Source: an uncultured Gaiellaceae bacterium (GTDB lineage: Bacteria > Actinomycetota > Thermoleophilia > Gaiellales > Gaiellaceae). Taken from it: a stretch of DNA of 64,000 nucleotides. Numbering within the stretch: position 1 is the stretch's first letter; each line of letters opens with the position of its first letter. The notes under the pieces are model-generated. The model did not search any database, was not told the origin of the DNA, and saw nothing but the letters and a program-made list of their open reading frames with translations. Of this stretch, positions 1 through 64,000 are shown one piece after another. The stretch is taken from positions 20,955 through 84,954 of the forward strand of contig CAVSRW010000017.1 of assembly GCA_963730405.1 (NCBI GenBank). The letters are read 5' to 3'. Position numbers and translations under genes: made by a program.

Positions 1-2527
1 CCGAGGACGCGCCGTCGACGACCAACCGGCGCAGCGGTTGGCGAAGCTTCACACCCGCCTTGGCTCGCGCCTGGTGCCCGAGACCGACGATCCGGCGGAG
101 CTCCGCGACCTCGTCGAGCAGCGCCCGATCGGGCCGAGTCGCATCGGGCCAGCCGGCGAGATGCACCGACGCCGGCGGATCGCCCGCCGCGCCGCGCACG
201 AGGTTCTGCCAGAGGTGCTCGGCGAGGAACGGCATCACCGGTGCGATCACGCGGACTCCCTGGACGAGCGCGTGCCAGAGCGCCTGCAGCGCGCTCGCGT
301 CGCCGTCCCAGAAGCGCCGCCGTGAGCGGCGGATGTACCAGTTGGAGACGTCGTCGACGAACTCCTCGAACGCCCTCGTCACGTTCAGCGTCAGGTAAGC
401 GTCGTAGCCGGCGGTCGCGTCGGCGACGAGCCGTCCGGTGCGCGCGGCGAGCCAGCGGTCGAGCGGCCGCTCGAGCGGCGGCGGTGCGCCGTAGGTCGGC
501 CGGAAGCCCTCGATCGTCGCGTAGTCGACGAGAAAGCGCGCCGAGTTCCAGAGCGTCAGCAGCTTGCGCTTGATCTCGTGCGCAGGGCCGAAGCCGAAGA
601 GGAGGTTGCGGTCGGGCGGCTGGGCACAGAACTGCCAGCGCATGACGTCGGCGCCCATGCGGGCGAACGCGTCCTCTGCCTCGATCATGTTCCCCCAGGA
701 GCCGTGCATCTCACGGCCGGTCTCGTCGAGCATCTTCTCGTAGCCGAGCACCTGCCGGTACGGCGCACGGCCGGTGAGCACGACCGACATGAAGTGCTGC
801 GAGTAGAACCACAGCCGGATCTGCTCGCGCATCTCCGAAACCCAGTCGGCCGGGAACCACGCCTCCCAGTACGCGTGGTCGTGGAGGTCGGCGGTGGTCA
901 GGCCTTCGGCCGCGCCGGTCGCATACCCGCGGGGGACGAACTCCGGGTTCTGCCAGCCGAGCGTCGAGAAGGGGACGATGCCGGCGTCGAGCCAGACGTC
1001 GCCGACCTCGACGACCCGCCGCACCGGCTCGCCGCAGGACTCGCATCTGATCGGCACCTCGTCGATCCAGGGGCGGCGCAGCTCCTCGAGCTGCTCGAGC
1101 CCGGCCGTCGCGCGGTCCTCGAGCTCGGCCTTCGACCCGATCACGTTCAGGTGGCCGCAGTCGCACGGGTAGAAGGGCAGCGGCAGGCCGTAGTAGCGGC
1201 GGCGCGAGATGTTCCAGTCCCCCATGTTCCGGAGCCAGTCGTCCATGCGCTTGCCCATGTAGGAGGGCGTCCATTCGACCTCCTGGTTGGCGTCGAGCAG
1301 CTGCGGCCGGAGATCCTCGACGGAGATGAACCAGTCGTCGGAGAGCCGGAAGATCAGCGGCGTGTCGCAGCGCCAGCAATGCGGGTAGGCGTGCTCGTAG
1401 AGACCGGCCTCGACGAGCAGCCCGCGCTCGCCGATGAACCCGATGATCTGATCCGCCGCCTCGACGGTCGAGAGTCCGTGCAACCAGCCGTAGTCGTCGT
1501 AGAAGCGTCCTGCCTCGTCAACGGGGGTGAGCACGTCGAGCCCGTGCACGTTCGCGAGCTCGAAGTCCTCGCCGCCGCACCCGGGCGCGATGTGGACGAT
1601 CCCGGTGCCCTGGTCGAGCGTTACCTCGTCCCACGGGATCACTCGATGCTCCACGTCCCGGCCCGGGCCGACCTCGTCGAACGGCGCCGAGTAACGCCAG
1701 CCGACGAGCTCCTCGCCGCGCTTCCGCTCGTCGAAGATCTCGTCGGGACAGCGCTCGACGGCGACCCACTCGCCGTTGTCGCGCCGGCCGTACTCCGCGT
1801 CGGGTCTGACCGCAGCGGCGACGTTCGCCGGCAGCGTCCAGGGCGTCGTCGTCCAGATCACGAGCGACTCGTGCGGCCGCTCGAGGAGCGGGAAGCGGAC
1901 GAAGAGGGACGGGTCGGCGCGATCCTGGTAGACGCCCGATTGGGAGAGCTCGTGCTGCGAAAGGGAGGTGCCGCAGCGCGGGCACCACTCGGTGGAGCGG
2001 TGGCCCATGTAGAGCCAGCCGTTCTCGTGCACGCGCTTCAGCATCCGCCAGACGTACTCGATGTTCGTGTCGCTGAAGGTGAAGTAGTCGCGGCCCCAGT
2101 CCATCCACTGACCGAGCCGGATCGACCCGCGGGTGATGTCCGCCGACGACTGGACGACGACCTCGCGGCAGCGGCGAGCGAACTCGGCGAGCCCGAACTC
2201 CTCGATCTCGCGCTTGGAGTTGAGGCCGAGCTGGCGCTCGACGCCGACCTCGATCCAGAGGCCCTGGCAGTCGAAGCCGTTCTGGTAGCGCTGGTGGTAG
2301 CCCCGCAGCGCCTTGTAGCGCTGGAACACATCCTTGAGCGTGCGGCCCCACGCCGTGTGCACCGCCAGCTTCTTGTTCGCCGTCACCGGTCCGTCGACGA
2401 AGCTGAACCTGGGTCCGCGCCGGTTCTGCTCCCGGAGGCGCTCGAACGTCTGCTCGCGCTCCCAGAGATCCAGGATCTCGAGCTCGAGCGCGGGGTGGTC
2501 GGGCTTGTCCGGAAGCGGCTTGAACAT
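1..2527 (-). CDS. ileS: isoleucine--tRNA ligase, N-terminal ~842 codons (gene runs off the window start)
   Basis: Absent from the ORF track because it is open at the window edge. Reverse translation from ATG 2525-2527 reads MFKPLPDKPDHPALELEILDLWEREQTFERL..FVDGPVTANKKLAVHTAWGRTLKD..QNGFDCQGLWIEVGVE..WCPRCGTSLS..VIWTTTPWTLPANVAA. This is a class I aaRS with IleRS-type TTTPWTLP and zinc-knuckle motifs. Track ORF 578..2542(+) is its antisense shadow. Confidence 0.9.
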   Translation of the reverse strand, partial: MFKPLPDKPDHPALELEILDLWEREQTFERLREQNRRGPRFSFVDGPVTANKKLAVHTAWGRTLKDVFQRYKALRGYHQRYQNGFDCQGLWIEVGVERQLGLNSKREIEEFGLAEFARRCREVVVQSSADITRGSIRLGQWMDWGRDYFTFSDTNIEYVWRMLKRVHENGWLYMGHRSTEWCPRCGTSLSQHELSQSGVYQDRADPSLFVRFPLLERPHESLVIWTTTPWTLPANVAAAVRPDAEYGRRDNGEWVAVERCPDEIFDERKRGEELVGWRYSAPFDEVGPGRDVEHRVIPWDEVTLDQGTGIVHIAPGCGGEDFELANVHGLDVLTPVDEAGRFYDDYGWLHGLSTVEAADQIIGFIGERGLLVEAGLYEHAYPHCWRCDTPLIFRLSDDWFISVEDLRPQLLDANQEVEWTPSYMGKRMDDWLRNMGDWNISRRRYYGLPLPFYPCDCGHLNVIGSKAELEDRATAGLEQLEELRRPWIDEVPIRCESCGEPVRRVVEVGDVWLDAGIVPFSTLGWQNPEFVPRGYATGAAEGLTTADLHDHAYWEAWFPADWVSEMREQIRLWFYSQHFMSVVLTGRAPYRQVLGYEKMLDETGREMHGSWGNMIEAEDAFARMGADVMRWQFCAQPPDRNLLFGFGPAHEIKRKLLTLWNSARFLVDYATIEGFRPTYGAPPPLERPLDRWLAARTGRLVADATAGYDAYLTLNVTRAFEEFVDDVSNWYIRRSRRRFWDGDASALQALWHALVQGVRVIAPVMPFLAEHLWQNLVRGAAGDPPASVHLAGWPDATRPDRALLDEVAELRRIVGLGHQARAKAGVKLRQPLRRLVVDGASS

Positions 2528-2576
2528 GCGCTTCGATTCTAGGGAACAGTCCGTCCGCCCTCGTCGTTTTCATTCG

Positions 2577-2600
2577 ATGAGGCCGGGGAACCGGCCTCAT
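2577..2600 (+). promoter_or_regulatory. perfect 10-bp stem / GGAA tetraloop hairpin between divergent ileS and trxA
   Basis: ATGAGGCCGG-GGAA-CCGGCCTCAT read directly. It lies 23 nt upstream of the trxA ATG and is followed by an AAGGAA SD-like run. Function not established. Confidence 0.4.
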
Positions 2601-2623
2601 TACCCAGCGAAAGGAACGTCGGA

Positions 2624-2944
2624 ATGGCAACAGCAGTGAAGGAAGACACGTTCACCCAGGAGGTCCTCCAGAGCGACAAGCCCGTGATCGTGGACTTCTG
2701 GGCCGAGTGGTGCGGCCCGTGCCACGCGGTCGCCCCGGTCCTGGACCGGATCGTCGAGGAGCGCGACGGCGAGGTGAAGCTCGTCAAGGTGAACATCGAC
2801 GAGGAGCGCGGTCTCGCGGAGCGCTACGGGATCGCCTCGATCCCGACCATGATCCTCTTCAAGGACGGGGAGCCGTCGCAGGTCGCGGTCGGCGCCCAGC
2901 CCAAGGGCGCGCTCGAGCGCAGCCTCGGGCTCTCGGCCGACTAG
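2624..2944 (+). CDS. trxA: thioredoxin
   Basis: 106 aa with the WCGPC active site (DFWAEWCGPCHAV), a typical thioredoxin length, and an SD-like AAGGAA about 7 nt upstream. Confidence 0.95.
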   Translation: MATAVKEDTFTQEVLQSDKPVIVDFWAEWCGPCHAVAPVLDRIVEERDGEVKLVKVNIDEERGLAERYGIASIPTMILFKDGEPSQVAVGAQPKGALERSLGLSAD

Positions 2945-3462
2945 CGCTCGGCCCGTTCCTCATTCCGGTCGGGGATCGGCGAGACCGCACGGCTCGCCGG
3001 TTCCTCGACCAGGTTCAGCACGCGCATGCCGTAGTTGAAGACGACGGCGCCGCCGAGCCAGCCGCCGACGGTGAGCACGATGAAGCCGACGAGCGTCAGG
3101 ATGAAGGCGCCGTCGGCGACCGCGCCGTCGATGCCGTCGCCGTAGCCGGCACCGATCGAGACGAGGAAGAACGCGGTCGCGATCAGCATCGCGATCATGT
3201 GCGCCGTCGCGGTGCGCCAGAGCGGCGTCCCCCGCTCGATCCGGAGCCAGTCGGCGAAACCGGTGATCGCGGTCGGCGCGCTGAACAGGAGCCCGACGAT
3301 CAGAGCGAGCGTCCAGCCCTGCGCGGCCTCGCTCTCGGCGATGCCTACCTTGCTCATGACCGCCGCCACCGTGGCGAACGCATAGGTGCCGATCGTGGCG
3401 TCGGTCAGCGGCGGGTGCAGCGGATGGCCTGGCGTGCCGCGGTAGAGGAAGTCGAGCTTCAC
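2941..3462 (-). CDS. DUF2231-like integral membrane protein
   Basis: Several hydrophobic helices follow an N-terminal GHPLHPPLTD motif that resembles DUF2231 proteins. Start set at GTG 3462, but the track start 3495 is also possible. The stop shares a CTAG with the trxA stop. Confidence 0.6.
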   Translation of the reverse strand: MKLDFLYRGTPGHPLHPPLTDATIGTYAFATVAAVMSKVGIAESEAAQGWTLALIVGLLFSAPTAITGFADWLRIERGTPLWRTATAHMIAMLIATAFFLVSIGAGYGDGIDGAVADGAFILTLVGFIVLTVGGWLGGAVVFNYGMRVLNLVEEPASRAVSPIPDRNEERAER

Positions 3463-3513
3463 TGCCCGAGCGTTTCCGCCCCGGCACCGCAGCAAACGCC
3501 CGGCTAGGGCGCG

Positions 3514-3660
3514 CTACTCGTCGACCGTCTCGAGGTAGCCGAGGAAGGCCGCGTGCTTGGCCAGAAGCGTCTCGATCTCGCTCAGGCCGACCGCCGCCCA
3601 GTCCTCGACCCAGGTCTCGGAGAGGTCGTCTTCCATGATATGGAGACCGCGCTCGCTCAT
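3514..3660 (-). CDS. small acidic hypothetical protein (48 aa), below the ORF-track cutoff
   Basis: Reverse translation gives MSERGLHIMEDDLSETWVEDWAAVGLSEIETLLAKHAAFLGYLETVDE with GC-rich third positions. It fills an otherwise empty 245-bp gap. No homology recognised. Confidence 0.25.
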   Translation of the reverse strand: MSERGLHIMEDDLSETWVEDWAAVGLSEIETLLAKHAAFLGYLETVDE

Positions 3661-3740
3661 CTGAGCCTGATGATCGACACGGACCTCCGCGGGTACATGG
3701 GCCGAACGGCCTATCTTTCGGGCCGGCTCGGCCTCACTCG

Positions 3741-4553
3741 ATGCAGCTATTCCTCATTGTCAATCCCCGCTCCGGCACGGAGTCTCCGACCGCCGAGGAG
3801 CTCCACGACGCCGCCGAGCGGCGCGGCGTCCGCGTGCATCTGCTCCAGGAGGGTGACGACCTGCAGGCGGTCGCGCGCCAGGCCGACGCGGAGGTGCTGG
3901 GGATGGCCGGAGGCGACGGTTCGCTCGCGGCCGTCGCCGAGGTCGCGATCGAGCGAAACGTCCCCTTCGTCGTCGTGCCGTTCGGCACGCGGAACCACTT
4001 CGCCCGCGACCTCGGGCTCGACCGCGACGACCCGCTCGGGGCCCTCGCCGCCTTCGACGAGGGGACCGAGCGTCGCATCGACGTCGCATACGGCAACGAC
4101 AGGCTCTTCCTGAACAACGTCTCGCTCGGGATCTACGCGCGGCTCGTCCACCGGCGCGAGCACCACCGGCGCCGGCGCGACGCCCTCGCGCGGCTCCGCG
4201 CTCTCGTGCTGACGCTCCGGGATCGCGGGCGGCAGCAGCGGTTCACGATCGACGGCGACGTGGTGCGGGCGCGGCTCGTGCTGGTCTCGAACAACGACTA
4301 CACCCTCGACCTCTTCTCGCTCGGGGAGCGCGAGCGGCTCGACGAGGGCAAGCTCCACCTCTACATTCCACACGGCTTCCGCCGGATCACCTGGGAGGAG
4401 CGCTCGTGCACCCAGCTCGAGATCGGCGCCCCGCAGCCCCGGCTGCGGACTGCGATCGACGGCGAGCCGGTCGAGCTCGAGACGCCGCTGAGCTTCCGGA
4501 TCGAGCCGTTGGCGCTACGCGTGCTCGTGCCGCCCGCGCCAGAGCCGGAGTAG
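3741..4553 (+). CDS. diacylglycerol/lipid kinase family protein (DAGK catalytic domain)
   Basis: IVNPRSG..GMAGGDGSLAAVA..VVPFGTRNHFARDLG are the typical DAGK_cat/YegS-like motifs. Confidence 0.85.
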   Translation: MQLFLIVNPRSGTESPTAEELHDAAERRGVRVHLLQEGDDLQAVARQADAEVLGMAGGDGSLAAVAEVAIERNVPFVVVPFGTRNHFARDLGLDRDDPLGALAAFDEGTERRIDVAYGNDRLFLNNVSLGIYARLVHRREHHRRRRDALARLRALVLTLRDRGRQQRFTIDGDVVRARLVLVSNNDYTLDLFSLGERERLDEGKLHLYIPHGFRRITWEERSCTQLEIGAPQPRLRTAIDGEPVELETPLSFRIEPLALRVLVPPAPEPE

Positions 4554-5054
4554 CTCCGGGAAGTGGGCGAACGCGAGCTCCTCGTCGCCTGGGAGCTCGT
4601 GCGGCGCGAACCAGGCGAGCTCGGCGACGTCGTCCGCGGCTCGTTCGGCGCCGCCCGTGACACGGGCGTCCCAGGTGAGGCAGAGGACGGTCCGGCCCTG
4701 ATACCCGGGCTCCATCCAGACGCCGACGAACCGTTGAGGCTCGACGTCGAGCCCGGTCTCCTCCTTCAGCTCCCGCACGAGCGCGTCGAGCGGATGCTCG
4801 TTCTCCTCGAGGAAGCCGCCGGGGAGGTCCCAGAGCCCGGCGCTCGGCTCGTACGCGCGGCGGCCGAGCAGCAACCGCCCGTCCCGCTCCACGAGCGCTT
4901 GCACCGCCGGCGCGGGATTCGACCAGACGACGTGATCGCACGCGGGACAGGCGAAGTGGTTGCCTCGATGCTCGCCCTCGACGCCGCAGCGTGGACAGAA
5001 CCGCCAGCCGTCGAGGATGCCCACGGCGCTACGGTACTGGCCGTGCCGCGCCAT
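4515..5054 (-). CDS. NUDIX hydrolase with N-terminal zinc ribbon
   Basis: These are the last 179 codons of track ORF 4515..7439. A CPRC..CPAC ribbon is followed by the Nudix box GGFLEENEHPLDALVRELKEETGL. Upstream of ATG 5054 the track ORF is Arg/Pro-rich off-frame noise. Confidence 0.9.
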   Translation of the reverse strand: MARHGQYRSAVGILDGWRFCPRCGVEGEHRGNHFACPACDHVVWSNPAPAVQALVERDGRLLLGRRAYEPSAGLWDLPGGFLEENEHPLDALVRELKEETGLDVEPQRFVGVWMEPGYQGRTVLCLTWDARVTGGAERAADDVAELAWFAPHELPGDEELAFAHFPELLRLWRGRHEHA

Positions 5055-5414
5055 GTGCCCGCCACCGTCCACGAGCTGACGCGCGTGGGACTCCTCTCCG
5101 GCCTGCCCGGGGAGCACCTCTCGAAGCTGGCCGCCCGGCTGGAGCGAGAGGAGGTCTCGCCCGGCGAGACCGTCGTTCGCGAGGGCGAGCACGGCGACCG
5201 CTTCTACGTCGTCCTCTCCGGGATGCTGAGCGTCAGCCAGGAGGGCCTGGGCCAGCGCCGGGTACTGCGGCCGGGCGACGCGTTCGGCGAGGTCGCACTG
5301 GCGATGGGGATCCCGCGCACCGCTTCCGTCCGCGCGGTCACGCCCGCCGTCGTCGCGAGCTGCGACCAGGAGACGTTCGACGAGCTCCTGCGGCCGATCT
5401 TCGCCGACGAGTGA
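5055..5414 (+). CDS. cyclic-nucleotide-binding domain protein (stand-alone cNMP domain)
   Basis: LLSGLPGEHLSKLA..GDRFYVVLSG..PGDAFGEVALAMGIPRTASVRA is a canonical cNMP-binding beta-barrel. Start set at GTG 5055, directly abutting the NUDIX ATG on the other strand. No DNA-binding domain follows. Confidence 0.8.
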   Translation: MPATVHELTRVGLLSGLPGEHLSKLAARLEREEVSPGETVVREGEHGDRFYVVLSGMLSVSQEGLGQRRVLRPGDAFGEVALAMGIPRTASVRAVTPAVVASCDQETFDELLRPIFADE

Positions 5415-6124
5415 GGGTCCTGCTCCTGCACGCCGGGATCGCCGACCGCCGCATGTGGGCGGCGCAGGTGGAGGCGCTCGAGGCAGCCGGCCACACGGTG
5501 GTGGCGCCCGACCTTCCGGGCTTCGGCGACGCCGCGCTCGAGCCGCCCACGGTCGACTACGTCGGCTTCGCCGCCGGTCTGCTCGACGGCCCGGCCGCGG
5601 TCGTCGGCTGCTCGTTCGGCGGGCGGGTGGCGGTCGAGCTGGCCGGCGCGAAGCCCGAGCTCGTCCGGAAGCTCGTCCTCGTCGCGCCCGGGCTGGCCTC
5701 GACCGAGTGGACGGAGGAGAGCAAGGCCGGCTTCGCCGAGGAGGAAGAGCTCGTCGAGCGGGGCGACCTCGCCGGCGCCGGCGCGCAGCAGGCGAGGATG
5801 TGGCTCGCCCCCGATGCCTCCGAGGAGGTTCGCCGGCTGACGGCAGCGATGACCGTGCGCTCGTACGAGCAGCAGCTGCCCGTCGACGGCGAGGTGCGCG
5901 CGTCGTGGCCGGAGCCCTCGGCCGAGACGCGCCTTCGCGAGCTGCGGCAGCCGACGCTCGTCGTCGTCGGCGCAGCCGACCGGCCCGAGCTTCGCTCGCT
6001 GGCCGAACGGATCGCGGAGGAGCTGCCCGACGCGCGCCTCGAGACGATCGCGGGTGCCGGCCACCTGCCGAGCCTCGAGCGCCCGGCCGAGCTGAACCGG
6101 CTACTGCTCGAGTTCCTCCAGTAG
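5411..6124 (+). CDS. alpha/beta-fold hydrolase
   Basis: VRVLLLHAGIADRRMW..VVGCSFGG (G-x-S-x-G elbow)..AGHLPSLERP. The GTG start overlaps the upstream stop (GTGA). Confidence 0.85.
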   Translation: MRVLLLHAGIADRRMWAAQVEALEAAGHTVVAPDLPGFGDAALEPPTVDYVGFAAGLLDGPAAVVGCSFGGRVAVELAGAKPELVRKLVLVAPGLASTEWTEESKAGFAEEEELVERGDLAGAGAQQARMWLAPDASEEVRRLTAAMTVRSYEQQLPVDGEVRASWPEPSAETRLRELRQPTLVVVGAADRPELRSLAERIAEELPDARLETIAGAGHLPSLERPAELNRLLLEFLQ

Positions 6125-6919
6125 CGCGTCCGAGAGCGAGGGCCAGGCGGTCGCCGCCCAGGGGCCGAACGACTCGTCCGCGACCGCGGCCGCGAGGAGC
6201 TGCCGCTCCGGGTCGATCCAGAGGAAGGTCGCCGTCCCCGGCTTGGAGCCGAAGTGGCCGTACGTGCGCGGCGAGTTGCGCGTCCCCGTCCAGTGCGGCG
6301 ACTTGCGCCCGCGCAGCTCGAAGCCGAGCCCCCAGTCGTTCGGGGTCTGGCGGCCGAACCCAGGCAGGACACCTTCGAGACCCGGGAACTGGACCGAGGT
6401 CGCCTCGGCGAGCGTCTCGGGCGCGATCAGGGTCGGCGCGAGCGCCTCGCGGCCGAAGGCGAGCATGTCGCCGAGCGTGCCGACGATGCCGCCGGCAGCG
6501 TCGCCCTCGAGCGTCGCCCCGAGTGCGAGCGGCTCCAGCACCGCTGCGCGGACGTACTCCGCGAACGGCATCTCCGTCCGCTCCGCCAGGTGCCGGGCGA
6601 GCGCGAGGTAGCCGCTGTTCGAGTAGACGCGCCGCTCGCCAGGGCGGCCGAGCGGCGTCGGCGAGTCCCAGGCGAGGCCGGACGCGTGCGCGAGCAGGTG
6701 GCGGACGGTCGAGCCCTCCGGGCCGGCCGGCTCGTCCAGGTCGAGCGCGCCTTCCTCGGCGGCGACGAGGGTCGCGTAGGCGACGAGCGGCTTCGTGACC
6801 GAGCCCCAGCCGAGGCGGTGCTCGACGTCGCCGTGCGCCGCGAGGACGCCGTCCGCCCCGGCCACGCCGGCGGCCTTGTGCTCGGCCGGCCAGCCGGCGA
6901 TCAGTTCCAGCGCGTGCAC
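6101..6919 (-). CDS. serine hydrolase, beta-lactamase/PBP-like family
   Basis: SVTK (S-x-x-K) and YSNSGY (Y-x-N) motifs in a 272-aa ORF. Confidence 0.85.
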   Translation of the reverse strand: MHALELIAGWPAEHKAAGVAGADGVLAAHGDVEHRLGWGSVTKPLVAYATLVAAEEGALDLDEPAGPEGSTVRHLLAHASGLAWDSPTPLGRPGERRVYSNSGYLALARHLAERTEMPFAEYVRAAVLEPLALGATLEGDAAGGIVGTLGDMLAFGREALAPTLIAPETLAEATSVQFPGLEGVLPGFGRQTPNDWGLGFELRGRKSPHWTGTRNSPRTYGHFGSKPGTATFLWIDPERQLLAAAVADESFGPWAATAWPSLSDALLEELEQ

Positions 6920-6947
6920 GGTGGGCCAGCGTAACTACCTTGACGCG

Positions 6948-7880
6948 ATGTCCCTCGGAGCCTTCGTGCTGCGTCGGATCCTCGTCGCGATCCCGACGCT
7001 GCTGGTGATCACGTTCGCCACATTCGCGCTCCTGCGCGGCGCGGGCGGCGACCCTTTCACCCTCCCCGAGGGCTTCGCGGCGCTGCCGCCGCCGGTGGAG
7101 CGGGAACTGCGCGCGTATTACCGCTTCGACGAGCCGTGGCCGGCGCAGTTCGCGAACTACGTCCGCAACATCGTCACGTTCGACTTCGGGCCGTCGCTGA
7201 ACCGGCGGCGCGTGTCGGTCGACGCGGTGATCGAGCAGAGCCTGCCCGTGACGGCACAGCTGGTCGCTCTCGCCTCCATGATCGCCATCCCGGTCGGCTT
7301 CATGCTCGGCCTGCTCGGGGCGCTCCGGCGGCGGACGCCGGCCGACACGGCGTTCACCGCCGTCTCGACCGTCCTGCTCGTCGTCCCCGTCTTCTTCGTC
7401 GCGTGGCTGCTCTCCCGCTACCCCGCGCTCCAGTGGCACTGGTTCCCGCTCGGCTGGGACAGCTGGGAGGCCCGGATCCTGCCCGTCCTGACGCTGGCGC
7501 TCGCGCCGACCGGCTACATCGCCCGCCTCGTCCGAGCCTCGGTCGTGGAGACGCTCGACGAGGACTACGTCCGCACCGCCCGGGCGAAGGGCCTACGCCG
7601 CGACCGGGTCGTGCTGGTGCACGTCGTCCGCAACTCGCTCGTCCCGGTGCTCTCGGCCGTCGTGCCGATGCTCGCGCTGCTGATCACCGGCGCGTTCTTC
7701 GTCGAGGAGGCCTTCGGGATCCCGGGCGCGTCCGGCGAGTTCCTCCTCTCCGCGCGCATTCGCGACTTCCCGATGCTGATGGGGCTGACGGTCGTGCTCG
7801 CCACCGTCGTGATCGTCGTCAACCTGATCGCGGACGTGCTGATCGCGCTGCTGGACCCGCGTGTCCGGGAGGCGCGATGA
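6948..7880 (+). CDS. ABC transporter permease (DppB/OppB-like)
   Basis: MSLGAFVLRRILVAIPTLLVITFATFALL.. N-terminus and the EAA-loop region YVRTARAKGL. Start set at ATG 6948 inside track ORF 6795..7880. Confidence 0.9.
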   Translation: MSLGAFVLRRILVAIPTLLVITFATFALLRGAGGDPFTLPEGFAALPPPVERELRAYYRFDEPWPAQFANYVRNIVTFDFGPSLNRRRVSVDAVIEQSLPVTAQLVALASMIAIPVGFMLGLLGALRRRTPADTAFTAVSTVLLVVPVFFVAWLLSRYPALQWHWFPLGWDSWEARILPVLTLALAPTGYIARLVRASVVETLDEDYVRTARAKGLRRDRVVLVHVVRNSLVPVLSAVVPMLALLITGAFFVEEAFGIPGASGEFLLSARIRDFPMLMGLTVVLATVVIVVNLIADVLIALLDPRVREAR

Positions 7881-8707
7881 TCCGCGCGACCCGTGGACTG
7901 GGCTGGCCGGCCGTTGCGCTCCTCGGCCTCGTCGCCTTCTGCGCAGTCTGGCCGGAGCTCTCGCCGTACGGGGCGAATCACGTCGACTTCGACCTCAGCC
8001 GCGAGCCGCCGAGCCTCGCCCACCCGCTCGGCACCGACCAGTTCGGCCGCGACCTGCTGACGCGGCTCGCCGCGGCCGGCCGCGTCTCGCTCGCGATCAC
8101 CGCGGGTGCGCTCACGATCATCCTCGTCGTCGGCTTCGCCTACGGCGCCGTGTCGGGGCTCGCCGGCGGCAGGGTCGACGCCTTCCTGATGCGGGTGCTC
8201 GACGGGCTGCTCGCGCTGCCCCGCCTGCCGGTCAGCATCATCATCCTCGTCGTGCTCGCGATGCACGCCCAGACGATCTGGGCAGTCGTGTTCGCGCTCT
8301 CGGTCGCGAGCTGGATGCTGACGGCGCGCCTCGTCCGCGGGCGGGTGCTCGTCCTGCGCGAGGCCGAGTACGTCCGGGCTGCCCGGGCGGTCGGCGCACG
8401 CCGGCGCCGCGTCCTGCTGCGGCACGTCTTCCCGAACACGGTCGGGATCCTCGTCGTGGCCGTCCTGCTCGAGCTGCCCGGCGTGATCCTGGGCGAGGCG
8501 TTCCTCTCCGTGCTCGGCCTGGGGCCGAATCCGCCCACGGCGACGTGGGGCAACATGGCGGTCGAGGGAATCCGCTTCCACCGAATCTGGAACGTCGCGC
8601 TGCCGTGCGCGGCGATCGCGCTCTTCGCCGTGCTGGCCAACGTGCTCGCAGACCGGCTGCAGACGGTGATCGACCCGCGCCAGGCCGGGACTGCGCACGA
8701 CGGCTGA
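7877..8707 (+). CDS. ABC transporter permease (DppC/OppC-like)
   Basis: HPLGTDQFGRDLLTRL..EYVRAARAVGA motifs. ATGA overlap with the upstream permease. Confidence 0.9.
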   Translation: MIRATRGLGWPAVALLGLVAFCAVWPELSPYGANHVDFDLSREPPSLAHPLGTDQFGRDLLTRLAAAGRVSLAITAGALTIILVVGFAYGAVSGLAGGRVDAFLMRVLDGLLALPRLPVSIIILVVLAMHAQTIWAVVFALSVASWMLTARLVRGRVLVLREAEYVRAARAVGARRRRVLLRHVFPNTVGILVVAVLLELPGVILGEAFLSVLGLGPNPPTATWGNMAVEGIRFHRIWNVALPCAAIALFAVLANVLADRLQTVIDPRQAGTAHDG

Positions 8708-8719
8708 GATACTGGCCGC

Positions 8720-9097
8720 GTGGATCGCCGCCTGATCCAGGGACACTCGCCGATGGAGCCGGTCTTCGGCTTCTCGCGCGCAGTCGTCTCCGGCCGGAAC
8801 GTCCACGTCGCCGGGACGGCGCCGATCCCGCGCGAGGGGGAGCCGCCGGAGGGCGCCTACGAGCAGATGCGGCTCTGCCTCGAGCTCGTCGGCGAGGCGC
8901 TCGGGAAGGCGGGCGCCGGCTTCGAGGACGTGGTCCGGACGCGGATGTTCATCGTCGACCCGGCCGACTGGCAGGAGGTGGCACGCGCGCACGGCGAGGT
9001 CTTCGGCGAGATCCGGCCCGCGGCGACGGCGGTCGTCACGAACCTGCTCGACCCACGCTGGAAGGTCGAGCTCGAGGCGGACGCGGTCCTGCCGTGA
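8720..9097 (+). CDS. RidA/YjgF-family (endoribonuclease L-PSP-like) protein
   Basis: FGFSRAVVSGRNVHVAGT..VRTRMFIV..PAATAVV follows the RidA/YjgH-like pattern. An internal ATG at 8753 is an alternative start. Confidence 0.75.
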   Translation: MDRRLIQGHSPMEPVFGFSRAVVSGRNVHVAGTAPIPREGEPPEGAYEQMRLCLELVGEALGKAGAGFEDVVRTRMFIVDPADWQEVARAHGEVFGEIRPAATAVVTNLLDPRWKVELEADAVLP

Positions 9098-10293
9098 AGC
9101 AGATCTACCCCCACTCGATCACCGGCAAAGGCGCCGTCGCCGGCGGCAGCGTCCTCGACCACACGTTCGGGCAGTCCGATCCGTACACGCTCGGCGTCGA
9201 GGAGGAGTACATGCTCCTCGACGGCGAGACCTACGACCTCGTCCAGCACATCGACACCGTGCTGCAGGCGATCTCGGGCCACGAGCTGGAGCCGCGGATC
9301 AACGCCGAGCTGATGCAGTCGGTGCTCGAGATCGCGACACCGGTCTGCCACACCGCCGGCGACGTGCAGGGCGAGCTGGTGAAGCTGCGGGCGTACGTGA
9401 GCCAGGTCGGCCGTGAGCAGGGGATGCGCGTCGGCTCGGCGGGCACGCACCCGTTCAGCCTCTTCGAGCGGCAGCGGATCACCGCGCGCGACCGCTACCG
9501 GAACCTCGTCGACCAGCTCCAGTACATCGCCCGGCGCGAGCTGATCTTCGGCATGCACGTCCACGTCGCCGTCGACGGCCCGGAGAAGGCGATCCAGGTC
9601 GTGAACGGCCTCCTCCCCCAGCTCGGGCCGCTGCTCGCGCTCTCGGCCTCGTCGCCTTTCTGGCGCGGCGAGCCGACGGGCCTCGCCTCGAGCCGGCAGA
9701 TGGTCTTCGCCGCGTTCCCGCGCTCGGGGCCGCCGCCGCGGTTCCGCGACTACTCCGACTACGCCGAGGTCGTCGGCCAGCTCGAGCGGACCGGCTGCAT
9801 CGCCGACTACACGCACATCTGGTGGGACATCCGGCTGCACCCCCGGCTCGGCACGATCGAGATCCGGATCTGCGACGCCGTCACGCGCGTGGAGGACGCC
9901 GCCGCGCTCGCCGCCTACTGCCAGGCGCTCGTGAAGCTGCTGTCGGAGCAATACGACCGCGGCGAGGAGATCCCGAGCTACCACCGGATCCTGACCACCG
10001 AGAACAAGTGGCTCGCGGCCCGCTACGGGCTCGAGGCGCCGGTGATGGATCTCGCCACCGGGGCCCGCAACCGGATCCCGGTCGCGCAGCTGATCCGAAG
10101 GACGCTGAAGGAGATCCAGCCGCATGCGCGCGAGCTCGGCTCCGACCGGGAGCTCGAGGGGATCGGCGAGATCCTCTCGCGGGGGAACGGTGCCGACCGC
10201 CAGCTGCGCGTCTTCAACGCCAACCGCGACATCGCGGAGGTCGTCGAGGAGATCGCGAAGGCGACCGAAGCCGTCCCGCCGCCTGCGTCCTAG
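9094..10293 (+). CDS. ybdK: carboxylate-amine ligase, glutamate-cysteine ligase family 2 (YbdK-like)
   Basis: YTLGVEEEYMLLD..ELMQSVLEIATPV..GTHPF..ELIFGMHVHV..SASSPFW..WWDIRLHPRLGTIEIRICD. GTGA overlap with the RidA-like gene. Confidence 0.9.
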   Translation: MKQIYPHSITGKGAVAGGSVLDHTFGQSDPYTLGVEEEYMLLDGETYDLVQHIDTVLQAISGHELEPRINAELMQSVLEIATPVCHTAGDVQGELVKLRAYVSQVGREQGMRVGSAGTHPFSLFERQRITARDRYRNLVDQLQYIARRELIFGMHVHVAVDGPEKAIQVVNGLLPQLGPLLALSASSPFWRGEPTGLASSRQMVFAAFPRSGPPPRFRDYSDYAEVVGQLERTGCIADYTHIWWDIRLHPRLGTIEIRICDAVTRVEDAAALAAYCQALVKLLSEQYDRGEEIPSYHRILTTENKWLAARYGLEAPVMDLATGARNRIPVAQLIRRTLKEIQPHARELGSDRELEGIGEILSRGNGADRQLRVFNANRDIAEVVEEIAKATEAVPPPAS

Positions 10294-10384
10294 GCCGCTC
10301 CTGCGCCGACGCGGTCGGTCAGGTTGCGCCCTGACCGTCGACACGGCGCAGCTGTGCGTCGGCTCGCCGAGCTAGATTCGCGGC

Positions 10385-10816
10385 GTGTTCTGGCTCGACA
10401 CCGGCGCGGAGATGGAGCTCGAGGAGCTGCTCGAGGAGGGGCCGGTGCTGCTCGTCTTCTACCTCTTCGACTGGTCGCCGACCTGAAGCCAGGAGCTGCG
10501 CCTCCTGCGTGACAGGCGGCCGGAGTTCGAGCGGGCGGGCGTGCGCGTCTTCGGCGTCTCGCGCGACTCGCACTGGTCGCACCGGGCCTGGAAGGACGTC
10601 CTCGACGTGGACGTGCCGCTGCTCTCCGACTGGAACGGCTCCCTGGCCAAGCGGTTCGGCGCCGCGCGCGTCTGGCGCTGGATGGAGCAGGTGCCGCGGA
10701 GGAGCGCGTACCTGGTCGGCGAGGACGGTACGGTGCTCGGATCGTGGCGGTACGCGGACTCGGACGTGCCCGACTTCGACGAGCCGCTCGCGGCCGCGCG
10801 GGCGTTGCGGGACTAG
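10385..10816 (+). CDS. AhpE/Bcp-like peroxiredoxin with in-frame TGA (10484-10486) at the peroxidatic Cys position; candidate selenoprotein
   Basis: Same frame on both sides of the TGA: VFWLDTGAEMELEELLEEGPVLLVFYLFDWSPT-TGA-SQELRLLRDRRPEFERAGVRVFGVSRDS..PLLSDW. The track lists only 10541..10816. See findings. Confidence 0.65.
10500..10520 (+). other. candidate bacterial SECIS hairpin for the peroxiredoxin UGA
   Basis: GCC(U)CCUG-CGUGA-CAGG(C)GGC has 7 bp with one mismatch. It starts 14 nt after the UGA, and the apical loop contains GU at +22..+26. Confidence 0.4.
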
Positions 10817-12240
10817 CCGCCGCCCTCTATCTCGGGGCCGGCCTCCTCGCCACGTCGCCGGCCGTCTTCGAGACCGACCGCTTCCTCGGCTACGGCGAGC
10901 CACAAGCCGGCCGGGTCACGCCCGGCGACCACCTGCAGACCATCTACGGCCTCTGGCTGCCCGGGCACCAGCTCGCGCGCGCGGCGGCGCCTTGGCTCGA
11001 CCCCTACAGCTTCCAGCCGGAGCTCGAGCCGCGCGTGAACTTCGCCGCCTGGCCGTTCGCGGCGGTCTACGGCCCGCTGCAGGCGCTGCTCGGAACCGTC
11101 GCCGGCTGGAACGTCTTCGTGCTCCTGACCTACGTCGGCGCCGGCGGCTTCGCCGCGCTCTGGCTGCGCGCGCTCGGGCTCGGACTCGGGCCGGCACTCG
11201 TCGGCGGGCTTGCGTTCGCGCTCGCGCCCTACCGGGTCGCCCAGTCGACCGGCCACCTCCTCGGCCCGATCTCGATGCTGCTGCCGCTCGCCCTCTACGG
11301 CGTCGAGCGCCGACTGGTGCTGCTCGCGGCCGCCGCGCTCGCGTCGATCCCGCTCTCGGGCCAGGTCCACCTCGCCCTCGGCGCGATTCCGTTCGTGCTC
11401 GCGTACGCGCTCGCGCGGCGGCGAACGACGCTCGGGCTCGTCGCGGCAGCAACGGGCGCCGCGGCCGGCCTGCTCGTGTGGGCACTCTCGCTGCGCGACA
11501 CGGTCGAGCGGCCGTACGCCGAGGTCGAGCGCTACTCGGCGAGCGTCGGCGACTTCCTCGCCCGCGACCCGGGCGACTTCGAGCAATTTGTCTACCTCGG
11601 CTGGCTCCTCCCGCTCGCCGCCGTGGCCGGCGTCGGGTGCTTGTGTTTCAGAAACACAATCTCCTCCGGGCGCCGGCTCGCGCTCGTGCTCGGGCTCGGC
11701 GCGCTCGTTCCCTGCCTCCTCGCCCTCGGCTCGAATCTGCCCGGATACGGCTTCATCTGGAGGAATACGCCCCTGCACTCGACCCGGGTGCCCGAGCGGA
11801 TGCTCCCGATCGCGTGCCTCTGCCTCGCGGCGCTGGCGGCGGTCGCGGTCGCTTGTGTTTCAGAAACACAAGCCGCCGTCCGCGCCCGCGCGGTCGTCGC
11901 CGCCGCGGTCGTACTGGTCGCAGCCGACCTCTGGGTGCCGCTCTACGACCCGCTCGTCGCGGACGAGGACAACGCCGTCTACGACCGGGTCGCGGAGGCG
12001 CCCCCGGGACGGCTGCTGGAGCTGCCGGTGCTGCCGCCCGACGCCTACGCCGGCAGCGTCTACCTCTACTACTCGATGCAGGCGCCGCGCGAGCGGCCGC
12101 TCGGCTACGCGACCTCGGCGCCGCCGGAGGCGTTCCTGGTCGCGCGGCAGCTGCCGGAGCGGGCGGAGGAACTGGGTGTCAGCGTCGTCGTCGAGTACCG
12201 CGACGGCAGCCCCGAAAGGTTGCGAAGCAGTGAACGATGA
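10744..12240 (+). CDS. polytopic membrane protein of unknown function (possibly glycosyltransferase-C-like)
   Basis: 498-aa ORF with many hydrophobic helices and uniformly GC-rich third positions. The basic N-terminus precedes the first TM helix. It overlaps the peroxiredoxin 3' end by 73 nt. It carries two copies of the AT-rich palindrome in-frame. Confidence 0.7.
   Translation: MAVRGLGRARLRRAARGRAGVAGLAAALYLGAGLLATSPAVFETDRFLGYGEPQAGRVTPGDHLQTIYGLWLPGHQLARAAAPWLDPYSFQPELEPRVNFAAWPFAAVYGPLQALLGTVAGWNVFVLLTYVGAGGFAALWLRALGLGLGPALVGGLAFALAPYRVAQSTGHLLGPISMLLPLALYGVERRLVLLAAAALASIPLSGQVHLALGAIPFVLAYALARRRTTLGLVAAATGAAAGLLVWALSLRDTVERPYAEVERYSASVGDFLARDPGDFEQFVYLGWLLPLAAVAGVGCLCFRNTISSGRRLALVLGLGALVPCLLALGSNLPGYGFIWRNTPLHSTRVPERMLPIACLCLAALAAVAVACVSETQAAVRARAVVAAAVVLVAADLWVPLYDPLVADEDNAVYDRVAEAPPGRLLELPVLPPDAYAGSVYLYYSMQAPRERPLGYATSAPPEAFLVARQLPERAEELGVSVVVEYRDGSPERLRSSER
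11641..11659. repeat. AT-rich perfect palindrome copy R1 (TTGTGTTTC-A-GAAACACAA; flanks gc/tc)
   Basis: Read directly. The 9-1-9 palindrome has 6 G/C of 19 in a very GC-rich background. Translated in-frame as CLCFRNT. Confidence 0.95.
11851..11873. repeat. AT-rich perfect palindrome copy R2 (GCTTGTGTTTC-A-GAAACACAAGC)
   Basis: Read directly. The 23-bp palindrome is perfect. Translated in-frame as ACVSETQA. Its centre is 212 bp from the R1 centre. Confidence 0.95.
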
Positions 12241-12297
12241 GTTCGGGGATGCTCGCACGTCTAACGTGTAGAGCTAGCGACCAAAGGAGCCGCCGCA

Positions 12298-14562
12298 ATG
12301 GCCGAAAGCCCGACCCCGGAACGCCTCGCCGCCCACGAACGTCTCGCAACGGGAGGATTCGCGCGCTGGACGCGCGCCTGTGCGACGCACCCCTGGCGCG
12401 TCGTGCTCGCGTGGGTCGGCATCATCGCCGTCCTGATCGGCCTCGTCGCCACCATCGGCGGCAGCCTCAAGGACGAGTTCGAGATCCCGGGCTCCGACAC
12501 GCAGAAGGCCACCGACCTGATCGAGTCGGAGTTCGCCGAGGAGCAGGGCGGCATCCTGAACCTCGTCTTCGCCGCGCCTCCTGGCGAGCGGCTCGACACG
12601 ACCGAGCGCCGCGAGGCGATCGAGGACGCGGTCGCCCAGCTGGAGACGGACGAGTTCGCGCCGAGCGAGGACGAGGCCGGCATCACCGAGGTCGGTGACC
12701 CCTTCGACGAGAACTCGTTCTCGGACGACGGCCGGATCGCGTACGCCGAAGCCCAGTTCGACCGGGTCATCTTCGACACAGACCGCGAGGCGGTCCTCGC
12801 CGTCCAGGATGCGGTGCGCGAGGCGGTCGAGCCGGTCGGCGTCACGGTCGAGTACAACGGCGACGCCGAGTTCCCGCCGATCGAGCAGGGCACGCAGGAG
12901 CTGCTCGGCCTGCTCGCGGCGCTGATCGTGCTGCTCGTCGTGTTCCGGACGTTCGTGGCGATGTTCATCCCGATCGCGCTCGCGCTCGTCGCCCTGATGA
13001 CCGCGTTCCTGCTCCTCTTCATCCTCGCCGGGCTGACCGAGATCAACACGATCACGCCCCTGCTCGTCTCGATGATCGGGCTCGGGGTCGGAATCGACTA
13101 CTCGCTCTTCATCGTCACGCGCTTCCGACAGGCCCTCCACGAGGGGCTCCCGCCCGTGGACGCCGCGGCCGAGGCCGGCGCGTCCGCCGGCCGCGCGGTG
13201 CTCTTCGCCGGCCTGACGGTCGCGATCTCGGTGACGGGGCTCGCGTTCTTCGGGCTCGACTTCGTGACGAAGCTCGGGATCGGCTCGGCGCTCGGCGTCC
13301 TCACGACGGTCCTGATCGCCAACTCGCTCCTGATCGCGGTGCTCCGCCTGCTCGGGCACAAGGTCGACCGGCTGAAGGTGCCGTTCCTGCGGCCGCTCGA
13401 CGACTCGGAGGCCGCCCGCGACAAGACGCTCGTCGCCCGCTGGGGCCGGTTCGTGACGGCGCACTCGAAGCCCGTCTTCATCGTCGTCCTGCTCGTGATC
13501 CTGGCTCTCGCCTCGACCTCGGCGCTCGTCCGCCTCGGCGCGTCCGACCAGGGCACGCAGCCGGAGGCGCAGACGGCCCGCCGCGCCTACGACCTGCTGG
13601 CCGAGGGCTTCGGTGCCGGCTTCAACGGCCCGATCCCGATCGTCGTCGACGTCAACGGCGACGAGGACGTCCCGCAGCAGATCTACGAGCAGGTGCAGGA
13701 TCTCCCCGGCGTCGCGTCGGCCAGTGAGCCGCAGTTCAACGACGAGGAGTCGGTCGCGATCGTCTTCGTCACGCCGGAGTCGGCGCCGCAGGACGAGGAG
13801 ACGGACGAGCTCGTCGACCGCCTGCGCAACGACGTCGTCCCCGCCGCGACGCAGGGCAGCGAAGCCGTCGCGTACGTGTCCGGGCTCACGGCGGCCTTCA
13901 AGGACATCGGCGAGCGGATCATGGAGCGGCTGCCGCTCTTCCTGCTCTACGTGATCGGGGTGACGTTCATCCTGCTCGCGATGGCGTTCCGCTCGGTCGT
14001 GATCTCGCTGACCGCGGGGATCACGACGATCCTCTCGGCGTTCGCCGGCTTCGGCGTCCTGACCCTGGTGGTGCAGGAGGGCCACCTGCTCGGGTTGACC
14101 GGTCTCGACCGAACGGGGCCGATCGAGACGTTCGTACCACCGATCGCGTTCGCGATCCTGTTCGGCCTCTCGATGGACTACATGGTCTTCCTGATGAGCC
14201 GGATCCGGGAGGAGCACGTCCACGGCCTGAACACGCGCGAGGCCGTCGAGCACGGGATCTCCGCGATCGGCCGGGTCGTCGTCGCCGCGGCGCTGATCAT
14301 GGGGACGGTGTTCGCCGCCTTCATCCTCACGGCCGACCGGATCTCGAAGGAGTTCGGGCTCCTGCTCGCAGTCGCGATCCTGACCGACGCTCTGCTCGTG
14401 CGGATGACGCTGGTGCCGGCGTTCCTGACCATGCTGGGCGAGAAGTCGTGGTACATCCCGCGCTGGCTCGACCGGGCACTCCCGAACATCACGATCGAGG
14501 CGCCGCACGACGGCGAGGCGCCGCGTCCGTCGGTGCAGCCGGTGATCGAGCCGGAGGGCTGA
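12298..14562 (+). CDS. MMPL-family (RND superfamily) membrane transporter
   Basis: 754 aa with two 6-TM bundles separated by soluble domains. The N-terminus WRVVLAWVGIIAVLIG and the IGLGVGIDYSLF / FGLSMDYMVFL motifs are typical of MMPL proteins. AAAGGAG SD lies upstream. Confidence 0.9.
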   Translation: MAESPTPERLAAHERLATGGFARWTRACATHPWRVVLAWVGIIAVLIGLVATIGGSLKDEFEIPGSDTQKATDLIESEFAEEQGGILNLVFAAPPGERLDTTERREAIEDAVAQLETDEFAPSEDEAGITEVGDPFDENSFSDDGRIAYAEAQFDRVIFDTDREAVLAVQDAVREAVEPVGVTVEYNGDAEFPPIEQGTQELLGLLAALIVLLVVFRTFVAMFIPIALALVALMTAFLLLFILAGLTEINTITPLLVSMIGLGVGIDYSLFIVTRFRQALHEGLPPVDAAAEAGASAGRAVLFAGLTVAISVTGLAFFGLDFVTKLGIGSALGVLTTVLIANSLLIAVLRLLGHKVDRLKVPFLRPLDDSEAARDKTLVARWGRFVTAHSKPVFIVVLLVILALASTSALVRLGASDQGTQPEAQTARRAYDLLAEGFGAGFNGPIPIVVDVNGDEDVPQQIYEQVQDLPGVASASEPQFNDEESVAIVFVTPESAPQDEETDELVDRLRNDVVPAATQGSEAVAYVSGLTAAFKDIGERIMERLPLFLLYVIGVTFILLAMAFRSVVISLTAGITTILSAFAGFGVLTLVVQEGHLLGLTGLDRTGPIETFVPPIAFAILFGLSMDYMVFLMSRIREEHVHGLNTREAVEHGISAIGRVVVAAALIMGTVFAAFILTADRISKEFGLLLAVAILTDALLVRMTLVPAFLTMLGEKSWYIPRWLDRALPNITIEAPHDGEAPRPSVQPVIEPEG

Positions 14563-14577
14563 CCGGGAGAGCCCGGC

Positions 14578-15354
14578 CTACATCCCCATCGCGTGGTAGC
14601 CGGCGTCGACGTACAGCGTCGTGCCGGTCACGTTCTTCGCGTCGTCGGAGAGGAGGTAGGCGGACGCCGCGGCGACGTCGTCCGCGCCGATGTGGCGGCG
14701 CAGCGGCGCGCGCTCGACGAACATCGTCTCCATGTCCGTGAAGCCCGCGATCGAGCGGGCGGCAAGTGTCCGGACGGGCCCGGCCGAGACGGCGTTGACG
14801 CGGATCTCGTGCGCGCCGAGGTCCCAGGCGAGGTACTTGACGGACGAGTCGAGGGTCGCTTTCGCGACGCCCATGACGTTGTAGTGCGGGACGGCGCGCT
14901 CCCCGCCGAGGTAGGTCATCGTCACGATCGAGCCCCCGCCGGCGGCCTGCATCAGCGGCTCGGCGGCCCGGGCGGACGCGACGAGCGAGTACGCGCTGAT
15001 GTCGATCGCCATCCAGAAGCGGTCGCGCGGCGTGTCGGTGAAGCGGCCCTCGAGATCCTCGGCCGCCGCGAAGGCGACCGAGTGGACGAGCAGGTCGAGC
15101 TTGCCGTCCCACGCGGTGGCGACCTCGCCGAAGACGCGATCGAGATCCTCGTCGGCGCGGACGTCGCACGGAGTCACCAGCTCCGAGCCGACTGACGAGG
15201 CGAGCTCGCGGACGTTCGACTCGATCCGCTCGCCCTGGAAGGTGAACGCGAGCTCCGCTCCTTCGTCCGCCAGCCGCCGCGCGATCGCCCACGCGATCGA
15301 GCGCTTGTTGGCGACCCCCATGATCAGGGCGCGCTTCCCTGAAAACCGTGCCAC
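14578..15354 (-). CDS. fabI: enoyl-[acyl-carrier-protein] reductase (NADH)
   Basis: GKRALIMGVANKRSIAWAIA N-terminus, with Y..K catalytic context and length typical of FabI/InhA. Confidence 0.9.
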   Translation of the reverse strand: MARFSGKRALIMGVANKRSIAWAIARRLADEGAELAFTFQGERIESNVRELASSVGSELVTPCDVRADEDLDRVFGEVATAWDGKLDLLVHSVAFAAAEDLEGRFTDTPRDRFWMAIDISAYSLVASARAAEPLMQAAGGGSIVTMTYLGGERAVPHYNVMGVAKATLDSSVKYLAWDLGAHEIRVNAVSAGPVRTLAARSIAGFTDMETMFVERAPLRRHIGADDVAAASAYLLSDDAKNVTGTTLYVDAGYHAMGM

Positions 15355-15383
15355 GCTCCGATCCTACGGCTACTCTGCGGACC

Positions 15384-18300
15384 GTGCGCCGCCTCGTTGG
15401 ATCCTTCGCACTCGGCGTGGCGCTCGTCGCCACTGCTGCTGCGTCGGCCGCATTCCAGCCGATCGAACGGCGTCACGGCGAGATCGTGATTCCGCGCGTG
15501 CGCGCCGGCACGATCACGATCCCGGACGCGCACCGCAAGGGTCGCATCACCGTCATCCTCACGCTTTCCCAGCCCCCACTGGCCGCGTACTCGCGCACGC
15601 TTGCCGGGAGCACGGCACGCAGCCGCCTGAACGCCCAGAGCCGCGCTGCGAAGGCGTACGTCGCCGGCCTGCTGCAGGCACAGCAGCGCGCCGCCGTCGC
15701 GCTCAGGCGGGCGATCCCATCCGCGAAGGTCCAGCGCAACTACACCCTGCTCCTGAACGGGTTCGCGGTCGAGCTGCCCGCGACCGAGCTGGCGAAGGCG
15801 GCGAAGCTCTCGTTCGCGCGCAAGCTCTACCCCAGCTACCGCTACACACTGGCGCTCAACCGGAGCCCCGGTCTGATCGGGGCCGGCGCGCTCGCCGCGG
15901 GGGGCGGGAGCAACGGCGAGGGGATGAAGATCGCGGTCGTCGACGACGGCGTCGACCCGGCGAACCCCTTCTTCGACGCGCAGGGCTACAGCTACCCGGC
16001 CGGCTTCCCGAAGGGCGGCACGAAGTGGACGTCGCCGAAGGTGATCGTGGCGCGGTCGTTCGTCGGCGTCGGCGCGGACGCCCGGACGCCGCTCGCCGTC
16101 GACCCGCGGGCCTCGTTCCACGGCACGCACGTCGCCGGAATCGCAGCAGGGAACGCCGGCACGTCGGCGCCCGCCGGCCCCGACCACCCCGCCACCAGCG
16201 GGCTCTCCGGGGTGGCGCCACGCGCCTACATCGGCAACTACCGCGTCTTCAACGTGCCGACTCCGGTCGGCCACGTCGGCAACACGCCCGAGATCGTCGC
16301 CGCCTTCGAGGCGGCGGTGCGCGACGGCATGGACGTGATCAACTTCTCCGGCGGCGGCCCGCAGACGGACCCGCTCAACGACGCGCTCGTCGAGGCGGTC
16401 CGGAACGTCGCCGCGGCCGGTGTCGTCCCGGTGATCTCGGCCGGCAACGACCGCGACGAATACGGCGTCGGCTCGGCCGGCTCGCCGGGCACCGCGCCCG
16501 ACGCGATCTCCGTGGCGGCGCTCTCGGACTCACACGTCTACGCTCCGGCGCTCGCCGTCACCGCGCCGGGCGCGCCGGAGCCGCTGACGAGGATCCCCTT
16601 CATCCGCACCGCCGGCCCGATGACGCCGGCCGCGTGGGGAGCGGCCGACCAGCAGATCGTCGACGTGGGATCGATCGTCGGGACGAACGGCCAGCCGGTC
16701 GCCCGCGATCTCTGCGGCCCGCCCGGCAACCTCGACGGCGGCCCGTCGACACTGCCGGCCCGCTCGCTGAGCGGCGCCATCGCGGTCGTCTCGCGCGGCA
16801 CCTGCACGTTCGCGCTCAAGGCGTCGAAGGTGAAGGCGGCAGGCGCGATCGGGATCGTCGTCGTCGACAACCGCCCCGGCGAGGCGAACGGGATTCCGGC
16901 CCAGCTCGCGGTTCCCGGCGGGATGATCTCAGACCTCGACGGCCAGCAGTTGCGCTCGTACCTCGCCGCTCGCGCCGGCCGCGCGACGGCCCGGATCGGG
17001 CGCGAGCCCCTCGAGCTCGTCACCGGCCGCAGCGGCGTCGTCACGAGCTTCTCGTCCGCCGGCCTCACGGCCTTCGGTCACCTGCTGAAGCCGGACGTCG
17101 GCGCGCCGGGCGGCCAGATCCTCTCCTCGACGATGCCGAACTTCGGCGGCCCCTTCGCCGTCTTCGACGGGACGAGCATGGCCGCGCCGCACGTCGCGGG
17201 CGCCGCCGCGCTCCTGCTCCAGCGCCATCCGAACTGGTCGGCACACCAGGTCAAGTCGGCGCTCGTCTCGACCGCGGCCGCGGCCTGGGCGGACAGCGCC
17301 CGCACGCTCGAGGCCCCGGTGGTCACGTCCGGCTCCGGCCTCGTCGACCTGCCGGCCGCGAACGACCCGAAGCTCTTCAGCGACCCGGTCTCGCTCTCGT
17401 ACTCGGATCTGAACGTGAACCGCGGGGCGGTCTCGAAGTCGCAGCTCCTCGCGCTCTCGGACGCCGGCGACGGCGCGGGCACGTGGACGATCGAGGTCAA
17501 GCCGCAGGCGCAGCCCGCGGGCGTCCAGATCGTCATTCCCGGCGCGGTCACGATCGCCCCCGGCGGCACCGCGCAGCTGGCAGTGACCGCGAGCGCGTCC
17601 GCGAGCGCGGCCGCCGGCGAGGCCTACGGCTTCCTTCTGCTCCGGCGCGGCGCGGTGACGCGGAAGGTCGCCTACGCGATGCTCGTGACGCGGCCCGGCC
17701 TCGAGTCGGCGCCGGTCGTTCCGCTGGCGCAGATCCAGACGGGCGACACCCGCCGCGGCACGTCGCGCGCGGCGGCGTACCGGTACCCGGCGGCCGCCTT
17801 CGGCCCCGCGCCCAACTACGTCGGCGCGCCGGTGAACGAGGACGGCGCCGAGACCCTGTACCGGATCCGAATCGACGAGCCGGCCGTCAACGTCGGCGCC
17901 GCCGTGATCGCGTCTTCGGCGGGCTCGCTCGTCCACCCATGGTTCCTCGGCTCGCCCGACGAGAACGACGTCCAGGGCTATGCCGGGTTGCCCGTCAACG
18001 TCAACAACCTGACGATCGACTACCCGCTCGACATCGGCGCGGCGGGCACGGTCTTCCCGCGCGCGAAGGCGTACTACGTCGCGGTCGACTCCGGGCGCGA
18101 CCCCTTCACCGGCCGCTCGCTCGGCGGCCAGTACGTGCTCCGCGCCTGGATCGACGACGTGCAGCCGCCGCTGCTCGGGCTCCTGACCGAGCGAGTCTCC
18201 GCCGGCCGCCCGACGATCGCCCTCCGCGTGCTCGACCTCGGCGCAGGGGTCGACCCGTACTCGCTCGTGATCGGCTACGGCCGGGTGCTGATCGGCGCCG

Positions 18301-18767
18301 CCGCCTACGACCCGGCGAGCGGGATCGCGCTGTTCCCGATCCCGAGCGCGGCTCCCGCGCTCCGCGCCGGAAACCGATCGATCCAGGCCTCGGGCGCCGA
18401 CTTCCAGGAGGCGAAGAACGTCGACTCCGTCGGGGATGAGCTGATGCCGAACACGGCATTCGCTGCGGGACCGGTCCGCGTCGTCGACGGGCCGACCGCG
18501 ACGTGGCTCATGCCGGAGATCCGGGAGTGTGCCGTCGCGAAGACGCCGTTGACCGTGCTCGCCGGCTCGAGCGCCGCCGTCCGCTCGGTGCAGTTCCTCG
18601 AGGGCAAGAAGGCGATCGCGACCGTCCGACGCGGCACCGCCGGCATCTACTCGGCCACCTGGCAGCGCGGCGGCGCGGCGAAGGGCCGGCACACGCTCCG
18701 CGCGATCGTGACGGACGCGAAGGGCCGCACGGCCGAGGCACAGCGAGTCGTCCGCGTCTGCTCCTAG
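15384..18767 (+). CDS. secreted S8 (subtilisin-like) serine peptidase with PA-like insert and long C-terminal beta-rich domains
   Basis: Catalytic triad contexts VVDDGVD, HGTHVAGIAAG and GTSMAAPHVAGAAALL, plus a signal peptide VRRLVGSFALGVALVATAAASA. Start set at GTG 15384, because the track start 15348 would overlap the fabI start. Confidence 0.9.
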   Translation: MRRLVGSFALGVALVATAAASAAFQPIERRHGEIVIPRVRAGTITIPDAHRKGRITVILTLSQPPLAAYSRTLAGSTARSRLNAQSRAAKAYVAGLLQAQQRAAVALRRAIPSAKVQRNYTLLLNGFAVELPATELAKAAKLSFARKLYPSYRYTLALNRSPGLIGAGALAAGGGSNGEGMKIAVVDDGVDPANPFFDAQGYSYPAGFPKGGTKWTSPKVIVARSFVGVGADARTPLAVDPRASFHGTHVAGIAAGNAGTSAPAGPDHPATSGLSGVAPRAYIGNYRVFNVPTPVGHVGNTPEIVAAFEAAVRDGMDVINFSGGGPQTDPLNDALVEAVRNVAAAGVVPVISAGNDRDEYGVGSAGSPGTAPDAISVAALSDSHVYAPALAVTAPGAPEPLTRIPFIRTAGPMTPAAWGAADQQIVDVGSIVGTNGQPVARDLCGPPGNLDGGPSTLPARSLSGAIAVVSRGTCTFALKASKVKAAGAIGIVVVDNRPGEANGIPAQLAVPGGMISDLDGQQLRSYLAARAGRATARIGREPLELVTGRSGVVTSFSSAGLTAFGHLLKPDVGAPGGQILSSTMPNFGGPFAVFDGTSMAAPHVAGAAALLLQRHPNWSAHQVKSALVSTAAAAWADSARTLEAPVVTSGSGLVDLPAANDPKLFSDPVSLSYSDLNVNRGAVSKSQLLALSDAGDGAGTWTIEVKPQAQPAGVQIVIPGAVTIAPGGTAQLAVTASASASAAAGEAYGFLLLRRGAVTRKVAYAMLVTRPGLESAPVVPLAQIQTGDTRRGTSRAAAYRYPAAAFGPAPNYVGAPVNEDGAETLYRIRIDEPAVNVGAAVIASSAGSLVHPWFLGSPDENDVQGYAGLPVNVNNLTIDYPLDIGAAGTVFPRAKAYYVAVDSGRDPFTGRSLGGQYVLRAWIDDVQPPLLGLLTERVSAGRPTIALRVLDLGAGVDPYSLVIGYGRVLIGAAAYDPASGIALFPIPSAAPALRAGNRSIQASGADFQEAKNVDSVGDELMPNTAFAAGPVRVVDGPTATWLMPEIRECAVAKTPLTVLAGSSAAVRSVQFLEGKKAIATVRRGTAGIYSATWQRGGAAKGRHTLRAIVTDAKGRTAEAQRVVRVCS

Positions 18768-18783
18768 CACCGACCGCACGAGG

Positions 18784-19530
18784 ATCGCGGTCGTCACGGG
18801 CGCGTCGAGCGGGATCGGCGAAGCGACCGCGCGCGAGCTCGCCCGGCGAGGCTGGCGGCCGCTGCTCGTCGCCCGCCGCCGCGAGCGGCTCGAGCAGCTC
18901 GCCGTCGAGCTCGGCGGCGACCACGAGGTGTGCGACGTCGCCGACCGCGAGGACGTCGACCGCGCCGCGGCTGCGATCCTGGCCCGGCATCCGCGGGTCG
19001 ACCTGCTCGTCAACAACGCGGGCATCCCCGGCCGGGGGGACTTCTTCTCGCTGCAGGCCGAGCAGATCGAGGCGGTGCTGCGGACGAACTACCTCGGCGG
19101 TGTGTGGCTGGTGCGGGCGCTCGAGCCGGCGCTCCAACCGGGCTCACACATCGTCAACGTCGTCTCGGTCGCCGGCACGGTCGCGTTTGCGCCGGCCGGC
19201 CCGTACGCGGCCTCCAAGCACGCGCAGCTCGCGTTCTCACGGTCGCTCAACGGCCTGATGGCGGGACGCGGCGTCAGAGTGCACACCGTGCTGCCGGGCT
19301 TCGTCGAGACGGAGGGCTTCCCGCAGAAGACGGTGCTCAGGAGCGCCTTCTTCCGCCGAGCGGTGATCGGCCCGGAGCTCGTTGCCGAGCGGATCGTCGG
19401 CGCCGTCGAGTCGGGCAAGCGCGAGCTGTTCGTCCCGCGCTGGTACCGGGTCTTCTCGGTCGCGCAGGCGCTCATGCCCGGGCTCGCGGCGCGCCTCGTC
19501 GCGCGCTCGGGCTACAAGCGGACGAGCTAG
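18784..19530 (+). CDS. short-chain dehydrogenase/reductase (SDR); start codon unresolved
   Basis: IAVVTGASSGIGEATARELA (Rossmann), NNAG and YAASKHA motifs all lie in one frame. No ATG, GTG or TTG exists between the upstream in-frame stop (18709-18711) and the Rossmann motif, so the 5' end given (ATC 18784) is provisional. Confidence 0.75.
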   Translation: MAVVTGASSGIGEATARELARRGWRPLLVARRRERLEQLAVELGGDHEVCDVADREDVDRAAAAILARHPRVDLLVNNAGIPGRGDFFSLQAEQIEAVLRTNYLGGVWLVRALEPALQPGSHIVNVVSVAGTVAFAPAGPYAASKHAQLAFSRSLNGLMAGRGVRVHTVLPGFVETEGFPQKTVLRSAFFRRAVIGPELVAERIVGAVESGKRELFVPRWYRVFSVAQALMPGLAARLVARSGYKRTS

Positions 19531-19820
19531 CGGGTCTTCGCGAAGCGCTGCACGGCGGCGAGCAGCTCCTCCGTCTTCGCGCGCACCTCGGCCTCGTCGC
19601 CCGACGCGATCGCGCCGGCAACGCAGTGGTTGACGTGGTCGTCGAGCACCTTCAGGCCGACGTTCTCGAGCGCGGTCATCGCGGCGCCGATCTGCGTCAG
19701 GATGTCGATGCAGTACCGCTCCTCCTCGACCATCTTCTCGATCCCGCGCACCTGCCCCTCGATCCGCCGGAGGCGCTTTCCGATCGCATCGCGGTCGTAG
19801 CCGTGGTCGCGCTCGCTCAC
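19527..19820 (-). CDS. csoR: CsoR/RcnR-family metal-sensing transcriptional repressor
   Basis: 97 aa with [25 protein letters not shown] (the C-H-C Cu(I) ligand pattern). 4-nt overlap with copA. Confidence 0.9.
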
Positions 19821-22021
19821 GTCCGCACGCTCCGGAACGCCCGCAGCCGCAGTGAGTTGGAGACGACGAAGACGCTCGAGAAGGCCATCGCGGCGGCGGC
19901 GACGATCGGGTTCAGGTAGCCCGCGACTGCGAGCGGGATCGCGGCGACGTTGTAGGCGAAGGCCCAGAAGAGATTGGTCTTGATCGTCGCGAGCACGCGG
20001 CGCGAGAGCCGGATCGCGTCGACGGCCGCACGAAGGTCGCCCGAGACGAGCGTCAGGTCGGACGCCTCGATCGCCACGTCGGCGCCCGTCCCGATCGCGA
20101 TCCCGAGGTCGGCCTGCGCAAGCGCCGGCGCGTCGTTGACGCCGTCGCCGACCATGGCGACCACCTCCCCAGCCTCCTGGAGGCGCCGCACCTCGGCCGC
20201 CTTGTCGCCCGGGTAGACCTCGGCCAGCACGCGCTCGATCCCGACCTCATCGGCGACGCGGCGGGCGGTGGACTCGGCGTCGCCGGTGAGCAGGACGGGC
20301 GTCAGGCCGAGGGCGCGGAGCTCGCGGATCGCTTCGGCGCTCGTCGGCTTGACCGTGTCCTCGACGAGGAGCCGCGCCCGGAGCTCGCCGTCCCAGTGGA
20401 CGCCGGTCCGGTCGACCGTGACCTCGACGCCGTCGACGACGCCGACCACGCCCTGCCCGGGAAGGCTGCGGAAGTCGGAGACGATCGGGAGCGCACCGAT
20501 CTCCGCGCGGGCAGCGTCGGCGACGGCACGCGCGACCGGGTGCTCGCTCGCGTCCTCGACAGCGCCGGCGAAGCGCAGCACCTCGCGGCGGGACGCGCCG
20601 TTCAGCGTCTCGATGCCGACGAGCCTCATCCGGCCCTCGGTGACCGTGCCTGTCTTGTCGAGGACGATGGTCGTGGCGCTCCGCGTCTGCTCGAGCACCT
20701 CGGGACCCTTGATCAGCACGCCGAGCTGCGCGCCGCGTCCGGAGCCGACCAGGAGCGCCGTGGGCGTCGCGAGCCCGAGCGCGCAGGGACACGCGATGAT
20801 CAGAACGGCGACTGCGGCCGCGAACGCGAACGCCGGATCGGATCCGGTGCCGAGCCAGAAGCCGAGCGTCGCGACGGCGATGCCGATCACGACCGGCACG
20901 AAGACGGCCGAGACACGGTCGGCGAGCCGCTGCACCGGCGCCTTCCCCGCCTGCGCCTCGGTCACGAGCCGTCCGATCTGGGCGACGGCTGTGTCGGCGC
21001 CGACGTGTGTCGCCCGGACGACGAGCCGGCCGGAGACATTCACTGTCGCACCGATCGCATCGTCGCCGGGGCCGATCTCGACCGGGACGCTCTCGCCCGT
21101 CAGCAGCGACGTGTCGACGCTGGAGAGCCCGGACTCGACAACGCCGTCGGTCGCGAACTTCTCCCCGGGCCGGACGACGAAGAGGTCGCCGACGCGGAGC
21201 TCCTCGACGGGAACGCGCCGCTCCTCGCCGTCGGGGCCGAGCAGTGCCACGTCCTTGGCGCCGAGCTCGAGCAGCGCCTTCAGGGCGGCCCCGGCGCGTC
21301 GCTTCGCGCGTGCCTCGAAGTAGCGGCCGAGCAGGATCAGCACGACGACGACCGACGCCACCTCGAGGTAGATCTCGCCGGTGCCCGAGCCGGCGCCGAG
21401 CGCGAGCTCGAAGTCCATCCGCATCGCCGGATCGCCGGCGTTGCCGAAGAAGAGGGCGTAGAGCGACCAGGCCCATGCTGCGAGGGTGCCGATCGAGATC
21501 AGCGTGTCCATCGTCGCGGCGCCGTGGCGCGCGTTCAAGAGCGCGGCACGGTGGAACGGCCAGCCGCCCCAGAGGACGACGGGCGTCGCCAGCTGGAGCG
21601 AGAGCCACTGCCAGCCGTCGAACTGGAGCGGCGGGATCATTGCGAGCGCGAGCACGGGCAGGGTCAGCGCCGCCGAGACGAGCAGCCGGAAGCGGAGCGA
21701 TGCGGCCGGATCGGCCTCGGCCGGATCGGCGGCGTCCGCGGACGGCAGCGCCGCCTTGTACCCGGCCGACTCGACCGCGGCGACGAGCTGCTCGGGCGTC
21801 ACCGCCTCCGCGTCGAACTCCACCGACGCGCGCTCGGTCGCGTAGTTGACGGCCGCCGCGACGCCCTCGAGCTTGTTCAGCTTCTTCTCGACGCGGACCG
21901 CGCACGTCGCACAGGTCATGCCCTCGATCGGAAGCTCGAGCTTCTGGACAGTTCCCGCTCCGGCGCCGGCAAAGCCGGCACCTCCGCTCCTGGGCGGCTC
22001 CGGCGAGCCTACGCCGCTCAT
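19817..22021 (-). CDS. copA: copper-translocating P1B-type ATPase
   Basis: N-terminal HMA domain GMTCATC, CPC ([11 protein letters not shown]), DKTGT and GDGVNDAP motifs. Start set at ATG 22021 (MSGVGS..), giving an ATGA overlap with the upstream gene. Confidence 0.95.
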
Positions 22022-22788
22022 CGCGTCACCTCGAGCTTCTCCGTCACGACGTGGCCGCCGACCTTGATCTGGAGGTACAGCCGGTAGCGCCCCGCGCTCG
22101 GGAACGGCACCTCGAACGCGAGCTCGTCCTCGTCGGCATGCGCGTGGACGTAGGCGAGGTCCCCCTCGCGGAGGACGACGAGATGCCCGCCTGCGCCGAG
22201 GTAGGGCTGCGTCTCGACCGGGCCGGTGTCGCCGCGGACGTCGAAGGCGAGCCGGTCGCCCTCCTCGCGCATCCGCACGATGTAGATCGAGTCCCACCAC
22301 GCGACGGACGCCGGCGTCGGGCCGCCGCCGGCGGCGACGTCGCTCGCGAGAGTTCGTCGCTCGCCGCCGGTCGTGAAGTCGGCGAAGACGCGGTAGGAGC
22401 CGTTGACAGGCGGCTTCAGAGGCACCATCCAGCTGCCGTCGGGGCGCTGCTTTGGGTGCAGGTGGAGGAACGGAGCGTCGCGCTCGCGGCCGACGACGAT
22501 CAGGTGCAGCCGGCGCTCGTGCTCGACGTCGTAGTCGCGGAGCACCGAGCCGTCCGGGGCGAGGATGCGGAAGACGTAGGGCTGCGAGCGGCCGGCGACG
22601 AACGAGCCGCGCTCCTGGACGAGACGGTAGCCGTCCTGCTCCAGCGCGAGCCCGGCCGGCGCCGACATCCCGCCGTGCTCGGCCTCGGCCTCGACGGTCC
22701 GCGCCTCGACGTCGACCGCGTCGCCGAGGGCGAGCGCGGCGAGGAAGACGCCGGCGAGACCGGCCACGAAGAGCGCGACGCGGATCAC
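22018..22788 (-). CDS. membrane-anchored exported protein of unknown function inside the copper operon (His-rich HLHP / HAHAD motifs)
   Basis: Signal-anchor [22 protein letters not shown]. Two similar halves each contain LHL..HLHP / AYVHAHAD and GxYR(V/L)(F/Y) segments. Translationally coupled to copZ and copA by 4-nt overlaps. Confidence 0.7.
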
Positions 22789-22982
22789 GCCGCTGCGTAG
22801 CCGGCCTCGTCGATCGCCGCGCGAAGCGCCCCGTCCTCGAGGCCCTCTCCGCGCACGACGACGAGCTTGCTGTCGAGGTCGGCGTTCACCGACACGACGC
22901 CGGGCACCAGCCCGACCTCTTCCTCGACGGCGGCCTTGCAGTGGCCGCAGCTCATGCCGCTGACGGTGTAGGTCAACTCCAT
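22785..22982 (-). CDS. copZ: copper chaperone (HMA domain)
   Basis: [23 protein letters not shown] is the classical MxCxxC ferredoxin-like fold. Start set at ATG 22982, because the track start 23018 would include the operator. Confidence 0.9.
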
Positions 22983-22992
22983 GCGCTCATGG

Positions 22993-23007
22993 TACCCCTG
23001 GGGGGTA
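22993..23007. promoter_or_regulatory. CsoR-type operator (TACCCC-N3-GGGGTA) upstream of copZ
   Basis: TACCCCTGGGGGGTA read directly, 11 nt upstream of the copZ ATG. It is a G/C-tract pseudo-palindrome flanked by TA, as in known CsoR operators. Confidence 0.7.
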
Positions 23008-23014
23008 TCAACCG

Positions 23015-24028
23015 TCAATCACGGAACGTCGCGCCCGCTCCGGTGAGCTCCGGATCCCGGTCGCAATCTCGTATGCCGATCGTGCCCGCAACGCGGGCAT
23101 GTGCCTCGATCTGGACGCCGTGGCCGATCATGGTCACCGGGGTCCCGACCGGGAGCTCTCGGTCGAGCCTGACCGCGAACGCGTCCATCGAGATCGTCCC
23201 CACGACCGGCCGCAGCTCGCCGGCGACGCGCACCTCCGTCCCGGTCAGGTCGCGCCGGAAGCCGTCGGCGTAACCGACGGGCACGATCCCGATCCAGGTC
23301 GGCTCCTCGGCGACCCAGCGGCGCCCGTACCCGGTGGACTCGCCGGCGCCGACGAGCCGCACCTGCGCGAGCTGAGATTGCCAGCGCAGGGCGGGCTCGA
23401 GCCCGTCCTCTGCCGGGTCGGTCCCGAACGGCGAGATCCCGTAGAGGGCGATCCCGCAGCGGGCCGCGTCGAAGCGGGCGGACGGATAGCGGAGCGCGCC
23501 GGCGCTGTTGGCGATGTGGCGGGTCAGGGACGAGAGCCCGGCCGTGGCGTCCGCGAAGCGCTCGACCTGCTGCTCGGTGAAGGCGGCATCGCAGTCCGCG
23601 GAGGCGAAGTGGCTCATCACGCCCACGACCTCGCGGGACGGCGAAGGAAGCTCCGACAGGCCCCAGCGGCCCATGCCCGTGTCGAGCTTGAGGTGGGTGC
23701 GCACCCCCTCGGGCACCTCGCCGTCGGCGACGACGAGTTCGAGGCCCGCGTCGCGGGCGTCGGCGATCTCCCGGCCCGTCGCCGGCCCCATGACGACGAT
23801 CCGCACACCTCCGTGCGCATCGCGCAGCACCAGCGCCTCCGGCACCGTCGCGACACACAGCGCGGTCGCCCCGGCGCCGAGCGCAGCGTCGGCGACGTCG
23901 ACGGCCCCGTGCCCATAGCCGTCTGCCTTGACGACCGCCCACAGCTCGGCTCCCTCGAGCGCGCCGAGCAGCCTCCGCGCGTTGCGCCGGATCGCCCCCA
24001 GGTCGACCGTGATCTCGGAGCGCGCCAT
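23015..24028 (-). CDS. alr: alanine racemase (3' end apparently frame-disrupted near 23074)
   Basis: VVKADGYGHG (PLP lysine) and HLKLDTGMGRWG. The canonical C-terminus GTIG-YEIATGIRSSPERARRSVIDG is encoded in the +1 frame after an extra nucleotide at about 23074. Confidence 0.9.
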   Translation of the reverse strand: MARSEITVDLGAIRRNARRLLGALEGAELWAVVKADGYGHGAVDVADAALGAGATALCVATVPEALVLRDAHGGVRIVVMGPATGREIADARDAGLELVVADGEVPEGVRTHLKLDTGMGRWGLSELPSPSREVVGVMSHFASADCDAAFTEQQVERFADATAGLSSLTRHIANSAGALRYPSARFDAARCGIALYGISPFGTDPAEDGLEPALRWQSQLAQVRLVGAGESTGYGRRWVAEEPTWIGIVPVGYADGFRRDLTGTEVRVAGELRPVVGTISMDAFAVRLDRELPVGTPVTMIGHGVQIEAHARVAGTIGIRDCDRDPELTGAGATFRD

Positions 24029-24046
24029 TGCGCCCGATGCTACGGC

Positions 24047-24439
24047 CTACTGGATCTGGGTCTCGCAGGTGGCGTGGAACGTGTCCGTGCCGGCCCCGCC
24101 GATGCAGACGTCCGTGCCGCCGTCTCCACGCAGCGTGTCGTTGCCGACGCCGCCGAGGATGCAGTCGTCGCCGTTCATCCCGCGCAGCGGGTTGTCGGCC
24201 GCCGCCGTGCCGATCACGAGGTCGTTGCTGTTGCCGCCGTTCGCGCCCCCGGTGACGAGCACGGTCAGCGTGATCGCGTTACAGGCCGGCCTCGGCTTCT
24301 TCTGGTCGACGGTGATCCCGGTGACGTCCCGCTCGGCGTTCGACGCCGGCACGGCGTTGGTCGCGGCGAGCGCCGAGACGAGCACGAGCCCACAGGCCGC
24401 GCCGACGGAGGCGTAGCGCACGAGTCTGCGCGGTCTCAT
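24047..24439 (-). CDS. small secreted protein with RTX-like calcium-binding repeats
   Basis: Signal peptide MRPRRLVRYASVGAACGLVLVSALA, then ATNAVPASN, then LRGMNGDDCILGGVGNDTLRGDGGTDVCIGGAGTDTF (GGxGxD nonapeptide repeats). ATGA overlap with the upstream gene. Confidence 0.8.
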   Translation of the reverse strand: MRPRRLVRYASVGAACGLVLVSALAATNAVPASNAERDVTGITVDQKKPRPACNAITLTVLVTGGANGGNSNDLVIGTAAADNPLRGMNGDDCILGGVGNDTLRGDGGTDVCIGGAGTDTFHATCETQIQ

Positions 24440-26020
24440 CGCTCGGCGGCGTGCGGCCAGACCATGGCCGCGACGGGCTCGGGCGCGCGGAGCGTGTATC
24501 GGTAGGCGCTGCTTCCGTCCTCGACGACGTAGGCGCGGCCGCTGCCTTGCGAGACCCGCAGGATCAGCTTGCCGTGGTGCTCCGCCATGCGCGCCAGGGC
24601 CTCCATGTCCTCGAGCTCCGTCACCTGCGTCCATTCGCCCGAGCGCGACGAGACCGGGACGATCAGGTGCCCGTAGCGCGACTCGATCCGATCGCTCTCG
24701 TCCTCGTCCCCCCGGCGCCGCAGGCGTCACCACGAGGCCGCCGAGCAGGAGCAACGCCGCGATCCCGAGCAGCGCGACGCGACGGGCGGTCGCGACCGAG
24801 AGCGAGAGTGCGCCGAGCGAGAGCGTCGTGGGCGCGACGCGGGTGCCGCTCCCGGGCTCGCGGGGCGCGAACGGGCCGACTCCCTCGCCGGCCTCGAGAC
24901 CCGGCTGCAGTCGCAGATCGCCGAAGTCGAACGAGAGCGCAGGTGCGAACACCGCGTCGACGGCATCGGCACCGACCCGTCCCTCGACGTCGACGCGCGG
25001 CAGCAACGCCACGGTGTACGCGCTCTGGCCCGAGCCGGTGAGCCCGCGCACGTCCTCGACGATCTTCTCGATCCGGGTCAGGTCGAGCACGCCGCTGACC
25101 GTGGAGCCGCCGGACGAGAACGGCCGCTCGAGGGCGAGCGGGAGCACGCGCTCCCAGCCGCGCCCGTCGCTGAGCTTGGCGTCGAGGGCGATCCGGCCGC
25201 TCGCGTCGACGGGCAGCTCGGACTCGAGCCGGTACGTGAAGGAGACGCGAAGGCGCGGAACGAGGCGGAGGAAGACGGGCTCGCCCGTTGTCACCTCGCC
25301 GTCGGGGTACGCGGCGTTGCGGGCGACCTTGGCCTCGTACTCGAACCGGCCCTGGTGCGCGTACACCGCCTCGACGCTCTCCGTGGTGGTCAGCGGCCGA
25401 CCGTACGCCAGGACCGCGAGCCCCACGCAGGCCAGCGCCGCACACGCGAGGCCGGTCAGCAGCGGCTTCGACTCCTCGGGGATCGCCCGGGGGCGCGGCC
25501 GTGCAACCGGCCGGGGCCGCTTCTCGGCCGGCCGGCCGCCGCGCCGGACGGCGGTACCGGCGCCGATGCCGCCGCCGAGGGCGAGCAGGGTCACGAGGCC
25601 GACGAGGATGGCGCTGTGCAGCGGCTCGCGCAGCCACTCCGTCACCCTGCCGACTGCCGGAGCGGTCACCCAGAGGGTGCCGACGATCTGCTCCTCGGTC
25701 GGGCGCTCCGTGTCGAGGAAGTCGTTGTTGTCGCCCTTGAGCACGAAACGGCCGTCCTCGACGCGGAGGATCCGGTGCAGCACCTTCGTCCCGAGCTCGC
25801 GGCTGTCGTAGAGGACGACGTCGCCGGGGCGATAGACGCTCTGGGCGCGGACGATCGCGAGGTCGCCCCGATGCAGCTTCGGCTCCATCGAGCTGCCGAC
25901 GATGATCGCGTACGAGGTGCCGCCGCCCGCCTGGGTCGGGGCGAAGAACATCCACGCGGCGGCCAGCGCGACGACCGCGAGTGCGGCGCTGAGAAGTCCG
26001 GTGACGCGTCCCTTGCTCAT
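24436..26020 (-). CDS. SipW/ER-type (S26B) signal peptidase I fused to a long membrane/extracellular extension (DUF5305-like); +1 frame break at a G6 run
   Basis: The N-terminal TM helix is followed by IIVGSSMEPKLHRGDLAIV..KVLHRILRV..KGDNNDF (Ser/His-type SPase). About 350 more residues carry two further TM helices. The coding-like sequence switches frame at C-run 24708-24713 and ends at 24436 (..YVVEDGSSAYRYTLRAPEP..). Confidence 0.8.
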
Positions 26021-26037
26021 GCCGGTGAGTGGGAGGC

Positions 26038-26067
26038 GGCCGGGCGGGGACGTGCCCTCGCCCGGCC
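26038..26067 (-). other. intercistronic hairpin between the 124-aa secreted-protein gene and the signal peptidase gene
   Basis: GGCCGGGCG-12 nt-CGCCCGGCC forms a 9-bp perfect stem in the 61-bp gap. No U-tract follows. Confidence 0.4.
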
Positions 26068-26081
26068 GATCCGGTCGCGCC

Positions 26082-26456
26082 CTACGAAGTCGCGATCACC
26101 GACAGCTGGTCGGCGCTCGTGATGGCGATGTCCGGACTGAAGTCGCACGTCACGTCGACACCGCTGACGATCGAGCAATCGGTGTACGTCGTCGAGCCGC
26201 TGACGACCTTGGCCTTCGCCGTCGTCGCGTTCGCGCTCAGGGTGAAGGTGATCGAGTCGATGTTGCTCGGGGTCGTCGCGTTCAGCTGGTACTCCACGGC
26301 CGAGACCGTGTAGCCGCTGATTGTGCCGCTGCCCGAGCCGGCGCTCGAGTTCGGCACCGTGTTCGTCGCCGTGAAGGCGTAGGCGCCGGTGCCCAGCGCC
26401 ACGGCAACCACAACGGCGGCGAGGATGCGGCTGCGTCCGATGAGTGATCGCTGCAT
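26082..26456 (-). CDS. small secreted Thr/Ser-rich beta-type protein, putative cognate substrate of the adjacent SipW-like peptidase
   Basis: MQRSLIGRSRILAAVVVAVALGTGAYA-FTATNTVPNSS.. shares the ATN(T/A)VP motif with the RTX-like protein. GGAG SD lies upstream. Confidence 0.75.
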   Translation of the reverse strand: MQRSLIGRSRILAAVVVAVALGTGAYAFTATNTVPNSSAGSGSGTISGYTVSAVEYQLNATTPSNIDSITFTLSANATTAKAKVVSGSTTYTDCSIVSGVDVTCDFSPDIAITSADQLSVIATS

Positions 26457-26552
26457 GTCGTCTACTCCAGAATTGGGGAGGGGTCACGCGTTCTGGGTGG
26501 ACTTCGGCGGATTCCGGGGACGGACACTCCCCCGGACGGGGTACTTCGAGGG

Positions 26553-27881
26553 CTACGGCAGCACGCCGGGGAGCGCCTCGAGCACATCGCTCGCGACCAG
26601 TCCCCGCTGAGGCAGGCTGCGTGCAGCGAGCGCGTGCGCAACCGCGGCGGCCGCCGCCGCGAGCCGCGGCTCGATCCCCTTGGCCAGGAACGCCGCGACG
26701 ATCCCGGTCAGGACGTCGCCGGTGCCTGCGCTCGCGAGGCCGGGCGCCTCGGCGACCGAGACGAGCACGCCCTGTCCCGGCGCTGCCACGATCGTGTCCG
26801 CTCCCTTGAGCAGGCAGACGCAGCGGAACCGATCCGCACCACGCCGGGCCGCCTCGAGCCGGTGCGCGCCGACCCAGGCAGAGTCCTCGCCGAGGAGGCG
26901 GGCCAGCTCGCCCGCGTGCGGGGTGAGCACGGCCCGGGCACCCCAGTCGCCCGGCTCGAGCTCGTGGAGCGCGTCCGCGTCGAGCACGAGCGTGTGGTCG
27001 CCGGCGCCGAGCAGCTGCTCCCGGATCCGGGCCGCAGCTGCGTCCCGGCCGAGGCCCGGCCCGATCGCCAGCGTTCGCGCCTTGGCAGCCGCGTCGACCG
27101 CGTCCTCCCAGGAGACCTTCACCGCCTCGAGCAGCGTCGCCTCGAGCACCGGGAGCGACGGTTCGGGGACGGCGACGGCAACGTAGCCCGCGTCGGCCCG
27201 GAAAGCGGCCGCGGCGGCGAGGCGCGCAGCGCCGGTCAGGCCGGGCGCGCCTCCGGCGACGAGCACCGAGCCGGCGGTGTACTTGCTGTCCTCCGGCCGC
27301 TTGGCCGGGACGAGGGAGAGAACGGCCGGCGTGACCAACCGGTGCTCGGTCTCGAGCTCCGCGAGCCCGATGTCCGCGACGACGACCTCACCGGCGTGGA
27401 AGAGGCCGGGTGCGATCGTCAGCCCGAGCTTGCGGCCGTGGAAGCTCACCGTGAGCTCCGCGCGGACAGCGTCCGCCGCCACCTCGCCGTTCGAGGCGTC
27501 CACGCCGGACGGGACGTCGACCGCGACGACCGGCGCCTGGGCGGCGTTGATCCGGGCGATCGTCGCGGCGGCCTCGTCGCGGGGCTCGCCGTGGAAGCCG
27601 GTGCCGAACAGCGCGTCGACGATCACGTCGGCCTGCTCGACGGCCGTCGTCTCGACCGCGTCGCGCCCGGCCTCGCGCAGGATCCGCGCGGCGATGCGGC
27701 CGTCGCCGCCGTTCGAGCCGCCGCCGCAGACGACGGCGATCCGCCTCGCGTCGGGGTAGCGCTCGAGTACCTCTCGCGCGAGCGCCGCCCCTGCGCGCTC
27801 CATCAGCTCCCCGACGTCGTGACCTTGCTCCGCCGCGCGGGCCTCGTCCGCCGTGTAGAGCGGCTCAAACATCGCGGACAT
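26553..27881 (-). CDS. nnr: bifunctional NAD(P)H-hydrate repair enzyme (epimerase + ADP-dependent dehydratase)
   Basis: YjeF_N region VVCGGGSNGGDG and a C-terminal carbohydrate-kinase-like region ending GTGDVLTGIVAAFLA. Confidence 0.9.
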   Translation of the reverse strand: MSAMFEPLYTADEARAAEQGHDVGELMERAGAALAREVLERYPDARRIAVVCGGGSNGGDGRIAARILREAGRDAVETTAVEQADVIVDALFGTGFHGEPRDEAAATIARINAAQAPVVAVDVPSGVDASNGEVAADAVRAELTVSFHGRKLGLTIAPGLFHAGEVVVADIGLAELETEHRLVTPAVLSLVPAKRPEDSKYTAGSVLVAGGAPGLTGAARLAAAAAFRADAGYVAVAVPEPSLPVLEATLLEAVKVSWEDAVDAAAKARTLAIGPGLGRDAAAARIREQLLGAGDHTLVLDADALHELEPGDWGARAVLTPHAGELARLLGEDSAWVGAHRLEAARRGADRFRCVCLLKGADTIVAAPGQGVLVSVAEAPGLASAGTGDVLTGIVAAFLAKGIEPRLAAAAAAVAHALAARSLPQRGLVASDVLEALPGVLP

Positions 27882-27983
27882 TGCCGGCGAAGAGCGTTCG
27901 CGCGAGAACCGGTGTTGACTTTCGGTCAGCGACCGGGCCTACGTCGGCCGGCGGAGCCGGGCTTTGCCCGGCGGGAGCCGACG

Positions 27984-28415
27984 TCACCGCTCGTGCTCGA
28001 ACGAGCCGGAAGGAGGGGGCTCGCGGGGGAACCATGGGTTCTCCCGCGCTTGATCGGTGACGACGGCGACCGCGGAGGCGAGCTCGCGCGAGTGCGTCAT
28101 CGACAGGTCGATCGCCCCCGCGTCGACCTTCTCCGCCCAGGCCGCGACGCGGCCGGAGAGCCGTACCGACGGCTTCGGCCGCCCTGCGATCTCGATGTCC
28201 TTCCACGCGAACGCCCGCGCGACGCCGAAGCCGAGCGCCTTCCCGACCGCCTCCTTGCCCGCGAACCGGCCGGCGTAGCTCTGGGCCGGGTTCTTTCGCG
28301 AGTCGCAGTACGCCTGCTCGGCCGGCGTGAAGCAGCGGTCCTTGAAGCCCCGGTAGCGCTCGAGCGAACGGCGGACGCGCTCGATCTCGATCAGATCGAC
28401 GCCGACGCGGGTCAC
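27984..28415 (-). CDS. acpS: holo-[acyl-carrier-protein] synthase
   Basis: VGVDLIEIERV..FTPAEQAYC..RFAGKEAVGKALG..SMTHS. The GTG start overlaps the upstream stop (GTGA). It has a C-terminal tail about 25 aa longer than usual. Confidence 0.85.
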   Translation of the reverse strand: MTRVGVDLIEIERVRRSLERYRGFKDRCFTPAEQAYCDSRKNPAQSYAGRFAGKEAVGKALGFGVARAFAWKDIEIAGRPKPSVRLSGRVAAWAEKVDAGAIDLSMTHSRELASAVAVVTDQARENPWFPREPPPSGSFEHER

Positions 28416-29188
28416 AACGGGCGGTCGATCCAGTCCGGCACGTGCGCGATCGAGCTGAGGACGGCGTCCGGGACGATGGACGAGCGCTCGAGCGCCTCGG
28501 GGCGGAACTTGCCGGTGCGGAGGAGCAGCGTCTTCATCCCGAAGAGCTGGGCGCCGCGGACATCCTGCTCGAGGTCGTCGGTGACCATCCAGGTCAGCTC
28601 GGGCTCGGCGTCGAGCGCAGCGAGTGCGGCCGCGAAGCAGGCGGCGCTCGGCTTCCCGATCACCGTCGCCTCGACGCCGGTCGCGTACTCGAGCGCGGCG
28701 ACGAAGGCGCCGCCGTCGAGCATCGGCCCGCGCGCGGTCTGCCACCAGGGGTTCTTGTGCAGGCAGAAGAGGTCGGCCCCGGCCTGGATCTCCGAGAAAG
28801 CGCGGGCGAGGTTCATGTGGCTGAAGACCTGATTCGGCTCCGTCGTCTCGTCGCAGCCGCCGACGAGCACCGCGTCGGCCCCCTCGCCGACCAGGTCGAT
28901 GCCGGCCAGGTCCGGGACGATCGCCGACATCACGAGCCCGTAGACGCGCCTGCCGCCGAGCTGCTCGGCCGCGGCGATGGGCGTCGTCTGGAGCTCCGCG
29001 TCCTCGAGCTCGAGACCCATCCCGCGCAGCTCGTCCGCAAGCGCCGCGCGCGAGCGCGTCGAGTTGTTCGTGACGAAACGAAGCCGGTGCCCGACCTCGC
29101 GGAGGCGGGCAACCGCCTCCACTGCACCCGGGATCGGCTCGCCCGAGACGTGAAGGACGCCGTCGACGTCCAGCAGAATGGCGGCCAT
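28412..29188 (-). CDS. HAD-superfamily subfamily IIA hydrolase
   Basis: MAAILLDVDGVLH..RFVTNNS..GKP..TDDLEQDV(RG). Start set at ATG 29188 within track ORF 28412..29431. Confidence 0.85.
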   Translation of the reverse strand: MAAILLDVDGVLHVSGEPIPGAVEAVARLREVGHRLRFVTNNSTRSRAALADELRGMGLELEDAELQTTPIAAAEQLGGRRVYGLVMSAIVPDLAGIDLVGEGADAVLVGGCDETTEPNQVFSHMNLARAFSEIQAGADLFCLHKNPWWQTARGPMLDGGAFVAALEYATGVEATVIGKPSAACFAAALAALDAEPELTWMVTDDLEQDVRGAQLFGMKTLLLRTGKFRPEALERSSIVPDAVLSSIAHVPDWIDRPL

Positions 29189-29594
29189 GGAGCGGGATGC
29201 TATCCGGGTGACGCGCTCCGTCCTACTGCCTCTGGCGGAGATCGAGCTGCGCTTCTCCCGCTCGAGCGGGCCGGGCGGCCAGCACGCGAACACGGCCGAG
29301 ACCCGCGTCGAGGCGGTGCTCGACGTCGAGGCCTCGTCGGCGCTGACCGCCGCGCAGAAGAAGCGCGTCACCGCCAAGGCCGGCCCGGTCCTGCGCGCGG
29401 TCGCACAGGACGAGCGGAGCCAGCTCCGCAACCGCGAGCTCGCGGTCGATCGGCTCGCCGAGCAGCTGCGGCAGGCGCTGAAGGTCGAGCGGCGGCGGGT
29501 TGCGACGAAGCCGACCGCGGCCTCACGCGAGCGTCGCCTGGAGTCGAAACGGCGCCGGTCGCAGACGAAGAAGCTCCGGCGCCCGCCGGACTAG
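29178..29594 (+). CDS. arfB: alternative ribosome-rescue factor / peptidyl-tRNA hydrolase ArfB
   Basis: RFSRSSGPGGQHANTAETRV (GGQ motif) plus a basic C-terminal tail ..TKPTAASRERRLESKRRRSQTKKLRR. The start is 29178 or 29187, and either overlaps the divergent HAD start. Confidence 0.85.
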   Translation: MAAMERDAIRVTRSVLLPLAEIELRFSRSSGPGGQHANTAETRVEAVLDVEASSALTAAQKKRVTAKAGPVLRAVAQDERSQLRNRELAVDRLAEQLRQALKVERRRVATKPTAASRERRLESKRRRSQTKKLRRPPD

Positions 29595-29603
29595 ACTCGT
29601 TGC

Positions 29604-31043
29604 GTGGACGTGCTCCGGCTGGCGAGCCTGCTCGAGGAGCTGCCTCCCGAGCGGACGCGGCTGCTCGACAACCTCGGCCGACTCCGGCGCGAGGTCGGGC
29701 CGATCACGCCGGAGCTCTCGGACGCGCTCGCCGACCGGATGAACCTGCGCCGTGGCGACGTGCACGAGGTCGTCTCCTTCTACTCCTTCCTCCAGGTGCC
29801 GGTCGACGCCGTGCGGGTCTGCACGGGGCCCGTGTGCGACTGTGCAGGCTCGCGGGACCTGCTGAGCGACGGTGCCATCGAGGTGCCGTGCCTCGGCCAC
29901 TGCGACCTCGCGCCGGTCGTCCTGCACGGCGACGACGTCCTCGGCGGGGTCACGCACTCGACGAACGGCTTCCTGCTCGAGCCGGACGAGATCCGCGAGC
30001 CCGCGGCACTCGCGCCCGACGAGGTCGTCGCGCGGCTGGAGGCGTCCGGCCTGACGGGGATGGGCGGCGCAGGCTTCCCGACCTGGCGGAAGTGGGACGC
30101 GGTGCTTGGCGAGCCGGGGCCGCGCGTCGTGATCGTCAACGCCGACGAGGGCGAGCCGGGGACGATCAAGGACCGCTATGTGATGGAGCTGCGACCGCAG
30201 CTCCTCCTCGAAGGGCTCGAGGCGGCGATGCGCTTCTGCGAGACCGACGAGGCGTACATCTACCTCCGGGAGGAGTACGCGACGTCGCGCGAGCGGCTGC
30301 GCGAGGCGATCGCGGCCCGCGGCCTCCCCGTCCGGCTCGTCGTCGGCGCCGGGGCGTACATCTGCGGCGAGGAGACGGCCATGCTGGAGTCCATGGAGGG
30401 CCGCCGGGGGATGCCGCGCCTGCGTCCGCCGTTCCCGACCCAGTCCGGCTACCTCGGCCGGCCGACGCTGATCAACAACGTCGAGACGCTCGCGCACGTC
30501 GCCCTGATCCTCCGCGGCGGCTGGGAGCCGGTGCGGCTCTGGTCGGTCTCGGGCGCGGTCGGGAAGCCCGGCTGCTACGAGGCGCCGCTCGACGTGACAC
30601 TGCGAGGCCTGATCGACGGGTATGCCGGCGGCCTCACCGCCGAGCCCGGCGCCATCGTTCCCGGCGGCGCCGCCAGCGGCATCCTCCCGCCCTCAGCGCT
30701 GGACACGCCGCTGACGCGGGAAGCGCTCGCCGAGTGGGGCTGCGGCGTCGGCTCGGCGGCCGTCCAGGTCTTCCCGGCGGAGTACTCGCCCGTGCGGCTG
30801 CTCGCCGAGACGATGCGCTTCTTCGCCGAGGAGTCGTGCCAGAAGTGCACTCCTTGCCGGATCGGGAACCGCGCCCTGCACGCGGTCTTCGAGGGCGAGC
30901 GGACGATGTCGCGCGTCCGGACCGACGAGTGGCTCGACGCGATGGTGCTGACCTCGATCTGCGGGCTCGGCCAGGCCGCGCCGGTGCCGGTCCGGAACGC
31001 GCTCGCGCACTGGCCGGAGCTCTTCGAGAAGATGACCGCATGA
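29604..31043 (+). CDS. formate dehydrogenase diaphorase subunit, fused NuoE-like/NuoF-like (FdsB-type)
   Basis: The thioredoxin-like 2Fe-2S part has C..C..C..C (VCTGPVCDC..CLGHC). The NuoF part has GLTGMGGAGFPT, EGEPGT and ESCQKCTPCR. ATGA overlap with fdhA. Confidence 0.85.
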   Translation: MDVLRLASLLEELPPERTRLLDNLGRLRREVGPITPELSDALADRMNLRRGDVHEVVSFYSFLQVPVDAVRVCTGPVCDCAGSRDLLSDGAIEVPCLGHCDLAPVVLHGDDVLGGVTHSTNGFLLEPDEIREPAALAPDEVVARLEASGLTGMGGAGFPTWRKWDAVLGEPGPRVVIVNADEGEPGTIKDRYVMELRPQLLLEGLEAAMRFCETDEAYIYLREEYATSRERLREAIAARGLPVRLVVGAGAYICGEETAMLESMEGRRGMPRLRPPFPTQSGYLGRPTLINNVETLAHVALILRGGWEPVRLWSVSGAVGKPGCYEAPLDVTLRGLIDGYAGGLTAEPGAIVPGGAASGILPPSALDTPLTREALAEWGCGVGSAAVQVFPAEYSPVRLLAETMRFFAEESCQKCTPCRIGNRALHAVFEGERTMSRVRTDEWLDAMVLTSICGLGQAAPVPVRNALAHWPELFEKMTA

Positions 31044-33730
31044 TCGAGTTCACGCTCGACGGCAGGACCGCAACGGCCTCCGAGGGCGAGCTCCTCGTCC
31101 ACGCGGCGGCCCGGAACGGCGTCTTCATCCCGACCCTGTGCCACGACGACAAGCTGGCGCCGTACGGGGGCTGCCGGATGTGCGTGGTCGGCGTCGAGGG
31201 GGCACCGCGGCCGCTGCCGGCCTGCGCGACCCGTGTCGCCGACGGAATGGTCGTCTCCACGGACACGAACGTGCCGCAGCTGCGGAGGACGCTGACCGAG
31301 ATGCTCCTCTCCGAGCACCTGAACGCCGACCCGGGCGGGCGGCCCAACGAGCTGACCGATCTCGCCGCGGAGCTCGGCGCCGAGGCGCCGTTCCTGCTCC
31401 CGGACGCGAAGCGCGAGCCCTACGACGACCGGAACAAGCTGATGGGCTACGAGCCGGACACGTGCATCCTCTGCAACCGCTGCGTCCGCTACACGCAGGA
31501 GGTGATGCAGTGCTCCGCGCTCTCGCTCGAGGGGCGCGGTCCCGAGGCGCGCATCGTCCCCACCTGGGAGCGGAGCTGGCTCGACACCGAGTGCGAGCTC
31601 TGCGGCGGCTGCCTCTCGACGTGCCCGACCGGCGCGATCTACGAGAAGTTCCTCGAGGGCGCCGGCGTCGAGGAGCGCGCGCTCGAGCAGGTCAAGACGA
31701 CCTGCACCTTCTGCGGCGTCGGCTGCCAGCTCGACCTCAACGTCGACCCGGACACGAAGCGGATCGTGAAGGTGACCTCGAAGCCGGAGTACGTCTCGAA
31801 CGAGGGCAACCTCTGCGTGAAGGGGCGCTTCGCCTTCAATTTCGTCCACCACCCCGACCGCCTGACCGAGCCGCTCGTTCGGGGCGAAGACGGCGAGTTG
31901 CACCCGACGACCTGGGAGGACGCGCTCCAGGTCGCCGCCGACGGGCTGAAGGGGGTGATGGAGCGCCACTCGCCGCAGCATGTCGGCGTGCTCAGCTCGG
32001 CCCGGCTGACGAACGAGGAGAACTACCTGATCCAGAAGCTCGCCCGGACCGGCCTGCAGACGCACTCGGTCCACTCGTGCGAGGCCACCTGACACGCTCC
32101 GACCCTCTACGGCCTGGTCAGGTCGTTCGGCAGAGGCGCCTCCACCAACTCGATCCCGGAGATCGACAACGCCCGCTTCCTGCTCGTGATCGGCTCGAAC
32201 ACGACCGAGGCGCACCCGGTGCTGGCGTTGCGGATCAAGAAGGCGGTGCGGAACGGCGCAACCCTCGTCGTCGCCGACCCCCGCGCGATCTGGCTGACGA
32301 AGCTCGCGAAGCGGCACCTGCAGCTGCGACCCGGCTCCGACGTCTGGCTGCTGAACGCGCTCATGCACGTGATCCTCGAGGAGGGGCTGCAGGACGATGC
32401 CTACATCGCCGAGCACTGCGAGGACTTCGACGCGGTGCGCGATGTGGTCGCCCGCTACACCCCTGAGGACGCCGAACGGGTGACGGGCGTTCCGGCCGAG
32501 GCCATTCGGGACACGGCGCGCGAGTACGCGACCGAGCGGCACGCGGCGATCTTCTACACGCTCGGGATCACCGAGCACGCCTGCGGCGTCGACAACATCT
32601 GGTCGCTCGCGAACCTCGTCCTGATGACGGGCCACCTCGGCTACGAGTCGACGGGCCTGAACGCGCTGCGCGGCCAGAACAACGTCCAGGGCCTGAACGA
32701 CTCCGGCGCGAACCCGCACTACTTCCCCGGCTACCAGTCCTGGGACGACCCGGAGGTGCGCGAGAAGTTCGCAGCCGCCTGGGGCGTCGACCTGCCCGAG
32801 CGCGCCGGCTACCGGCTCGACCAGATGATGTCCGGGCTCCACGACGGCCGGATCAAGGCGCTCTACCTGGTCGGCGAGAACCCGGCGCAGACGGAGCCGA
32901 ACGCCCACCACGTCGAGGAGGGCCTCCGGCAGCTCGAGTTCCTCGTCGCGCAGGATCTCTTCCTGAACGAGACCTCGCGGCGGCACGCGGACGTCGTCCT
33001 GCCGGCATCGAGCTTCGCCGAGAAGGACGGCACGTTCACGAACACGGAGCGGCGGATCAACCGCGTCCGCGCCGCTGTGCCGCTCCCGGGGAACGCGCGC
33101 GGCGACCGGGAGATCGTGATCGCGCTGGCTCGCGCCCTCGGCTGCGACTGGCCCGAGTATCCCGACGCCGAATCGGTCTGGGACGAGCTCGCCGACCTCT
33201 CGCCGAACTGGTTCGGAGTCCGCTACCCGCGACTGGAGGAGCACGGGCTGCAGTGGCCGTGTCCGAACGAGGATCACCCGGGGACGCCGTTCCTGCATGC
33301 GCCGTCGCCGTCACGGCCGAACGGAAAGGGGAAGTTCCATCCGGTCGAGTACCAGCCGCCGATCGAGGAGCCGGACGCCGAGTTCCCGTTCGTCCTCTCC
33401 ACCGGCCGGACGCTCTACCACTACAACTCGGCGACGATGACCATGCGTGAGGACGGGATCACCGACAAGCAGGTCGAGCCCTTCTTCGAGATCGCGCCCG
33501 AGGACGCCTCGGCGCTCGGGGTGGCGGAAGGCGAGTGGGTACGGCTGGTCTCGCGCCGCGGCGACCTGCAGGCGCGCGCCCAGCTCTCCGATCGCGTCTA
33601 TCCCGGGCTCGTCTGGATGGCGCTCCACTTCGCAGAGGCGCGCGTGAACTGGCTCACGCACGATGTCGGCGACCCGCTGATCGGGACGCCCGAGTACAAG
33701 GTCTCGGCCGTGCGGCTCGAACGCGTGTGA
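31040..33730 (+). CDS. fdhA: formate dehydrogenase catalytic subunit, selenocysteine-containing (UGA at 32090-32092)
   Basis: A single frame joins the tail of track ORF 28442..32092 to 32186..33730. It has NuoG-like N-terminal Fe-S clusters, then ..HSVHSCEAT-U-HAPTLYGLVRSFGRGASTNS..LLVIGSNTTEAHPV.., a Mo/W-bisPGD fold. Confidence 0.92.
32109..32126 (+). other. SECIS hairpin of fdhA
   Basis: ACGGCCU-GGUC-AGGUCGU has 7 bp including one G-U pair. It starts 17 nt after the UGA and has a GGUC apical loop. Confidence 0.65.
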
Positions 33731-34425
33731 TCGGGTCGCCGCGCCGGCACGTGGAGGAGTGCGAGTCGACGCAGCTCCTGCTCGGGCCGGACGATCCGGA
33801 AGGGGCGATCGCGACGACCGACCACCAGACCGCCGGCCGCGGCCGTCGCGGCCGGAGCTGGGTCGAGGCGCCCGGGACGGCGGTGCTCGTGTCCGTTCTG
33901 CTGCGGCCGCCGCCGGAGCGCGTCGCGCCGCAACTCTCGCTCGTCGGGGGCCTCGCGGCGGCCATGGCGGCCGAGGACGCGCTCGGACTGGCGGCGCAGA
34001 TCAAGTGGCCGAACGACGTCATGGTGAACCGGCGGAAGATCGCAGGCGTGCTCGCCGAGGCGCGGGACGGGATCGTCGTACTCGGGATCGGGATCAACGT
34101 CAACCAGAAGCGCGAGCAGCTGCCGCTCGATGCGCGCGTGCCCGCCGCGTCCCTGCGGACGGTCGACGGCCGCGAGCGCGACCGGGAGCAGGTGCTCGAC
34201 CTGCTGCTCGCCCACCTCGACCGGCTCTACGGCGCGTGGCGGGAAGGCGGCCTCGACGCCGTCTACGAGGATCTCGGCGCACGCGACTTCCTCCGCGGCC
34301 GCCGGGTCACGGTCGACGGAGCCGCCGGCACGGCGCAGATGATCACGCGCGACGGCCGCCTCGCCGTCGAGACCGACTCAGGCCCGATCGAGGTCGAGAG
34401 CGGCGAGGTCGCGTTCGAGCGCTGA
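33727..34425 (+). CDS. birA: biotin--[acetyl-CoA-carboxylase] ligase (no N-terminal HTH)
   Basis: HQTAGRGRRGRSW..KWPNDV..KIAGVLAE. GTGA overlap with fdhA. The 3' end overlaps convergent mobA by 48 nt. Confidence 0.88.
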   Translation: MIGSPRRHVEECESTQLLLGPDDPEGAIATTDHQTAGRGRRGRSWVEAPGTAVLVSVLLRPPPERVAPQLSLVGGLAAAMAAEDALGLAAQIKWPNDVMVNRRKIAGVLAEARDGIVVLGIGINVNQKREQLPLDARVPAASLRTVDGRERDREQVLDLLLAHLDRLYGAWREGGLDAVYEDLGARDFLRGRRVTVDGAAGTAQMITRDGRLAVETDSGPIEVESGEVAFER

Positions 34426-34968
34426 CAGCTCCTCGGGCGTGTTCGCATTCGCGAGCAGCCGTGGGTCTGCGTCGACCCGGCGCGGGTTGACGCCGCGGAG
34501 CGACCAGTCGCCGGATGCCAGCCTCCGCTCGAGCTCCGGCAGATCGGTGCGGGCATAGGCGCCCGGCAGCGGCCCCGTCTGCGTGACGGCGCGACGCTCG
34601 GCCAGCTCTCGCAGCAGCGACGGCGTCACGAGCGGGCAGTCGACCGGGAGGAAGACGGCCATCTCGGTCGCAGCCGTCCGGAGCCCCGCGATCACGCCGA
34701 CGAGCGGTGCCCGGGGCTCGGCCGGCTCGACGGCGACGTCGAAGGGCAGCTCGAGGTCGCCCTTGCCGACCGCGAGCCTCTGCGGGAACGCCTCGCCGAG
34801 AATGCGCCAGGCGCGCTCCGCGAGCGTCTCGCCGGCGAAGAGCGCGAGCGCCTTCGGCGACCCGAAGCGCGTCGACGCGCCGCCGACGAGCAGCACCCCG
34901 GTGCAGGCCGAGACTTTGTGTTTCAGAAACACAAGCGTCCGCCCCGCGGCGGCCAACCGCATGACCAT
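34378..34968 (-). CDS. mobA: molybdenum cofactor guanylyltransferase
   Basis: GVLLVGGASTRFGSPKAL..PVDCPLV motifs. The start is uncertain: ATG 34968 or 34962 lie inside a hairpin, and GTG 34932 lies inside palindrome R3. Confidence 0.8.
   Translation of the reverse strand: MVMRLAAAGRTLVFLKHKVSACTGVLLVGGASTRFGSPKALALFAGETLAERAWRILGEAFPQRLAVGKGDLELPFDVAVEPAEPRAPLVGVIAGLRTAATEMAVFLPVDCPLVTPSLLRELAERRAVTQTGPLPGAYARTDLPELERRLASGDWSLRGVNPRRVDADPRLLANANTPEELSALERDLAALDLDRA
34916..34936. repeat. AT-rich perfect palindrome copy R3 (TTGTGTTTC-A-GAAACACAA-GC; left flank ct)
   Basis: Read directly. Lies in the mobA 5' region and translates as VFLKHK on the minus strand. Confidence 0.95.
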
Positions 34969-34986
34969 GCGGATCCGCGGAGCGGA
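34938..34986 (-). promoter_or_regulatory. nested GC-rich hairpin enclosing both candidate mobA ATG codons
   Basis: Outer stem TCCGCCCCGCGG / CCGCGGAGCGGA pairs at 11 of 12 positions. Inner stem is CCGCATG / CATGCGG. Both CATG arms are the ATGs at 34968 and 34962. Confidence 0.5.
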
Positions 34987-34992
34987 AGAGGC

Positions 34993-35015
34993 GCTTGTGT
35001 TTCAGAAACACAAGC
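34993..35015. repeat. AT-rich perfect palindrome copy R4 (GCTTGTGTTTC-A-GAAACACAAGC)
   Basis: Read directly. Begins 2 nt after the fdhD stop. Its centre is 79 bp from the R3 centre. Confidence 0.95.
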
Positions 35016-35017
35016 TC

Positions 35018-35815
35018 TCACGCGACCACCCGCCACGCCTCCGTGTAGACGTTGAGCGAACCGCCGCGGACGAAGCCGCAGAGGGTGATCCCGCGGTCGG
35101 CGGCGAGCTCGACCGCGAGCGACGAGGGCGCGCCGACCGCGACGAGCAGCGGGCAACCGGCGACGGCGGCCTTCTGGACGAGCTCGAACGAGAGGCGGCC
35201 GCTGACGCAGAGGATCGAGTCCGCGAGGGGCAGCAGCCCGTCGAGGAAGGCGCGGCCGAGCACCTTGTCGAGTGCGTTGTGGCGCCCGACGTCCTCACGG
35301 ACGCAGAGTAGGTCGCCCGCGGCGGAGAAGAGCCCGGTCGCGTGGAGACCGCCTGTGGCCTCGAATGCCTCCTGGGCGCCGCGCAGCAGGTCGGGGAGCC
35401 GGCCGACGAGCGTGGCCTCGACCTGCAGCGTGCTCTCGATCCGAGGCGCCTCGACCGCGATCGCCTCCAGAGCGCCCTTGCCGCAGACGCCGCAGGAGGA
35501 CGAGGTGTAGAAGCTCCGCCGCAGACGGTCGACGTCGGCGCCGGGCGCCTCGACCTCGACCGTGTTCGCGGCGAGATCGTCGGGCACGCGCGCCGCGAGC
35601 GGCCGCAGCCCCTCGGAGAGGCAGAACCCGATCGCCAGCTCCTCGTCGTGGCCGGGCGTCCGCATCGTCACGGCCACGGGAACGCCGCCGATCCGGATCT
35701 CCAGCGGCTCCTCGACCGCGACGAGGTCGCCCGTCTCACCGCCCGGCACCCGCGTCACCCGCACACGGGCGGTGGTGTGAGCGGGCGTTCTCACGTGCGC
35801 AAGCGTACAACGCAA
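35018..35815 (-). CDS. fdhD: formate dehydrogenase accessory sulfurtransferase
   Basis: EEPLEIRIGG..SSSCGVCGK..GGLHA..DVGRHNALDKV..SGRLSFELVQKA. The start is TTG 35815 or GTG 35794. Confidence 0.9.
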   Translation of the reverse strand: MRCTLAHVRTPAHTTARVRVTRVPGGETGDLVAVEEPLEIRIGGVPVAVTMRTPGHDEELAIGFCLSEGLRPLAARVPDDLAANTVEVEAPGADVDRLRRSFYTSSSCGVCGKGALEAIAVEAPRIESTLQVEATLVGRLPDLLRGAQEAFEATGGLHATGLFSAAGDLLCVREDVGRHNALDKVLGRAFLDGLLPLADSILCVSGRLSFELVQKAAVAGCPLLVAVGAPSSLAVELAADRGITLCGFVRGGSLNVYTEAWRVVA

Positions 35816-35850
35816 GGTTTCTCGCGACCCGGCATCTCAATTGTTAGGAA

Positions 35851-36204
35851 ATGATGGAGTCCGCCGCAGACTTCGGAACCGGCCTTCGCGCCCACCTCGG
35901 CCTGGAGCAGGCCGAGCTGGAGCTCGTCGCCTCGCCGCAGGCCGCGCAGAAGCCCCTTCAGGCCACGCCCGACGACGACGAGCCCGACCCGCGGGAGCAG
36001 GCCGAGCTCGACGCCCTCGAGGAGCTCGAGAGCGAGCTGCTCGAGCGGGAGCGCGATCTCGCTCGCCGCGAGGCCGGCCTCGCGGCCCGGGCCGGCGCCC
36101 TGCTTGCGACTGCCCAGGCGCTGTACGACGAGGTGCTCGGCGGCGGTCCCTCGCCCAACGACGACGAGCTCGCCCGCCTCCGGCGGCGGAAGAGCATGGC
36201 CTGA
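35851..36204 (+). CDS. acidic coiled-coil hypothetical protein
   Basis: 117-aa ORF behind an AT-rich promoter-like gap with AGGAA SD. It is Glu/Leu/Ala-rich (ELDALEELESELLERERDLARREAGL). No family recognised. Confidence 0.5.
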   Translation: MMESAADFGTGLRAHLGLEQAELELVASPQAAQKPLQATPDDDEPDPREQAELDALEELESELLERERDLARREAGLAARAGALLATAQALYDEVLGGGPSPNDDELARLRRRKSMA

Positions 36205-36207
36205 CGG

Positions 36208-36417
36208 ATGATGGTCGAGCACATCGAGCGCATCCGCGACGATCGGTTCAAGCGCTGGAGCGTCTACGCCGCCGTGCCGTTCCTCTGGCTCGCGATCGCC
36301 CTGCTCAACCCGTTCGTGCTCCTCGTCCCGCTCATCCTCGCGCTCGCGATCCACAAGGCGATGGAGTACGGGATCGTCGAGCGCGACGATCCTCCGGACG
36401 ACCCGGACCTGTACTAG
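36208..36417 (+). CDS. small two-TM membrane protein
   Basis: 69 aa with WSVYAAVPFLWLAIALLNPFVLLVPLILALAI. It is in the same frame as the preceding ORF, separated by TGA plus one codon. Confidence 0.5.
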   Translation: MMVEHIERIRDDRFKRWSVYAAVPFLWLAIALLNPFVLLVPLILALAIHKAMEYGIVERDDPPDDPDLY

Positions 36418-37076
36418 CCGCCCGCGGCTGCGGCGAGCATCGACTCGATCTCGTCGTAGCCGGCGCGGCGTGCATGCTCGAGCGGCGTGACGCCGTCGCG
36501 GTCGGCGAGGTCGACTCGGGCGCCCGCGTCGAGTAGAAGCCGGACGATCTCCTGGTGGCGGCGCCCGCCGTCGCCGAGGATGACCGCCTCGAGCAGGGCT
36601 GTCCAGCCGAGGTCGTTGACGTGATCGACGTCGATGTCCGTCCGCAGCAGCTCCCGCACCATCTCCACGTGGCCGCGGTCGGCGGCGGGGATGAGCGCCG
36701 TCCCGCCGAAGCGGTTCGTGCGCGCCAGGTCGGGTCCGGCGCGCAGCACCTCGCGCAGGACGTCGACGTCGCCGGTCTCTCCCACCGCGAGGAGCGGGTT
36801 CGCCCGCGACTCGTCCTGGACGTCCACGTCCGCGCCCGCGTCGACCAGCGCGCGGACGACGGTCGCCGCGCCTGCGTACGCAGCGGCGGTGACTGCCGTC
36901 CTGCCGCCGGCGCCGCGGTCGTTCGGGTCGGCACCCTCGCGGAGCAGGTCGTTCACGGCCCCGAGATCGCCCCGGTCGGCCGCGGCGGCCAACTCACCCT
37001 CGGCAGGAACGTCGTCGGCGCCTCCACAGCCGCCGAGCGCGAGCGCGACGAGCACGGAGAGCAGCCGCGGCCCTAT
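36414..37076 (-). CDS. ankyrin-repeat lipoprotein; start codon unresolved
   Basis: Lipobox LALGGC after (I)GPRLLSVLVA. There are at least 5 ankyrin-like repeats (G.TAL..AA..G...VV..L...GADV). No canonical start gives a full signal peptide. The 5' end is given at ATA 37076, and GTG 37055 is the conservative alternative. Confidence 0.75.
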   Translation of the reverse strand: MGPRLLSVLVALALGGCGGADDVPAEGELAAAADRGDLGAVNDLLREGADPNDRGAGGRTAVTAAAYAGAATVVRALVDAGADVDVQDESRANPLLAVGETGDVDVLREVLRAGPDLARTNRFGGTALIPAADRGHVEMVRELLRTDIDVDHVNDLGWTALLEAVILGDGGRRHQEIVRLLLDAGARVDLADRDGVTPLEHARRAGYDEIESMLAAAAGG

Positions 37077-38899
37077 TCGACCGTGACCGTCTTCGCGAGG
37101 TTGCGCGGCTGATCGACGTTCAGCCCGCGCAGGCGCGCGATCCGGTACGCGAGCAGCTGCAGCGGGATGATCGCCAGCACCGCCTGGAGGAAGTTCGGCG
37201 TCTTGGGCACGTAGATGACGTCGTCGGCGTGGTGCTGGATGTCCTCGTTGCCGTCGGTCGCGATCGCGATCACGTGCGCGCCGCGCGCGCGCACCTCCTG
37301 GATGTTGGAGACGAGCTTGTCGTAGACGTGGATGTCGGTCGCGACGACGACCACGGGCGTGTCGTCGTCGAGCAGCGCGATCGGCCCGTGCTTCATCTCG
37401 CCGGCGGAGTACGCCTCGGTCGGGATGTAGCTGATCTCCTTCAGCTTCAGCGCGCCCTCGAGCGCGACCGGCAGGCCGATGTGGCGGCCCAGGTAGAGGA
37501 AGAACGGCTGGTGAGCGAACCGCTGCGCGATCTCCTCGATCGGGTGGTCGCCGTCGAGGAACTTGTCGATCTTCTTCGGCAGGTCGTAGACCTTGTCGAG
37601 GATGAACGAGATCTCGCCCGCCGGCATCGTCCCGCGGATCTGCGCCAGCTTCAGCGCGACGAGGTAGAGGAGCGAGACCTGCGCGGTGAAGGTCTTCGAG
37701 GCAGCGACGCCGACCTCGAGTCCGCAGCGCGTGTAGAGGACGGAGTCGACCTCGCGGGTGATCTGCGAGCCCATCATGTTCGTGATCGCGACCGTGCGCG
37801 CGCCCTTCTCGCGGGCGAGCTTCATCGCCTCGATCGTGTCGCGCGTCTCGCCCGACTGCGAGATCCCGATCACGAGCGTGTCCTCGTCGATGACCGGGTT
37901 GCGGTAGATCCACTCGGACGCGATGTCCGGCTCGACCGGGATCCGCGCCCACTCCTCGATCACGTACCGCCCGACGACGCCGGCGTGGTACGCGGTGCCG
38001 CAGGCGAGGATCACGATCCGGCGCAGTTGCTTCAGCTCCTCCTCGGAGTGCCCGAGCCCGTCGAGCACGAGCGTGCCGTGGCGGACGCGGTCGCCGATCG
38101 TCTCCGCGACGGCCTCCGACTGCTCGTAGATCTCCTTGAGCATGAACGTCTCGTAGCCGCCCTTCTCGGCGCCCTCGTCGTCCCAGTCGAGCTCGACCGA
38201 GTCGTGCTCGACCCGGGAGCCGTCGACGCGCGTGAAGACCGAGCCTTCCGGCGTGATCGTGACGATGTCGCCGTCGTCCGGGAACTGCACCTGGCGCGTC
38301 TCCTTCAGGAAAGCGGCCGCATTCGAGGCGAGGAACATCTCGCCGTTGCCGATCCCGACCACGAGCGGCGTCTGGTGGCGCGCGGCGACGAGCACGTCGG
38401 GGTGGTCGTGGTGGATCACGACGAAGGTGAAGTGGCCCTCGAGGTCGGCGAACGTCCGCCGCACGGCCTCGGTCAGGTCGCCCTCGTAGTGGCGCTCGAT
38501 CAGGTGCGTGACCGTCTCGGCGTCGGTCTCGGAGGTGAAGGTGTGGCCGTCGGCGATCAGCCCTTCGCGCAGCTCGCGGTAGTTCTCGACGATCCCGTTG
38601 AGGACGATCGAGAGCTTCGAGCCGTCGCAGCCGATGAGCGGATGGGCGTTCGCCTCGGTGACGCCGCCGTGCGTCGCCCAGCGGGTGTGGCCGAGGCCGT
38701 GGTTCGACTTGGAGCCGTTCGGGCCTGCAGCCTCCTTCAGATTCTGGAGGTTGCCGACGGCGCGCACGTACTCGATCCCGTCGGCCTCACGAAGCGCGAT
38801 CCCCGCAGAGTCGTAGCCGCGGTACTCGAGGCGCTCGAGGCCCGCGAGCAGAAGCTGCTTGCACTCCCTCGGCCCCACGTACCCGATGATCCCGCACAT
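37073..38899 (-). CDS. glmS: glutamine--fructose-6-phosphate aminotransferase
   Basis: MCGIIGYVG (Cys nucleophile after Met removal) and two SIS domains, ending ..NLAKTVTVE. Start set at ATG 38899. Confidence 0.95.
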   Translation of the reverse strand: MCGIIGYVGPRECKQLLLAGLERLEYRGYDSAGIALREADGIEYVRAVGNLQNLKEAAGPNGSKSNHGLGHTRWATHGGVTEANAHPLIGCDGSKLSIVLNGIVENYRELREGLIADGHTFTSETDAETVTHLIERHYEGDLTEAVRRTFADLEGHFTFVVIHHDHPDVLVAARHQTPLVVGIGNGEMFLASNAAAFLKETRQVQFPDDGDIVTITPEGSVFTRVDGSRVEHDSVELDWDDEGAEKGGYETFMLKEIYEQSEAVAETIGDRVRHGTLVLDGLGHSEEELKQLRRIVILACGTAYHAGVVGRYVIEEWARIPVEPDIASEWIYRNPVIDEDTLVIGISQSGETRDTIEAMKLAREKGARTVAITNMMGSQITREVDSVLYTRCGLEVGVAASKTFTAQVSLLYLVALKLAQIRGTMPAGEISFILDKVYDLPKKIDKFLDGDHPIEEIAQRFAHQPFFLYLGRHIGLPVALEGALKLKEISYIPTEAYSAGEMKHGPIALLDDDTPVVVVATDIHVYDKLVSNIQEVRARGAHVIAIATDGNEDIQHHADDVIYVPKTPNFLQAVLAIIPLQLLAYRIARLRGLNVDQPRNLAKTVTVE

Positions 38900-38976
38900 G
38901 CAAGCCCCCCTCTCCACTCGAAGCCGATCCGAGAACGCGTAAGAGCCCGGCGTACCTCTCGCGTCGTCGCGAGTGC

Positions 38977-40257
38977 TTAGCCGAGCTCCCTCTGAACGAG
39001 GGCTGCGATCCTAGCACAGTATTCCAGGGCTTTCTCCTCCGTTTCGGCCTCGCCGAGGACGCGGATGAGAGGCTCGGTGCCCGATGCTCGGACGAGCACG
39101 CGGCCGGTGCCGTCGAGCTCGGCGTTCAGGCGCTCGGCCTCGGCCAGCGCGGCCTCCGGGACCTCGCGGCGCGCGACGCGGACGTTCTCCTTCACCTGGG
39201 CGTAGAGCGGCATCACCGCCGCCGCTTCCTTCAGCGTCCGGCCTCGGACTGCGTCGCAGAGCAACAGCGCAGCGGCCAGCCCGTCGCCCGTCACGTGGTC
39301 GCGAAGACAGATCACGTGGCCGGACTGCTCGCCCCCCAGGATCCCGTTTCCTTGCCGGAGCGCCTCGAGCACGTAGCGGTCGCCAACCGGCGTCGTGACC
39401 ACACGGATTCCGTGCTCGGCCATCAGGCGGTGAAAGCCGAGATTGGTCATCACCGTGACCGCGACGACGTCGACCTCGAGGTGGAGCGCGAGGATCGCAA
39501 GGATCTGGTCGCCGTCGACCGCGTTGCCGTCACCGTCGACGGCGAGCATGCGGTCGCCGTCGCCGTCGAAGGCGACCCCGAGGTCGAGGCCGCCCTGACG
39601 GACCGTCTCTTGCAGCAGCGCGAGGTCGGTGGCGCCGCAGCCCGTGTTGATGTTCTCGCCGTTCGGCTCGTCGCCGATCGCCGTCACCTCGGCGCCGAGC
39701 CGCTCGAACGCCTCCGGGGCGATGCCGGAGTACGCGCCGTTGGCGCAGTCGACTGCGATCCGGAGTCCGCTCAGGTCGGTGCCGAAGCGCTCGACGACGT
39801 GCTCGAGGTAGCTGTCGGTGTAGACGGTCACGTGGTCGACCGCGCCGCCGCCGCCGCCACCGTCGATCTGCCGAGACGCAGGCGCGTCGAGCAGCGCCTC
39901 GATCTCCTCCTCGGAGGCGTCGGTCAGCTTGCTGCCGTGCCGGTCGAAGAACTTGACGCCGTTGTACTCCGGCGGGTTGTGGGAGGCGGAGATGACGACG
40001 CCGAGGTCGAGCGCCAGCAGCGCGACCGCCGGGGTCGGGAGCACGCCGGCGAGCACGGCGTTCCCTCCCGCCGCGACGACGCCGCGCGCGAACGCCGCCT
40101 CGAGCTCGGGCCCGGAGCCGCGTGTGTCGCGGCCGACGAAGACGCGGCCGCGGCCGGACCAGAGGGTCGAGGCCTTGCCGAGCCGCTCGACGAGCTCGAC
40201 CGTCAGATCCTGGCCGACGACGCCACGGACCCCGTCCGTCCCGAAGTAGCGCCGCAC
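38977..40257 (-). CDS. glmM: phosphoglucosamine mutase
   Basis: YFGTDGVRG..ISASHNPPEYNGVKFF..GDGDR..GGEQSGH. Confidence 0.95.
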   Translation of the reverse strand: MRRYFGTDGVRGVVGQDLTVELVERLGKASTLWSGRGRVFVGRDTRGSGPELEAAFARGVVAAGGNAVLAGVLPTPAVALLALDLGVVISASHNPPEYNGVKFFDRHGSKLTDASEEEIEALLDAPASRQIDGGGGGGAVDHVTVYTDSYLEHVVERFGTDLSGLRIAVDCANGAYSGIAPEAFERLGAEVTAIGDEPNGENINTGCGATDLALLQETVRQGGLDLGVAFDGDGDRMLAVDGDGNAVDGDQILAILALHLEVDVVAVTVMTNLGFHRLMAEHGIRVVTTPVGDRYVLEALRQGNGILGGEQSGHVICLRDHVTGDGLAAALLLCDAVRGRTLKEAAAVMPLYAQVKENVRVARREVPEAALAEAERLNAELDGTGRVLVRASGTEPLIRVLGEAETEEKALEYCARIAALVQRELG

Positions 40258-40265
40258 GGCGCGGT

Positions 40266-40661
40266 CTAGCGCTTCGAGAACTGCGGCGCCTTGCGCGCCT
40301 TGTGGAGGCCGGCCTTCTTGCGCTCGACGACGCGGGCGTCGCGGGTGAGGAATCCCTCACGCTTCAGCGCGACGCGCAGCTCCGGGTCCGCCTCGACGAG
40401 CGCGCGGGCGATCCCGTGGCGCACCGCGCCGGCCTGGCCGGACGGCCCGCCGCCGTGCACGCGCACGCGGATGTCGAACGTCCCCTCGACGCCCGCCGTC
40501 TTCAGCGGCGCGAGCGCGAGCGTGCGGTGCGTGGCGCGCGGGAAGTAGTCCTCGAGCGTGCGCCCGTTGAACCACGTCTTCCCGTCGCCGGGGCGAAGGA
40601 TCACACGCGCCACCGAGGTCTTGCGCTTGCCGGTGCCGAGGTACTGGGCCTGCTCTGCCAC
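40266..40661 (-). CDS. rpsI: 30S ribosomal protein S9
   Basis: [60 protein letters not shown]. The GTG start overlaps the rplM stop by 1 nt. Confidence 0.95.
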
Positions 40662-41092
40662 TACGAGACCTCCAACGTCTTGGGCGCCTGGGCCTCGTGC
40701 GGGTGCGCCGGCCCGGCGTAGATCTTCAGCTTCGTGATCTGCTGGCGCGCAAGCCGGTTGCGCGGGAGCATGCCCTTGACCGCCTTGCGCAGCACCTCCG
40801 TCGGCCGCCGCTCGAGCTGCTCGCGCAGCGTCCGCGTGCGCAGGCCACCCGGGTAGCCGGAGTGACGGTGGTACAGCTTCTGGTCGAGCTTCTGGCCGGT
40901 GACCGCGATCTTCTCCGCGTTGACGACGATCACGAAGTCGCCCGTGTCGACGTGCGGCGTGTACACCGGCTTGTTCTTGCCGCGGAGCGTGTCGGCGATC
41001 TGGGTCGCGAGGCGGCCGAGCGTCTTGCCCTCGGCGTCGACGACGTACCACTCGCGTGCGATCTCGCCCGGCTTTGCGCTGTAAGTCTTCAT
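40661..41092 (-). CDS. rplM: 50S ribosomal protein L13
   Basis: [41 protein letters not shown].. Confidence 0.95.
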
Positions 41093-42318
41093 TTCACAGA
41101 AAGAGGGCGCACATCGGGTGCGCCGGCGGCGGATCGTAGCAGAATCCAGACCGCCGGAAGGACCACGAAAGCCGTTGCCGAGAGCGCGAGAGCCTCGACT
41201 CCGAGCTCGCTGTAGAGGACGCCGCCGAGGAGGACGAGCGCCGCGCCGGTGAAGCTCGAGAGCTGGTCGGTCAGCCCGATCAGCTGGCCTCGCTCCGCCG
41301 GCAGCGCGCGGTCGGCGAGCTCGGTCACCGCGGCGACGTAGGAGATGTTCCAGCCGAGCCCGAGCAGGAAGAGCGACGCGGACACCCAGAAGACGCTCTC
41401 GAACCAGGCGAGGGCGAGCGTGGAGAGACCCATCAGAAGCAGCCCGGCGACCTGGCCCGGACGGCGGCCGACCGCGTCCACGAGCTGGCCGATCACGAGC
41501 ACGAGCGCGTACATGCCGACGATGTGGAGGCTGATCACCGTGAAGACGTCCGACTGGTGGTGACCGTGGTCGATGACCAGGTAGCCGGTCAGGTTCATCA
41601 CCGACACCATCCCGGCGAAGCTGGCGATCGCCGCCACGAGCGCGGTCAGGACGCCCGGGCGACGGACGATCTCGCTGAGCGGTGCGGCCGCCTCGTCGGT
41701 GCCGCCGGCGTCGAAGTGGAGCTTCTGGGCAATCGTGCGCGGGTCCGGACGGACGCAGAGGACGAGCACGAGCCCGACCACCATGATCCCGGCGGCGGCG
41801 ATCCACGGCAGGACGAGCGACTCCAGGTCGAGCTCCTTGCCGGCGAAGAGCGGACGGAAGACGAGCGGGCCGAGCGCGGCGCCGAAGAGCGCGCCGAAGA
41901 GGACGTACGAGATCCCACGCGCGCGGCGGGCGGGCGGATACATGTCCGCCGCCGCCGCCCGAGAGAGCAGGATCGTTCCCTGCGCGATGCCCACGAGCGC
42001 GAAGCCTGCGATCACGAGGGTCGCCGAGTCGACCTCGCAGCCGAGCGCCGTCGTCAGGCAGCCGGCGATGCCGGCGAGGCAGCCGCCTGCCAGCACCGGA
42101 ACCCGGCCGTACCGGTCCATCAGGCGCCCGGCGGGGAGCGCGGCGAGCGCGCCGGCGGTGAGGAAGATCGCCGGCCCGAGGCCGAGGATCCCTTCGATGT
42201 CGGTGACCAGGACGAGCGTCACCGTGCCGACCGCGACCGCGAGCTGCACCATCCCGGAGAGCGACGTCAGCGTCGCCGCGAGCAGAATCGTGTTGCGCCG
42301 GATCGGGAACTGCTCCAT
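41089..42318 (-). CDS. MFS transporter
   Basis: 12 predicted TM segments and the GRLMDRYGR motif between TM2 and TM3. The stop overlaps the rplM ATG (ATGA). Confidence 0.85.
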
Positions 42319-42327
42319 CGCAGCAGC

Positions 42328-42840
42328 CTACGCCAGTGCCCCGCGCAGGCCAGCGCGGAATGCTGACGCGCCGCCGTGCGCCGGATGGCGCACGTAGTGG
42401 CCGCCGAGCTCGGCATGAGCGAGCCGGCCGACCGGGAGCACGCGGCGGCCGCGGGCGAGCTCCGCGAGGAACGGCGACCCCGCCTCGATCTCGACGCGCG
42501 TCGGCGGCCGGTTGGAGGCGCTCGTCCCGGGATGCGTCGGAACGACGTTCCAGAGCAGGACGTCGTCCGCGATCCCGAGCTCGGCGAGCACGCGGTGGAC
42601 GATCGTCGCCGTCGCCTCGGCCGGGCCCGTTCCCGTCAGCTGGCGCTCCGAGGTGAGCGGGATCCCGGAGACGCGGGTGCCGCGGTAGCCGGGCGCCTCG
42701 GCGACGAGCAGGATCGGCGCGTCCTCGCGCTCGTCGAGGTACGCCGCGAGCCGTGCACGCCGCAGCGCTGAGTCCGCGTACTGGTTGTACGTGCGGCCGA
42801 TCCGCGCCCTCGCCAGCCGCTCGACGAAGTCCGCCTTCAT
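42328..42840 (-). CDS. uracil-DNA glycosylase superfamily protein
   Basis: [21 protein letters not shown] (GE/AxPG motif A region) and HPAHGG near the C-terminus. Start set at ATG 42840, but the track start 42966 is possible. Confidence 0.7.
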
Positions 42841-42858
42841 CGCGTCTAGCCTAGGCCG

Positions 42859-43126
42859 ATGCAGCGTCGGCGCGTCGTCGTGCACGGTCACGTCCAGGGC
42901 GTCTTCTTCCGCGAGACTGACGAAGCGGCGCGCGCTCTCGGCGGGCGTGGCGGGTTGGGTGCGCAACCTGCCCGACGGCGGGGTCGAGGCGGTGTTCGAG
43001 GGCGAGCGCGCGGCGGTCGAGCGGCTCGTCGACTACGCGCGCGAGGGCCCGCGTGGCGCGCGCGTGGACTGGGTCGACGTCGAGGCCGAGGAGCCGGAGG
43101 GGCTCAGCGGCTTCGACGTGAAGTAG
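42859..43126 (+). pseudogene. acyP: acylphosphatase with a single-nucleotide frame disruption at about 42946
   Basis: MQRRRVVVHGHVQGVFFRETDEAARALGG lies in one frame and VAGWVRNLPDGGVEAVFEGERAAVERLVDYAREGPRGARVDWVDV in the next. The total length is 268 nt, which is 89 codons plus 1. Confidence 0.8.
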
Positions 43127-47187
<4,061 letters not shown>

Positions 47188-47191
<4 letters not shown>

Positions 47192-48309
47192 CCGAGCAAT
47201 CCCCCTAGATGGTCGAGCGTTCGGCCCGCATAGAACCCTACGCGCCCGACGACACCCGGCCGCTCGACTGACTCGGCGGCCACGAGCGGCGAGCGCGCGA
47301 GCACCTTGCCGCGGTCGACGACCTGCACCTCGCCGAGCCGCTGCCCCTTCCGGACCGGGAGCGCGACCTCGACCGGCAGCACCACGCGCTCGATCAGCGG
47401 CCGCTCGACGTGGACGACCCGGAGCGCCGGCTTCGCGGCCACGAGCCGGACGGGGTCGCGGCCGTAGGCGGTGCGGGCGGTGCCGTACACGCGCTCGGGA
47501 TCGATCGCCCAGACGGTGCGGTACCGCGAGAGGCCCCAGGCGAGCAGGCCGGCGAGATCGCCGTTTCGGCCCTCCCGCGTCTCGCCGCCGAGGAGGGTCG
47601 CGTAGATCGTCACGCCGCCGCCGCGAGCCGCGGCCACCTGCGACCAGCCGGCGCCGTTGGTGTGCCCCGTCTTGACGCCGATCGTGCGCGGGAAGGTCGA
47701 GAGCAGGTCGTTCCACGTGTTCAGCTGCCGCCCGGCCGCGGTCGCGGTGACGAGCTTCACGGTCTCGCGGATGAACGGCTTGTTCATCGCGACGCGCGCG
47801 AGCTTCGTGACGTCGGCGGCGCTCGAGTAGTGGCCGGGCGCGTCGAGGCCGTCCGGGTTCGCGAAATGCGTGTCCACGAGCCCGAGCTGCTGCGCGCGCT
47901 CGTTCATCAGCGCGACGAACCGTCCGACCGAGCCGCGGCCGACGAAGGCGGCGATCGCGTTCGCCGCGTCGTTGGCGCTCTGGATCAGGGCCGCGCGGAT
48001 CAGGTCACGCAGGGTGACGCGCTCGCCGGGACGGAGGTTGATCGTCGACTCGCCGACCGAGGCAGTCCGGCGTGAGACCGTGGCGACGTCGTCGAGCGAG
48101 GCGTGCTCGAGCGCGACGATCGCCGTCATCAGCTTCGTGATCGACGCCATCGGCAGGTGCTCGTGCTCGCCCTCGGCTGCGAGCACCTCGCCGGTGCCCG
48201 AGTTCTGGACGAGATACGCCTCCGCGTCGACCGGCGGTGGCGCGGCAGCCGCGACGACTGCGAGAGCGAGCGTCGCGACAATCGCGGACAGGAGACCGAG
48301 CCGCTTCAC
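47188..48309 (-). CDS. D-alanyl-D-alanine carboxypeptidase (S11 family)
   Basis: Signal peptide, ASITKLMT (SxxK), SAND-like SxN and KTG(H)T motifs. Confidence 0.88.
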
Positions 48310-48322
48310 GCCGGGCGGAAGG

Positions 48323-48661
48323 TTACTTGACGCGGATTCGCTGACCGACCGTGAGAGCCACGGGGTCGACTTCCGGGTTGAGGACGAGCAGCTGCTCGAC
48401 CGTCGTGTCGTGCTCGTCGGCGATCACCGCGAGCGTGTCGCCCGGCTGGATCTCGTAGAACTCGGCTCCGGCCGCGCTCGTCGTCGTGGCCGTCGTGCCG
48501 GGCTCGGTCGTGGCCGGCGCCGTCGTGGCCGCCGTGGTCGTGGCCGGCGGCGTCGACTCGCCGTTCTCGAGCCCGGAGCGAACGAGCAGGATCGCGATCG
48601 TGGCAGCGGCGAGGAAGGCGGCGGGCGCCGCGAACCGCGCGAGCCGGGCGTGGCCCCGCAT
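48323..48661 (-). CDS. LysM-domain protein with N-terminal TM anchor and Thr/Ala-rich linker
   Basis: YEIQPGDTLAVIADEHDTTVEQLLVLNP..VGQRIRV is a LysM domain. The ATG overlaps the pyrF stop (TGATG). Confidence 0.85.
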   Translation of the reverse strand: MRGHARLARFAAPAAFLAAATIAILLVRSGLENGESTPPATTTAATTAPATTEPGTTATTTSAAGAEFYEIQPGDTLAVIADEHDTTVEQLLVLNPEVDPVALTVGQRIRVK

Positions 48662-49569
48662 CACCAGCCCGAGACCGACCAGACCTCGGAGCGCAGCCGA
48701 GCCGCCTCGGCGCCGGCCGCGGCACGCCAGTCCTCGTTGCCGCCGCGGTACGCGAAGATCACCGAGCGCGACGCCGTCACGAGCGCGCTGGCCGGCCCGC
48801 TCGTGAACGCGCGCGCCACGTCGGCGGGGCTCGCGCCCTGCGCGCCGACGCCCGGGAGCAGCAGGACGGCGCGCGGCAGCAGCCGCCGCGCCTCGGTGAC
48901 CGCCCTCGGCGCCGTCGCGCCGACCACGGCACCCACGCTCGAGAGGCCCCGCTCGCCCGTGAGCTCCGCGCCCCACTCGCCCACGAGCTCGGCGACGTGC
49001 TGCCACACGCGGCGGCCGTCCGAGAGGGTCAGCTCCTGGACGTCGCCGGCGCCGGCATTCGAGGTGCGCACGAGGCAGAAGATGCCCGCCCCGTGCAGGC
49101 GGCACGCCTGCAGGAACGGCTCGACGGAGTCGCCGCCGAGATAGGTGTTGACGGTGAGCGCGTCCGCGAGCGGCTCCCGCTCGTCGCGCGGCTCCAGGAA
49201 CGCGGTCGCGTACGCGCGCGCGGTCGAGCCGATGTCCCCGCGCTTGCCGTCCGCGATCACGAGCAGTCCGGCCGCCCGCGCGTAGTCGCAGACCCGCTCG
49301 AAGGCGGCGATCCCGTCGCCGCCGAGCTCCTCGAAGAAGGCGACCTGCGGCTTCACGGCGACGACGTACGGCGCGACGGCGTCGACGATCCCGCAGCAGA
49401 AGCGGGCGTACGCGCCGGCCGCCTCGGCACGGCCGAGCACCGCCTCGCCGCGCAGCTCGACGGGGAGCAGGTCGAGCCGTGGATCGAGCCCGACAACGAG
49501 CTGGCTGCGCTTGCGCTCCACGGCCTCCGCGAGCCGGTCGGCGAAGGTCGCGGTGGCAACGGAGGCCAT
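48661..49569 (-). CDS. pyrF: orotidine 5'-phosphate decarboxylase (type 2)
   Basis: LVVGLDP..VKPQVAFFE..IADGKRGDIGSTA. Confidence 0.92.
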   Translation of the reverse strand: MASVATATFADRLAEAVERKRSQLVVGLDPRLDLLPVELRGEAVLGRAEAAGAYARFCCGIVDAVAPYVVAVKPQVAFFEELGGDGIAAFERVCDYARAAGLLVIADGKRGDIGSTARAYATAFLEPRDEREPLADALTVNTYLGGDSVEPFLQACRLHGAGIFCLVRTSNAGAGDVQELTLSDGRRVWQHVAELVGEWGAELTGERGLSSVGAVVGATAPRAVTEARRLLPRAVLLLPGVGAQGASPADVARAFTSGPASALVTASRSVIFAYRGGNEDWRAAAGAEAARLRSEVWSVSGW

Positions 49570-49578
49570 GGGCCAAGA

Positions 49579-51210
49579 CTAGGCAGCGCGGCGGAGCTCT
49601 GCCAGAGGCAGCACGCGCAGCTCGGGCGGCGGCCGGCGCAGGAACGAGCCGATCAGCAGCAGCTCGTCGGCGTCGGCAGGACCCAGCGACGGTTCCGCCC
49701 GCGCGACGTCGGCAAGCCCTGACTCCGCCTCGGTGCGGCCGGCGTCGCCGGCGAGCAGCGTCCGCGCCGCCGCGATCCGGCCGCCGGCGACGAAGTACGC
49801 GCGCTGGAAGCCGTCCTCGCGGGCCGGCACGAGAAGGCAGAGCTCGAGCGCCCGGAGCCGGTCGAGCTCGGCGAGCGACGCGGCGACGTCCTCGAGTGCG
49901 GCGATCCGGTCGCGGAGCCGGGCTGCGTCCTCGAAGCGGAGGTCGGCGGAGAGCCGCCGCAGGCGATCCCGCAGCGCCGGCAGAGCTGCCGCCGGCTCCC
50001 GTTCCCAGTCGCCGAGCGCCCGCGCGGCCGCCTGGGCCCGGCGGCGGCTCTTGAGCGGGCCGTACGGGCCCGGGACGTCGGTGACGCACCAGCCGGCGCC
50101 GCGGCGGCGGAGGTAGACGTAGCGATCCGGCCTGGCGCTGCGGGCGTTCGCGGGCGGACGCAGCTCGCGCAGCAGCCGCAGCTCCTCGAGCCCGGCCTCG
50201 AGCTCCGAGCCGAGCACGCGCCACTCGACCCGCTCGAGCGCGCCGAGCGCAGCCTCCACGGCGGGGCGCTGCCGGTCGGTGCGAAAGTACGAGCGCAGCC
50301 GGGCGCGGAGGTCGCGGGCCCGGCCGACGTAGAGGACCTGGTCGTTCCGGTCGCGGAAGAGGTAGACGCCGGGCTGCGGCGGCGCATCCGCGACGAGCGA
50401 CCGCTTGCCGGCGAGCCGCCGCGCCCTCGGTGCGGAGAGGTCGACGAGCTGCGCCACCGTCGCGGCGCCGCGCTCCTGGGCGAGCCCGATCAACGCCAGC
50501 AGGATCTCGGCCGTCGCCTCCGCGTCCGCGAGCGCGCGGTGGCACGGACGCGTCGCGGTGCCGAAGAAGTAGGCCAGCGAGGCGAGCCCGACCCGCTTCA
50601 GCCGACCCTCGAGGAGCCGCCGCGCGAGCCAGACGGTGTCGACGACCGGCGCGGCTACACGCCGACCCGTCAGCCGCTCGACCTCGCGGTCGAGGAAGCC
50701 CATGTCGAAGCGCGCGTTGTGGGCGACGAGCACGGCGTCGCCGGCGAACTCGAGAAACCGGCGGACGGCGAGGTCGACCGGCGGCGCACCGCGGAGCGCA
50801 AGCGGATCGATCCCGGTGAGGGCAGCGATGGGAGCCGGCAGCGGCCGGCGCGGGTTGACGAGCGTCTCGAACCGGGCCTCGAGCTCGAGCCCGCGCACCC
50901 GGACGGCGCCGATCTCGCAGATCGCGGACGAGCCCGGAGAGAGCCCGGTCGTCTCGAGGTCGAAGACCACGTACGTCGCGGACTCGACCGCGGTCGCCGC
51001 GCCGGGCGCCTCGGCGAGCCCAACGCTCGCGCCGCGCCACGCGAGCCGCGCGTCGCCGTCGACGACGTCCGCGAGCAGCGATCTGGCCAGCCCGACCGGG
51101 ACGTGCCGGAGCGCGTAGAGCGCCTGCGCCGCGTCCTCGGCCGGCACGGGCCCGTGCCGGGCCTGGACGAGCTCCACCAGCCGGTCGGCGGCGTCGAACG
51201 AGAGCTGCAT
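49579..51210 (-). CDS. DEDDh 3'-5' exonuclease (DnaQ-like) fused to a GIY-YIG (UvrC/Cho-like) nuclease domain
   Basis: VVFDLETTGL..AHNARFDMGFL..HRALADAEA (DEDDh), then PGVYLFRD..VLYVGRARDLRARL (GIY-YIG). Confidence 0.88.
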   Translation of the reverse strand: MQLSFDAADRLVELVQARHGPVPAEDAAQALYALRHVPVGLARSLLADVVDGDARLAWRGASVGLAEAPGAATAVESATYVVFDLETTGLSPGSSAICEIGAVRVRGLELEARFETLVNPRRPLPAPIAALTGIDPLALRGAPPVDLAVRRFLEFAGDAVLVAHNARFDMGFLDREVERLTGRRVAAPVVDTVWLARRLLEGRLKRVGLASLAYFFGTATRPCHRALADAEATAEILLALIGLAQERGAATVAQLVDLSAPRARRLAGKRSLVADAPPQPGVYLFRDRNDQVLYVGRARDLRARLRSYFRTDRQRPAVEAALGALERVEWRVLGSELEAGLEELRLLRELRPPANARSARPDRYVYLRRRGAGWCVTDVPGPYGPLKSRRRAQAAARALGDWEREPAAALPALRDRLRRLSADLRFEDAARLRDRIAALEDVAASLAELDRLRALELCLLVPAREDGFQRAYFVAGGRIAAARTLLAGDAGRTEAESGLADVARAEPSLGPADADELLLIGSFLRRPPPELRVLPLAELRRAA

Positions 51211-51224
51211 GTCTGGAGCCTAAG

Positions 51225-51238
51225 CGAACATATGTTCG
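51225..51238. promoter_or_regulatory. LexA SOS box (CGAAC-N4-GTTCG)
   Basis: gCGAACATATGTTCGc is a perfect palindrome 15 nt upstream of the exonuclease/GIY-YIG ATG. Confidence 0.8.
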
Positions 51239-51254
51239 CATGCAACGACAAAGA

Positions 51255-51281
51255 GAAGGCCGCGACGCCTGCGCGGCCTTC
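51255..51281 (-). terminator. intrinsic terminator of hup
   Basis: GAAGGCCGCG-7 nt-CGCGGCCTTC forms a 10-bp stem 26 nt downstream of the hup stop. On the minus strand it is followed by UCUUUGUCGUU. Confidence 0.7.
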
Positions 51282-51306
51282 CCGATCTTCCGTGGAGCCG
51301 TACGGG

Positions 51307-51588
51307 CTAGCCGCCCTTGACCGCCGCCTTCAGCTGGCTGCCTGCCGAGAACTTCGGCACGGTCGCAGCCGGGATGTGCACCTTCTGGCTTGGATTACGG
51401 GGATTGACGCCCTCGCGCGCGGCGCGCTCGCTCGTCGAGAACTTCCCGAAGCCGGTGAACGTGATCGTGTCGCGCTTCTTGAGCGCGTCGGTCACCGTGT
51501 CGAGGACCGCTTCCACCGCGGCGCCCGCGTCGCGGCGGGAGAGATTCGCCCTGGACGCGACGGCGTCTACGAACTCCTGTTTTGTCAC
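51307..51588 (-). CDS. hup: HU-family DNA-binding protein
   Basis: MTKQEFVDAVA..FTGFGKFSTSERAAREGVNPRNP. AAGGAG SD lies upstream of the GTG start. Confidence 0.95.
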   Translation of the reverse strand: MTKQEFVDAVASRANLSRRDAGAAVEAVLDTVTDALKKRDTITFTGFGKFSTSERAAREGVNPRNPSQKVHIPAATVPKFSAGSQLKAAVKGG

Positions 51589-51671
51589 TTGCCACTCCTT
51601 TTCTTCGGGGACGTACGGAAACCCGCGGCCACCCTAACAGCAGGATCGGACTGCCTCAACGCTTCACTGGC

Positions 51672-52223
51672 TCAACCATGCGGATTTTGGGCGCTCGGAG
51701 CGACGCCCGTCAGCTCCGCCGCACGGTAGAGGGACCGCAAGCGCACGCCCAGCCGGGCCAACTCGTCGGCCCCGCCCTCCTCGCGGTCGACGACGCAGAT
51801 CGCGTTCCGGACGACGACGCCGGCCTCGCGGAGCGCCGCCACGGCCTCGGCGAGCGCGCCGCCCGACGTGACCACGTCCTCGATCAGGCAGACGAGCTCG
51901 CCGGCCTCGAACGGCCCCTCGATGCGGTTCGCGGTCCCGTACTCCTTCGCGCTGTCGCGGACGATCACGAACGGCAGGCCGGACGAGAGCGAGGCTGACG
52001 CCGCGAGCGCGACGGCGCCGAGTGCGGGCCCCGCCAGGCGGGCCGCCTCGGGTTCGTGCTCCCGCACCGCGGCGGCGAGCCGCTCGCCGAGCGGGCCCAG
52101 CAGCTCCGGCAGCGTCTCGAAGCGGTACTTGTCGAGGTAGTAGCTCGACCGGCGCCCCGAGCGGAGCTGGAAGTCGCCTTCCAGCAGCGCGTGCTCGCGC
52201 AGCTTGACCCCGAGCTCGTCCAC
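51672..52223 (-). CDS. pyrE: orotate phosphoribosyltransferase
   Basis: FQLRSGRRSSYYLD..VCLIEDVVTSGGA (PRPP loop). Confidence 0.92.
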   Translation of the reverse strand: MDELGVKLREHALLEGDFQLRSGRRSSYYLDKYRFETLPELLGPLGERLAAAVREHEPEAARLAGPALGAVALAASASLSSGLPFVIVRDSAKEYGTANRIEGPFEAGELVCLIEDVVTSGGALAEAVAALREAGVVVRNAICVVDREEGGADELARLGVRLRSLYRAAELTGVAPSAQNPHG

Positions 52224-52400
52224 TCAGAGCGCCCGGCGCGCGAGCGCGAGGAGGCGGTCGGCCTCCGGTGCGCCGCTCGTCAGCGTGACGGCCGAGCCGT
52301 CGTCGAAGTGAAGGTGGACGCGCTCGCGCCGCGCTTCGCGGCGGCGTCGCAGGTAGAGCGGCCCCGCGACGAGCAGCAGCAGCCCGACGACCCTACGCAT
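52224..52400 (-). CDS. small membrane-anchored protein (58 aa)
   Basis: MRRVVGLLLLVAGPLYLRRRRE.. Its ATG overlaps the upstream stop by 8 nt, and its stop directly abuts the pyrE GTG. Confidence 0.45.
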   Translation of the reverse strand: MRRVVGLLLLVAGPLYLRRRREARRERVHLHFDDGSAVTLTSGAPEADRLLALARRAL

Positions 52401-52797
52401 CAGGGACCTCCTGCTTTCGCTTCGGCGCGCGGCGCCTCGGCTTCGGCTTCTTCCGCGACTCGGCGACCGCGCGCAGGCAGGCGCCGAGGTCGTAGAGGAC
52501 GAGTCCCGAGGATGGGTTCGGGCTCGTGCGGGCGACGATCGCGAGGCCACCCTCCGTGAGGGTGAAGACGCTGCCTTCGCGGAGCGCGACCTCGAGCCGG
52601 CTGACGCCGCGCGCCTCGGTGCCGAAGGCCGATCGGGCGGCCTCGAGCAGCTCCGTGCCCGCTCGCGCGAGGCGCTCGGCGCCGCTTTCGGCGGTCAGCG
52701 TCGAGGCGAGAACGGCACCCTGCTCGTCGACGACGACGGCGGCCTCGACCTGCGAGGAGACCTCGGTCAGATCGGCGAGAGCGGACGCGGCATCCAC
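52393..52797 (-). CDS. roadblock/LC7 (MglB-like) domain protein with a basic C-terminal tail
   Basis: LADLTEVSSQVEAAVVVDEQGAVLAST..LEVALREGSVFTLTEGGLAIVARTSPNPSSGLVLYDL follows the Robl_LC7 pattern. The tail is KKPKPRRRAPKRKQ. GTG start with GGGAG upstream. Confidence 0.6.
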   Translation of the reverse strand: MDAASALADLTEVSSQVEAAVVVDEQGAVLASTLTAESGAERLARAGTELLEAARSAFGTEARGVSRLEVALREGSVFTLTEGGLAIVARTSPNPSSGLVLYDLGACLRAVAESRKKPKPRRRAPKRKQEVPDA

Positions 52798-52819
52798 ATG
52801 CGAGACGATACTCCCGACC

Positions 52820-53635
52820 GTGCCCAAGCCGTTGGCGCAACCCCTGGCCAAGTTCTTCGCCGACCGAGGCACCCACCTCGCGGCGATGATCGCCTACTTC
52901 GGCCTCCTCTCCTCGGTCTCGCTGATCTTCCTCGCGCTCGCAGTGCTCGGCTGGACGGGCCGCGCGGAGGAGTCGAGCTACTTCGTCGAGGCCCTCGACC
53001 ACCTGTTCCCCTCCCAGTCGATCGAGAGCATCGTCAAGGTCGTGCAGGAGATCCGCGAGAACGCCACGGCGCTGGGCGTGATCGGCGGGTCCTTCCTCCT
53101 CTGGACGTCGCTCTCGCTCTTCAGCGTGCTCGAATCGGCCTTCAACATCGTCTACGACCGGCCGAACCGCTCTTTCCTGCACGGGAAGTTCCTCGCGACG
53201 CTGTTCATGGCGGGCTCGATCATCGCCCTCGCAACGGGGCTCGTGATCGGCGGCTTCGGCTACGACCTGCTCCAGCGGTTCGCGGGTGGCGTGATCGCGA
53301 ACCCGATCGTCGCGTACGCGCTCTCGGCCTTCGTCTCGACCCTGTCCGTCTTCCTCTTCCTCGTGCTCGCGTACGAGCGGCTGACGAATGCGTCACTGAG
53401 CCTGCGCGAGGTCTGGCCGGGAGCCCTGCTCGCCGCGGTGCTCCTGCAGGTGACGTTCCAGATCCTGCCCCTCTTCGTCCGGCTCTCCCGCGAGGTCGTC
53501 GCCGTGCAGGCGCTCGGAACCTCGGCGCTGCTCCTGGTCTGGATCTACGTGATGTCGAACGTGATCGTCTTCGGTGCCGAGGTGAACTGGTGGTACGGCC
53601 GCCGCCAGGAGGAGGAGATCGCCGGCCTGGCCTGA
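52820..53635 (+). CDS. YihY/BrkB-family membrane protein
   Basis: HLAAMIAYFGLLSSVSLIFL..LESAFNIVYD..LVWIYVMSNVIVFGAEVN. Confidence 0.85.
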   Translation: MPKPLAQPLAKFFADRGTHLAAMIAYFGLLSSVSLIFLALAVLGWTGRAEESSYFVEALDHLFPSQSIESIVKVVQEIRENATALGVIGGSFLLWTSLSLFSVLESAFNIVYDRPNRSFLHGKFLATLFMAGSIIALATGLVIGGFGYDLLQRFAGGVIANPIVAYALSAFVSTLSVFLFLVLAYERLTNASLSLREVWPGALLAAVLLQVTFQILPLFVRLSREVVAVQALGTSALLLVWIYVMSNVIVFGAEVNWWYGRRQEEEIAGLA

Positions 53636-53721
53636 TCAGCCGTGGCCGCCGCGGCCCTGCCGGGGCCAGGACCCCACAGGTCCGGGACGGACGTCGTGGG
53701 TCCTGGCCCCGACACGTTCGT

Positions 53722-54270
53722 TCAGGACAGGGCTGCGCGGAGCGCGGCGGCGGCGCGGGCCCGGTGCGAGTTGCTCCGCTTCCACGCGTCGCCGAGCTCG
53801 GCCACCGTCCGCTCCTCCCCGACCGGGACGAAGATCGGGTCGTAGCCGAAGCCCTCGTCGCCGCGGCGCCCCGTCGCGATCGACCCCTCGAGCGTTCCCG
53901 TCCCGCGCCGCTCCTCGCCGCCCGGGCCGAGCGCGACGAGCTCGCAGACGTAGCGGGCGCGGCGGTCGCTGACACCCTCGAGCTCGGCGAGCAGCTGCGC
54001 GACGCCGTCCTCGGCCCAGCGGGCGGACGCGATGCCCGGCCCGCCGCCGAGTGCGGCGACCTCGATCCCCGAGTCCTCGCCCAGGACCCAGCCGTCCCGT
54101 GCCTGCTCCCGGCCGAAGGCGGCCTTGATCCGCGCGTTGTCGGCGTACGTGGCCCCGTCCTCGGGCGGGTACGGACGATCCGTGGCCAGCAGCTCGAGCT
54201 CCCAGCCCGACAGCGCGGCCCGCAGCTCCTCGAGCTTGTGCGCGTTCCCCGACGCCAGGAGCGCCCTCAC
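53722..54270 (-). CDS. rdgB: non-canonical purine NTP (dITP/XTP) pyrophosphatase
   Basis: LASGNAHKLEEL..EDSGIEV..GFGYDPIF..SHR. GTGA overlap with mgtC. Confidence 0.88.
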   Translation of the reverse strand: MRALLASGNAHKLEELRAALSGWELELLATDRPYPPEDGATYADNARIKAAFGREQARDGWVLGEDSGIEVAALGGGPGIASARWAEDGVAQLLAELEGVSDRRARYVCELVALGPGGEERRGTGTLEGSIATGRRGDEGFGYDPIFVPVGEERTVAELGDAWKRSNSHRARAAAALRAALS

Positions 54271-54941
54271 GGACGCCACTGCACGCGCTCGACGTCGTCG
54301 AGCTTGTTGACCCCCACCGCCACCCGCGCCGACTCCGCTCGCCGCGACGCGCGCAGCGTCACGTCGATCGTCCGCTCGTCGCCGAACTCGACCTGGCTGA
54401 CCTCGCCGCCGAGCTCCTCGATCGCGGCGAGCACGCGGGTCGCCTCGCCCTCGGGCACGAGCTGAATCGCGAGCTCTGCCTCCTCCGGCCGCACCCGGGC
54501 GACGAGTCTCGTCGAGATCAGCTTCAGCGGCCCGAGCGAGATCAGGACGAGCAGCGCGGCGCCGACGCCGACCGCGTAGTAGCCGGTGCCGGCGGCCATC
54601 CCGATCGCGGCCACGACCCAGAGCGTCGCGGCGGTCGTCAGCCCGCGGACGGAGATGCCGCGGACGATGATCGCGCCGGCGCCGAGGAAACCGATCCCGG
54701 TCACGATCTGCGCCGCGATGCGGGTCGGGTCGAAGACGACGCCCTGCGGCGTCGAGAAGGTCCAGTCCGTCCAGGCGTAGGCGGAGACGAGCGTGAAGAC
54801 GCAGGCGCCGAGCGAGACCAACAGATGCGTGCGGAAGCCGGCCTCGTGGTCGCGCAGCTCGCGCTCGAGCCCGATCGCGCCGCCGAGCCCGGCCGCGACG
54901 AGCAGCCGCAGGAGCGCCTCGGCTGTCGAGAGCTCAGGCAC
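54267..54941 (-). CDS. mgtC: MgtC/SapB-family membrane protein with C-terminal ACT-like domain
   Basis: [46 protein letters not shown]. Confidence 0.85.
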
Positions 54942-55647
54942 GCTCGGCCGCGACGGCCTCGTTCTGCGCGGCGACGATCTCCTCGATCCCTCCCGACGCG
55001 AGGTCGAGGAGGCCGTCGAGCTCGTCACGCGTGAACGGCTCGCGCTCGGCGGTCGCCTGCACCTCGACGAGGCGGCCGTCCGCCGTCATGACGACGTTCA
55101 TGTCCGTCTCCGCGCTCGAGTCCTCGGCGTAGTCGAGGTCGAGGACCGGCCGACCGTCGACGACGCCGACCGAGACGGCGGCGACCTGGCCGGTGAGCGC
55201 CTTCGAGAGCCCGAACCGGTCGAGGGCGCGGGAGGCGGCCACGTACGCGCCCGAGATCGCGGCGCAGCGGGTGCCGCCGTCGGCCTGGAGCACGTCGCAG
55301 TCGAGCCAGAGCGTCCGCTCGCCGAGCGCCTCGAAGTCGCAGACCGACCGCAGCGCGCGGCCGATCAGGCGCTGGATCTCGACGGTGCGGCCGCCCTGCT
55401 TGCCCTTGGCCGCCTCGCGCGCGACCCGCTCGCCGGTCGAAGCGGGCAGGAGCGAGTACTCGGCGGTCATCCAGCCCCGGCCGGAGCGGTAGAGCCAGCG
55501 CGGCACGCCCTCCTCGACCATCGCCGTGCAGAGGACGCGGGTCTTCCCCTGCGAGTAGAGGACGGATCCGTGCGCCTGCTCGAGCCAGTCGGGCACGAGC
55601 TCGAGCGGGCGGAGCTGGTCGTCGCGCTGGCGGCCGTCCGATCTCAC
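54934..55647 (-). CDS. rph: ribonuclease PH
   Basis: [50 protein letters not shown] overlap with murI. Confidence 0.93.
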
Positions 55648-56462
55648 GCGACCGCCTCGAGCGTCGCGAGCTCGACGTGCTCGACCTCCTCGATCGGCAG
55701 CTGCAGGAAGCGCCGGCCCATGGCGCGGAACGCGGCCGTGTCGCCGGTCGTGAGGAAGCCGTAGACGCCCTCGCGCGCCGGATCGTTCTCGATCCGCTTC
55801 CGCGCCAGAGTCTCCGCCACCTCGCGGGCGGTCTCGTCGGCCGAGAAGACGAGCGTGACGTCGCGCCCGAAGACACGCTGCAGGATCGGCCGGATCAGCG
55901 GGTAGTGCGTGCAGCCGAGGATGACGGTGTCGACGCCGGCCTCCTTCAGCGGGGCCGCGTACTCCCGCACCGCCGCGGCCGTCTCCTCGGCGAACGGATC
56001 GTCGCCCTCGATCAGGGGCACGAGGCGCGGGCAGGCGACCGGGAAGACCTCGACGCCGGCGTCGAGCGCCCGCACGAGCGCCTCGTAGCGGCCGCTCGAG
56101 ACCGTCGCCTGCGTCGCGAGCAGCCCGATCCGGCGGTTGCGCGTCGCCTGCACGGCCGCGTGCGCCTCCGGCGCGATCACCCCGACGACGGGGACGCCGA
56201 GCTCGGTCTGCAGCTGCGGCAGCGCCGCCGCCGTGGCCGAGTTGCACGCGACGACGACGAGCTTGACGCCGCGCGCCTCGAGGAAGGAGCCGATCTCGCG
56301 CGCGAAGCGGCGCAGCTCGTCGAGCGGCCGCGGCCCGTAGGGCAGGCGCGCGCCGTCGCCGAGGTAGACGAAATCCTCGTGCGGCAGCGTGACCAGGCAC
56401 TCGTGCAGCACCGTCAGGCCGCCGACCCCCGAGTCGAACACGCCGATCGGCCGCTCGTCCAT
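55644..56462 (-). CDS. murI: glutamate racemase
   Basis: [27 protein letters not shown]. Confidence 0.95.
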
Positions 56463-56521
56463 CTGCGGGATTGTAGGGAGCTAGGGCGTCGGAGCGCTCC
56501 CGGCTCGGTAGGCTCGCGCGG

Positions 56522-57186
56522 GTGAAGGTACTCGCGCTCACGCACGGCGACGACGTCGGTCCAGGCGTCTTCGAGGATGCGATTCGCGCCGCCGGGCACG
56601 AGCTCGTCGAGCGCAACGTCGCCCGCGAGAGCATCGCCGACGAGCCGGCCGACGCGGTGATCGTGCTCGGCGGAGCGATGCACCCCGATCAGGACGATCA
56701 CCATCCTGGCTTCGCCCCGAGCTGCGCTTCCTCGAGGAGCGGCTCGAGCACGGGACGCCCCTCCTCGGCGTCTGCCTCGGCTCGCAGTTGCTGGCCCGCG
56801 CCGCCGGCGCGCGAGTCTTCCGGGCGGCGGAGCCCGAGATCGGCTGGTTGCCGGTCGAGGTCACGGAGGCCGCGGAGTCCGATCCGGTCGCGGCGTCGCT
56901 GCCGGAGTCCTTCGACGCCTTCCAGTGGCACAGCTACACGCACGAGCTCCCGGCCGGAGCCGTCGAACTGGCCCGCAGCCGTGTCTGCACGCAGGCGTGG
57001 CGTCTCGGCAGCGCCTGGGGCGTCCAGTTCCACCCCGAGGTGCGGGCCGACCAGGTCGAGTCGTGGCTCGCGCAGGAGCCGGACGAGGTGCCCGACCCGG
57101 CCGGGTTCCTGGCGGCGACGCGCGAGCGGATCGAGGACTGGAACGCGCTCGGCCGCCGGCTCTGCGCCGCCTTCCTCGCCGCCTAG
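56522..57186 (+). CDS. class I glutamine amidotransferase-like protein, frame-disrupted (missing nucleotide at about 56706)
   Basis: [35 protein letters not shown] lies in one frame. It continues as [37 protein letters not shown] in the -1 frame. The length is 665 nt, which is 222 codons minus 1. Confidence 0.8.
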
Positions 57187-57542
57187 CCCGTCTCTGCGGC
57201 CAGCGCGTCGTCGCGCGACCACTCGTGCCAGGAGCCGCGATAGTTCGCGGCCCGGTAGCCGAGCGACGTGAGGATCTGCGCGGCGAGCTCGGAGCGGGAG
57301 CCGGAGTGGCAGTAGGTGACCAGCTCGACATCTTCCTGCGGCCCGAGCCGCTCCCGGATCTCGTCGGGCGTCAGCGCGAGCAGGACTTGCAGGTCGAAGT
57401 GCCGCGCGCCGGGGATCCGCCCCGGCCTCGGGTCGCACGGCGCAGCGATCTCGCCCCGGTACTCGCGGTCGCTGCGCACGTCGAGGACGACGAACCCGTC
57501 CTCGCCGAGCCGGCGGACGACCGCGTCGAGCTCTACATCCAT
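57183..57542 (-). CDS. rhodanese-like sulfurtransferase
   Basis: VVLDVRSDREY..GRIPGARH..YCHSGSRS (active-site CxxxxxR loop). Confidence 0.88.
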   Translation of the reverse strand: MDVELDAVVRRLGEDGFVVLDVRSDREYRGEIAAPCDPRPGRIPGARHFDLQVLLALTPDEIRERLGPQEDVELVTYCHSGSRSELAAQILTSLGYRAANYRGSWHEWSRDDALAAETG

Positions 57543-58183
57543 CGCGCCACGACGTCGTCGAGGACCCGGCCGAACTCCGCCGGCCGCTCGAGGCTCGCGA
57601 GGTGGCCGCACTCCGGCAGCACGACGGCGCGCGGCTCGAACGCCAGCGCGTCCTCGACCGGTACGAACGGGTCGCGGTCGCCGACGATCGTCAGCGCCCG
57701 CTCGCCGAGCGCACGGTATGCAGCGGTCGAGTCGGGCCGGTCGCGGATCGCTCCGAGCGCCGTCACCAGCTCGTCCTCGGTGCGGTCGAGCGCGAGCTCA
57801 CGCGCCCCCGCGACCACGGCCGGATCGCTGTGCTCGCCGAAGAGCGACTCGCGCATCGCGTCCCAGACCCCCTCTGCACCGCGCTCCCGGGCGATCGCGA
57901 TCGTCTCGGCCCGCTTCGCGTACCGCTCCGGCGTATCGGGCTCGGGTCGGGAGCCGACGAGGAGGAGCCCGGCGAGCCGGTCGGGCGCGCGGCGCGCGGC
58001 CGCCAGCGCCGCATAGCCGCCCATCGAGGCGCCGACGAGGATCAGCCGGCCCGGAAACGCCTCGAGCACGGCGTCGGCCCAGTCGTCCATCGTCGCGCCG
58101 AGACCGTAGAGCCGCGGCGCGTCGGCGTGCGCGGGCCACATCCGCTCGTCGAGCGGGAACGCGTGCAGGAAGACGACGGTCAC
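57533..58183 (-). CDS. alpha/beta-fold hydrolase
   Basis: VVFLHAFPLDERMW..LVGASMGG..CGHLASLERP. GTGA overlap with the GST-like gene. Confidence 0.85.
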   Translation of the reverse strand: MTVVFLHAFPLDERMWPAHADAPRLYGLGATMDDWADAVLEAFPGRLILVGASMGGYAALAAARRAPDRLAGLLLVGSRPEPDTPERYAKRAETIAIARERGAEGVWDAMRESLFGEHSDPAVVAGARELALDRTEDELVTALGAIRDRPDSTAAYRALGERALTIVGDRDPFVPVEDALAFEPRAVVLPECGHLASLERPAEFGRVLDDVVARWM

Positions 58184-58755
58184 AGCGCTGCGACGAGGAG
58201 TCGCTCGGCGGCCAAGGACGGCCGCTCGCAGGCACGCTCGACCCAGGCAGCCAGCGACGGCCACGGCTCGAGCTCGATCCCGAGGAGGTCGCGCGCCCGG
58301 AGCAGCCAGGGCAGGAAGGCGATGTCGGCGAGGCCGAACGCGCGGCCGCTCAGCCAAGGCGACCCGGCCAGAAGCCGGTCGAGGAACGCGAGCTCCTCCT
58401 CGAAGCCGCTGCGCGCGCCCTCGTCCCCGCGCCGCAGGGCGTAGTACGGCCGCGAGAAGTCGTCGAAGCGGAAAACGAGGAGTCGCCCCGCAGCACGCTC
58501 CCCGGGGTCGTCAGGCCAAAGCGGCGGCTCGGGATACCGCTCGTTCAGGTACTCGCCGATCACCGCCGACTCGGGCAGCACCCAGCCGTCCTCCTCGAGC
58601 ACCGGCACCTTGCCCGACGGGTTCAGCTCGTAGAGCCAGGCGGGGCGGTCGCGGAGGTCGATCTCGACCGTCTCGTACGGGATCCCCTTCTCGGCGAGAA
58701 CGATCCGGACGCGAGCGCAGTAGGGGCAGCGCGCGGCGTCGTAGAGCGTCGTCAT
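58180..58755 (-). CDS. glutathione S-transferase family protein with CPYC (glutaredoxin-like) N-terminal domain
   Basis: LYDAARCPYCARVRIVLAEKGIPYE..KVPVLE..ESAVIGEYL. ATGA overlap with the GNAT gene. Confidence 0.85.
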   Translation of the reverse strand: MTTLYDAARCPYCARVRIVLAEKGIPYETVEIDLRDRPAWLYELNPSGKVPVLEEDGWVLPESAVIGEYLNERYPEPPLWPDDPGERAAGRLLVFRFDDFSRPYYALRRGDEGARSGFEEELAFLDRLLAGSPWLSGRAFGLADIAFLPWLLRARDLLGIELEPWPSLAAWVERACERPSLAAERLLVAAL

Positions 58756-59711
58756 GCCTCCTGCCACCCGCGTTCGGCGCCTTCGAGCCCGATCGCCGCG
58801 GCAATCGACACGAGCAGCTCCTGCGGCGGCGGCAGCTCGGCCGGCGAAGCCCCGGTCCGGGCGACGGCGCGCACAGCGGCCGGATCGGCGCCCGTCAGGC
58901 GCGCGACGACGCGCGGGTTCGCCGCCAGCGCGATCGCGTCTCCGGGCGGCAGCGCGCCGTAGTGCTCGGGCACCGAGAGGTACTCGTCGACGATGCGTCC
59001 CGCCTCGAAGAGGACGAAGCGGACGACCTGCTCGTGCTCGACGCCGATCGCGACCGTGACGGCGGCGGTGCGAACGGACAGCTCCCTCGCCAGACGCCGG
59101 AGGGCCGCTGGGTCACGATCGCACGCCTCGTCGTAGACGGTGATCCAGCCGTTCCGCGGACTGGTCACCTCGCTCCCGCGCGAGCCCCCCGGGAGCCTCG
59201 GCACGAACTGCTGCACCGCGCGCTCGATCGCGGTCAGATCGTCCGTCTGAACGTGGATCGAGCCGTAGGAGCGCCCGACCCCGACCTCGCGCACCTCGAG
59301 CGGCAGGACGAGGTTGCGCGACTCCTCGCGGAAGCCGAGCCGCTCGTAGAAGTCGCGTGCCCTGGGGTTCGCGTTCAGGAAGAGGTGCGTCGCCCCCCGT
59401 GCCCGGAGGTTCTCGATCACCGTGTCCACGAGCAGCCGCCCGGTGCCGTGGCGACGGTCGGCCTCGGCGACGTAGAGGTCGCCGATCCTGGCGAAGTGAT
59501 CGTCGAGCCAGGCGGTGACGAAGCCGACCGGCCGGCCGTCCTCCTCGGCGACGAAGAGCGCGTTGGCGTCGAGCGACTGCTCGAACTCCGGGCGGTTCGC
59601 CTCCCAGCTGACGTCCGCCCATGGCGGAGGCGGCGGGCCCTCGGCCTGCCACTGATCCCAGAGCGCGTGCAGCGCGTCGAAGTCGTCGGCGGTGGCGTGG
59701 CGGACAGTCAT
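58752..59711 (-). CDS. GNAT N-acetyltransferase with an uncharacterised C-terminal domain of about 170 aa
   Basis: GDLYVAEADRRHGTGRLLVD..ANPRARDFYERLGF is acetyl-CoA motif A. The C-terminal half has no recognised family. Confidence 0.8.
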   Translation of the reverse strand: MTVRHATADDFDALHALWDQWQAEGPPPPPWADVSWEANRPEFEQSLDANALFVAEEDGRPVGFVTAWLDDHFARIGDLYVAEADRRHGTGRLLVDTVIENLRARGATHLFLNANPRARDFYERLGFREESRNLVLPLEVREVGVGRSYGSIHVQTDDLTAIERAVQQFVPRLPGGSRGSEVTSPRNGWITVYDEACDRDPAALRRLARELSVRTAAVTVAIGVEHEQVVRFVLFEAGRIVDEYLSVPEHYGALPPGDAIALAANPRVVARLTGADPAAVRAVARTGASPAELPPPQELLVSIAAAIGLEGAERGWQEA

Positions 59712-60523
59712 GTGGGCGGAAAGAGACGGAGTCCGGTCAGGAGGTAGTGGGCGCTCAAGTTCTCGTAGGGGTGGAAGCGTTGCGCGAAGCCTCGAAGGTC
59801 GGGCACGTCACCATAGAACGCCGCGGCCGCCTTCCGCAGTCCCAGGTCGCCGGCGGGCCATGCGTGCGGCCGTGCGAGATGCCGGGCGAGGAACCAGTCC
59901 GCCGTCCATTCGCCGAGGCCGCGAAGCGCGACGAGCCGTGCCCGCACCTCCTCGTCGGGGAGCGCGGCGAGGGCGTCGAGGTCGAGGTCGCTTTGCGCAA
60001 GCGCGATCACGTACTCGGCCTTCCGGTTCGAGAAGCCGAGGCCGAAGAGCTCGCCCTCGGTCGCCTCTGCGACGCGCGCCCGCTCGGGGAAGGCGTGGGC
60101 GTACTCGTACGGATCGCCGTAGCGCTCGATGAAGCGGCTGCGGATCGCGGCCGCGGACTGGAGCGAGACCTGCTGCGCGGTGATCGAGGTGACGAGCGCC
60201 TCGAACGGGTTCGTCTGCAGCGGCGGCCGGTAGCCGGCGAGGCCGGCGGCCAGCCGCTCGAGCACCGGCTGGTCGCGCGCCCATTCGGCGAACCCGGCCA
60301 GGTCGAACGGGAGCCCGAGAAAGTGCAGAACCCGTTCCTCGATCGCGCCGTCGTGGGGCGTGACGTCGACGCCCCCCGGCGCGGCCTCGATTCGCACCTC
60401 GCGCCCCTCGAAGACGCGGTGGATCCCCTCGTCCCGCCAGACCGTCGCGCGGTCGAGGCCGTAGACGTCGAAGCGGGCGGTCGAGAGGGCGAAGTCGTAC
60501 GGCTGCGGCAGCGGGACGAGCAC
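59708..60523 (-). CDS. alkA: DNA-3-methyladenine glycosylase II (HhH-GPD superfamily)
   Basis: ITAQQVSLQSAAAIRSRF..LVALRGLGEWTADWFL..WPAGDLGLRKA. Confidence 0.82.
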   Translation of the reverse strand: MLVPLPQPYDFALSTARFDVYGLDRATVWRDEGIHRVFEGREVRIEAAPGGVDVTPHDGAIEERVLHFLGLPFDLAGFAEWARDQPVLERLAAGLAGYRPPLQTNPFEALVTSITAQQVSLQSAAAIRSRFIERYGDPYEYAHAFPERARVAEATEGELFGLGFSNRKAEYVIALAQSDLDLDALAALPDEEVRARLVALRGLGEWTADWFLARHLARPHAWPAGDLGLRKAAAAFYGDVPDLRGFAQRFHPYENLSAHYLLTGLRLFPPT

Positions 60524-60559
60524 ATCGCCATGCTTTCAAGTCAGCCGCGGGCGCTGCCG

Positions 60560-61603
60560 ATGACTCCGACCATGCGCCGCCTCGCCGCCATCGCTCTCTG
60601 CGCGCTCGCACTGCCCTCGACCGCAGTCGCGGCCGAGCGCTCCTGGGCGCACCGGCAGATCGCGGCGGTCGTCGACGCCGGCCTGCTGGCCGCGTCGGTC
60701 GAGGCGTTCAAGCCGCAGCGTCCGCTGACCCAGCGCGCCCTCGGCGACGCACTCGGGACGCTCTCGCTCACCGCCGAGGCACCGTCCGGCTATCACTACG
60801 CGGTTGTCGTGCCCGGGCGGGCAGTCACGATCCGCGAGCTCGACGCCGCCCTCGTCGGCTTCCTCGGCCTCGGCGACGCAGCCCGCTCGGTCACCGCCGC
60901 GCTGCGCGCCGCCGGCCTCGTCCCGAAGCCGGGCGTCGGCACCGAGACCGTCGCCAGGCTGCTCGGCCTGCGCACGAACCATCCGGCCGCGCAGGACGAG
61001 CTCGAGCTCGGGCTCAACGACCCGGCCACGCGTGCCGAGGCCGCGTACTCGTTCGCCCGCGTGCTCCGGCTCTCGGGCTGGGAGCAGGAGCAGATCCGCA
61101 CGCTCACCGCGGCGATCGTCCTCCCCCAACCGACCGAGCCGCAGCGGCAGATCCTCGATCGCGCGATCTCGTTCGTCGGCTCGCCGTACATCTGGGGTGG
61201 CACGTCGGAGTCGGCACAGCGGCTCTGGAACGGCAGGCGGCTTCCCGGCGGCTTCGACTGCTCCGGGTTCGTCTGGCGCGTCTTCAAGCTCGAGCCGTTC
61301 CCCGGCGCGTCGGCGCTCGCGACCGTCGTCCGCGGCCGCACGACCTACGAGATGTCCGGCGAGGTCGCGCCGGCACAGCGGATCAGGAAGCTCGAGAGCC
61401 TGCAGCCCGGCGACCTGCTCTTCCAGGGCGCCCAGGGGCCGAAGTCGAAGCCGGCCCAGGTCGACCACGCGGGGATCTACCTCGGCGGCGGCTGGTTCGT
61501 CCACTCGTCCGGAAGCGGCACCACCCTGCATCCGTTCGAAGGGTGGTACCGCAACCGGTTCGCCTGGGCCAGGCGCCCTCTGCGCGAAGCAGGGCTCGCC
61601 TAG
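60560..61603 (+). CDS. secreted NlpC/P60 (C40) cell-wall peptidase
   Basis: Signal peptide MTPTMRRLAAIALCALALPSTAVA. The C-terminal domain has YIWGGTS..GFDCSGFVWRVF..DHAGIYLGGGWFVHSS (Cys/His). Confidence 0.88.
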   Translation: MTPTMRRLAAIALCALALPSTAVAAERSWAHRQIAAVVDAGLLAASVEAFKPQRPLTQRALGDALGTLSLTAEAPSGYHYAVVVPGRAVTIRELDAALVGFLGLGDAARSVTAALRAAGLVPKPGVGTETVARLLGLRTNHPAAQDELELGLNDPATRAEAAYSFARVLRLSGWEQEQIRTLTAAIVLPQPTEPQRQILDRAISFVGSPYIWGGTSESAQRLWNGRRLPGGFDCSGFVWRVFKLEPFPGASALATVVRGRTTYEMSGEVAPAQRIRKLESLQPGDLLFQGAQGPKSKPAQVDHAGIYLGGGWFVHSSGSGTTLHPFEGWYRNRFAWARRPLREAGLA

Positions 61604-61613
61604 CCGTCTGTGA

Positions 61614-62222
61614 TCAGTGGGTGGGCGGGGTTCCTCCTAGGAGGCTCGCCACGTCGTGAAGGTCGTCGAACCGCTCGTACGGGACGCCGAGGCGGTCGAG
61701 GTGGTCGGCGAGGGCGTCGCGCGCGAGGATCCGGTCGGCCGCGAGCGCGGCGCAGCGGTCCGAGTAGCCGTCGCCGACGTACGCGTACGGCTCGCCGGCG
61801 AGGCCGCCGCGCTTGCAGGGCTCGCCGCACGTCGCGCAGACCGCCTCGTCGCGGAAGTGGACGACCCAGCCGTCGGGGCCTGCCTCGACCGTGTTCGCGA
61901 GCACGGGCAGCTCGACACCCTCGCGCAGGAGCACGGGCCCGATCAGCTCGAGGAAGCCTGCCGACACGATCATCGGGCGGAGCTCCGCGAGCTCGGCCAG
62001 CCCCGGCCGCACCTCGACGTGCTCGAGCACCCAGGCGACCACGTCCTCGAGCGGAGCAGTGATCGCGGCGAACTCGAGCGCGATCTCCTCGTGCAGCGTC
62101 AGGTCGACGCCGACGCGCGGCTCCAGCTCTCCAAGTAGGTCAGCGTCGCCGAACTCGTGGATCACCTGGACGAGCGAGTCCTGGACGGTGACCGTCCCGT
62201 CCCAGTCGACGACGACCCGCAA
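61614..62222 (-). CDS. HAD-IB family phosphatase (MtnX/PSP-like)
   Basis: MRVVVDWDGTVT..VSAGF..YVGDGYSD. Confidence 0.75.
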   Translation of the reverse strand: MRVVVDWDGTVTVQDSLVQVIHEFGDADLLGELEPRVGVDLTLHEEIALEFAAITAPLEDVVAWVLEHVEVRPGLAELAELRPMIVSAGFLELIGPVLLREGVELPVLANTVEAGPDGWVVHFRDEAVCATCGEPCKRGGLAGEPYAYVGDGYSDRCAALAADRILARDALADHLDRLGVPYERFDDLHDVASLLGGTPPTH

Positions 62223-62225
62223 GCG

Positions 62226-63419
62226 TCAGACGTGCGACGTGAGGCCGGCGTCGTAGCCCGCGTCTGCGTCGCTCTCGTACCAGGAGAGCGCGTACTTGCC
62301 GTCGTCGAGGTCGCGCGCGAGCGTCGTCAGCCGCAGCGGGTTGAACGTGTCGCACATGACCGCGAGCTCACCCGTCTCGTGCAGGCCGATCGACTTCTCG
62401 GCGAGGCCCGGCTGCGGGCCGTGCGGCAGCCCCGACGGGTGCAGCGTGATCGAGCCGACGTCGACGCCCTTGCGCGAGCCGAAGTTGCCGGAGACGTAAT
62501 AGATCATCTCCTCGCTCTGCAGGTTCGAGTGGTGGTACGGGATCGGGATCGCGAGCGGGTCGAAGTCGAGCTTGCGCGGGCAGAACGAGCAGATGACGAA
62601 GTTGCGCCCGGCGAAGGTCTGGTGCGACGGCGGCGGCTGGTGGATCCGGCCCGTGATCGGCTCGAAGTCGTGGATCGAGAACGTCCAGGGGTAGAGGTAG
62701 CCGTCCCAGCCGACGACGTCGAACGGGTGGTAGTCCAGGACATAGGTCTGGTAGCCGTCGCGGACGCGCACCTTGACCGGGAACTCGCCCTTCTCGCGGT
62801 GGGTGTTCAGCTCCGTCGGCGGGTGGATGTCGCGGTGGTAGTACGGCGCGCCCTCGATGATCTGGCCGTACTGGTTTCGGTAGCGGCGCGGGATCTCGAT
62901 CAGACCCGGAGTCTCGAAGATCAGGTAGCGCTGCTCGCCCTCCGGCCGGAAGCGGTACGTCGTGCCGCGCGGGACGACGACGTAGTCGCCGTCCTTGTAG
63001 GGCAGCTCGCCGAAGATCGTCTCCAGCGTGCCCGTGCCCTCGTGGACGAAGATCACCTCGTCGCCTTCGCCGTTGCGGAAGAAGTAGTCCATCTGCTCGC
63101 TCGGGCGGCAGAGCGAGATCTCGACGTCCTGGTTCCACATCAGCAACCGCCTGCCGCTCACCTCGTCGCCGCCGGCCTCGATCCCCTTCGTGTGCATCAT
63201 CCGGTGCACGTGGGTGTCGGGCACCCACTCGTCGCGCACGATCTGCTCGAACTCACCGATCTCCTGCACGCGGCAGGGCGACTGGAGGTGGTAGAGGATC
63301 GACTCGTTGCCCGTGAAGCCCTCGAGCCCCATCACCTCCTCGGTCAGGAGCGTGCCGTTGTCGCGGAACTGGATGTGGCGTTTGCGGGGAACGTCGCCGA
63401 GACGCTGGTAGAAGGGCAT
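62226..63419 (-). CDS. hmgA: homogentisate 1,2-dioxygenase (short bacterial type)
   Basis: 397-aa cupin-type protein with ..FETPGLIEIP..YHPFDVVGWDGYLYPW..HQPPPSHQTF..YHHSNLQSEE..LHPSGLPHGPQPG. Start set at ATG 63419 within track ORF 62226..63731. Confidence 0.85.
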   Translation of the reverse strand: MPFYQRLGDVPRKRHIQFRDNGTLLTEEVMGLEGFTGNESILYHLQSPCRVQEIGEFEQIVRDEWVPDTHVHRMMHTKGIEAGGDEVSGRRLLMWNQDVEISLCRPSEQMDYFFRNGEGDEVIFVHEGTGTLETIFGELPYKDGDYVVVPRGTTYRFRPEGEQRYLIFETPGLIEIPRRYRNQYGQIIEGAPYYHRDIHPPTELNTHREKGEFPVKVRVRDGYQTYVLDYHPFDVVGWDGYLYPWTFSIHDFEPITGRIHQPPPSHQTFAGRNFVICSFCPRKLDFDPLAIPIPYHHSNLQSEEMIYYVSGNFGSRKGVDVGSITLHPSGLPHGPQPGLAEKSIGLHETGELAVMCDTFNPLRLTTLARDLDDGKYALSWYESDADAGYDAGLTSHV

Positions 63420-63481
63420 GCGCCGAGGATACCCCCGGCGCAGGGAACGAAGCGCACCACAGCCCGTTCCGGAGGACTGAG

Positions 63482-64000
63482 TCAGGCGACGAACGCGGCG
63501 AGCTCGCCGAGGCCGTCGAACACGACGACGAAGCCGCCGCTCTCGATCCCCTCGTGCAGCTCGAGCACGGGGCCGGCGAGCAGGTCGCCGGGGCGCAGCC
63601 GCGTGTTCGCCGCGGCGAGGGTCCGCGCGGCCTCCCAGTCGAAGCGGTCCGCGAGCTCGGTCTCCACCACCGGGCCGAGCAGGAGCGCGAAGTCGCGGTC
63701 CTTGGGGGACGCGAGCTCGGGCGCGCGCCATTCGACCAGGCCGGTCCAGCCGGCGATCGCCCCGTCTGCGCCGATCACCGCGACGAGCCGGGTCGCGGCG
63801 TCGAGGCGGCCGTCGGGCCGCGGGATCTCGCTTCCGGGCGAGCGGATCGCGGTCGGGTTCGCGAACGAGAACGCGCCGGGCCCCTCGAAAATGCGGATCG
63901 CCGGCGGCTCGAGCACCGGCGCGCGCAGATGCACTGCGTCGAGCGCAAAGACCGCGTGCTCGCGCGCGGACGACCCGCTCGCGAAGAAGGACTGAAGCGT
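63482..64000 (-). CDS. fumarylacetoacetate hydrolase (FAH)-family protein, probably 5'-truncated by the window end
   Basis: RLVAVIGADG..RLRPGDLLAGPV. The reading frame stays open upstream of the track start (GTG 63934) to the window edge. It lies next to hmgA. Confidence 0.6.
   Translation of the reverse strand, partial: TLQSFFASGSSAREHAVFALDAVHLRAPVLEPPAIRIFEGPGAFSFANPTAIRSPGSEIPRPDGRLDAATRLVAVIGADGAIAGWTGLVEWRAPELASPKDRDFALLLGPVVETELADRFDWEAARTLAAANTRLRPGDLLAGPVLELHEGIESGGFVVVFDGLGELAAFVA

Follow-up and report, generated by a model that had tools for sequence, protein, structure and literature searches.

Does the TGA that interrupts a peroxiredoxin gene of an uncultured Gaiellaceae bacterium mark a gene in decay, or is it a selenocysteine (Sec) codon at the catalytic residue? 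The window referred to throughout is the whole stretch of DNA analysed, 64,000 nucleotides of contig CAVSRW010000017.1, and all positions are counted within it. For the peroxiredoxin gene, the mechanical list of open reading frames (ORFs) gives only 10541..10816. The earlier note had extended the frame upstream through an in-frame TGA at 10484-10486 to a GTG at 10385, with an in-frame TAG at 10373-10375 before it, and had held that the ORF list misses the N-terminal half. All three triplets are in place, and the match to the AhpC-TSA family runs across the TGA. P0001, a gene call made by JGI, begins at the position of the same GTG. From sequence comparison, we conclude that positions 10385-10816 of the forward strand very probably encode a functional 143-residue peroxiredoxin of the BCP/AhpE type, with Sec predicted at the peroxidatic residue through the UGA at 10484-10486. 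The features on which this reading is built are collected in Table 1.

Table 1. Features of the peroxiredoxin locus, its neighbours and fdhA in the window
Feature	Position	Strand	Evidence or remark
YbdK-type carboxylate-amine ligase (GCS2) gene	9061..10293 (start approximate)	+	Pfam GCS2, E 7e-57; NCBIfam NF010039, 397.8 bits vs cut-off 371
TAGATT hexamer, inferred -10 element (TANNNT)	10373..10378	+	Source of the in-frame TAG that precedes the start
Peroxiredoxin gene	10385-10816	+	Single 143-codon gene of the AhpC/TSA fold
GTG start codon	10385..10387	+	GTG in most short-N-terminus orthologues, ATG in L025, L026 and L032
N-terminal coding part, 33 codons	10385..10483	+	Missed by ORF calling; conserved amino acids with varying synonymous sites; Pfam match
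UGA as predicted selenocysteine, peroxidatic position (S-P-T-U)	10484..10486	+	Alignment to solved peroxiredoxins; conserved TGA
C-terminal coding part, ending in the TAG stop at 10814-10816	10487..10816	+	Includes the mechanically called ORF 10541-10816
SECIS-type hairpin GCCUCCUG-CGUGA-CAGGCGGC	10500..10520	+	Core 10502-10516 (CUCCUGCGUGACAGG) nearly invariant across species
Membrane-protein gene, family not recognised	10744..12240 (start codon uncertain)	+	Overlaps the 3' end of the peroxiredoxin gene
fdhA (formate dehydrogenase alpha)	31046..33730	+	Sec-UGA 32090-32092; hairpin 32109-32126 (loop GGUC)

The UGA falls on the peroxidatic Cys. With U read as C, the 143-residue product matches Pfam AhpC-TSA (PF00578) over residues 7-117, thus spanning the TGA, with an E-value of 4.6e-23 and a score of 81.9 bits (cut-off 26). 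In HMMER alignments to the solved peroxiredoxins 2cx3, 5enu and 5epf, the peroxidatic Cys of each (..FSPVCTKE.., ..NTPGCTTE.. and ..MTPGCTKE..) aligns with the TGA codon, in agreement with the placement first proposed. The active-site motif PxxxT/SxxC(U) is represented by Ser at -3 and Sec at 0, but has Leu instead of Pro at -7 (FYLFDWSPTU). This Pro is otherwise near-universal among peroxiredoxins; in the family alignment, Leu takes its place in every member, Cys forms included. The catalytic Arg, R106 (..VPRRSAYLV..), is invariant in the same alignment and coincides with the conserved Arg strand of 2cx3, 5enu and 5epf (..kRavfiv.. / ..eRstfli..).

Structure was compared through the AlphaFold (AF2) model of a Cys-encoding orthologue, P0056, rather than of the window protein itself. 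The model has a pLDDT of 86 and matches Bcp4 (3hjp, TM 0.85), BcpB (5epf, TM 0.83-0.86) and AhpE (4x0x/5c04, 33% identity, TM 0.82-0.86). A position-by-position alignment to AhpE, given in the earlier note, is consistent with these last values. The BCP/PrxQ proteins (Sulfolobus Bcp4, 3hjp; Aeropyrum PrxQ, 2cx3 and 4gqf; M. tuberculosis BcpB, 5epf; Xanthomonas PrxQ, 5ima) are the best matches in both sequence and structure, with an E-value of 4e-16 for 2cx3 in the solved-structure search, and they have the same size and the same monomer-type core. They use Cys, many of them with a resolving Cys five residues on, whereas the Gaiellaceae peroxiredoxin has one Sec and no Cys. Mycobacterial AhpE (4x0x, 5c04; ~150 aa) is likewise an actinobacterial 1-Cys-type peroxiredoxin that lacks a resolving Cys, and its identity to the P0056 model is the highest among the structural alignments listed. 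It is absent among the best 60 of 111 solved-structure sequence matches. Unlike the Gaiellaceae protein, AhpE has a Cys, the Pro of PxxxTxxC and a full N-terminus. The label AhpE/Bcp-type is a fair one: among solved structures, BCP/PrxQ proteins and AhpE of M. tuberculosis come nearest, and the two groups are not separable here.

How might the ribosome read through this UGA? Inside the coding sequence, 14 nt 3' of the UGA, lies a hairpin with the loop CGUGA that probably acts as a bacterial SECIS. It would recruit SelB with Sec-tRNA(Sec) to the ribosome, and the UGA would then be read as Sec instead of as a stop. Spacing and a G in the loop are reportedly among the bSECISearch criteria of Zhang and Gladyshev for a bacterial SECIS. 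The peroxiredoxin hairpin resembles bacterial SECIS elements (E. coli fdhF/fdnG type and the bSECISearch model) in its position within the ORF from 14 nt after the UGA, in an apical loop that begins 21 nt after the UGA with G in second place followed by U, and in an upper stem of 6-9 bp. Particular to this family are a loop of 5 nt, CGUGA, and a stem topped by CCUG/CAGG. The SECIS of E. coli fdhF contains a bulged U, and no such bulge is evident in the peroxiredoxin hairpin.

The fdhA gene of the window was said to carry a Sec-UGA, and it does so. The context of this UGA, SCEATUHAP, is a canonical Sec site, and the gene matches Pfam Molybdopterin and NCBIfam TIGR01591, the match being split at the TGA into profile positions 1-125 before it and 130-671 after it. 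The fdhA hairpin is topped CCU-GGUC-AGG; it has the CCU..AGG stem top and a GU in the loop in common with the peroxiredoxin hairpin, and the two are spaced similarly from their UGA. The fdhA codon is the supporting evidence for predicted Sec competence of the host. Neither the 64-kb window nor ~1.3 Mb of flanks of related loci yielded selA, selB, selD or tRNA-Sec; these loci were not chosen for such genes, so the result is uninformative. ARAGORN detected no tRNA or tRNA-Sec in the window and only tRNA-Arg and tRNA-Ala in 60 related loci, tblastn with the SelA, SelB and SelD proteins of E. coli K-12 gave no match in the window or in any of the loci, and Pfam scans of ~30 window ORFs revealed no Sec-machinery genes.

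Alternatively, the UGA might stand for a standard amino acid (Trp, Cys or Gly), through near-cognate read-through or another genetic code, with the hairpin serving as a general read-through stimulator. The W in JGI gene calls and a Sec machinery not seen directly would point that way. Six calls among the best 120 protein homologues include the N-terminus. Four of them, the JGI calls P0001, P0026, P0058 and P0066, show W at the site, one has Cys (P0056) and one Arg (P0072). For P0001 and P0026, the DNA underlying the W is TGA. Reassignment as in codes 4 or 25 does not apply because TGA terminates many Pfam-confirmed genes of this 72% GC window; elsewhere it works as a normal stop codon, and the MMPL, NuoF-like and fdhA genes all end in it. 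Furthermore, Trp or Gly in place of the catalytic Cys would abolish activity, and the only natural alternative seen is Cys. In its spacing and in the G at loop position 2, the hairpin agrees with the bacterial SECIS model, and fdhA in the same window has UGA at a classic Sec site. We therefore consider recoding to a standard amino acid very unlikely, and Sec remains the preferred reading of the codon.

A scan of species-representative genomes was performed and the 80 best-matching loci were kept, all of them from Gaiellaceae, Thermoleophilia or unclassified actinobacterial MAGs. The earlier note had proposed to compare orthologues for TGA or TGC at this codon: TGA occupies it in 79/80 of the kept genome loci, and the remaining one has a Cys codon, TGT. 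Of the metagenome contigs, L001 and L002 likewise carry TGA, and TGC occurs in L003. Over all homologous sequences the count is 82 of 85 for TGA, two for TGC/TGT and one, L086, for AGA. In the 80 kept loci the reading frames are intact on both sides of the TGA, down to ~52% identity, apart from frameshifts in two long-read MAG loci, L037 and L039. Synonymous sites vary while amino acids are conserved in codons -30 to +38 of 73 sequences: Ser at -3 is written with 5 codons, Leu at -12 with 6 and Gly at -15 with 4.

These data bear directly on the possibility of a decaying pseudogene, raised earlier as a caveat, in which a Cys peroxiredoxin suffered a TGC-to-TGA nonsense change, carries a TAG upstream and yields at most a fragment. 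An in-frame TGA preceded by an in-frame TAG would suggest as much, but both halves of the gene are under protein-level purifying selection in a family where the TGA is all but universal. The TAG, which had been listed as a sign of decay, makes up the opening three bases of a conserved TANNNT hexamer located 6 nt before the start; the same box precedes the start codon in relatives with a long N-terminus, and their ORF opens directly behind it. The N-terminus is indeed short relative to canonical peroxiredoxins, but its length is common to ~30 species, with GTG and ATG alternating as start at the same position. Leu at the motif Pro position, which could likewise be taken for degeneration, is a family trait present also in Cys forms, and the frameshifts are confined to the two long-read MAGs. 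A decaying gene had been expected to show TGA lacking a conserved downstream structure together with additional disruptions; the opposite was seen, namely a conserved hairpin and intact frames. Decay is thus extremely unlikely.

In 50 of 77 homologous loci the hexamer itself sits exactly 6 nt before the GTG/ATG start, and in 61 of 77 the spacing is 5-8 nt, compared with a background of 0.5% of all ATG/GTG in the window. In leaderless actinobacterial promoters, a TANNNT element is located ~6-7 nt 5' of an ATG/GTG that is itself the start of transcription, and there is no Shine-Dalgarno sequence. We infer that the box is the -10 element of a leaderless mRNA, which would probably be transcribed from TAGATT, 6 nt before the GTG. 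In some relatives, translation may be coupled to the upstream YbdK-type ligase gene instead. Scanning for an E. coli-type sigma-70 -35/-10 promoter and for terminators around the gene found nothing.

The hairpin had been described as a paired element at 10500-10520; it is there, it is nearly frozen at the nucleotide level, it has compensatory changes at its base and it is absent in Cys forms. It constitutes the most nucleotide-constrained stretch of the peroxiredoxin gene. In the synonymous-site test, codons +6 to +10 are CTC in 70/71 sequences, CTG in 73/73, CGT in 73/73, GAC in 72/72 and AGG in 69/73, while other conserved Leu, Arg, Ser and Gly positions of the same gene use 3-6 codons each. 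Among Arg codons of the window genes, CGT accounts for 4.8% and AGG for 3.5%. When pairs were counted on the stated structure in alignment A2, 79% of the cells were paired, as compared with 30-50% for a slid partner. The covariation score was 0.091 versus 0.053 for shuffles, and 0/500 shuffles reached the observed value. Compensatory changes occur at the base of the hairpin, where pair 18-36 is GC in 38 sequences, CG in 11 and UA in one; the RNAalifold consensus alone recovered the top three invariant pairs and no more.

In the window, 7 of the 8 pairs form, and the exception is a U/C mismatch (columns 20/34) common to 5/73 sequences. The isolated 29-nt hairpin has a folding energy of -13.7 kcal/mol. 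Its stability does not differ significantly from that of shuffled GC-rich sequence (z of +0.85 for the 77 nt of 10484-10560, -0.55 for 50 nt and -1.6 for 29 nt). Because the sequence is 72% GC, stability alone does not validate a SECIS, and significance is drawn from the comparative data. Rfam gave no match at the gathering threshold over the whole window and, around the site, only noise at E up to 10.

The relatives that encode Cys provide a natural contrast. In L003 (TGC) and L053 (TGT), the codons of this region are CTG CTG CGC GAC CGC and the hairpin is not formed. Both are nested within the TGA clade of the neighbor-joining tree. Sec appears to be the ancestral state of the family, and Cys a single later reversion in which the SECIS decayed as well; this offers a clear natural case in which to study Sec/Cys exchange. 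In L086 one base differs, turning TGA into AGA, and the conserved block is still there, which is what a very recent mutation or a read error would leave.

Could the block CUCCUGCGUGACAGG be constrained for a reason other than Sec, as a regulatory RNA, a protein-binding site or an antisense element, with the UGA acting as a regulated termination that gives two products? The block is conserved chiefly as sequence, its covariation is limited to the lower stem, and the thermodynamics are unremarkable, all of which such a role would accommodate. However, the block strictly co-occurs with TGA, and the nested Cys forms have lost both together; it lies as far from the UGA as a SECIS would, and the upstream 33 codons alone would make no functional domain. 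This explanation is hardly credible, and a Sec-related role of the hairpin is preferred. A separate short ORF starting at 10541 was rejected along with the pseudogene and code-4 (TGA = Trp) readings.

A peroxiredoxin with predicted Sec as its catalytic residue would react with peroxide to form a selenenic acid on Sec. The 143-residue translation contains 0 cysteines and the family has no conserved Cys column, so a resolving cysteine is absent. Because the protein has no cysteine, an external thiol or redoxin would be needed to reduce the selenenic acid, as in the 1-Cys type, here "1-Sec". A Sec peroxiredoxin lacking any Cys offers a simple setting in which to study the reduction of a selenenic acid in bacteria.

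Two conserved neighbours are candidates in this question. In 73 loci, a gene for a YbdK-type ligase precedes the peroxiredoxin gene on the same strand, directly adjoining in about one third of them, and in 9 species its stop and the peroxiredoxin start overlap as ATGA/GTGA. A gene for a membrane protein directly follows the peroxiredoxin gene and overlaps its 3' end in nearly all loci, with a tblastn match directly downstream in 75 loci; its product matched no Pfam or NCBIfam family. YbdK-type ligases are carboxylate-amine ligases of a gamma-glutamyl-cysteine-like kind. A speculative and, in our judgment, rather doubtful proposal is that Gaiellaceae have an ancestral three-gene antioxidant module, composed of the ligase, the cysteine-free "1-Sec" peroxiredoxin on a leaderless mRNA and the polytopic membrane protein, in which the ligase product, a low-molecular-weight (LMW) thiol, would be the selenenic acid reductant. 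If true, the module would be a selenium-dependent, LMW-thiol-coupled peroxidase, a functional analogue of eukaryotic GPx on a peroxiredoxin scaffold.

As a kind of system this is not new: Sec-peroxiredoxins are textbook knowledge, as are bacterial SECIS elements inside the ORF. PrxU of Eubacterium acidaminophilum, reportedly the subject of work by Sohling and colleagues in 2001, is said to be the prototype Sec peroxiredoxin. A Prx selenoprotein family (PF00578, T/SxxU active site) is listed in PMC13188914 and PMC1794560, and earlier surveys placed Sec peroxiredoxins mostly in anaerobic Deltaproteobacteria and Clostridia (PMC1794560). The Gaiellaceae protein is like this family in its AhpC/TSA fold, in having Sec for the peroxidatic Cys in (T/S)xxU, in an in-ORF SECIS just after the UGA and in having Cys homologues. 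It is not an orthologue of PrxU, scoring 36.4 bits against NCBIfam NF040737 with a cut-off of 270, and it does not reach any other NCBIfam peroxiredoxin equivalog either. In contrast to PrxU, it is short (143 aa) and BCP/AhpE-like, has Leu for the motif Pro and lacks cysteine, and it comes from a high-GC soil lineage of Actinomycetota. The novel part is an unannotated lineage of BCP/AhpE-type Sec peroxiredoxins that lack cysteine.

The literature searched for selenocysteine or selenoproteins in Gaiellales, Thermoleophilia or Gaiellaceae contained no relevant report. Gaiellaceae, an almost uncultured soil lineage, gain a predicted selenoproteome of at least a Sec peroxiredoxin and a Sec-FdhA. 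Present annotation truncates the former: 114 of the best 120 protein homologues are calls of 86-128 aa beginning after the TGA, and NCBI names those that it holds "redoxin domain-containing protein". The true product would be a predicted selenoprotein of 143-159 aa, and an NCBIfam/PGAP selenoprotein model for the family would correct the truncated calls.

The candidate peroxiredoxin gene (Prx) very probably encodes a functional enzyme with selenocysteine (Sec) at the peroxidatic position, which would be decoded through a bacterial SECIS element within the reading frame. Frame translation located the GTG start, the in-frame TGA, the TAG stop and a second in-frame TAG upstream of the start exactly where an earlier note, made from the sequence alone, had read them, and the mechanical ORF list indeed contains only 10541..10816 at this locus. 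With the TGA read as Cys for the profile search, the 143-residue product matched Pfam AhpC-TSA over residues 7-117 (E 4.6e-23), a span that includes the TGA, and it also matched Redoxin. In HMMER alignments to solved peroxiredoxins, the TGA fell exactly on the peroxidatic Cys of 2cx3, 5enu and 5epf (Aeropyrum PrxQ, a Burkholderia protein and M. tuberculosis BcpB, respectively), as the note had proposed. The protein carries Ser at -3, counting codons from the TGA as 0, and the invariant Arg R106; Leu replaces the usual Pro of the Prx motif, a trait of the whole family. Since the protein has no cysteine at all, it would have to work by a 1-Cys-type cycle and draw on an external reductant. An AlphaFold model made for the Cys-encoding orthologue P0056 (pLDDT 86) resembled both BCP/PrxQ proteins (Bcp4 3hjp, TM 0.85; BcpB 5epf was also matched) and M. 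tuberculosis AhpE (33% identity, TM 0.82-0.86); the two groups are not separable on this model, and the label "AhpE/Bcp-type" was thus retained.

Features of the Prx and fdhA loci (window positions)
Feature	Position	Strand	Basis
YbdK-type carboxylate-amine ligase (GCS2), upstream neighbour	9061-10293	+	Pfam GCS2; NCBIfam NF010039 above cut-off
In-frame TAG upstream of Prx start	10373-10375	+	frame translation
TANNNT hexamer (TAGATT in the window)	10373-10378	+	homologous position in L001-L086 (homologous DNA loci)
Prx start codon GTG	10385	+	frame translation of window 10100-11000
Prx in-frame TGA	10484-10486	+	frame translation
SECIS-type hairpin GCCUCCUG-CGUGA-CAGGCGGC	10500-10520	+	sequence reading
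Prx stop TAG	10814-10816	+	frame translation
498-aa polytopic membrane protein, downstream neighbour	10744-12240	+	conserved in 75 related loci
NuoF-like gene near fdhA	29595-31043		
fdhA, formate dehydrogenase alpha with N-terminal 2Fe-2S/4Fe-4S domains	31046-33730	+	Pfam Molybdopterin; NCBIfam TIGR01591
mobA-like gene near fdhA	34378-35001	-	
fdhD near fdhA	35018-35836	-	

A protein search returned 588 homologues. Among the best 120, 114 were calls of 86-128 aa starting after the TGA, and only six covered the N-terminus; named calls read peroxiredoxin (JGI) or 'redoxin domain-containing protein [Gaiellaceae bacterium]' (NCBI). Four of the six, all JGI calls (P0001, P0026, P0058 and P0066), print W at the active site. 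The DNA of the two that were checked (P0001 and P0026; loci L001 and L002) has TGA there, and the W is therefore an artefact that stems from the genetic code the gene caller applied. Alignments that include such entries could wrongly suggest a variant with 'W' in the active site. Elsewhere in the window TGA terminates Pfam-confirmed genes, so the genetic code is standard.

A scan of species-representative genomes gave 376 relatives, of which the 80 best loci were analysed; every one of them comes from Gaiellaceae, Thermoleophilia or unclassified actinobacterial MAGs. The Sec codon was TGA in 79 of these 80 and TGT in one (L053), while TGC was found in a metagenome contig (L003). The orthology of the loci is established by their conserved same-strand neighbours, the ligase in 73 loci and the membrane protein in 75. 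On either side of the TGA the reading frames were unbroken down to ~52% amino-acid identity, except in two Microflora Danica long-read MAGs, with frameshifts around (L037) or downstream of (L039) the conserved region; these are probably homopolymer errors of long-read assembly rather than real pseudogenes. A single short metagenome contig (L086, 283-285) has AGA (Arg), one base from TGA, with the hairpin fully kept; this reflects a read error or else an inactivating mutation of very recent origin.

Codon usage was tabulated over 73 aligned TGA-bearing sequences. Upstream of the TGA, amino acids were conserved and synonymous sites varied (five codons for Ser -3, six for Leu -12, four each for Gly -15 and Pro -14), which shows that the N-terminal 33 codons are translated. 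Codons +6 to +10 (L L R D R), by contrast with those sites, were essentially frozen: CTC in 70/71, CTG in 73/73, CGT in 73/73, GAC in 72/72 and AGG in 69/73. Among the Arg codons of 15 confident window genes, CGT accounts for 4.8% and AGG for 3.5%, and the other Arg codons of Prx (+20, +26) are the usual CGC/CGG. The frozen block is exactly the stretch that forms the loop and upper stem of the predicted hairpin, which is present as the note had drawn it. Its folding energy was no better than that of shuffled sequence of the same 72% GC composition, and stability therefore cannot carry the argument. In the hairpin-region alignment (A2), 79% of cells of the 9-bp stem (columns 16-24 with 30-38) were paired, versus 30-50% when the 3' partner was slid. 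The note had asked whether the hairpin co-varies; none of 500 shuffles reached the observed covariation, and pair 18-36 occurred as GC (38), CG (11) and UA (1). With RNAalifold alone, just three pairs were retained, the invariant ones at the top of the stem.

Cys is encoded in just two orthologues, L003 (TGC, 2297) and L053 (TGT, 4326). Both read CTG CTG CGC GAC CGC at +6 to +10, with CGC..CGC replacing CGT..AGG, and the hairpin does not form in either. In a neighbour-joining tree they are one small clade inside the TGA-bearing sequences. This nesting argues that Sec is ancestral in the family and that Cys is a later reversion with loss of the SECIS.

The upstream in-frame TAG had been taken as a possible sign of gene decay. 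It is instead the first half of a conserved TANNNT box (variants TAGATT, TAGGCT, TAGGGT and TAAGCT), which accounts for the in-frame TAG/TAA shortly ahead of the start codon. The box lies exactly 6 nt from the GTG/ATG start in 50/77 sequences and 5-8 nt in 61/77, against a background of 0.5% for ATG/GTG triplets across the whole window, and it occurs both in the clade with a short N-terminus, including the window, and in the clade with 11 additional N-terminal residues. The start alternates between GTG and ATG at a constant position. In actinobacterial leaderless promoters, a -10 TANNNT ends ~6-7 nt before the start codon, which is at the same time the transcription start. From this placement we infer that the Prx mRNA is probably leaderless; a scan for E. 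coli-type -35/-10 elements around the start found nothing. In nine species (L044, L054, L055, L059, L066, L067, L068, L077 and L032) the start codon shares bases with the stop codon of the upstream gene (ATGA/GTGA), implying that Prx would be translationally coupled to the ligase gene there.

The note's claim of a Sec-UGA in fdhA held as well. The TGA at 32090-32092 (SCEATUHAP) is canonical, and the Pfam Molybdopterin and NCBIfam TIGR01591 matches break at precisely this codon, with profile positions 1-125 covered ahead of it and 130-671 beyond it. The summed score of 128.5 + 616.1 bits exceeds the 666-bit cut-off. A hairpin at 32109-32126 with a GGUC loop lies at a similar spacing from its TGA; like the Prx hairpin, it has CCU..AGG at the top of its stem and GU within its loop. 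Searches of the window and of the DNA flanking the related loci found no tRNA-Sec and no selA, selB or selD gene.

Peroxiredoxins that carry Sec in a T/SxxU site form an established family of bacterial selenoproteins with PrxU as prototype (PMC1794560; PMC13188914), for which five Cys-to-Sec conversion events are given (Zhang et al., PMC1794560, Table 1). The window protein is not orthologous to PrxU (36 bits versus a cut-off of 270) and reached no NCBIfam equivalog, our search found no selenoprotein literature for Gaiellales or Thermoleophilia, and the gene is truncated in the public annotations examined. Thus, Prx is a new, widespread, unannotated lineage within the known Sec-peroxiredoxins, not a new kind of system. 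It is a clean, well-supported annotation correction, unlikely to surprise a selenoprotein specialist; its evolutionary value lies in ancestral Sec, reversion with SECIS decay, and a cysteine-free enzyme.

The membrane-protein gene, which matched no Pfam or NCBIfam family, is always immediately 3' of Prx. This arrangement suggests, without proving, that ligase, Prx and membrane protein form a functional module; speculatively, a thiol reductant could come from the GCS2 ligase. Should GTG 10744 be the true start of the membrane-protein gene, that gene overlaps the 3' end of Prx by ~70 nt. A perfect 8-bp inverted repeat without a T-run, CGGTCAGG-TTGCGC-CCTGACCG, lies between GCS2 and the putative Prx promoter at 10316-10337 (+), 23 nt after the GCS2 stop, and may act as a terminator or as a processing hairpin.

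Follow-up and report, generated by a model that had tools for sequence, protein, structure and literature searches.

Paired AT-rich palindromes with nucleotide-level conservation in Gaiellaceae genomes, and F42 as a candidate family of reader proteins

Why should a membrane-protein gene in DNA of about 72% G+C carry the same AT-rich palindrome twice, and what could such sites be for? The question was raised by a 64-kb stretch of Gaiellaceae DNA (64,000 nucleotides, hereafter the window), in which the exact 19-mer TTGTGTTTCAGAAACACAA was found at 11641-11659, 11853-11871, 34916-34934 and 34995-35013. In agreement with the preliminary description, which had reported four identical copies and no others, a search of the whole window with up to 3 mismatches yielded no fifth copy and no decayed copies. 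The number expected by chance was 0, and 100 dinucleotide-preserving shuffles also gave 0. The first copy was built as TTGTGTTT-CAG-AAACACAA (type A), with 1 nt separating GTTTC from GAAAC.

The sequences around the 19-mer were then compared. Flanking GC on both sides, which had been taken to extend the palindrome to 11-1-11, was present only at 11853 and 34995, whereas the flanks were GC/TC at 11641 and CT/GC at 34916. The left flank was GC or CT and the right flank GC or AG, so that together they formed an inverted extension of the palindrome, with the extended consensus GA(GC or CT)-TTGTGTTT-CWG-AAACACAA-(GC or AG)TC and an element length of 19-27 bp. No direct target duplication was found at the sites, and the idea of a 19+2 bp insertion with one duplicated GC gained no support. 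The central base on the plus strand was A in all four window copies as noted before, but this was not a rule, T and A being found 98 and 92 times among 192 copies in related genomes. In phase 0 an A centre is forced, because a T there would make a TGA stop codon.

The first pair, both of type A and 212 bp apart, was located inside the ORF of a polytopic membrane protein (10744..12240, plus strand; start codon uncertain), for which no family was matched in Pfam or NCBIfam. As had been stated, the copies were read through in different phases, copy 1 in phase 0 as LCFRNT and copy 2 in phase 2 as CVSETQ, and they sat in two loops following transmembrane helices. The second pair, also of type A, was found outside gene bodies. 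Copy 4 lay 4 nt downstream of the stop codon (35018-35020) of fdhD (35018..35815, minus strand; PF02634, E = 5.8e-64), and copy 3 in the first codons or leader of the downstream mobA-like gene (34378..34968, minus strand; PF12804, E = 1.5e-21). With the ATG at 34968 as start codon, copy 3 would translate as LVFLKHK; the MobA domain begins only at residue 24 of the ORF. The two palindromes, 79 bp apart, and a GC-rich inner hairpin (CCGCATGGTCATGCGG) made up a doublet module at 34904..35025, which folded as a single strand into one long hairpin (-73.5 kcal/mol, z = -8.9). No terminator-like site or U tract was detected in 34600-35300, and no promoter consensus at the doublet. An intrinsic terminator was rejected on this ground, and also in view of the AT-rich stem and the many intragenic copies. 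As a general gene start, the ATG inside doublets was likewise rejected; it perhaps serves mobA, but in another doublet the frame soon stops after the second palindrome.

The expectation of further copies genome-wide was confirmed across the lineage. About 35 Gaiellaceae/Gaiellales genome species yielded at least 115 stretches with the 19-mer, and 172 of the 192 copies in related genomes were exact. An assembly, vector or linker artefact, which had been raised as a concern, was rejected since the motif occurred at orthologous positions in MAGs from many independent projects and sequencing technologies. The 4 copies in the window formed 2 clusters, and of 113 8-kb chunks only 4 contained another cluster besides the first, pointing to a density of about one per 100 kb (range 30-110 kb); copies numbered tens per genome, and on Mb-scale contigs the clusters lay at scattered coordinates. 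Most sites were paired, at spacings of 58-90, 212, 228, about 400 and 591 bp, and 47 modules of similar build with doublets of 50-93 bp were counted in related genomes. The three doublets that were folded gave -53, -64 and -73.5 kcal/mol with z = -8 to -10 and hairpins of about 45 bp, and at three loci asymmetric partner sites were mutually reverse-complementary. Neither the stable long hairpins nor these reverse-complementary partners are required by pure duplex-DNA binding.

The sites were strongly enriched outside genes and directly after stop codons, many of them 2-20 nt past the stop, and some were located between operon genes (lipB-lipA, thiD-thiL, fdhD-mobA); no preference for divergent promoters was found. 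About one third (61/192) fell inside ORFs, flanked on either side by coding signal, where the 19-mer was read in all three stop-free phases of unrelated housekeeping genes (TrpE-, TilS-, acyl-CoA ligase- and ABC ATPase-like). The functionally unrelated nature of the neighbouring genes was judged from translated sequences; TrpE was confirmed against solved structures, and its site falls in a linker that could not be aligned to them. Genes downstream of the palindrome showed no phase preference (28/25/24), which argues against the palindrome as a supplier of GTG or TTG start codons after a purine-rich flank. A CRISPR array was dismissed on the occurrence of pairs and one triplet, the mixed centre orientation and the many sites inside ORFs, and a phage origin on the single chance match, in a viral contig of 51% G+C. 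In Rfam the window had no match at gathering thresholds and the doublet had only meaningless microRNA-precursor matches (E >= 0.06), so a known RNA family was set aside. No paper with the palindrome sequence was found, nor any on palindromic elements of Gaiellales or REPIN/RAYT of Actinobacteria, and the earlier statement that no described element has this sequence stood.

Is the palindrome conserved for the protein it encodes or for the DNA itself? Copy 1 kept its position in 9 orthologous loci of the membrane gene. Across these loci, which were ascertained through the exact 19-mer, the identity was 1.00 at copy 1 and 0.97 at copy 2, compared with 0.68 at neighbouring third codon positions, in statistics that here and below ignore shared ancestry. 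The difference between 97-100% and 68% shows selection on the DNA sequence itself at the palindromes. The AT-ending codons TTG, TGT, AGA and ACA were retained in an ORF whose third positions were about 85% G+C. The orthologues did encode the same residues at these positions, which had been named beforehand as the mark of an ordinary conserved coding sequence; that explanation did not hold, as the residues are conserved because the DNA is: rare codons are retained, the nucleotide sequence is the same, and many unrelated genes share the 19-mer. Distant homologues of the membrane protein (<=67% identity) lacked both motifs and, at either place, about 6 residues, the exact count being uncertain in these variable loops. 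Since point mutation to such a sequence is implausible in coding DNA of 72% G+C and distant homologues are without the palindrome, the sites were probably seeded by a mobile or templated process. Seeding of this kind also fits a REP-like element.

The variants fell into five discrete dialects, types A to E. The outer arms TTGTGT/ACACAA were constant, and changes were symmetric near the centre: positions 7/13 of the distinct variants were T:A in 17, C:G in 14 and mismatched in 1, positions 8/12 were T:A, G:C or C:G in 23 of 32, and the centre was free. Partner sites of one pair were nearly always of one dialect. For the membrane gene, 107 of the 115 typed alleles were homotypic, compared with 43% expected from the site frequencies; type A was found at the copy-1 position in 74 of 115 typed homologues, and at site 2 in 69 of 121, while 46 of 121 had switched site 2 to another dialect. 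The spacing of 212 bp was unchanged in A-, B- and C-type alleles, and the dialects had been switched in place many times. Transfer of gene segments as the cause of the switches gained no support: in the segment between the sites, alleles of one dialect were no more alike than alleles of different dialects, although a weak signal remained in nearest-neighbour counts. Strict concerted evolution with one dialect per genome was rejected, as types A and C coexist in MFD10007.bin.1.245, MFD01275.bin.1.196 and MAG VFV62. At one locus A- and D-type sites were 4 kb apart.

One kind of gene was itself bracketed by the sites. It encodes an orphan family of 110-127 aa, here called F42, with three subfamilies (A, B and C), and has one site among its last codons and the other upstream, about 70-90 nt before the start codon. 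The brackets were of type A on both sides in four F42-A genes, of type B on both sides in the one F42-B gene examined at the DNA level, and of type C in five F42-C genes. The type-A peptide formed the end of 111 of 120 F42-A homologues, none of the 120 F42-A homologues had switched dialect (versus 46/121 at membrane-gene site 2), and type A was absent from all 120 F42-B/C homologues (versus 69/121 at the same site). In three genomes the dispersed sites were A-type, yet the surroundings of F42-C were C-type; no single genome was found with both F42-A and F42-B/C genes. The F42 homologues were close relatives only, and all matches with a named source came from Gaiellaceae, the lineage that bears the sites. 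The predicted model, of high confidence (pLDDT 87.5), was all-helical with a helix-loop-helix-long-helix layout, and the putative recognition helix was a different one in each subfamily (PSYPH(V/I)RRLV, RRPGYHAVRD and PRPSYHTIRE). The model is possibly HTH-like, a label that describes the pattern only, because nothing significant was found against solved and viral structures (best E = 1.2 and 0.17) and no match in Pfam, NCBIfam, PHROG, PADLOC or PDB sequences.

We propose that the palindromes are recognised by a protein dedicated to them, sequence-specific and restricted to the lineage, for which F42 is the best candidate, and we hold this with moderate confidence, about evenly poised. The fixed positions of the sites in Gaiellaceae genomes, coding and non-coding, number some tens and are mostly occupied by same-dialect pairs, and F42 would probably bind them as a dimer on duplex DNA. 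The pair in the membrane gene would be bound by one protein species and perhaps bridged, and the coding sequence would simply tolerate the sites in two loops. The first introduction of sites may have proceeded by a copy-and-paste or short-insertion process.

The strongest alternative, possible but on balance unlikely, is a REP/REPIN- or MITE-like mobile hairpin, copied as single-stranded DNA by a putative transposase. The doublet would be the mobile unit, the intragenic copies would be insertions that keep the frame and are tolerated, in the manner of Rickettsia palindromic elements (RPEs), and F42 would be one more locus or an accessory factor. Identical dispersed copies in discrete families, doublets of 58-90 bp giving hairpins of about 45 bp with -53 to -73 kcal/mol and z = -8 to -10, covarying stem positions with a free triloop, and the enrichment outside genes and just past stop codons all suit such an element, as do the distant homologues without sites and the extra residues (about 6) of the carriers. 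A gene flanked by its own repeats in each family is a hallmark of REP/RAYT, and the resemblance to REP or MITE suggested at the outset proved a fair analogy for these hairpins and flanking repeats. The predicted RAYT/IS200 partner, however, was not found: tblastn with approximate RayT and IS200 TnpA queries gave a best E of 0.65, and six-frame translations contained no HUH-Y1 motif (HUH...Y) in 0.93 Mb around 121 site clusters. The flanked gene encodes an all-helical protein of no known transposase fold, copies amount to tens per genome, decayed ones are absent from the window, conservation at orthologous positions across species is near-perfect, and direct target duplication is lacking.

An element acting in the transcript is improbable. 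A hairpin (8-bp stem plus triloop, flank-extended) or the duplex of a pair would serve as a processing or stability signal, for example as a target of RNase III or another endoribonuclease, or, where it follows a stop codon, as a 3' stabiliser. Transcripts of either strand of a palindrome form the same hairpin, the positions past stop codons and between operon genes are apt, doublets can form near-perfect duplexes of about 40 bp, and asymmetric partners are mutually complementary. Against it, no Rfam family matched, a terminator-like U tract was absent, and G-U-compatible variants were not enriched; structure alone cannot account for one sequence at all loci or for the ties between dialects and subfamilies, and cutting within essential coding regions would be costly.

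It is very unlikely that the sites are the classical operators of a regulon, of the Fur, DtxR/IdeR, TetR or Rex/CRP class, as first considered. The 9-1-9 dyad has the right geometry, the TTGTG...CACAA ends are Rex-like, and one pair lies at the redox-related fdhD-mobA genes. The Rex site is TTGTGAA-N4-TTCACAA (18 bp), from which the spacing here is 1 bp off; the IdeR site is TTAGGTTAGGCTAACCTAA, which shares 10 of 19 positions with the palindrome, and the half-site is unlike the IdeR and Fur consensus. About a third of the sites are intragenic, the neighbouring genes have no common function and include none of these regulators, divergent promoters are not preferred, and the gene bracketed by sites encodes an orphan protein and none of these regulators. 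Least probable of all is molecular drive of the kind seen with DNA uptake sequences, in which preferential uptake and recombination would explain conservation, lineage dialects and in-frame tolerance: it would suit an exact motif across species, paired sites in tolerated coding frames and in-place switches without linked haplotypes, but one cluster per 30-110 kb compares with roughly one per kb for Neisseria DUS and Haemophilus USS, no known uptake sequence is a palindrome, and several dialects share a genome with particular dialects tied to particular loci.

A wider form of the proposal, that of F42 as reader, can be offered only tentatively and is rather unlikely as a whole: a new chromosomal site-and-reader system, in which paralogous small DNA-binding proteins would each have their own dialect and bracket their own gene, with tens of homotypic pairs, some in essential genes, repeatedly rewritten in place by a templated or conversion-like process that leaves the surrounding gene undisturbed. 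If the sites are indeed read by a dedicated protein, an abundant and barely studied soil lineage (Gaiellaceae, Thermoleophilia) would possess genome-wide, ultra-conserved protein sites that take precedence over the codon usage of housekeeping genes and the sequence of their proteins. It would also offer a candidate reader family with natural specificity variants (A, B and C dialects matched to subfamilies) as a case for the co-evolution of protein-DNA specificity. Coordinated, repeated switching of pairs in place is not explicable by ordinary point mutation and may indicate an undescribed homogenising mechanism. The motif is in addition a sharp taxonomic marker, and a caution for gene callers and for the reading of "conserved peptides" in these proteins.

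Several known systems share features with these sites. Like DUS/USS, the motif is exact across species, with lineage dialects, tolerance of coding frames and frequent inverted pairs after genes; unlike them, it is about 100-fold less dense and palindromic, and its dialects coexist per genome and are tied to loci. With RPEs it shares in-frame palindromes retained in housekeeping genes and extra residues in tolerant loops. The RPEs are about 100-150 bp long, adding tens of residues, and their copies have diverged, whereas the Gaiellaceae element has 19-27 bp (about 6-9 residues) and mostly identical copies; no match to an RPE sequence family was found in Rfam or the literature, and we know of no cognate bracketed gene for RPEs.

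By analogy, the best reading of the arrangement is that it is REP/RAYT-like but without a known transposase. Dispersed short palindromic repeats in several families, doublets with long hairpins, vertical inheritance in a lineage and a cognate gene of each family flanked by its own repeats are common to both. The differences are that the flanked gene encodes an all-helical orphan of 110-127 aa instead of an HUH Y1 transposase, that about one third of the copies lie in frame inside ORFs and not extragenically only, that the tens of copies are near-perfectly conserved at orthologous positions and switch dialect in place, and that a perfect, AT-rich palindrome stands in a genome of 72% G+C.

The parS/ParB, NBS/Noc, matS/MatP and SBS/SlmA systems also consist of short palindromes, whose conserved positions number from a few to tens and are often intragenic. 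The GTTTC/GAAAC half-site recalls parS (TGTTTCACGTGAAACA, 16-bp consensus), in which the spacing is 4 nt instead of 1 nt; canonical parS was absent from the window (<=3 mismatches) and from all 241 loci, an absence that is uninformative, and a lineage-specific parS found no support. These systems differ from the Gaiellaceae sites, which are paired, form doublets with long hairpins, occur in discrete dialects and bracket their paralogues specifically. In each of them a dedicated dimeric DNA-binding protein reads the sites, and this is the likeness that we propose for the Gaiellaceae palindromes.

The palindromic 19-mer TTGTGTTTCAGAAACACAA was found by scanning the window (G+C content about 72%) exactly at 11641, 11853, 34916 and 34995, with no fifth copy in the window at up to 3 mismatches, and dinucleotide-preserving shuffles of the window gave zero copies. 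ORF 10744..12240, the gene of a polytopic membrane protein without a Pfam or NCBIfam family match, contains the copies at 11641 and 11853, whose translations are LCFRNT in phase 0 for the former and CVSETQ in phase 2 for the latter. The pair at 34916 and 34995 brackets the junction of the minus-strand genes fdhD and mobA; one copy begins 4 nt past the fdhD stop codon, and the other (34916) falls within the mobA leader or first codons. Where mobA starts (34898-34968) is ambiguous. Its longest ORF opens with an ATG (34968) that falls between the palindromes, and the Pfam MobA-like domain is reached only at residue 24, so that the palindrome at 34916 may be either coding (LVFLKHK) or leader.

The exact 19-mer was then queried against one genome per prokaryotic species, with 8-kb stretches returned. 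Further copies were present in at least 115 stretches, and the sources among the matches listed were about 35 Gaiellaceae/Gaiellales MAGs, save two chance-looking records, a Clostridium and a Verrucomicrobia. A few source MAGs were labelled just Actinomycetota or Actinomycetes, and one Chloroflexia. The source genomes came from many projects and assemblers, which excluded an artefact; the 19-mer is a lineage-wide element. In the Chloroflexia-labelled case (L023, CAVSAP010000006.1, bin 'uncultured Chloroflexia'), the flanks of the doublet were near-identical to those of Gaiellaceae locus L034; probably the bin is mislabelled, or this contig was assigned to it in error. At up to 3 mismatches, the found loci and the window held 192 copies, 172 of them exact. 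At the centre, 98 carried T and 92 carried A, and the constant central A noticed in the window is therefore not a property of the element. The dyad is extended by its flanks as GA(GC|CT)-core-(GC|AG)TC, beyond which lies pyrimidine-rich sequence. Left and right flanks each pick one of the two variants independently, so a direct target duplication is absent; the two-sided GC flanks held at two of the four window copies and failed at the other two. Stray exact copies outside Gaiellales (Clostridium aminophilum, L062 282-300; the Verrucomicrobia MAG, L021 6785-6803; a viral contig of 51% G+C, L239 987-1005) were single in each record, the flanks in L021 and L062 lacked the GAGC/GACT extension, and all three were taken for chance occurrences. 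Site clusters lay at scattered coordinates on Mb-scale contigs. A second independent cluster occurred in 4 of 113 8-kb chunks and the window carried 2 clusters in 64 kb, from which some tens of clusters per genome were estimated.

With gene calls that in the related loci are a GC3-based approximation, 61 of the 192 copies were intragenic with a strong coding signal on both sides. All three stop-free phases were used (CVSETQ 32, LVF(Q/L)KHK 20, LCFRNT 9), and phase 0 with a T centre, which would create a TGA stop, was seen in none of these 61. The hosts were unrelated housekeeping genes, including those for anthranilate synthase, TilS, acyl-CoA ligase, an ECF-type ABC ATPase and a DegT-type aminotransferase. 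Another 34 copies started 2-20 nt past the stop codon of the incoming gene, and neither convergent nor divergent gene pairs were preferred in the related loci and the window. The majority of copies were paired, with recurrent centre-to-centre spacings of 58-60, 69-70, 76-93, 212 (the membrane gene, 10 loci), 228, about 390-408 and 591 bp. Forty-seven short doublets shared one build, palindrome, GC-rich inner inverted repeat and palindrome, the inner loop often being (C)ATGGTT(R)C. The inner hairpin of the window (34935-34994) is CCGCATGGTCATGCGG, and doublets with the (C)ATGGTT(R)C loop were observed at many non-orthologous loci (L054 6279-6317, L023 3750-3788, L024 420-459 and about 20 more). 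Folded as single strands, the doublets, including fdhD-mobA of the window, formed one long hairpin held together by pairing between the two palindromes; in the three folded, energies were -53 to -73.5 kcal/mol and z was -8 to -10. Neither an Rfam family nor a consensus for terminators or promoters fitted.

Across nine orthologous membrane-gene loci, ascertained via the 19-mer so that at least one perfect copy in each was guaranteed, the identity of the two palindromes was 1.00 and 0.97, compared to 0.85, 0.90 and 0.68 at flanking codon positions 1, 2 and 3. In a protein-based sample free of this ascertainment (the query and 120 homologues, at least 75% identity), both exact peptides were present in 62, and in the remainder variants of unchanged length occupied these positions. 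The palindrome codons TTG, TGT, AGA and ACA, ending in A, T or G, were retained in an ORF with about 85% G+C at third positions. These comparisons show that the constraint acts on the DNA of the palindromes. The sites look like old short insertions, since homologues of 67% identity or less lacked both motifs and were about six residues shorter per place; both places are variable arginine-rich loops following transmembrane helices. In one homologue, P0059, both sites read CVSETQ and site 1 was preceded by an aberrant stretch, AGCCRSSPCWASAACVSETQSSSG; this looks as if the frame had shifted twice locally about the palindrome, or as if the assembly were wrong there.

Site variants, read from DNA and decoded from peptides, were non-random and fell into discrete types (dialects) with kept outer arms and symmetric changes: A, TTGTGTTT-CWG-AAACACAA; B, TTGTGTTG-NNN-CAACACAA; C, TTGTGTCT-GAT/ATC-AGACACAA; E, TTGTGTTC-CWG-GAACACAA; and the asymmetric D, TTGTGTTAC-N-GGAACACAA. 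Among 32 distinct variants, positions 7/13 were T:A in 17, C:G in 14 and mismatched in 1, positions 8/12 were complementary in 23, and positions 9-11 were free except in type A. This covariation fits two models, a triloop hairpin with a stem of 8 bp or a symmetric dimer on its two half-sites. Scanning metagenomes for type C gave 43 high-G+C loci with the same architecture and spacings known already (59-60, 69-71, 212, 390 and 591 bp), some of them orthologous to loci found with type A elsewhere. Two hybrid sites were observed, L129 748-766 (TTGTGTTG…AGACACAA, B/C half-sites) and L087 2302-2320 (CTGTGTCT…AAACACAA, C/A half-sites). Such sites could represent intermediate steps in dialect switching or could be bound by mixed dimers.

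Both sites of the membrane gene were of one dialect in 107 of 115 typed alleles (AA 68, DD 15, BB 13, CC 9 and EE 2), compared to 43% expected from site frequencies. The dialects were dispersed over the membrane-gene tree, and CC or BB alleles often had AA alleles as their closest relatives, at about 9-10% amino-acid distance. The 212-bp spacing was constant whatever the dialect, the mean similarity of the inter-site segment was not higher within than between dialects, and partners of asymmetric pairs were mutually reverse complementary (L011, L102, L116). The alleles thus compared indicate that pairs switch dialect jointly, in place and repeatedly. A change from A to C takes four to five substitutions per site, and ordinary mutation does not explain this; the route may be templated conversion, recombination over very short patches, or hybrid half-site intermediates.

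Pairs spaced about 390-408 bp bracketed a small conserved ORF, whose product, the orphan protein F42 (110-127 aa), had zero matches in Pfam, NCBIfam, PHROG, PADLOC and PDB sequences. Its confident AlphaFold model (pLDDT 87.5) has four helices; a conserved loop G-x-x-R-P-S-Y joins two of them, the second being a long helix against the C-terminal helix. Fold comparison returned nothing significant, and F42 is HTH-like in pattern only. Two paralogous loci held three subfamilies, each with its own dialect on both sides: F42-A beside Rhodanese and PALP genes (PSYPH(V/I)RRLV, type A sites; L044, L082, L055, L241), F42-C beside Na/Ca exchanger, AP_endonuc_2 and GluRS genes (PRPSYHTIRELV, type C sites; L130, L157, L159, L235, L238), and F42-B, sharing the F42-C locus (AAWELGLRRPGYHAVRD, type B sites; L240). 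Examples of the bracketed gene are at L044 2118-2543, L241 9910-10384, L238 9914-10333 and L240 9915-10333, and the palindrome itself supplies the last codons (…CVSETQ, …LVSDRHKP, …LVLKQHKP). CVSETQ was the C-terminal end in 111 of 120 F42-A homologues. The dialect was switched in 0 of 120 F42-A homologues versus 46 of 121 at membrane-gene site 2, and type A occurred in 0 of 120 F42-B/C homologues versus 69 of 121 at the membrane gene (Fisher P < 1e-15 for both, shared ancestry ignored); several statistics of the analysis are subject to ascertainment and shared ancestry. In MFD10007.bin.1.245, MFD01275.bin.1.196 and MAG VFV62, C-type sites surrounded F42-C though the dispersed sites were type A. 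For both F42 families the homologues found were close relatives only, and all source-named matches were Gaiellaceae. A second conserved inverted repeat, GTCACGGAATCGTGAC and variants, followed the upstream palindrome ahead of the F42-C start codon (L238 9945-9975, L130, L159, L235), and a conserved GGCAGGCACGCT stood immediately 5' of the start in the A and C paralogues.

It is well supported that the sites are functional, under strong sequence-level selection and served by a dedicated trans-acting reader. A dimer of F42 on duplex DNA is a plausible, though unproven, identity for this reader; on that model, one protein species would bridge the two sites, and homotypic pairing would follow from this. 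The chief competing explanation, a REP/REPIN-like single-strand hairpin element that a postulated enzyme would move, accounts better for the origin of the sites and for the long-hairpin doublets, but worse for the low estimated copy number, the absence of decayed copies and the orthologous conservation. Lower likelihood is given to an RNA-level function of the sites, to a classical operator regulon of the Fur/DtxR/Rex kind and to a drive like that of uptake sequences. F42 is no known transposase and differs in this from REP/RAYT systems, but it matches their hallmark, a gene flanked by its own repeat family.

Follow-up and report, generated by a model that had tools for sequence, protein, structure and literature searches.

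In the BIME/RIP elements of Proteobacteria, a conserved central motif is located between two palindromic units; in RIP, this is an IHF site (REP – IHF site – REP). Mycobacteria harbor another kind of small repeat, the MIRUs, which occupy operon junctions and contain short ORFs that overlap the stops and starts of the neighboring genes. The palindromic elements of Rickettsia (RPEs) reside in frame within housekeeping genes, where they take up tolerated loops or linkers, and are retained across species. Context for the RPEs can be found in the literature (PMC1458961, PMC10969869). One end of a REP palindrome carries a tetranucleotide, GTAG or CGTC, that remains unpaired (PMC3733652), and intragenic positions have been described for some REP copies (PMC3733652, PMC3116915).

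A unit that recalls these systems is present at the junction of fdhD and mobA in an uncultured Gaiellaceae bacterium, within a stretch of 64,000 nucleotides (G+C content ~72%) that was analyzed as a whole and is referred to as the window. With a probability of roughly 80%, this unit represents an inserted copy of a non-coding interspersed palindromic element that is specific to the Gaiellales, resembles REP, BIME and MITE sequences and has displaced the start of mobA. It is assigned to this type of element because copies are dispersed over unrelated contexts, non-orthologous copies share their interiors, two clear presence/absence polymorphisms exist (the fdhD-mobA junction and a trpC gene, L103), and the unit is absent from orthologous mobA junctions.

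In the window, fdhD (FdhD/NarQ family; 35018–35815, minus strand) is followed on the same strand by mobA, which gene callers record as an ORF of 196 aa (34378–34968) with ATG 34968 as start and a MobA-like NTP-transferase domain from residue 24. The repeat element proper (34910–35019) has the layout palindrome-core-palindrome and forms, as a whole, one long imperfect palindrome with the arms 34910–34963 and 34966–35019. On the fdhD side, the 23-mer GCTTGTGTTTCAGAAACACAAGC of copy R4 (34993–35015) is a perfect 11-1-11 palindrome whose edge lies 2 nt from the fdhD stop codon (35018–35020, minus strand). Copy R3 (34916–34936) is identical to R4 over its 21 nt, and the centers of the two are 79 bp apart. 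Both contain the 19-mer TTGTGTTTCAGAAACACAA, that is, TTGTGTTTC-A-GAAACACAA, at 34916–34934 in R3, where it reads LVFLKHK in the mobA sense, and at 34995–35013 in R4, 4 nt from the present fdhD stop codon. The interior of the element (34938–34986) consists of an outer stem of 12 bp with one mismatch, formed by TCCGCCCCGCGG (34938–34949) and CCGCGGAGCGGA (34975–34986), around the apical hairpin CCGCATG-AC-CATGCGG (34957–34972). This hairpin holds both mobA ATGs as well as the plus-strand sequence GACCATGCGG (34963–34972), which differs by one mismatch from the core motif AACCATGCGG that is common to many intergenic copies of the family. ATG 34968, ATG 34962 and GTG 34932 (minus strand) share the mobA frame, and R3 contains GTG 34932 together with TGA 34925–34923 in another frame. 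Upon recheck, the positions given in the preliminary description for R3, R4, the stems and the starts were all correct.

The window contains exactly four copies of the 19-mer TTGTGTTTCAGAAACACAA (11641, 11853, 34916 and 34995), with none expected from 100 shuffles, and no further window copies with 1–3 mismatches were found. The same organism has been assembled independently a second time (ENA ERZ25039504, contig_62276) with no difference in the fdhD-mobA unit, which is therefore not an assembly artefact. A linker origin was likewise ruled out, as the 19-mer is found in MAGs of many projects, both short-read and long-read. Simple scans of 34300–35900 revealed neither an intrinsic terminator nor a sigma-70 promoter, and no Rfam family matched anywhere in the window at gathering score.

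For comparison with relatives, 80 metagenomic loci were used that encode FdhD homologues with 68–84% amino acid identity. None of these 80 fdhD loci contains the palindrome, even with up to 4 mismatches allowed. At most loci, a gap of only 3–9 nt separates the FdhD match from the MobA match, which sets in at query residue 23 (TGVLLVGG), and when the flanks of the window unit are projected onto them, ~70 loci lack 116–119 bp at the junction. The mobA gene of the relatives starts with a GTG in a conserved ccGTGgcgg at the fdhD 3' end, as in L119, where MobA begins with M-A-D-R-V-T-G-V-L; fdhD and mobA thus overlap. In the three closest FdhD relatives (L116–L118), a methyltransferase gene, identified by Pfam on L118, separates fdhD from mobA. 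Hence, the small inserted element with palindromic ends that had been among the readings of the preliminary description is strongly supported by the presence/absence comparison proposed there, given the overlapping junctions of the relatives without the unit and the same layout at 29 other loci.

A parsimonious reconstruction of the ancestral junction reads ...TGG CGG GTG GCC TGA CC GGG GTG..., with a FdhD that would have ended in ...W-R-V-A-stop and a MobA that would have started with M-A-G-G-L-T-G-V-L-L. An ancestral mobA GTG that overlaps fdhD in this manner implies translational coupling. Relative to this reconstruction and the ~70 orthologous junctions, the inserted DNA amounts to 118 nt on the minus strand (34909–35026), the edges being uncertain by a few nucleotides. 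In the window lineage, ~118 nt of the element (from 35026 to 34909) entered fdhD within its last few codons, and the final codons and present stop of the gene are reconstructed as insert-derived. This event cut mobA off from its ancestral GTG and shifted the frame. On the mobA side of the insert, the sequence GCCTGCA (34902–34908, minus strand) is, judging from the junctions of L162, L193 and L134 and the reconstruction, likely a relic of the old fdhD end GCC TGA with one additional C. With this extra C, the TGA of the relic would have become TGCA (34905–34902) and the ORF of the element would have been joined to the MobA body, and thus the old stop would have been lost and the element-borne ATGs brought in frame with MobA. 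Residues 1–22 of the recorded MobA are encoded by insert and relic.

The unit is predicted to be highly structured, both as RNA (−73.5 kcal/mol, z=−7.8) and as single-stranded DNA (−45.2 kcal/mol, z=−8.7). R4 pairs with R3 in the fold of lowest energy. In this fold, ATG 34962 and GTG 34932 are fully paired, while of ATG 34968 the A and U are paired and the G is located in the apical loop. The proposed sequestration of the start codons by the hairpin therefore holds for the predicted structure, with all three starts wholly or largely paired. A strong Shine-Dalgarno sequence is absent at each of them. For the transcript of the element, two folds are possible: three hairpins, or a single long one in which all three starts would be buried.

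As far as the reconstructed frames indicate, mobA initiation must now take place inside the element. Since all three starts would be buried in the long hairpin, mobA translation is probably low, as a side effect of the structure of the element. Alternatively, ribosomes that melt the structure may be needed for mobA expression. Such ribosomes could be those terminating at the fdhD stop, which lies at the base of the hairpin. They could also be ribosomes on a 37-codon ORF (34923–35036, minus strand) that, according to the reading-frame reconstruction, extends from the ancestral mobA GTG (35036–35034) to the TGA in the center of R3 and whose stop follows 4 nt after GTG 34932 (from the last G of GTG to the T of TGA). 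Re-initiation at GTG 34932 would then yield a MobA N-terminus of about ancestral length. Both the start codon in use and the effect on the MobA level are what we infer from this geometry, and the model that accounts best for the new, structure-buried 5' end of mobA regards it as a side effect of the element.

Beyond the window, the family comprises at least 172 exact copies of the 19-mer in at least 115 stretches from ~35 genomes, with one genome scanned per species. Nearly all listed stretches belong to MAGs of Gaiellaceae or other Gaiellales that originate from many studies and sequencing technologies. An orthologous Gaiellaceae locus is also found in a MAG that bears the label Chloroflexia. 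A short palindromic unit of 19–31 bp is thus present at many genomic sites. Judged by the collected copies, the palindrome is TTGTGTTTC-W-GAAACACAA, often with flanks that, once symmetrised, have the consensus RGA[GC][CT] and extend the palindrome symmetry; no fixed motif was detected in the flanks beyond position −9. Among the 172 exact matches listed, the center base is A in 83, T in 88 and C in 1, and locus L198 is C/C. The 926 kb of listed stretches contain only 27 copies with 1–5 mismatches next to the 172 exact ones, and these degenerate copies keep the arms TTGTGTT/AACACAA and vary in the central 5 nt. A phage origin was dismissed, with a single match among 2.9 million viral contigs. 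In the literature, no paper containing the sequence and nothing relevant on palindromes in Gaiella was found, and the family appears to be undescribed so far.

Intergenic copies mostly occur as doublets with the layout palindrome-core-palindrome. Among the matches listed, at least 47 such doublets are found at 29 non-orthologous intergenic loci of other Gaiellales genomes. An AACCAWGCSG core in a small hairpin is present at 12 of the 29 listed loci, as opposed to 0.2% of background segments. A CRISPR-like mini-array was ruled out because the interiors of different loci, the would-be spacers, share sequence. In the listed doublets, spacings range from 50 to 93 bp and cluster at 58–60, 69–70 and 79–80 bp. 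With one value per locus, this corresponds to a periodicity of ~10 bp (Rayleigh R ~0.48, p ~0.006), and the size classes 58 and 69 replace each other at orthologous loci. At two loci, orthologous doublets carry the core motif in opposite directions (L016 versus L023/L034, L051 versus L071/L083), which makes the earlier idea of looking for core inversion a worthwhile one. Doublets occupy nearly the whole intergenic region, with stops 2–20 nt from one edge and starts 11–52 nt from the other, and are faced by 3' and 5' ends of genes about equally; an enrichment in 5' regions suggested by a first crude count vanished with a better method. Relative to the flanking genes, the core is oriented antisense in roughly eight and sense in four cases according to a hand tally. 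The core ATG was considered as the conserved start of a small ORF and rejected, as frames and stops differ by eye between the copies in the doublet sequences.

About a third of the listed copies (53–62 of ~170) lie in coding frames. The window provides two examples in a membrane-protein gene (10744–12240, plus strand) that is continuous and whose frame is supported by the codon-position G+C content: R1 (11641–11659) reads LCFRNT, and R2 (11853–11871), 212 bp downstream in another frame, reads CVSETQ. These readings and LVF[Q/L]KHK recur in at least 10 unrelated gene families. Hosts confirmed by Pfam include an ATP-grasp ligase, TrpE, an AMP-binding enzyme, a GNAT protein, ferrochelatase and trpC, as well as an ABC ATPase with the copy between its two domains and SelB with the copy in the linker between G domain and domain 2. 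In TrpE, the copy is likewise situated in a linker. LipA/LipB are also among the genes with a copy inside or adjoining. The in-gene form is a single palindrome of ~21–24 nt (7–8 codons), and full doublets are exclusively intergenic. In trpC of L103, the copy constitutes an in-frame insertion of 24 nt (8 codons) that is absent from four orthologues. Insertions that add length are no general rule among in-gene copies, as ferrochelatase shows: among 120 homologues, about a third possess the palindrome-encoded loop, many others have decayed centers (LVxxxHK), the rest carry a replacement loop of equal length, and the loop length is the same within one residue with or without the palindrome. The ferrochelatase copy hence looks ancient and seems to decay from the center outward.

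Old in-gene copies are strikingly well maintained at the nucleotide level. Across orthologues of the membrane-protein gene, 13 of 15 third codon positions are invariant within the palindromes and 33 of 162 outside, in a set of sequences that was ascertained through the palindrome itself. For this reason, a second set of homologues was assembled, in which DNA was retrieved for relatives picked by protein similarity only. Three of these homologues feature the canonical peptides and nucleotide-identical palindromes made up of rare codons, at a third-position identity of 62–66%. Two others carry a variant palindrome, TTGTGTTG-NNN-CAACACAA (8-3-8), at both R1 and R2, with the right arm of the R2 copy in L203 being partly decayed (AACACTC). 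In doublets, the variant is also seen paired with the standard form, and in L011 the same point variant is found in two neighboring in-gene copies. Conservation far above the neutral level indicates either a host-level role or homogenisation between copies. From the sequences at hand, the copies would thus be either selected or homogenised between neighbors, and neutral decay does not fit.

Old copies conserved to this degree would not be expected of an element that is purely selfish and decaying. It is conceivable, if only as a tentative proposal, that the palindromes constitute a maintained genome-wide system that is read by a dedicated Gaiellales protein and is not just selfish DNA; in keeping with this, copies are identical in essential genes across genus-level divergence, R1 and R2 switch together from the standard to the variant form, and pairs keep their helical phasing. 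If true, this would imply a host function, for example, in chromosome organisation, replication or repair punctuation, or the coupled control of many operons, and new copies such as the one at mobA would be recruited into the maintained system.

With regard to mobility, the genes that host or neighbor copies have no common function, and recurrent neighbors are housekeeping genes. We infer that the element most likely moved with the help of a protein that recognises the 7-bp arms TTGTGTT/AACACAA in hairpin or duplex DNA. The stretches examined from other genomes, each 8 kb long, revealed no transposase or RAYT-like gene adjoining the copies. Likewise, translating the 115 loci and the window in six frames gave no HxH + Y..NP (RAYT) signature. 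Neither the fdhD-mobA nor the trpC insertion displays a readable, clean target-site duplication. At the former, GCGTGA on the fdhD side faces GCCTGCA on the mobA side, which could be a decayed 6-bp duplication or the relic of the old stop. A near-identical donor copy of the mobA-unit interior was not seen, and among the loci examined no palindrome pair encloses a transposase. Between the partners of pairs at 387–737 bp lie ordinary genes or the gene of a 118-aa protein (P0121–P0129), which is palindrome-flanked in several genomes and encoded next to a sigma-70 gene. Searches of Pfam, NCBIfam and PDB sequences gave no match to this protein. Its AlphaFold2 model is helical (mean pLDDT 75), and the best Foldseek matches are HTH domains of transposases, at E values of 0.77 or above. 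As the cognate palindrome binder, the protein was set aside in view of this lack of a significant sequence or fold match and is a weak lead only.

Among the alternatives to an inserted element, the one that survives best, itself rather doubtful, holds that the palindromes are primarily sites of a dimeric host DNA-binding protein, for instance, a factor that organises the nucleoid or chromosome, or else a global regulator, that pairs are bound cooperatively or looped, and that the fdhD-mobA pair gates mobA. The copies are two-fold symmetric sites with helically phased pairs: the symmetry is perfect with a free center base, degenerate copies preserve the 7-bp arms and vary just the central 5 nt, spacings follow the ~10-bp period (p ~0.006) with orthologues switching between the 58 and 69 classes, and in-gene copies are conserved at the nucleotide level. 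Their 9-1-9 or 7-7-7 geometry may resemble Fur/DtxR boxes and the HAIR site of HspR (CTTGAGT-N7-ACTCAAG). In light of the periodic doublet spacing, protein binding to duplex DNA fits at least as well as transposition, and some protein probably recognises the palindromes. However, the host and neighbor genes of the copies neither share a function nor are consistently linked to a regulator gene, and hence do not have the makeup of a regulon. In addition, about a third of the copies lie in coding sequence, and the sole recurrent small gene flanked by the sites has no detectable DNA-binding homology. Furthermore, non-orthologous doublets share their interior, which looping operators need not do, and the mobA pair is missing at ~70 orthologous junctions. 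Of the two operators looping the mobA start that had been suggested initially, the possible binding of a protein to the palindromes thus stands, while a pair dedicated to mobA is unsupported. Binding of this kind would also be compatible with a site that was spread by a mobile element.

Far less probable is a dedicated cis-regulatory RNA leader of mobA, such as an attenuator, a thermosensor or a ligand sensor. The very stable fold, the pairing of every candidate start and the position of the unit right at the 5' end of mobA would be in line with such a leader. Yet, the unit is absent from ~70 relatives, lacks a match to any Rfam family and recurs as the same element at unrelated genes, in all sorts of intergenic regions and inside genes, without a fixed orientation of the core relative to the flanking genes. 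Because of its absence in the relatives, the lack of an Rfam match and the copies at unrelated genes, the unit is not a mobA-specific leader, and the regulatory leader proposed in the preliminary description is not supported as its origin. Least likely of all is an invertible switch in which recombination between R3 and R4, which are mutually inverted repeats, would turn the 56-bp core around and thereby alter the strand presenting the ATGs, since, although two loci have opposite cores in orthologous doublets, the unit does not differ between the two available assemblies, its core is nearly palindromic so that a flip changes little, the flips at L051 look limited to the apical hairpin and evolutionary instead of phase-variable, and no recombinase gene is located nearby.

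An inserted, family-derived element at this junction has consequences for the affected genes and for the lineage. In this organism, mobA would have lost its ancestral coupled start and would now begin in foreign, strongly structured DNA. Annotation and expression models of its formate-dehydrogenase maturation genes should therefore consider a displaced mobA start. Moreover, a repeat family has been defined in a poorly studied and very abundant group of soil Actinomycetota, which is characterised by an order-wide perfect palindrome of 19 nt, in-frame copies in housekeeping genes, and signs of both mobility and long-term maintenance at the nucleotide level. The family could serve as a new system for asking what sustains REP-like sequences in bacterial genomes, and the palindrome provides a simple sequence marker for Gaiellaceae contigs.

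When compared with described systems, the family shares with REP, REPIN and BIME sequences short palindromic units that are dispersed over many loci, the arrangement of two units around a short spacer that can form small hairpins or one long hairpin, as applies to the 47 listed doublets and the window unit, as well as vertical inheritance and persistence across species. In contrast to the imperfect palindromes of REP, the Gaiellales units are perfect, and the GTAG or CGTC tetranucleotide gives no signal in the flank profile and ends none of the 25 commonest 6-nt flanks. Also unlike REP, about a third of the copies are intragenic and in frame, the distribution is not mainly extragenic or downstream, with no bias toward gene 3' ends, and the host is a high-GC actinobacterial order. 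REPIN-RAYT systems include a single-copy RAYT gene (HUH Y1 transposase) with repeats on its flanks; beside the Gaiellales copies, no RAYT gene was found in the DNA examined. Judged by these sequence features, the element does not fall under the definition of the described REP superfamilies.

With MITEs, the unit has in common its small size of ~110 bp, its non-coding nature, the terminal inverted repeats (34910–34963 and 34966–35019) that make the whole unit an inverted repeat, the supply of new gene ends and the insertion polymorphism between close relatives. It differs from them as each end of the element is itself a palindrome. In the loci examined, neither a clean target-site duplication nor a parent insertion sequence with the same ends was found. 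Similar to MIRUs, a short ORF runs from the ancestral mobA GTG into the element and terminates 4 nt past GTG 34932, whereas MIRUs are tandem direct repeats and not palindromes, and a coupling role at mobA can only be surmised. The in-frame insertion into protein-coding genes parallels the RPEs in behavior, without any sequence relationship: RPEs are 100–150 bp in size, while the in-gene form of the Gaiellales family is a single palindrome of ~21–24 nt. Taken together, the family unites known behaviors, i. e. REPIN-like doublets and RPE-like in-frame copies, in an unusual combination that is accompanied by notable maintenance of its sequence.

Two of the four exact copies of the palindrome in the window, R1 (11641-11659) and R2 (11853-11871), are part of a protein-coding sequence. 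Their common host on the forward strand (10744-12240) is a real membrane-protein gene, whose 498-aa product has no match in Pfam. Within this one gene the two copies are read in different frames, R1 as LCFRNT and R2 as CVSETQ, and each comes after a hydrophobic stretch that, judged by eye, resembles a transmembrane segment. Both copies are kept in most of 120 homologues, and in distant orthologues they are nucleotide-identical.

In some genomes, a variant palindrome takes the place of the standard 9-1-9 form at R1 and R2 alike. This variant has an 8-3-8 organization, TTGTGTTG-NNN-CAACACAA, in which the three middle bases are variable. Copies lie at L202:1198-1216, L202:1410-1428 and L203:1243-1261, with further ones in the loci L006, L031, L042, L074 and L106. 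Other genomes harbor doublets that pair one variant with one standard palindrome. Adjacent copies seem to change together. A row of three palindromes with a spacing of 60 bp, two variant and one standard, is found at L031:1243-1381; hence, arrays longer than doublets exist.

An in-frame copy of 24 nt (8 codons) also lies within the IGPS (trpC) domain of one Gaiellales MAG (L103:505-523), and it is missing in four orthologues (L043, L019, L060 and L053). Moreover, palindromes flank a gene whose conserved 118-aa product (P0121-P0129) has no known function, for example at L198:5911-6333, with the gene at 6001-6357; it also occurs at L044, L055, L082, L087 and L014. The upstream palindrome precedes its start by about 70 nt, the second is located in its final codons, read as EACVSETQA, and a sigma-70 family gene adjoins it. 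The protein is all-helical in an AlphaFold2 model, and the sole matches in a fold search were HTH domains with non-significant E-values.

The core motif AACCATGCGG of the doublets is inverted between orthologous doublets of different species, namely in L016 vs L023/L034 and likewise in L051 vs L071/L083. In the case of L051, the flip seems confined to the apical hairpin. L023 is a 1.39-Mb contig (CAVSAP010000006.1) from a MAG labelled uncultured Chloroflexia; the flanks of its doublet match the Gaiellaceae locus L034, with which it was grouped as orthologous, and its taxonomic label or binning is probably wrong.

At the R3/R4 locus, mobA is convergent with a biotin-protein ligase-like gene (33730-34425, forward strand), and their 3' ends overlap by about 48 nt (34378-34425), an arrangement called likewise in a second assembly (L197). 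In the closest FdhD relatives (L116, L117 and L118), fdhD and mobA are separated by a gene that overlaps the fdhD stop and encodes a class I SAM-dependent methyltransferase (for example L118:3270-3989), identified as such by Pfam on L118. Hence, this group has seen more than one invasion of the fdhD-mobA junction.
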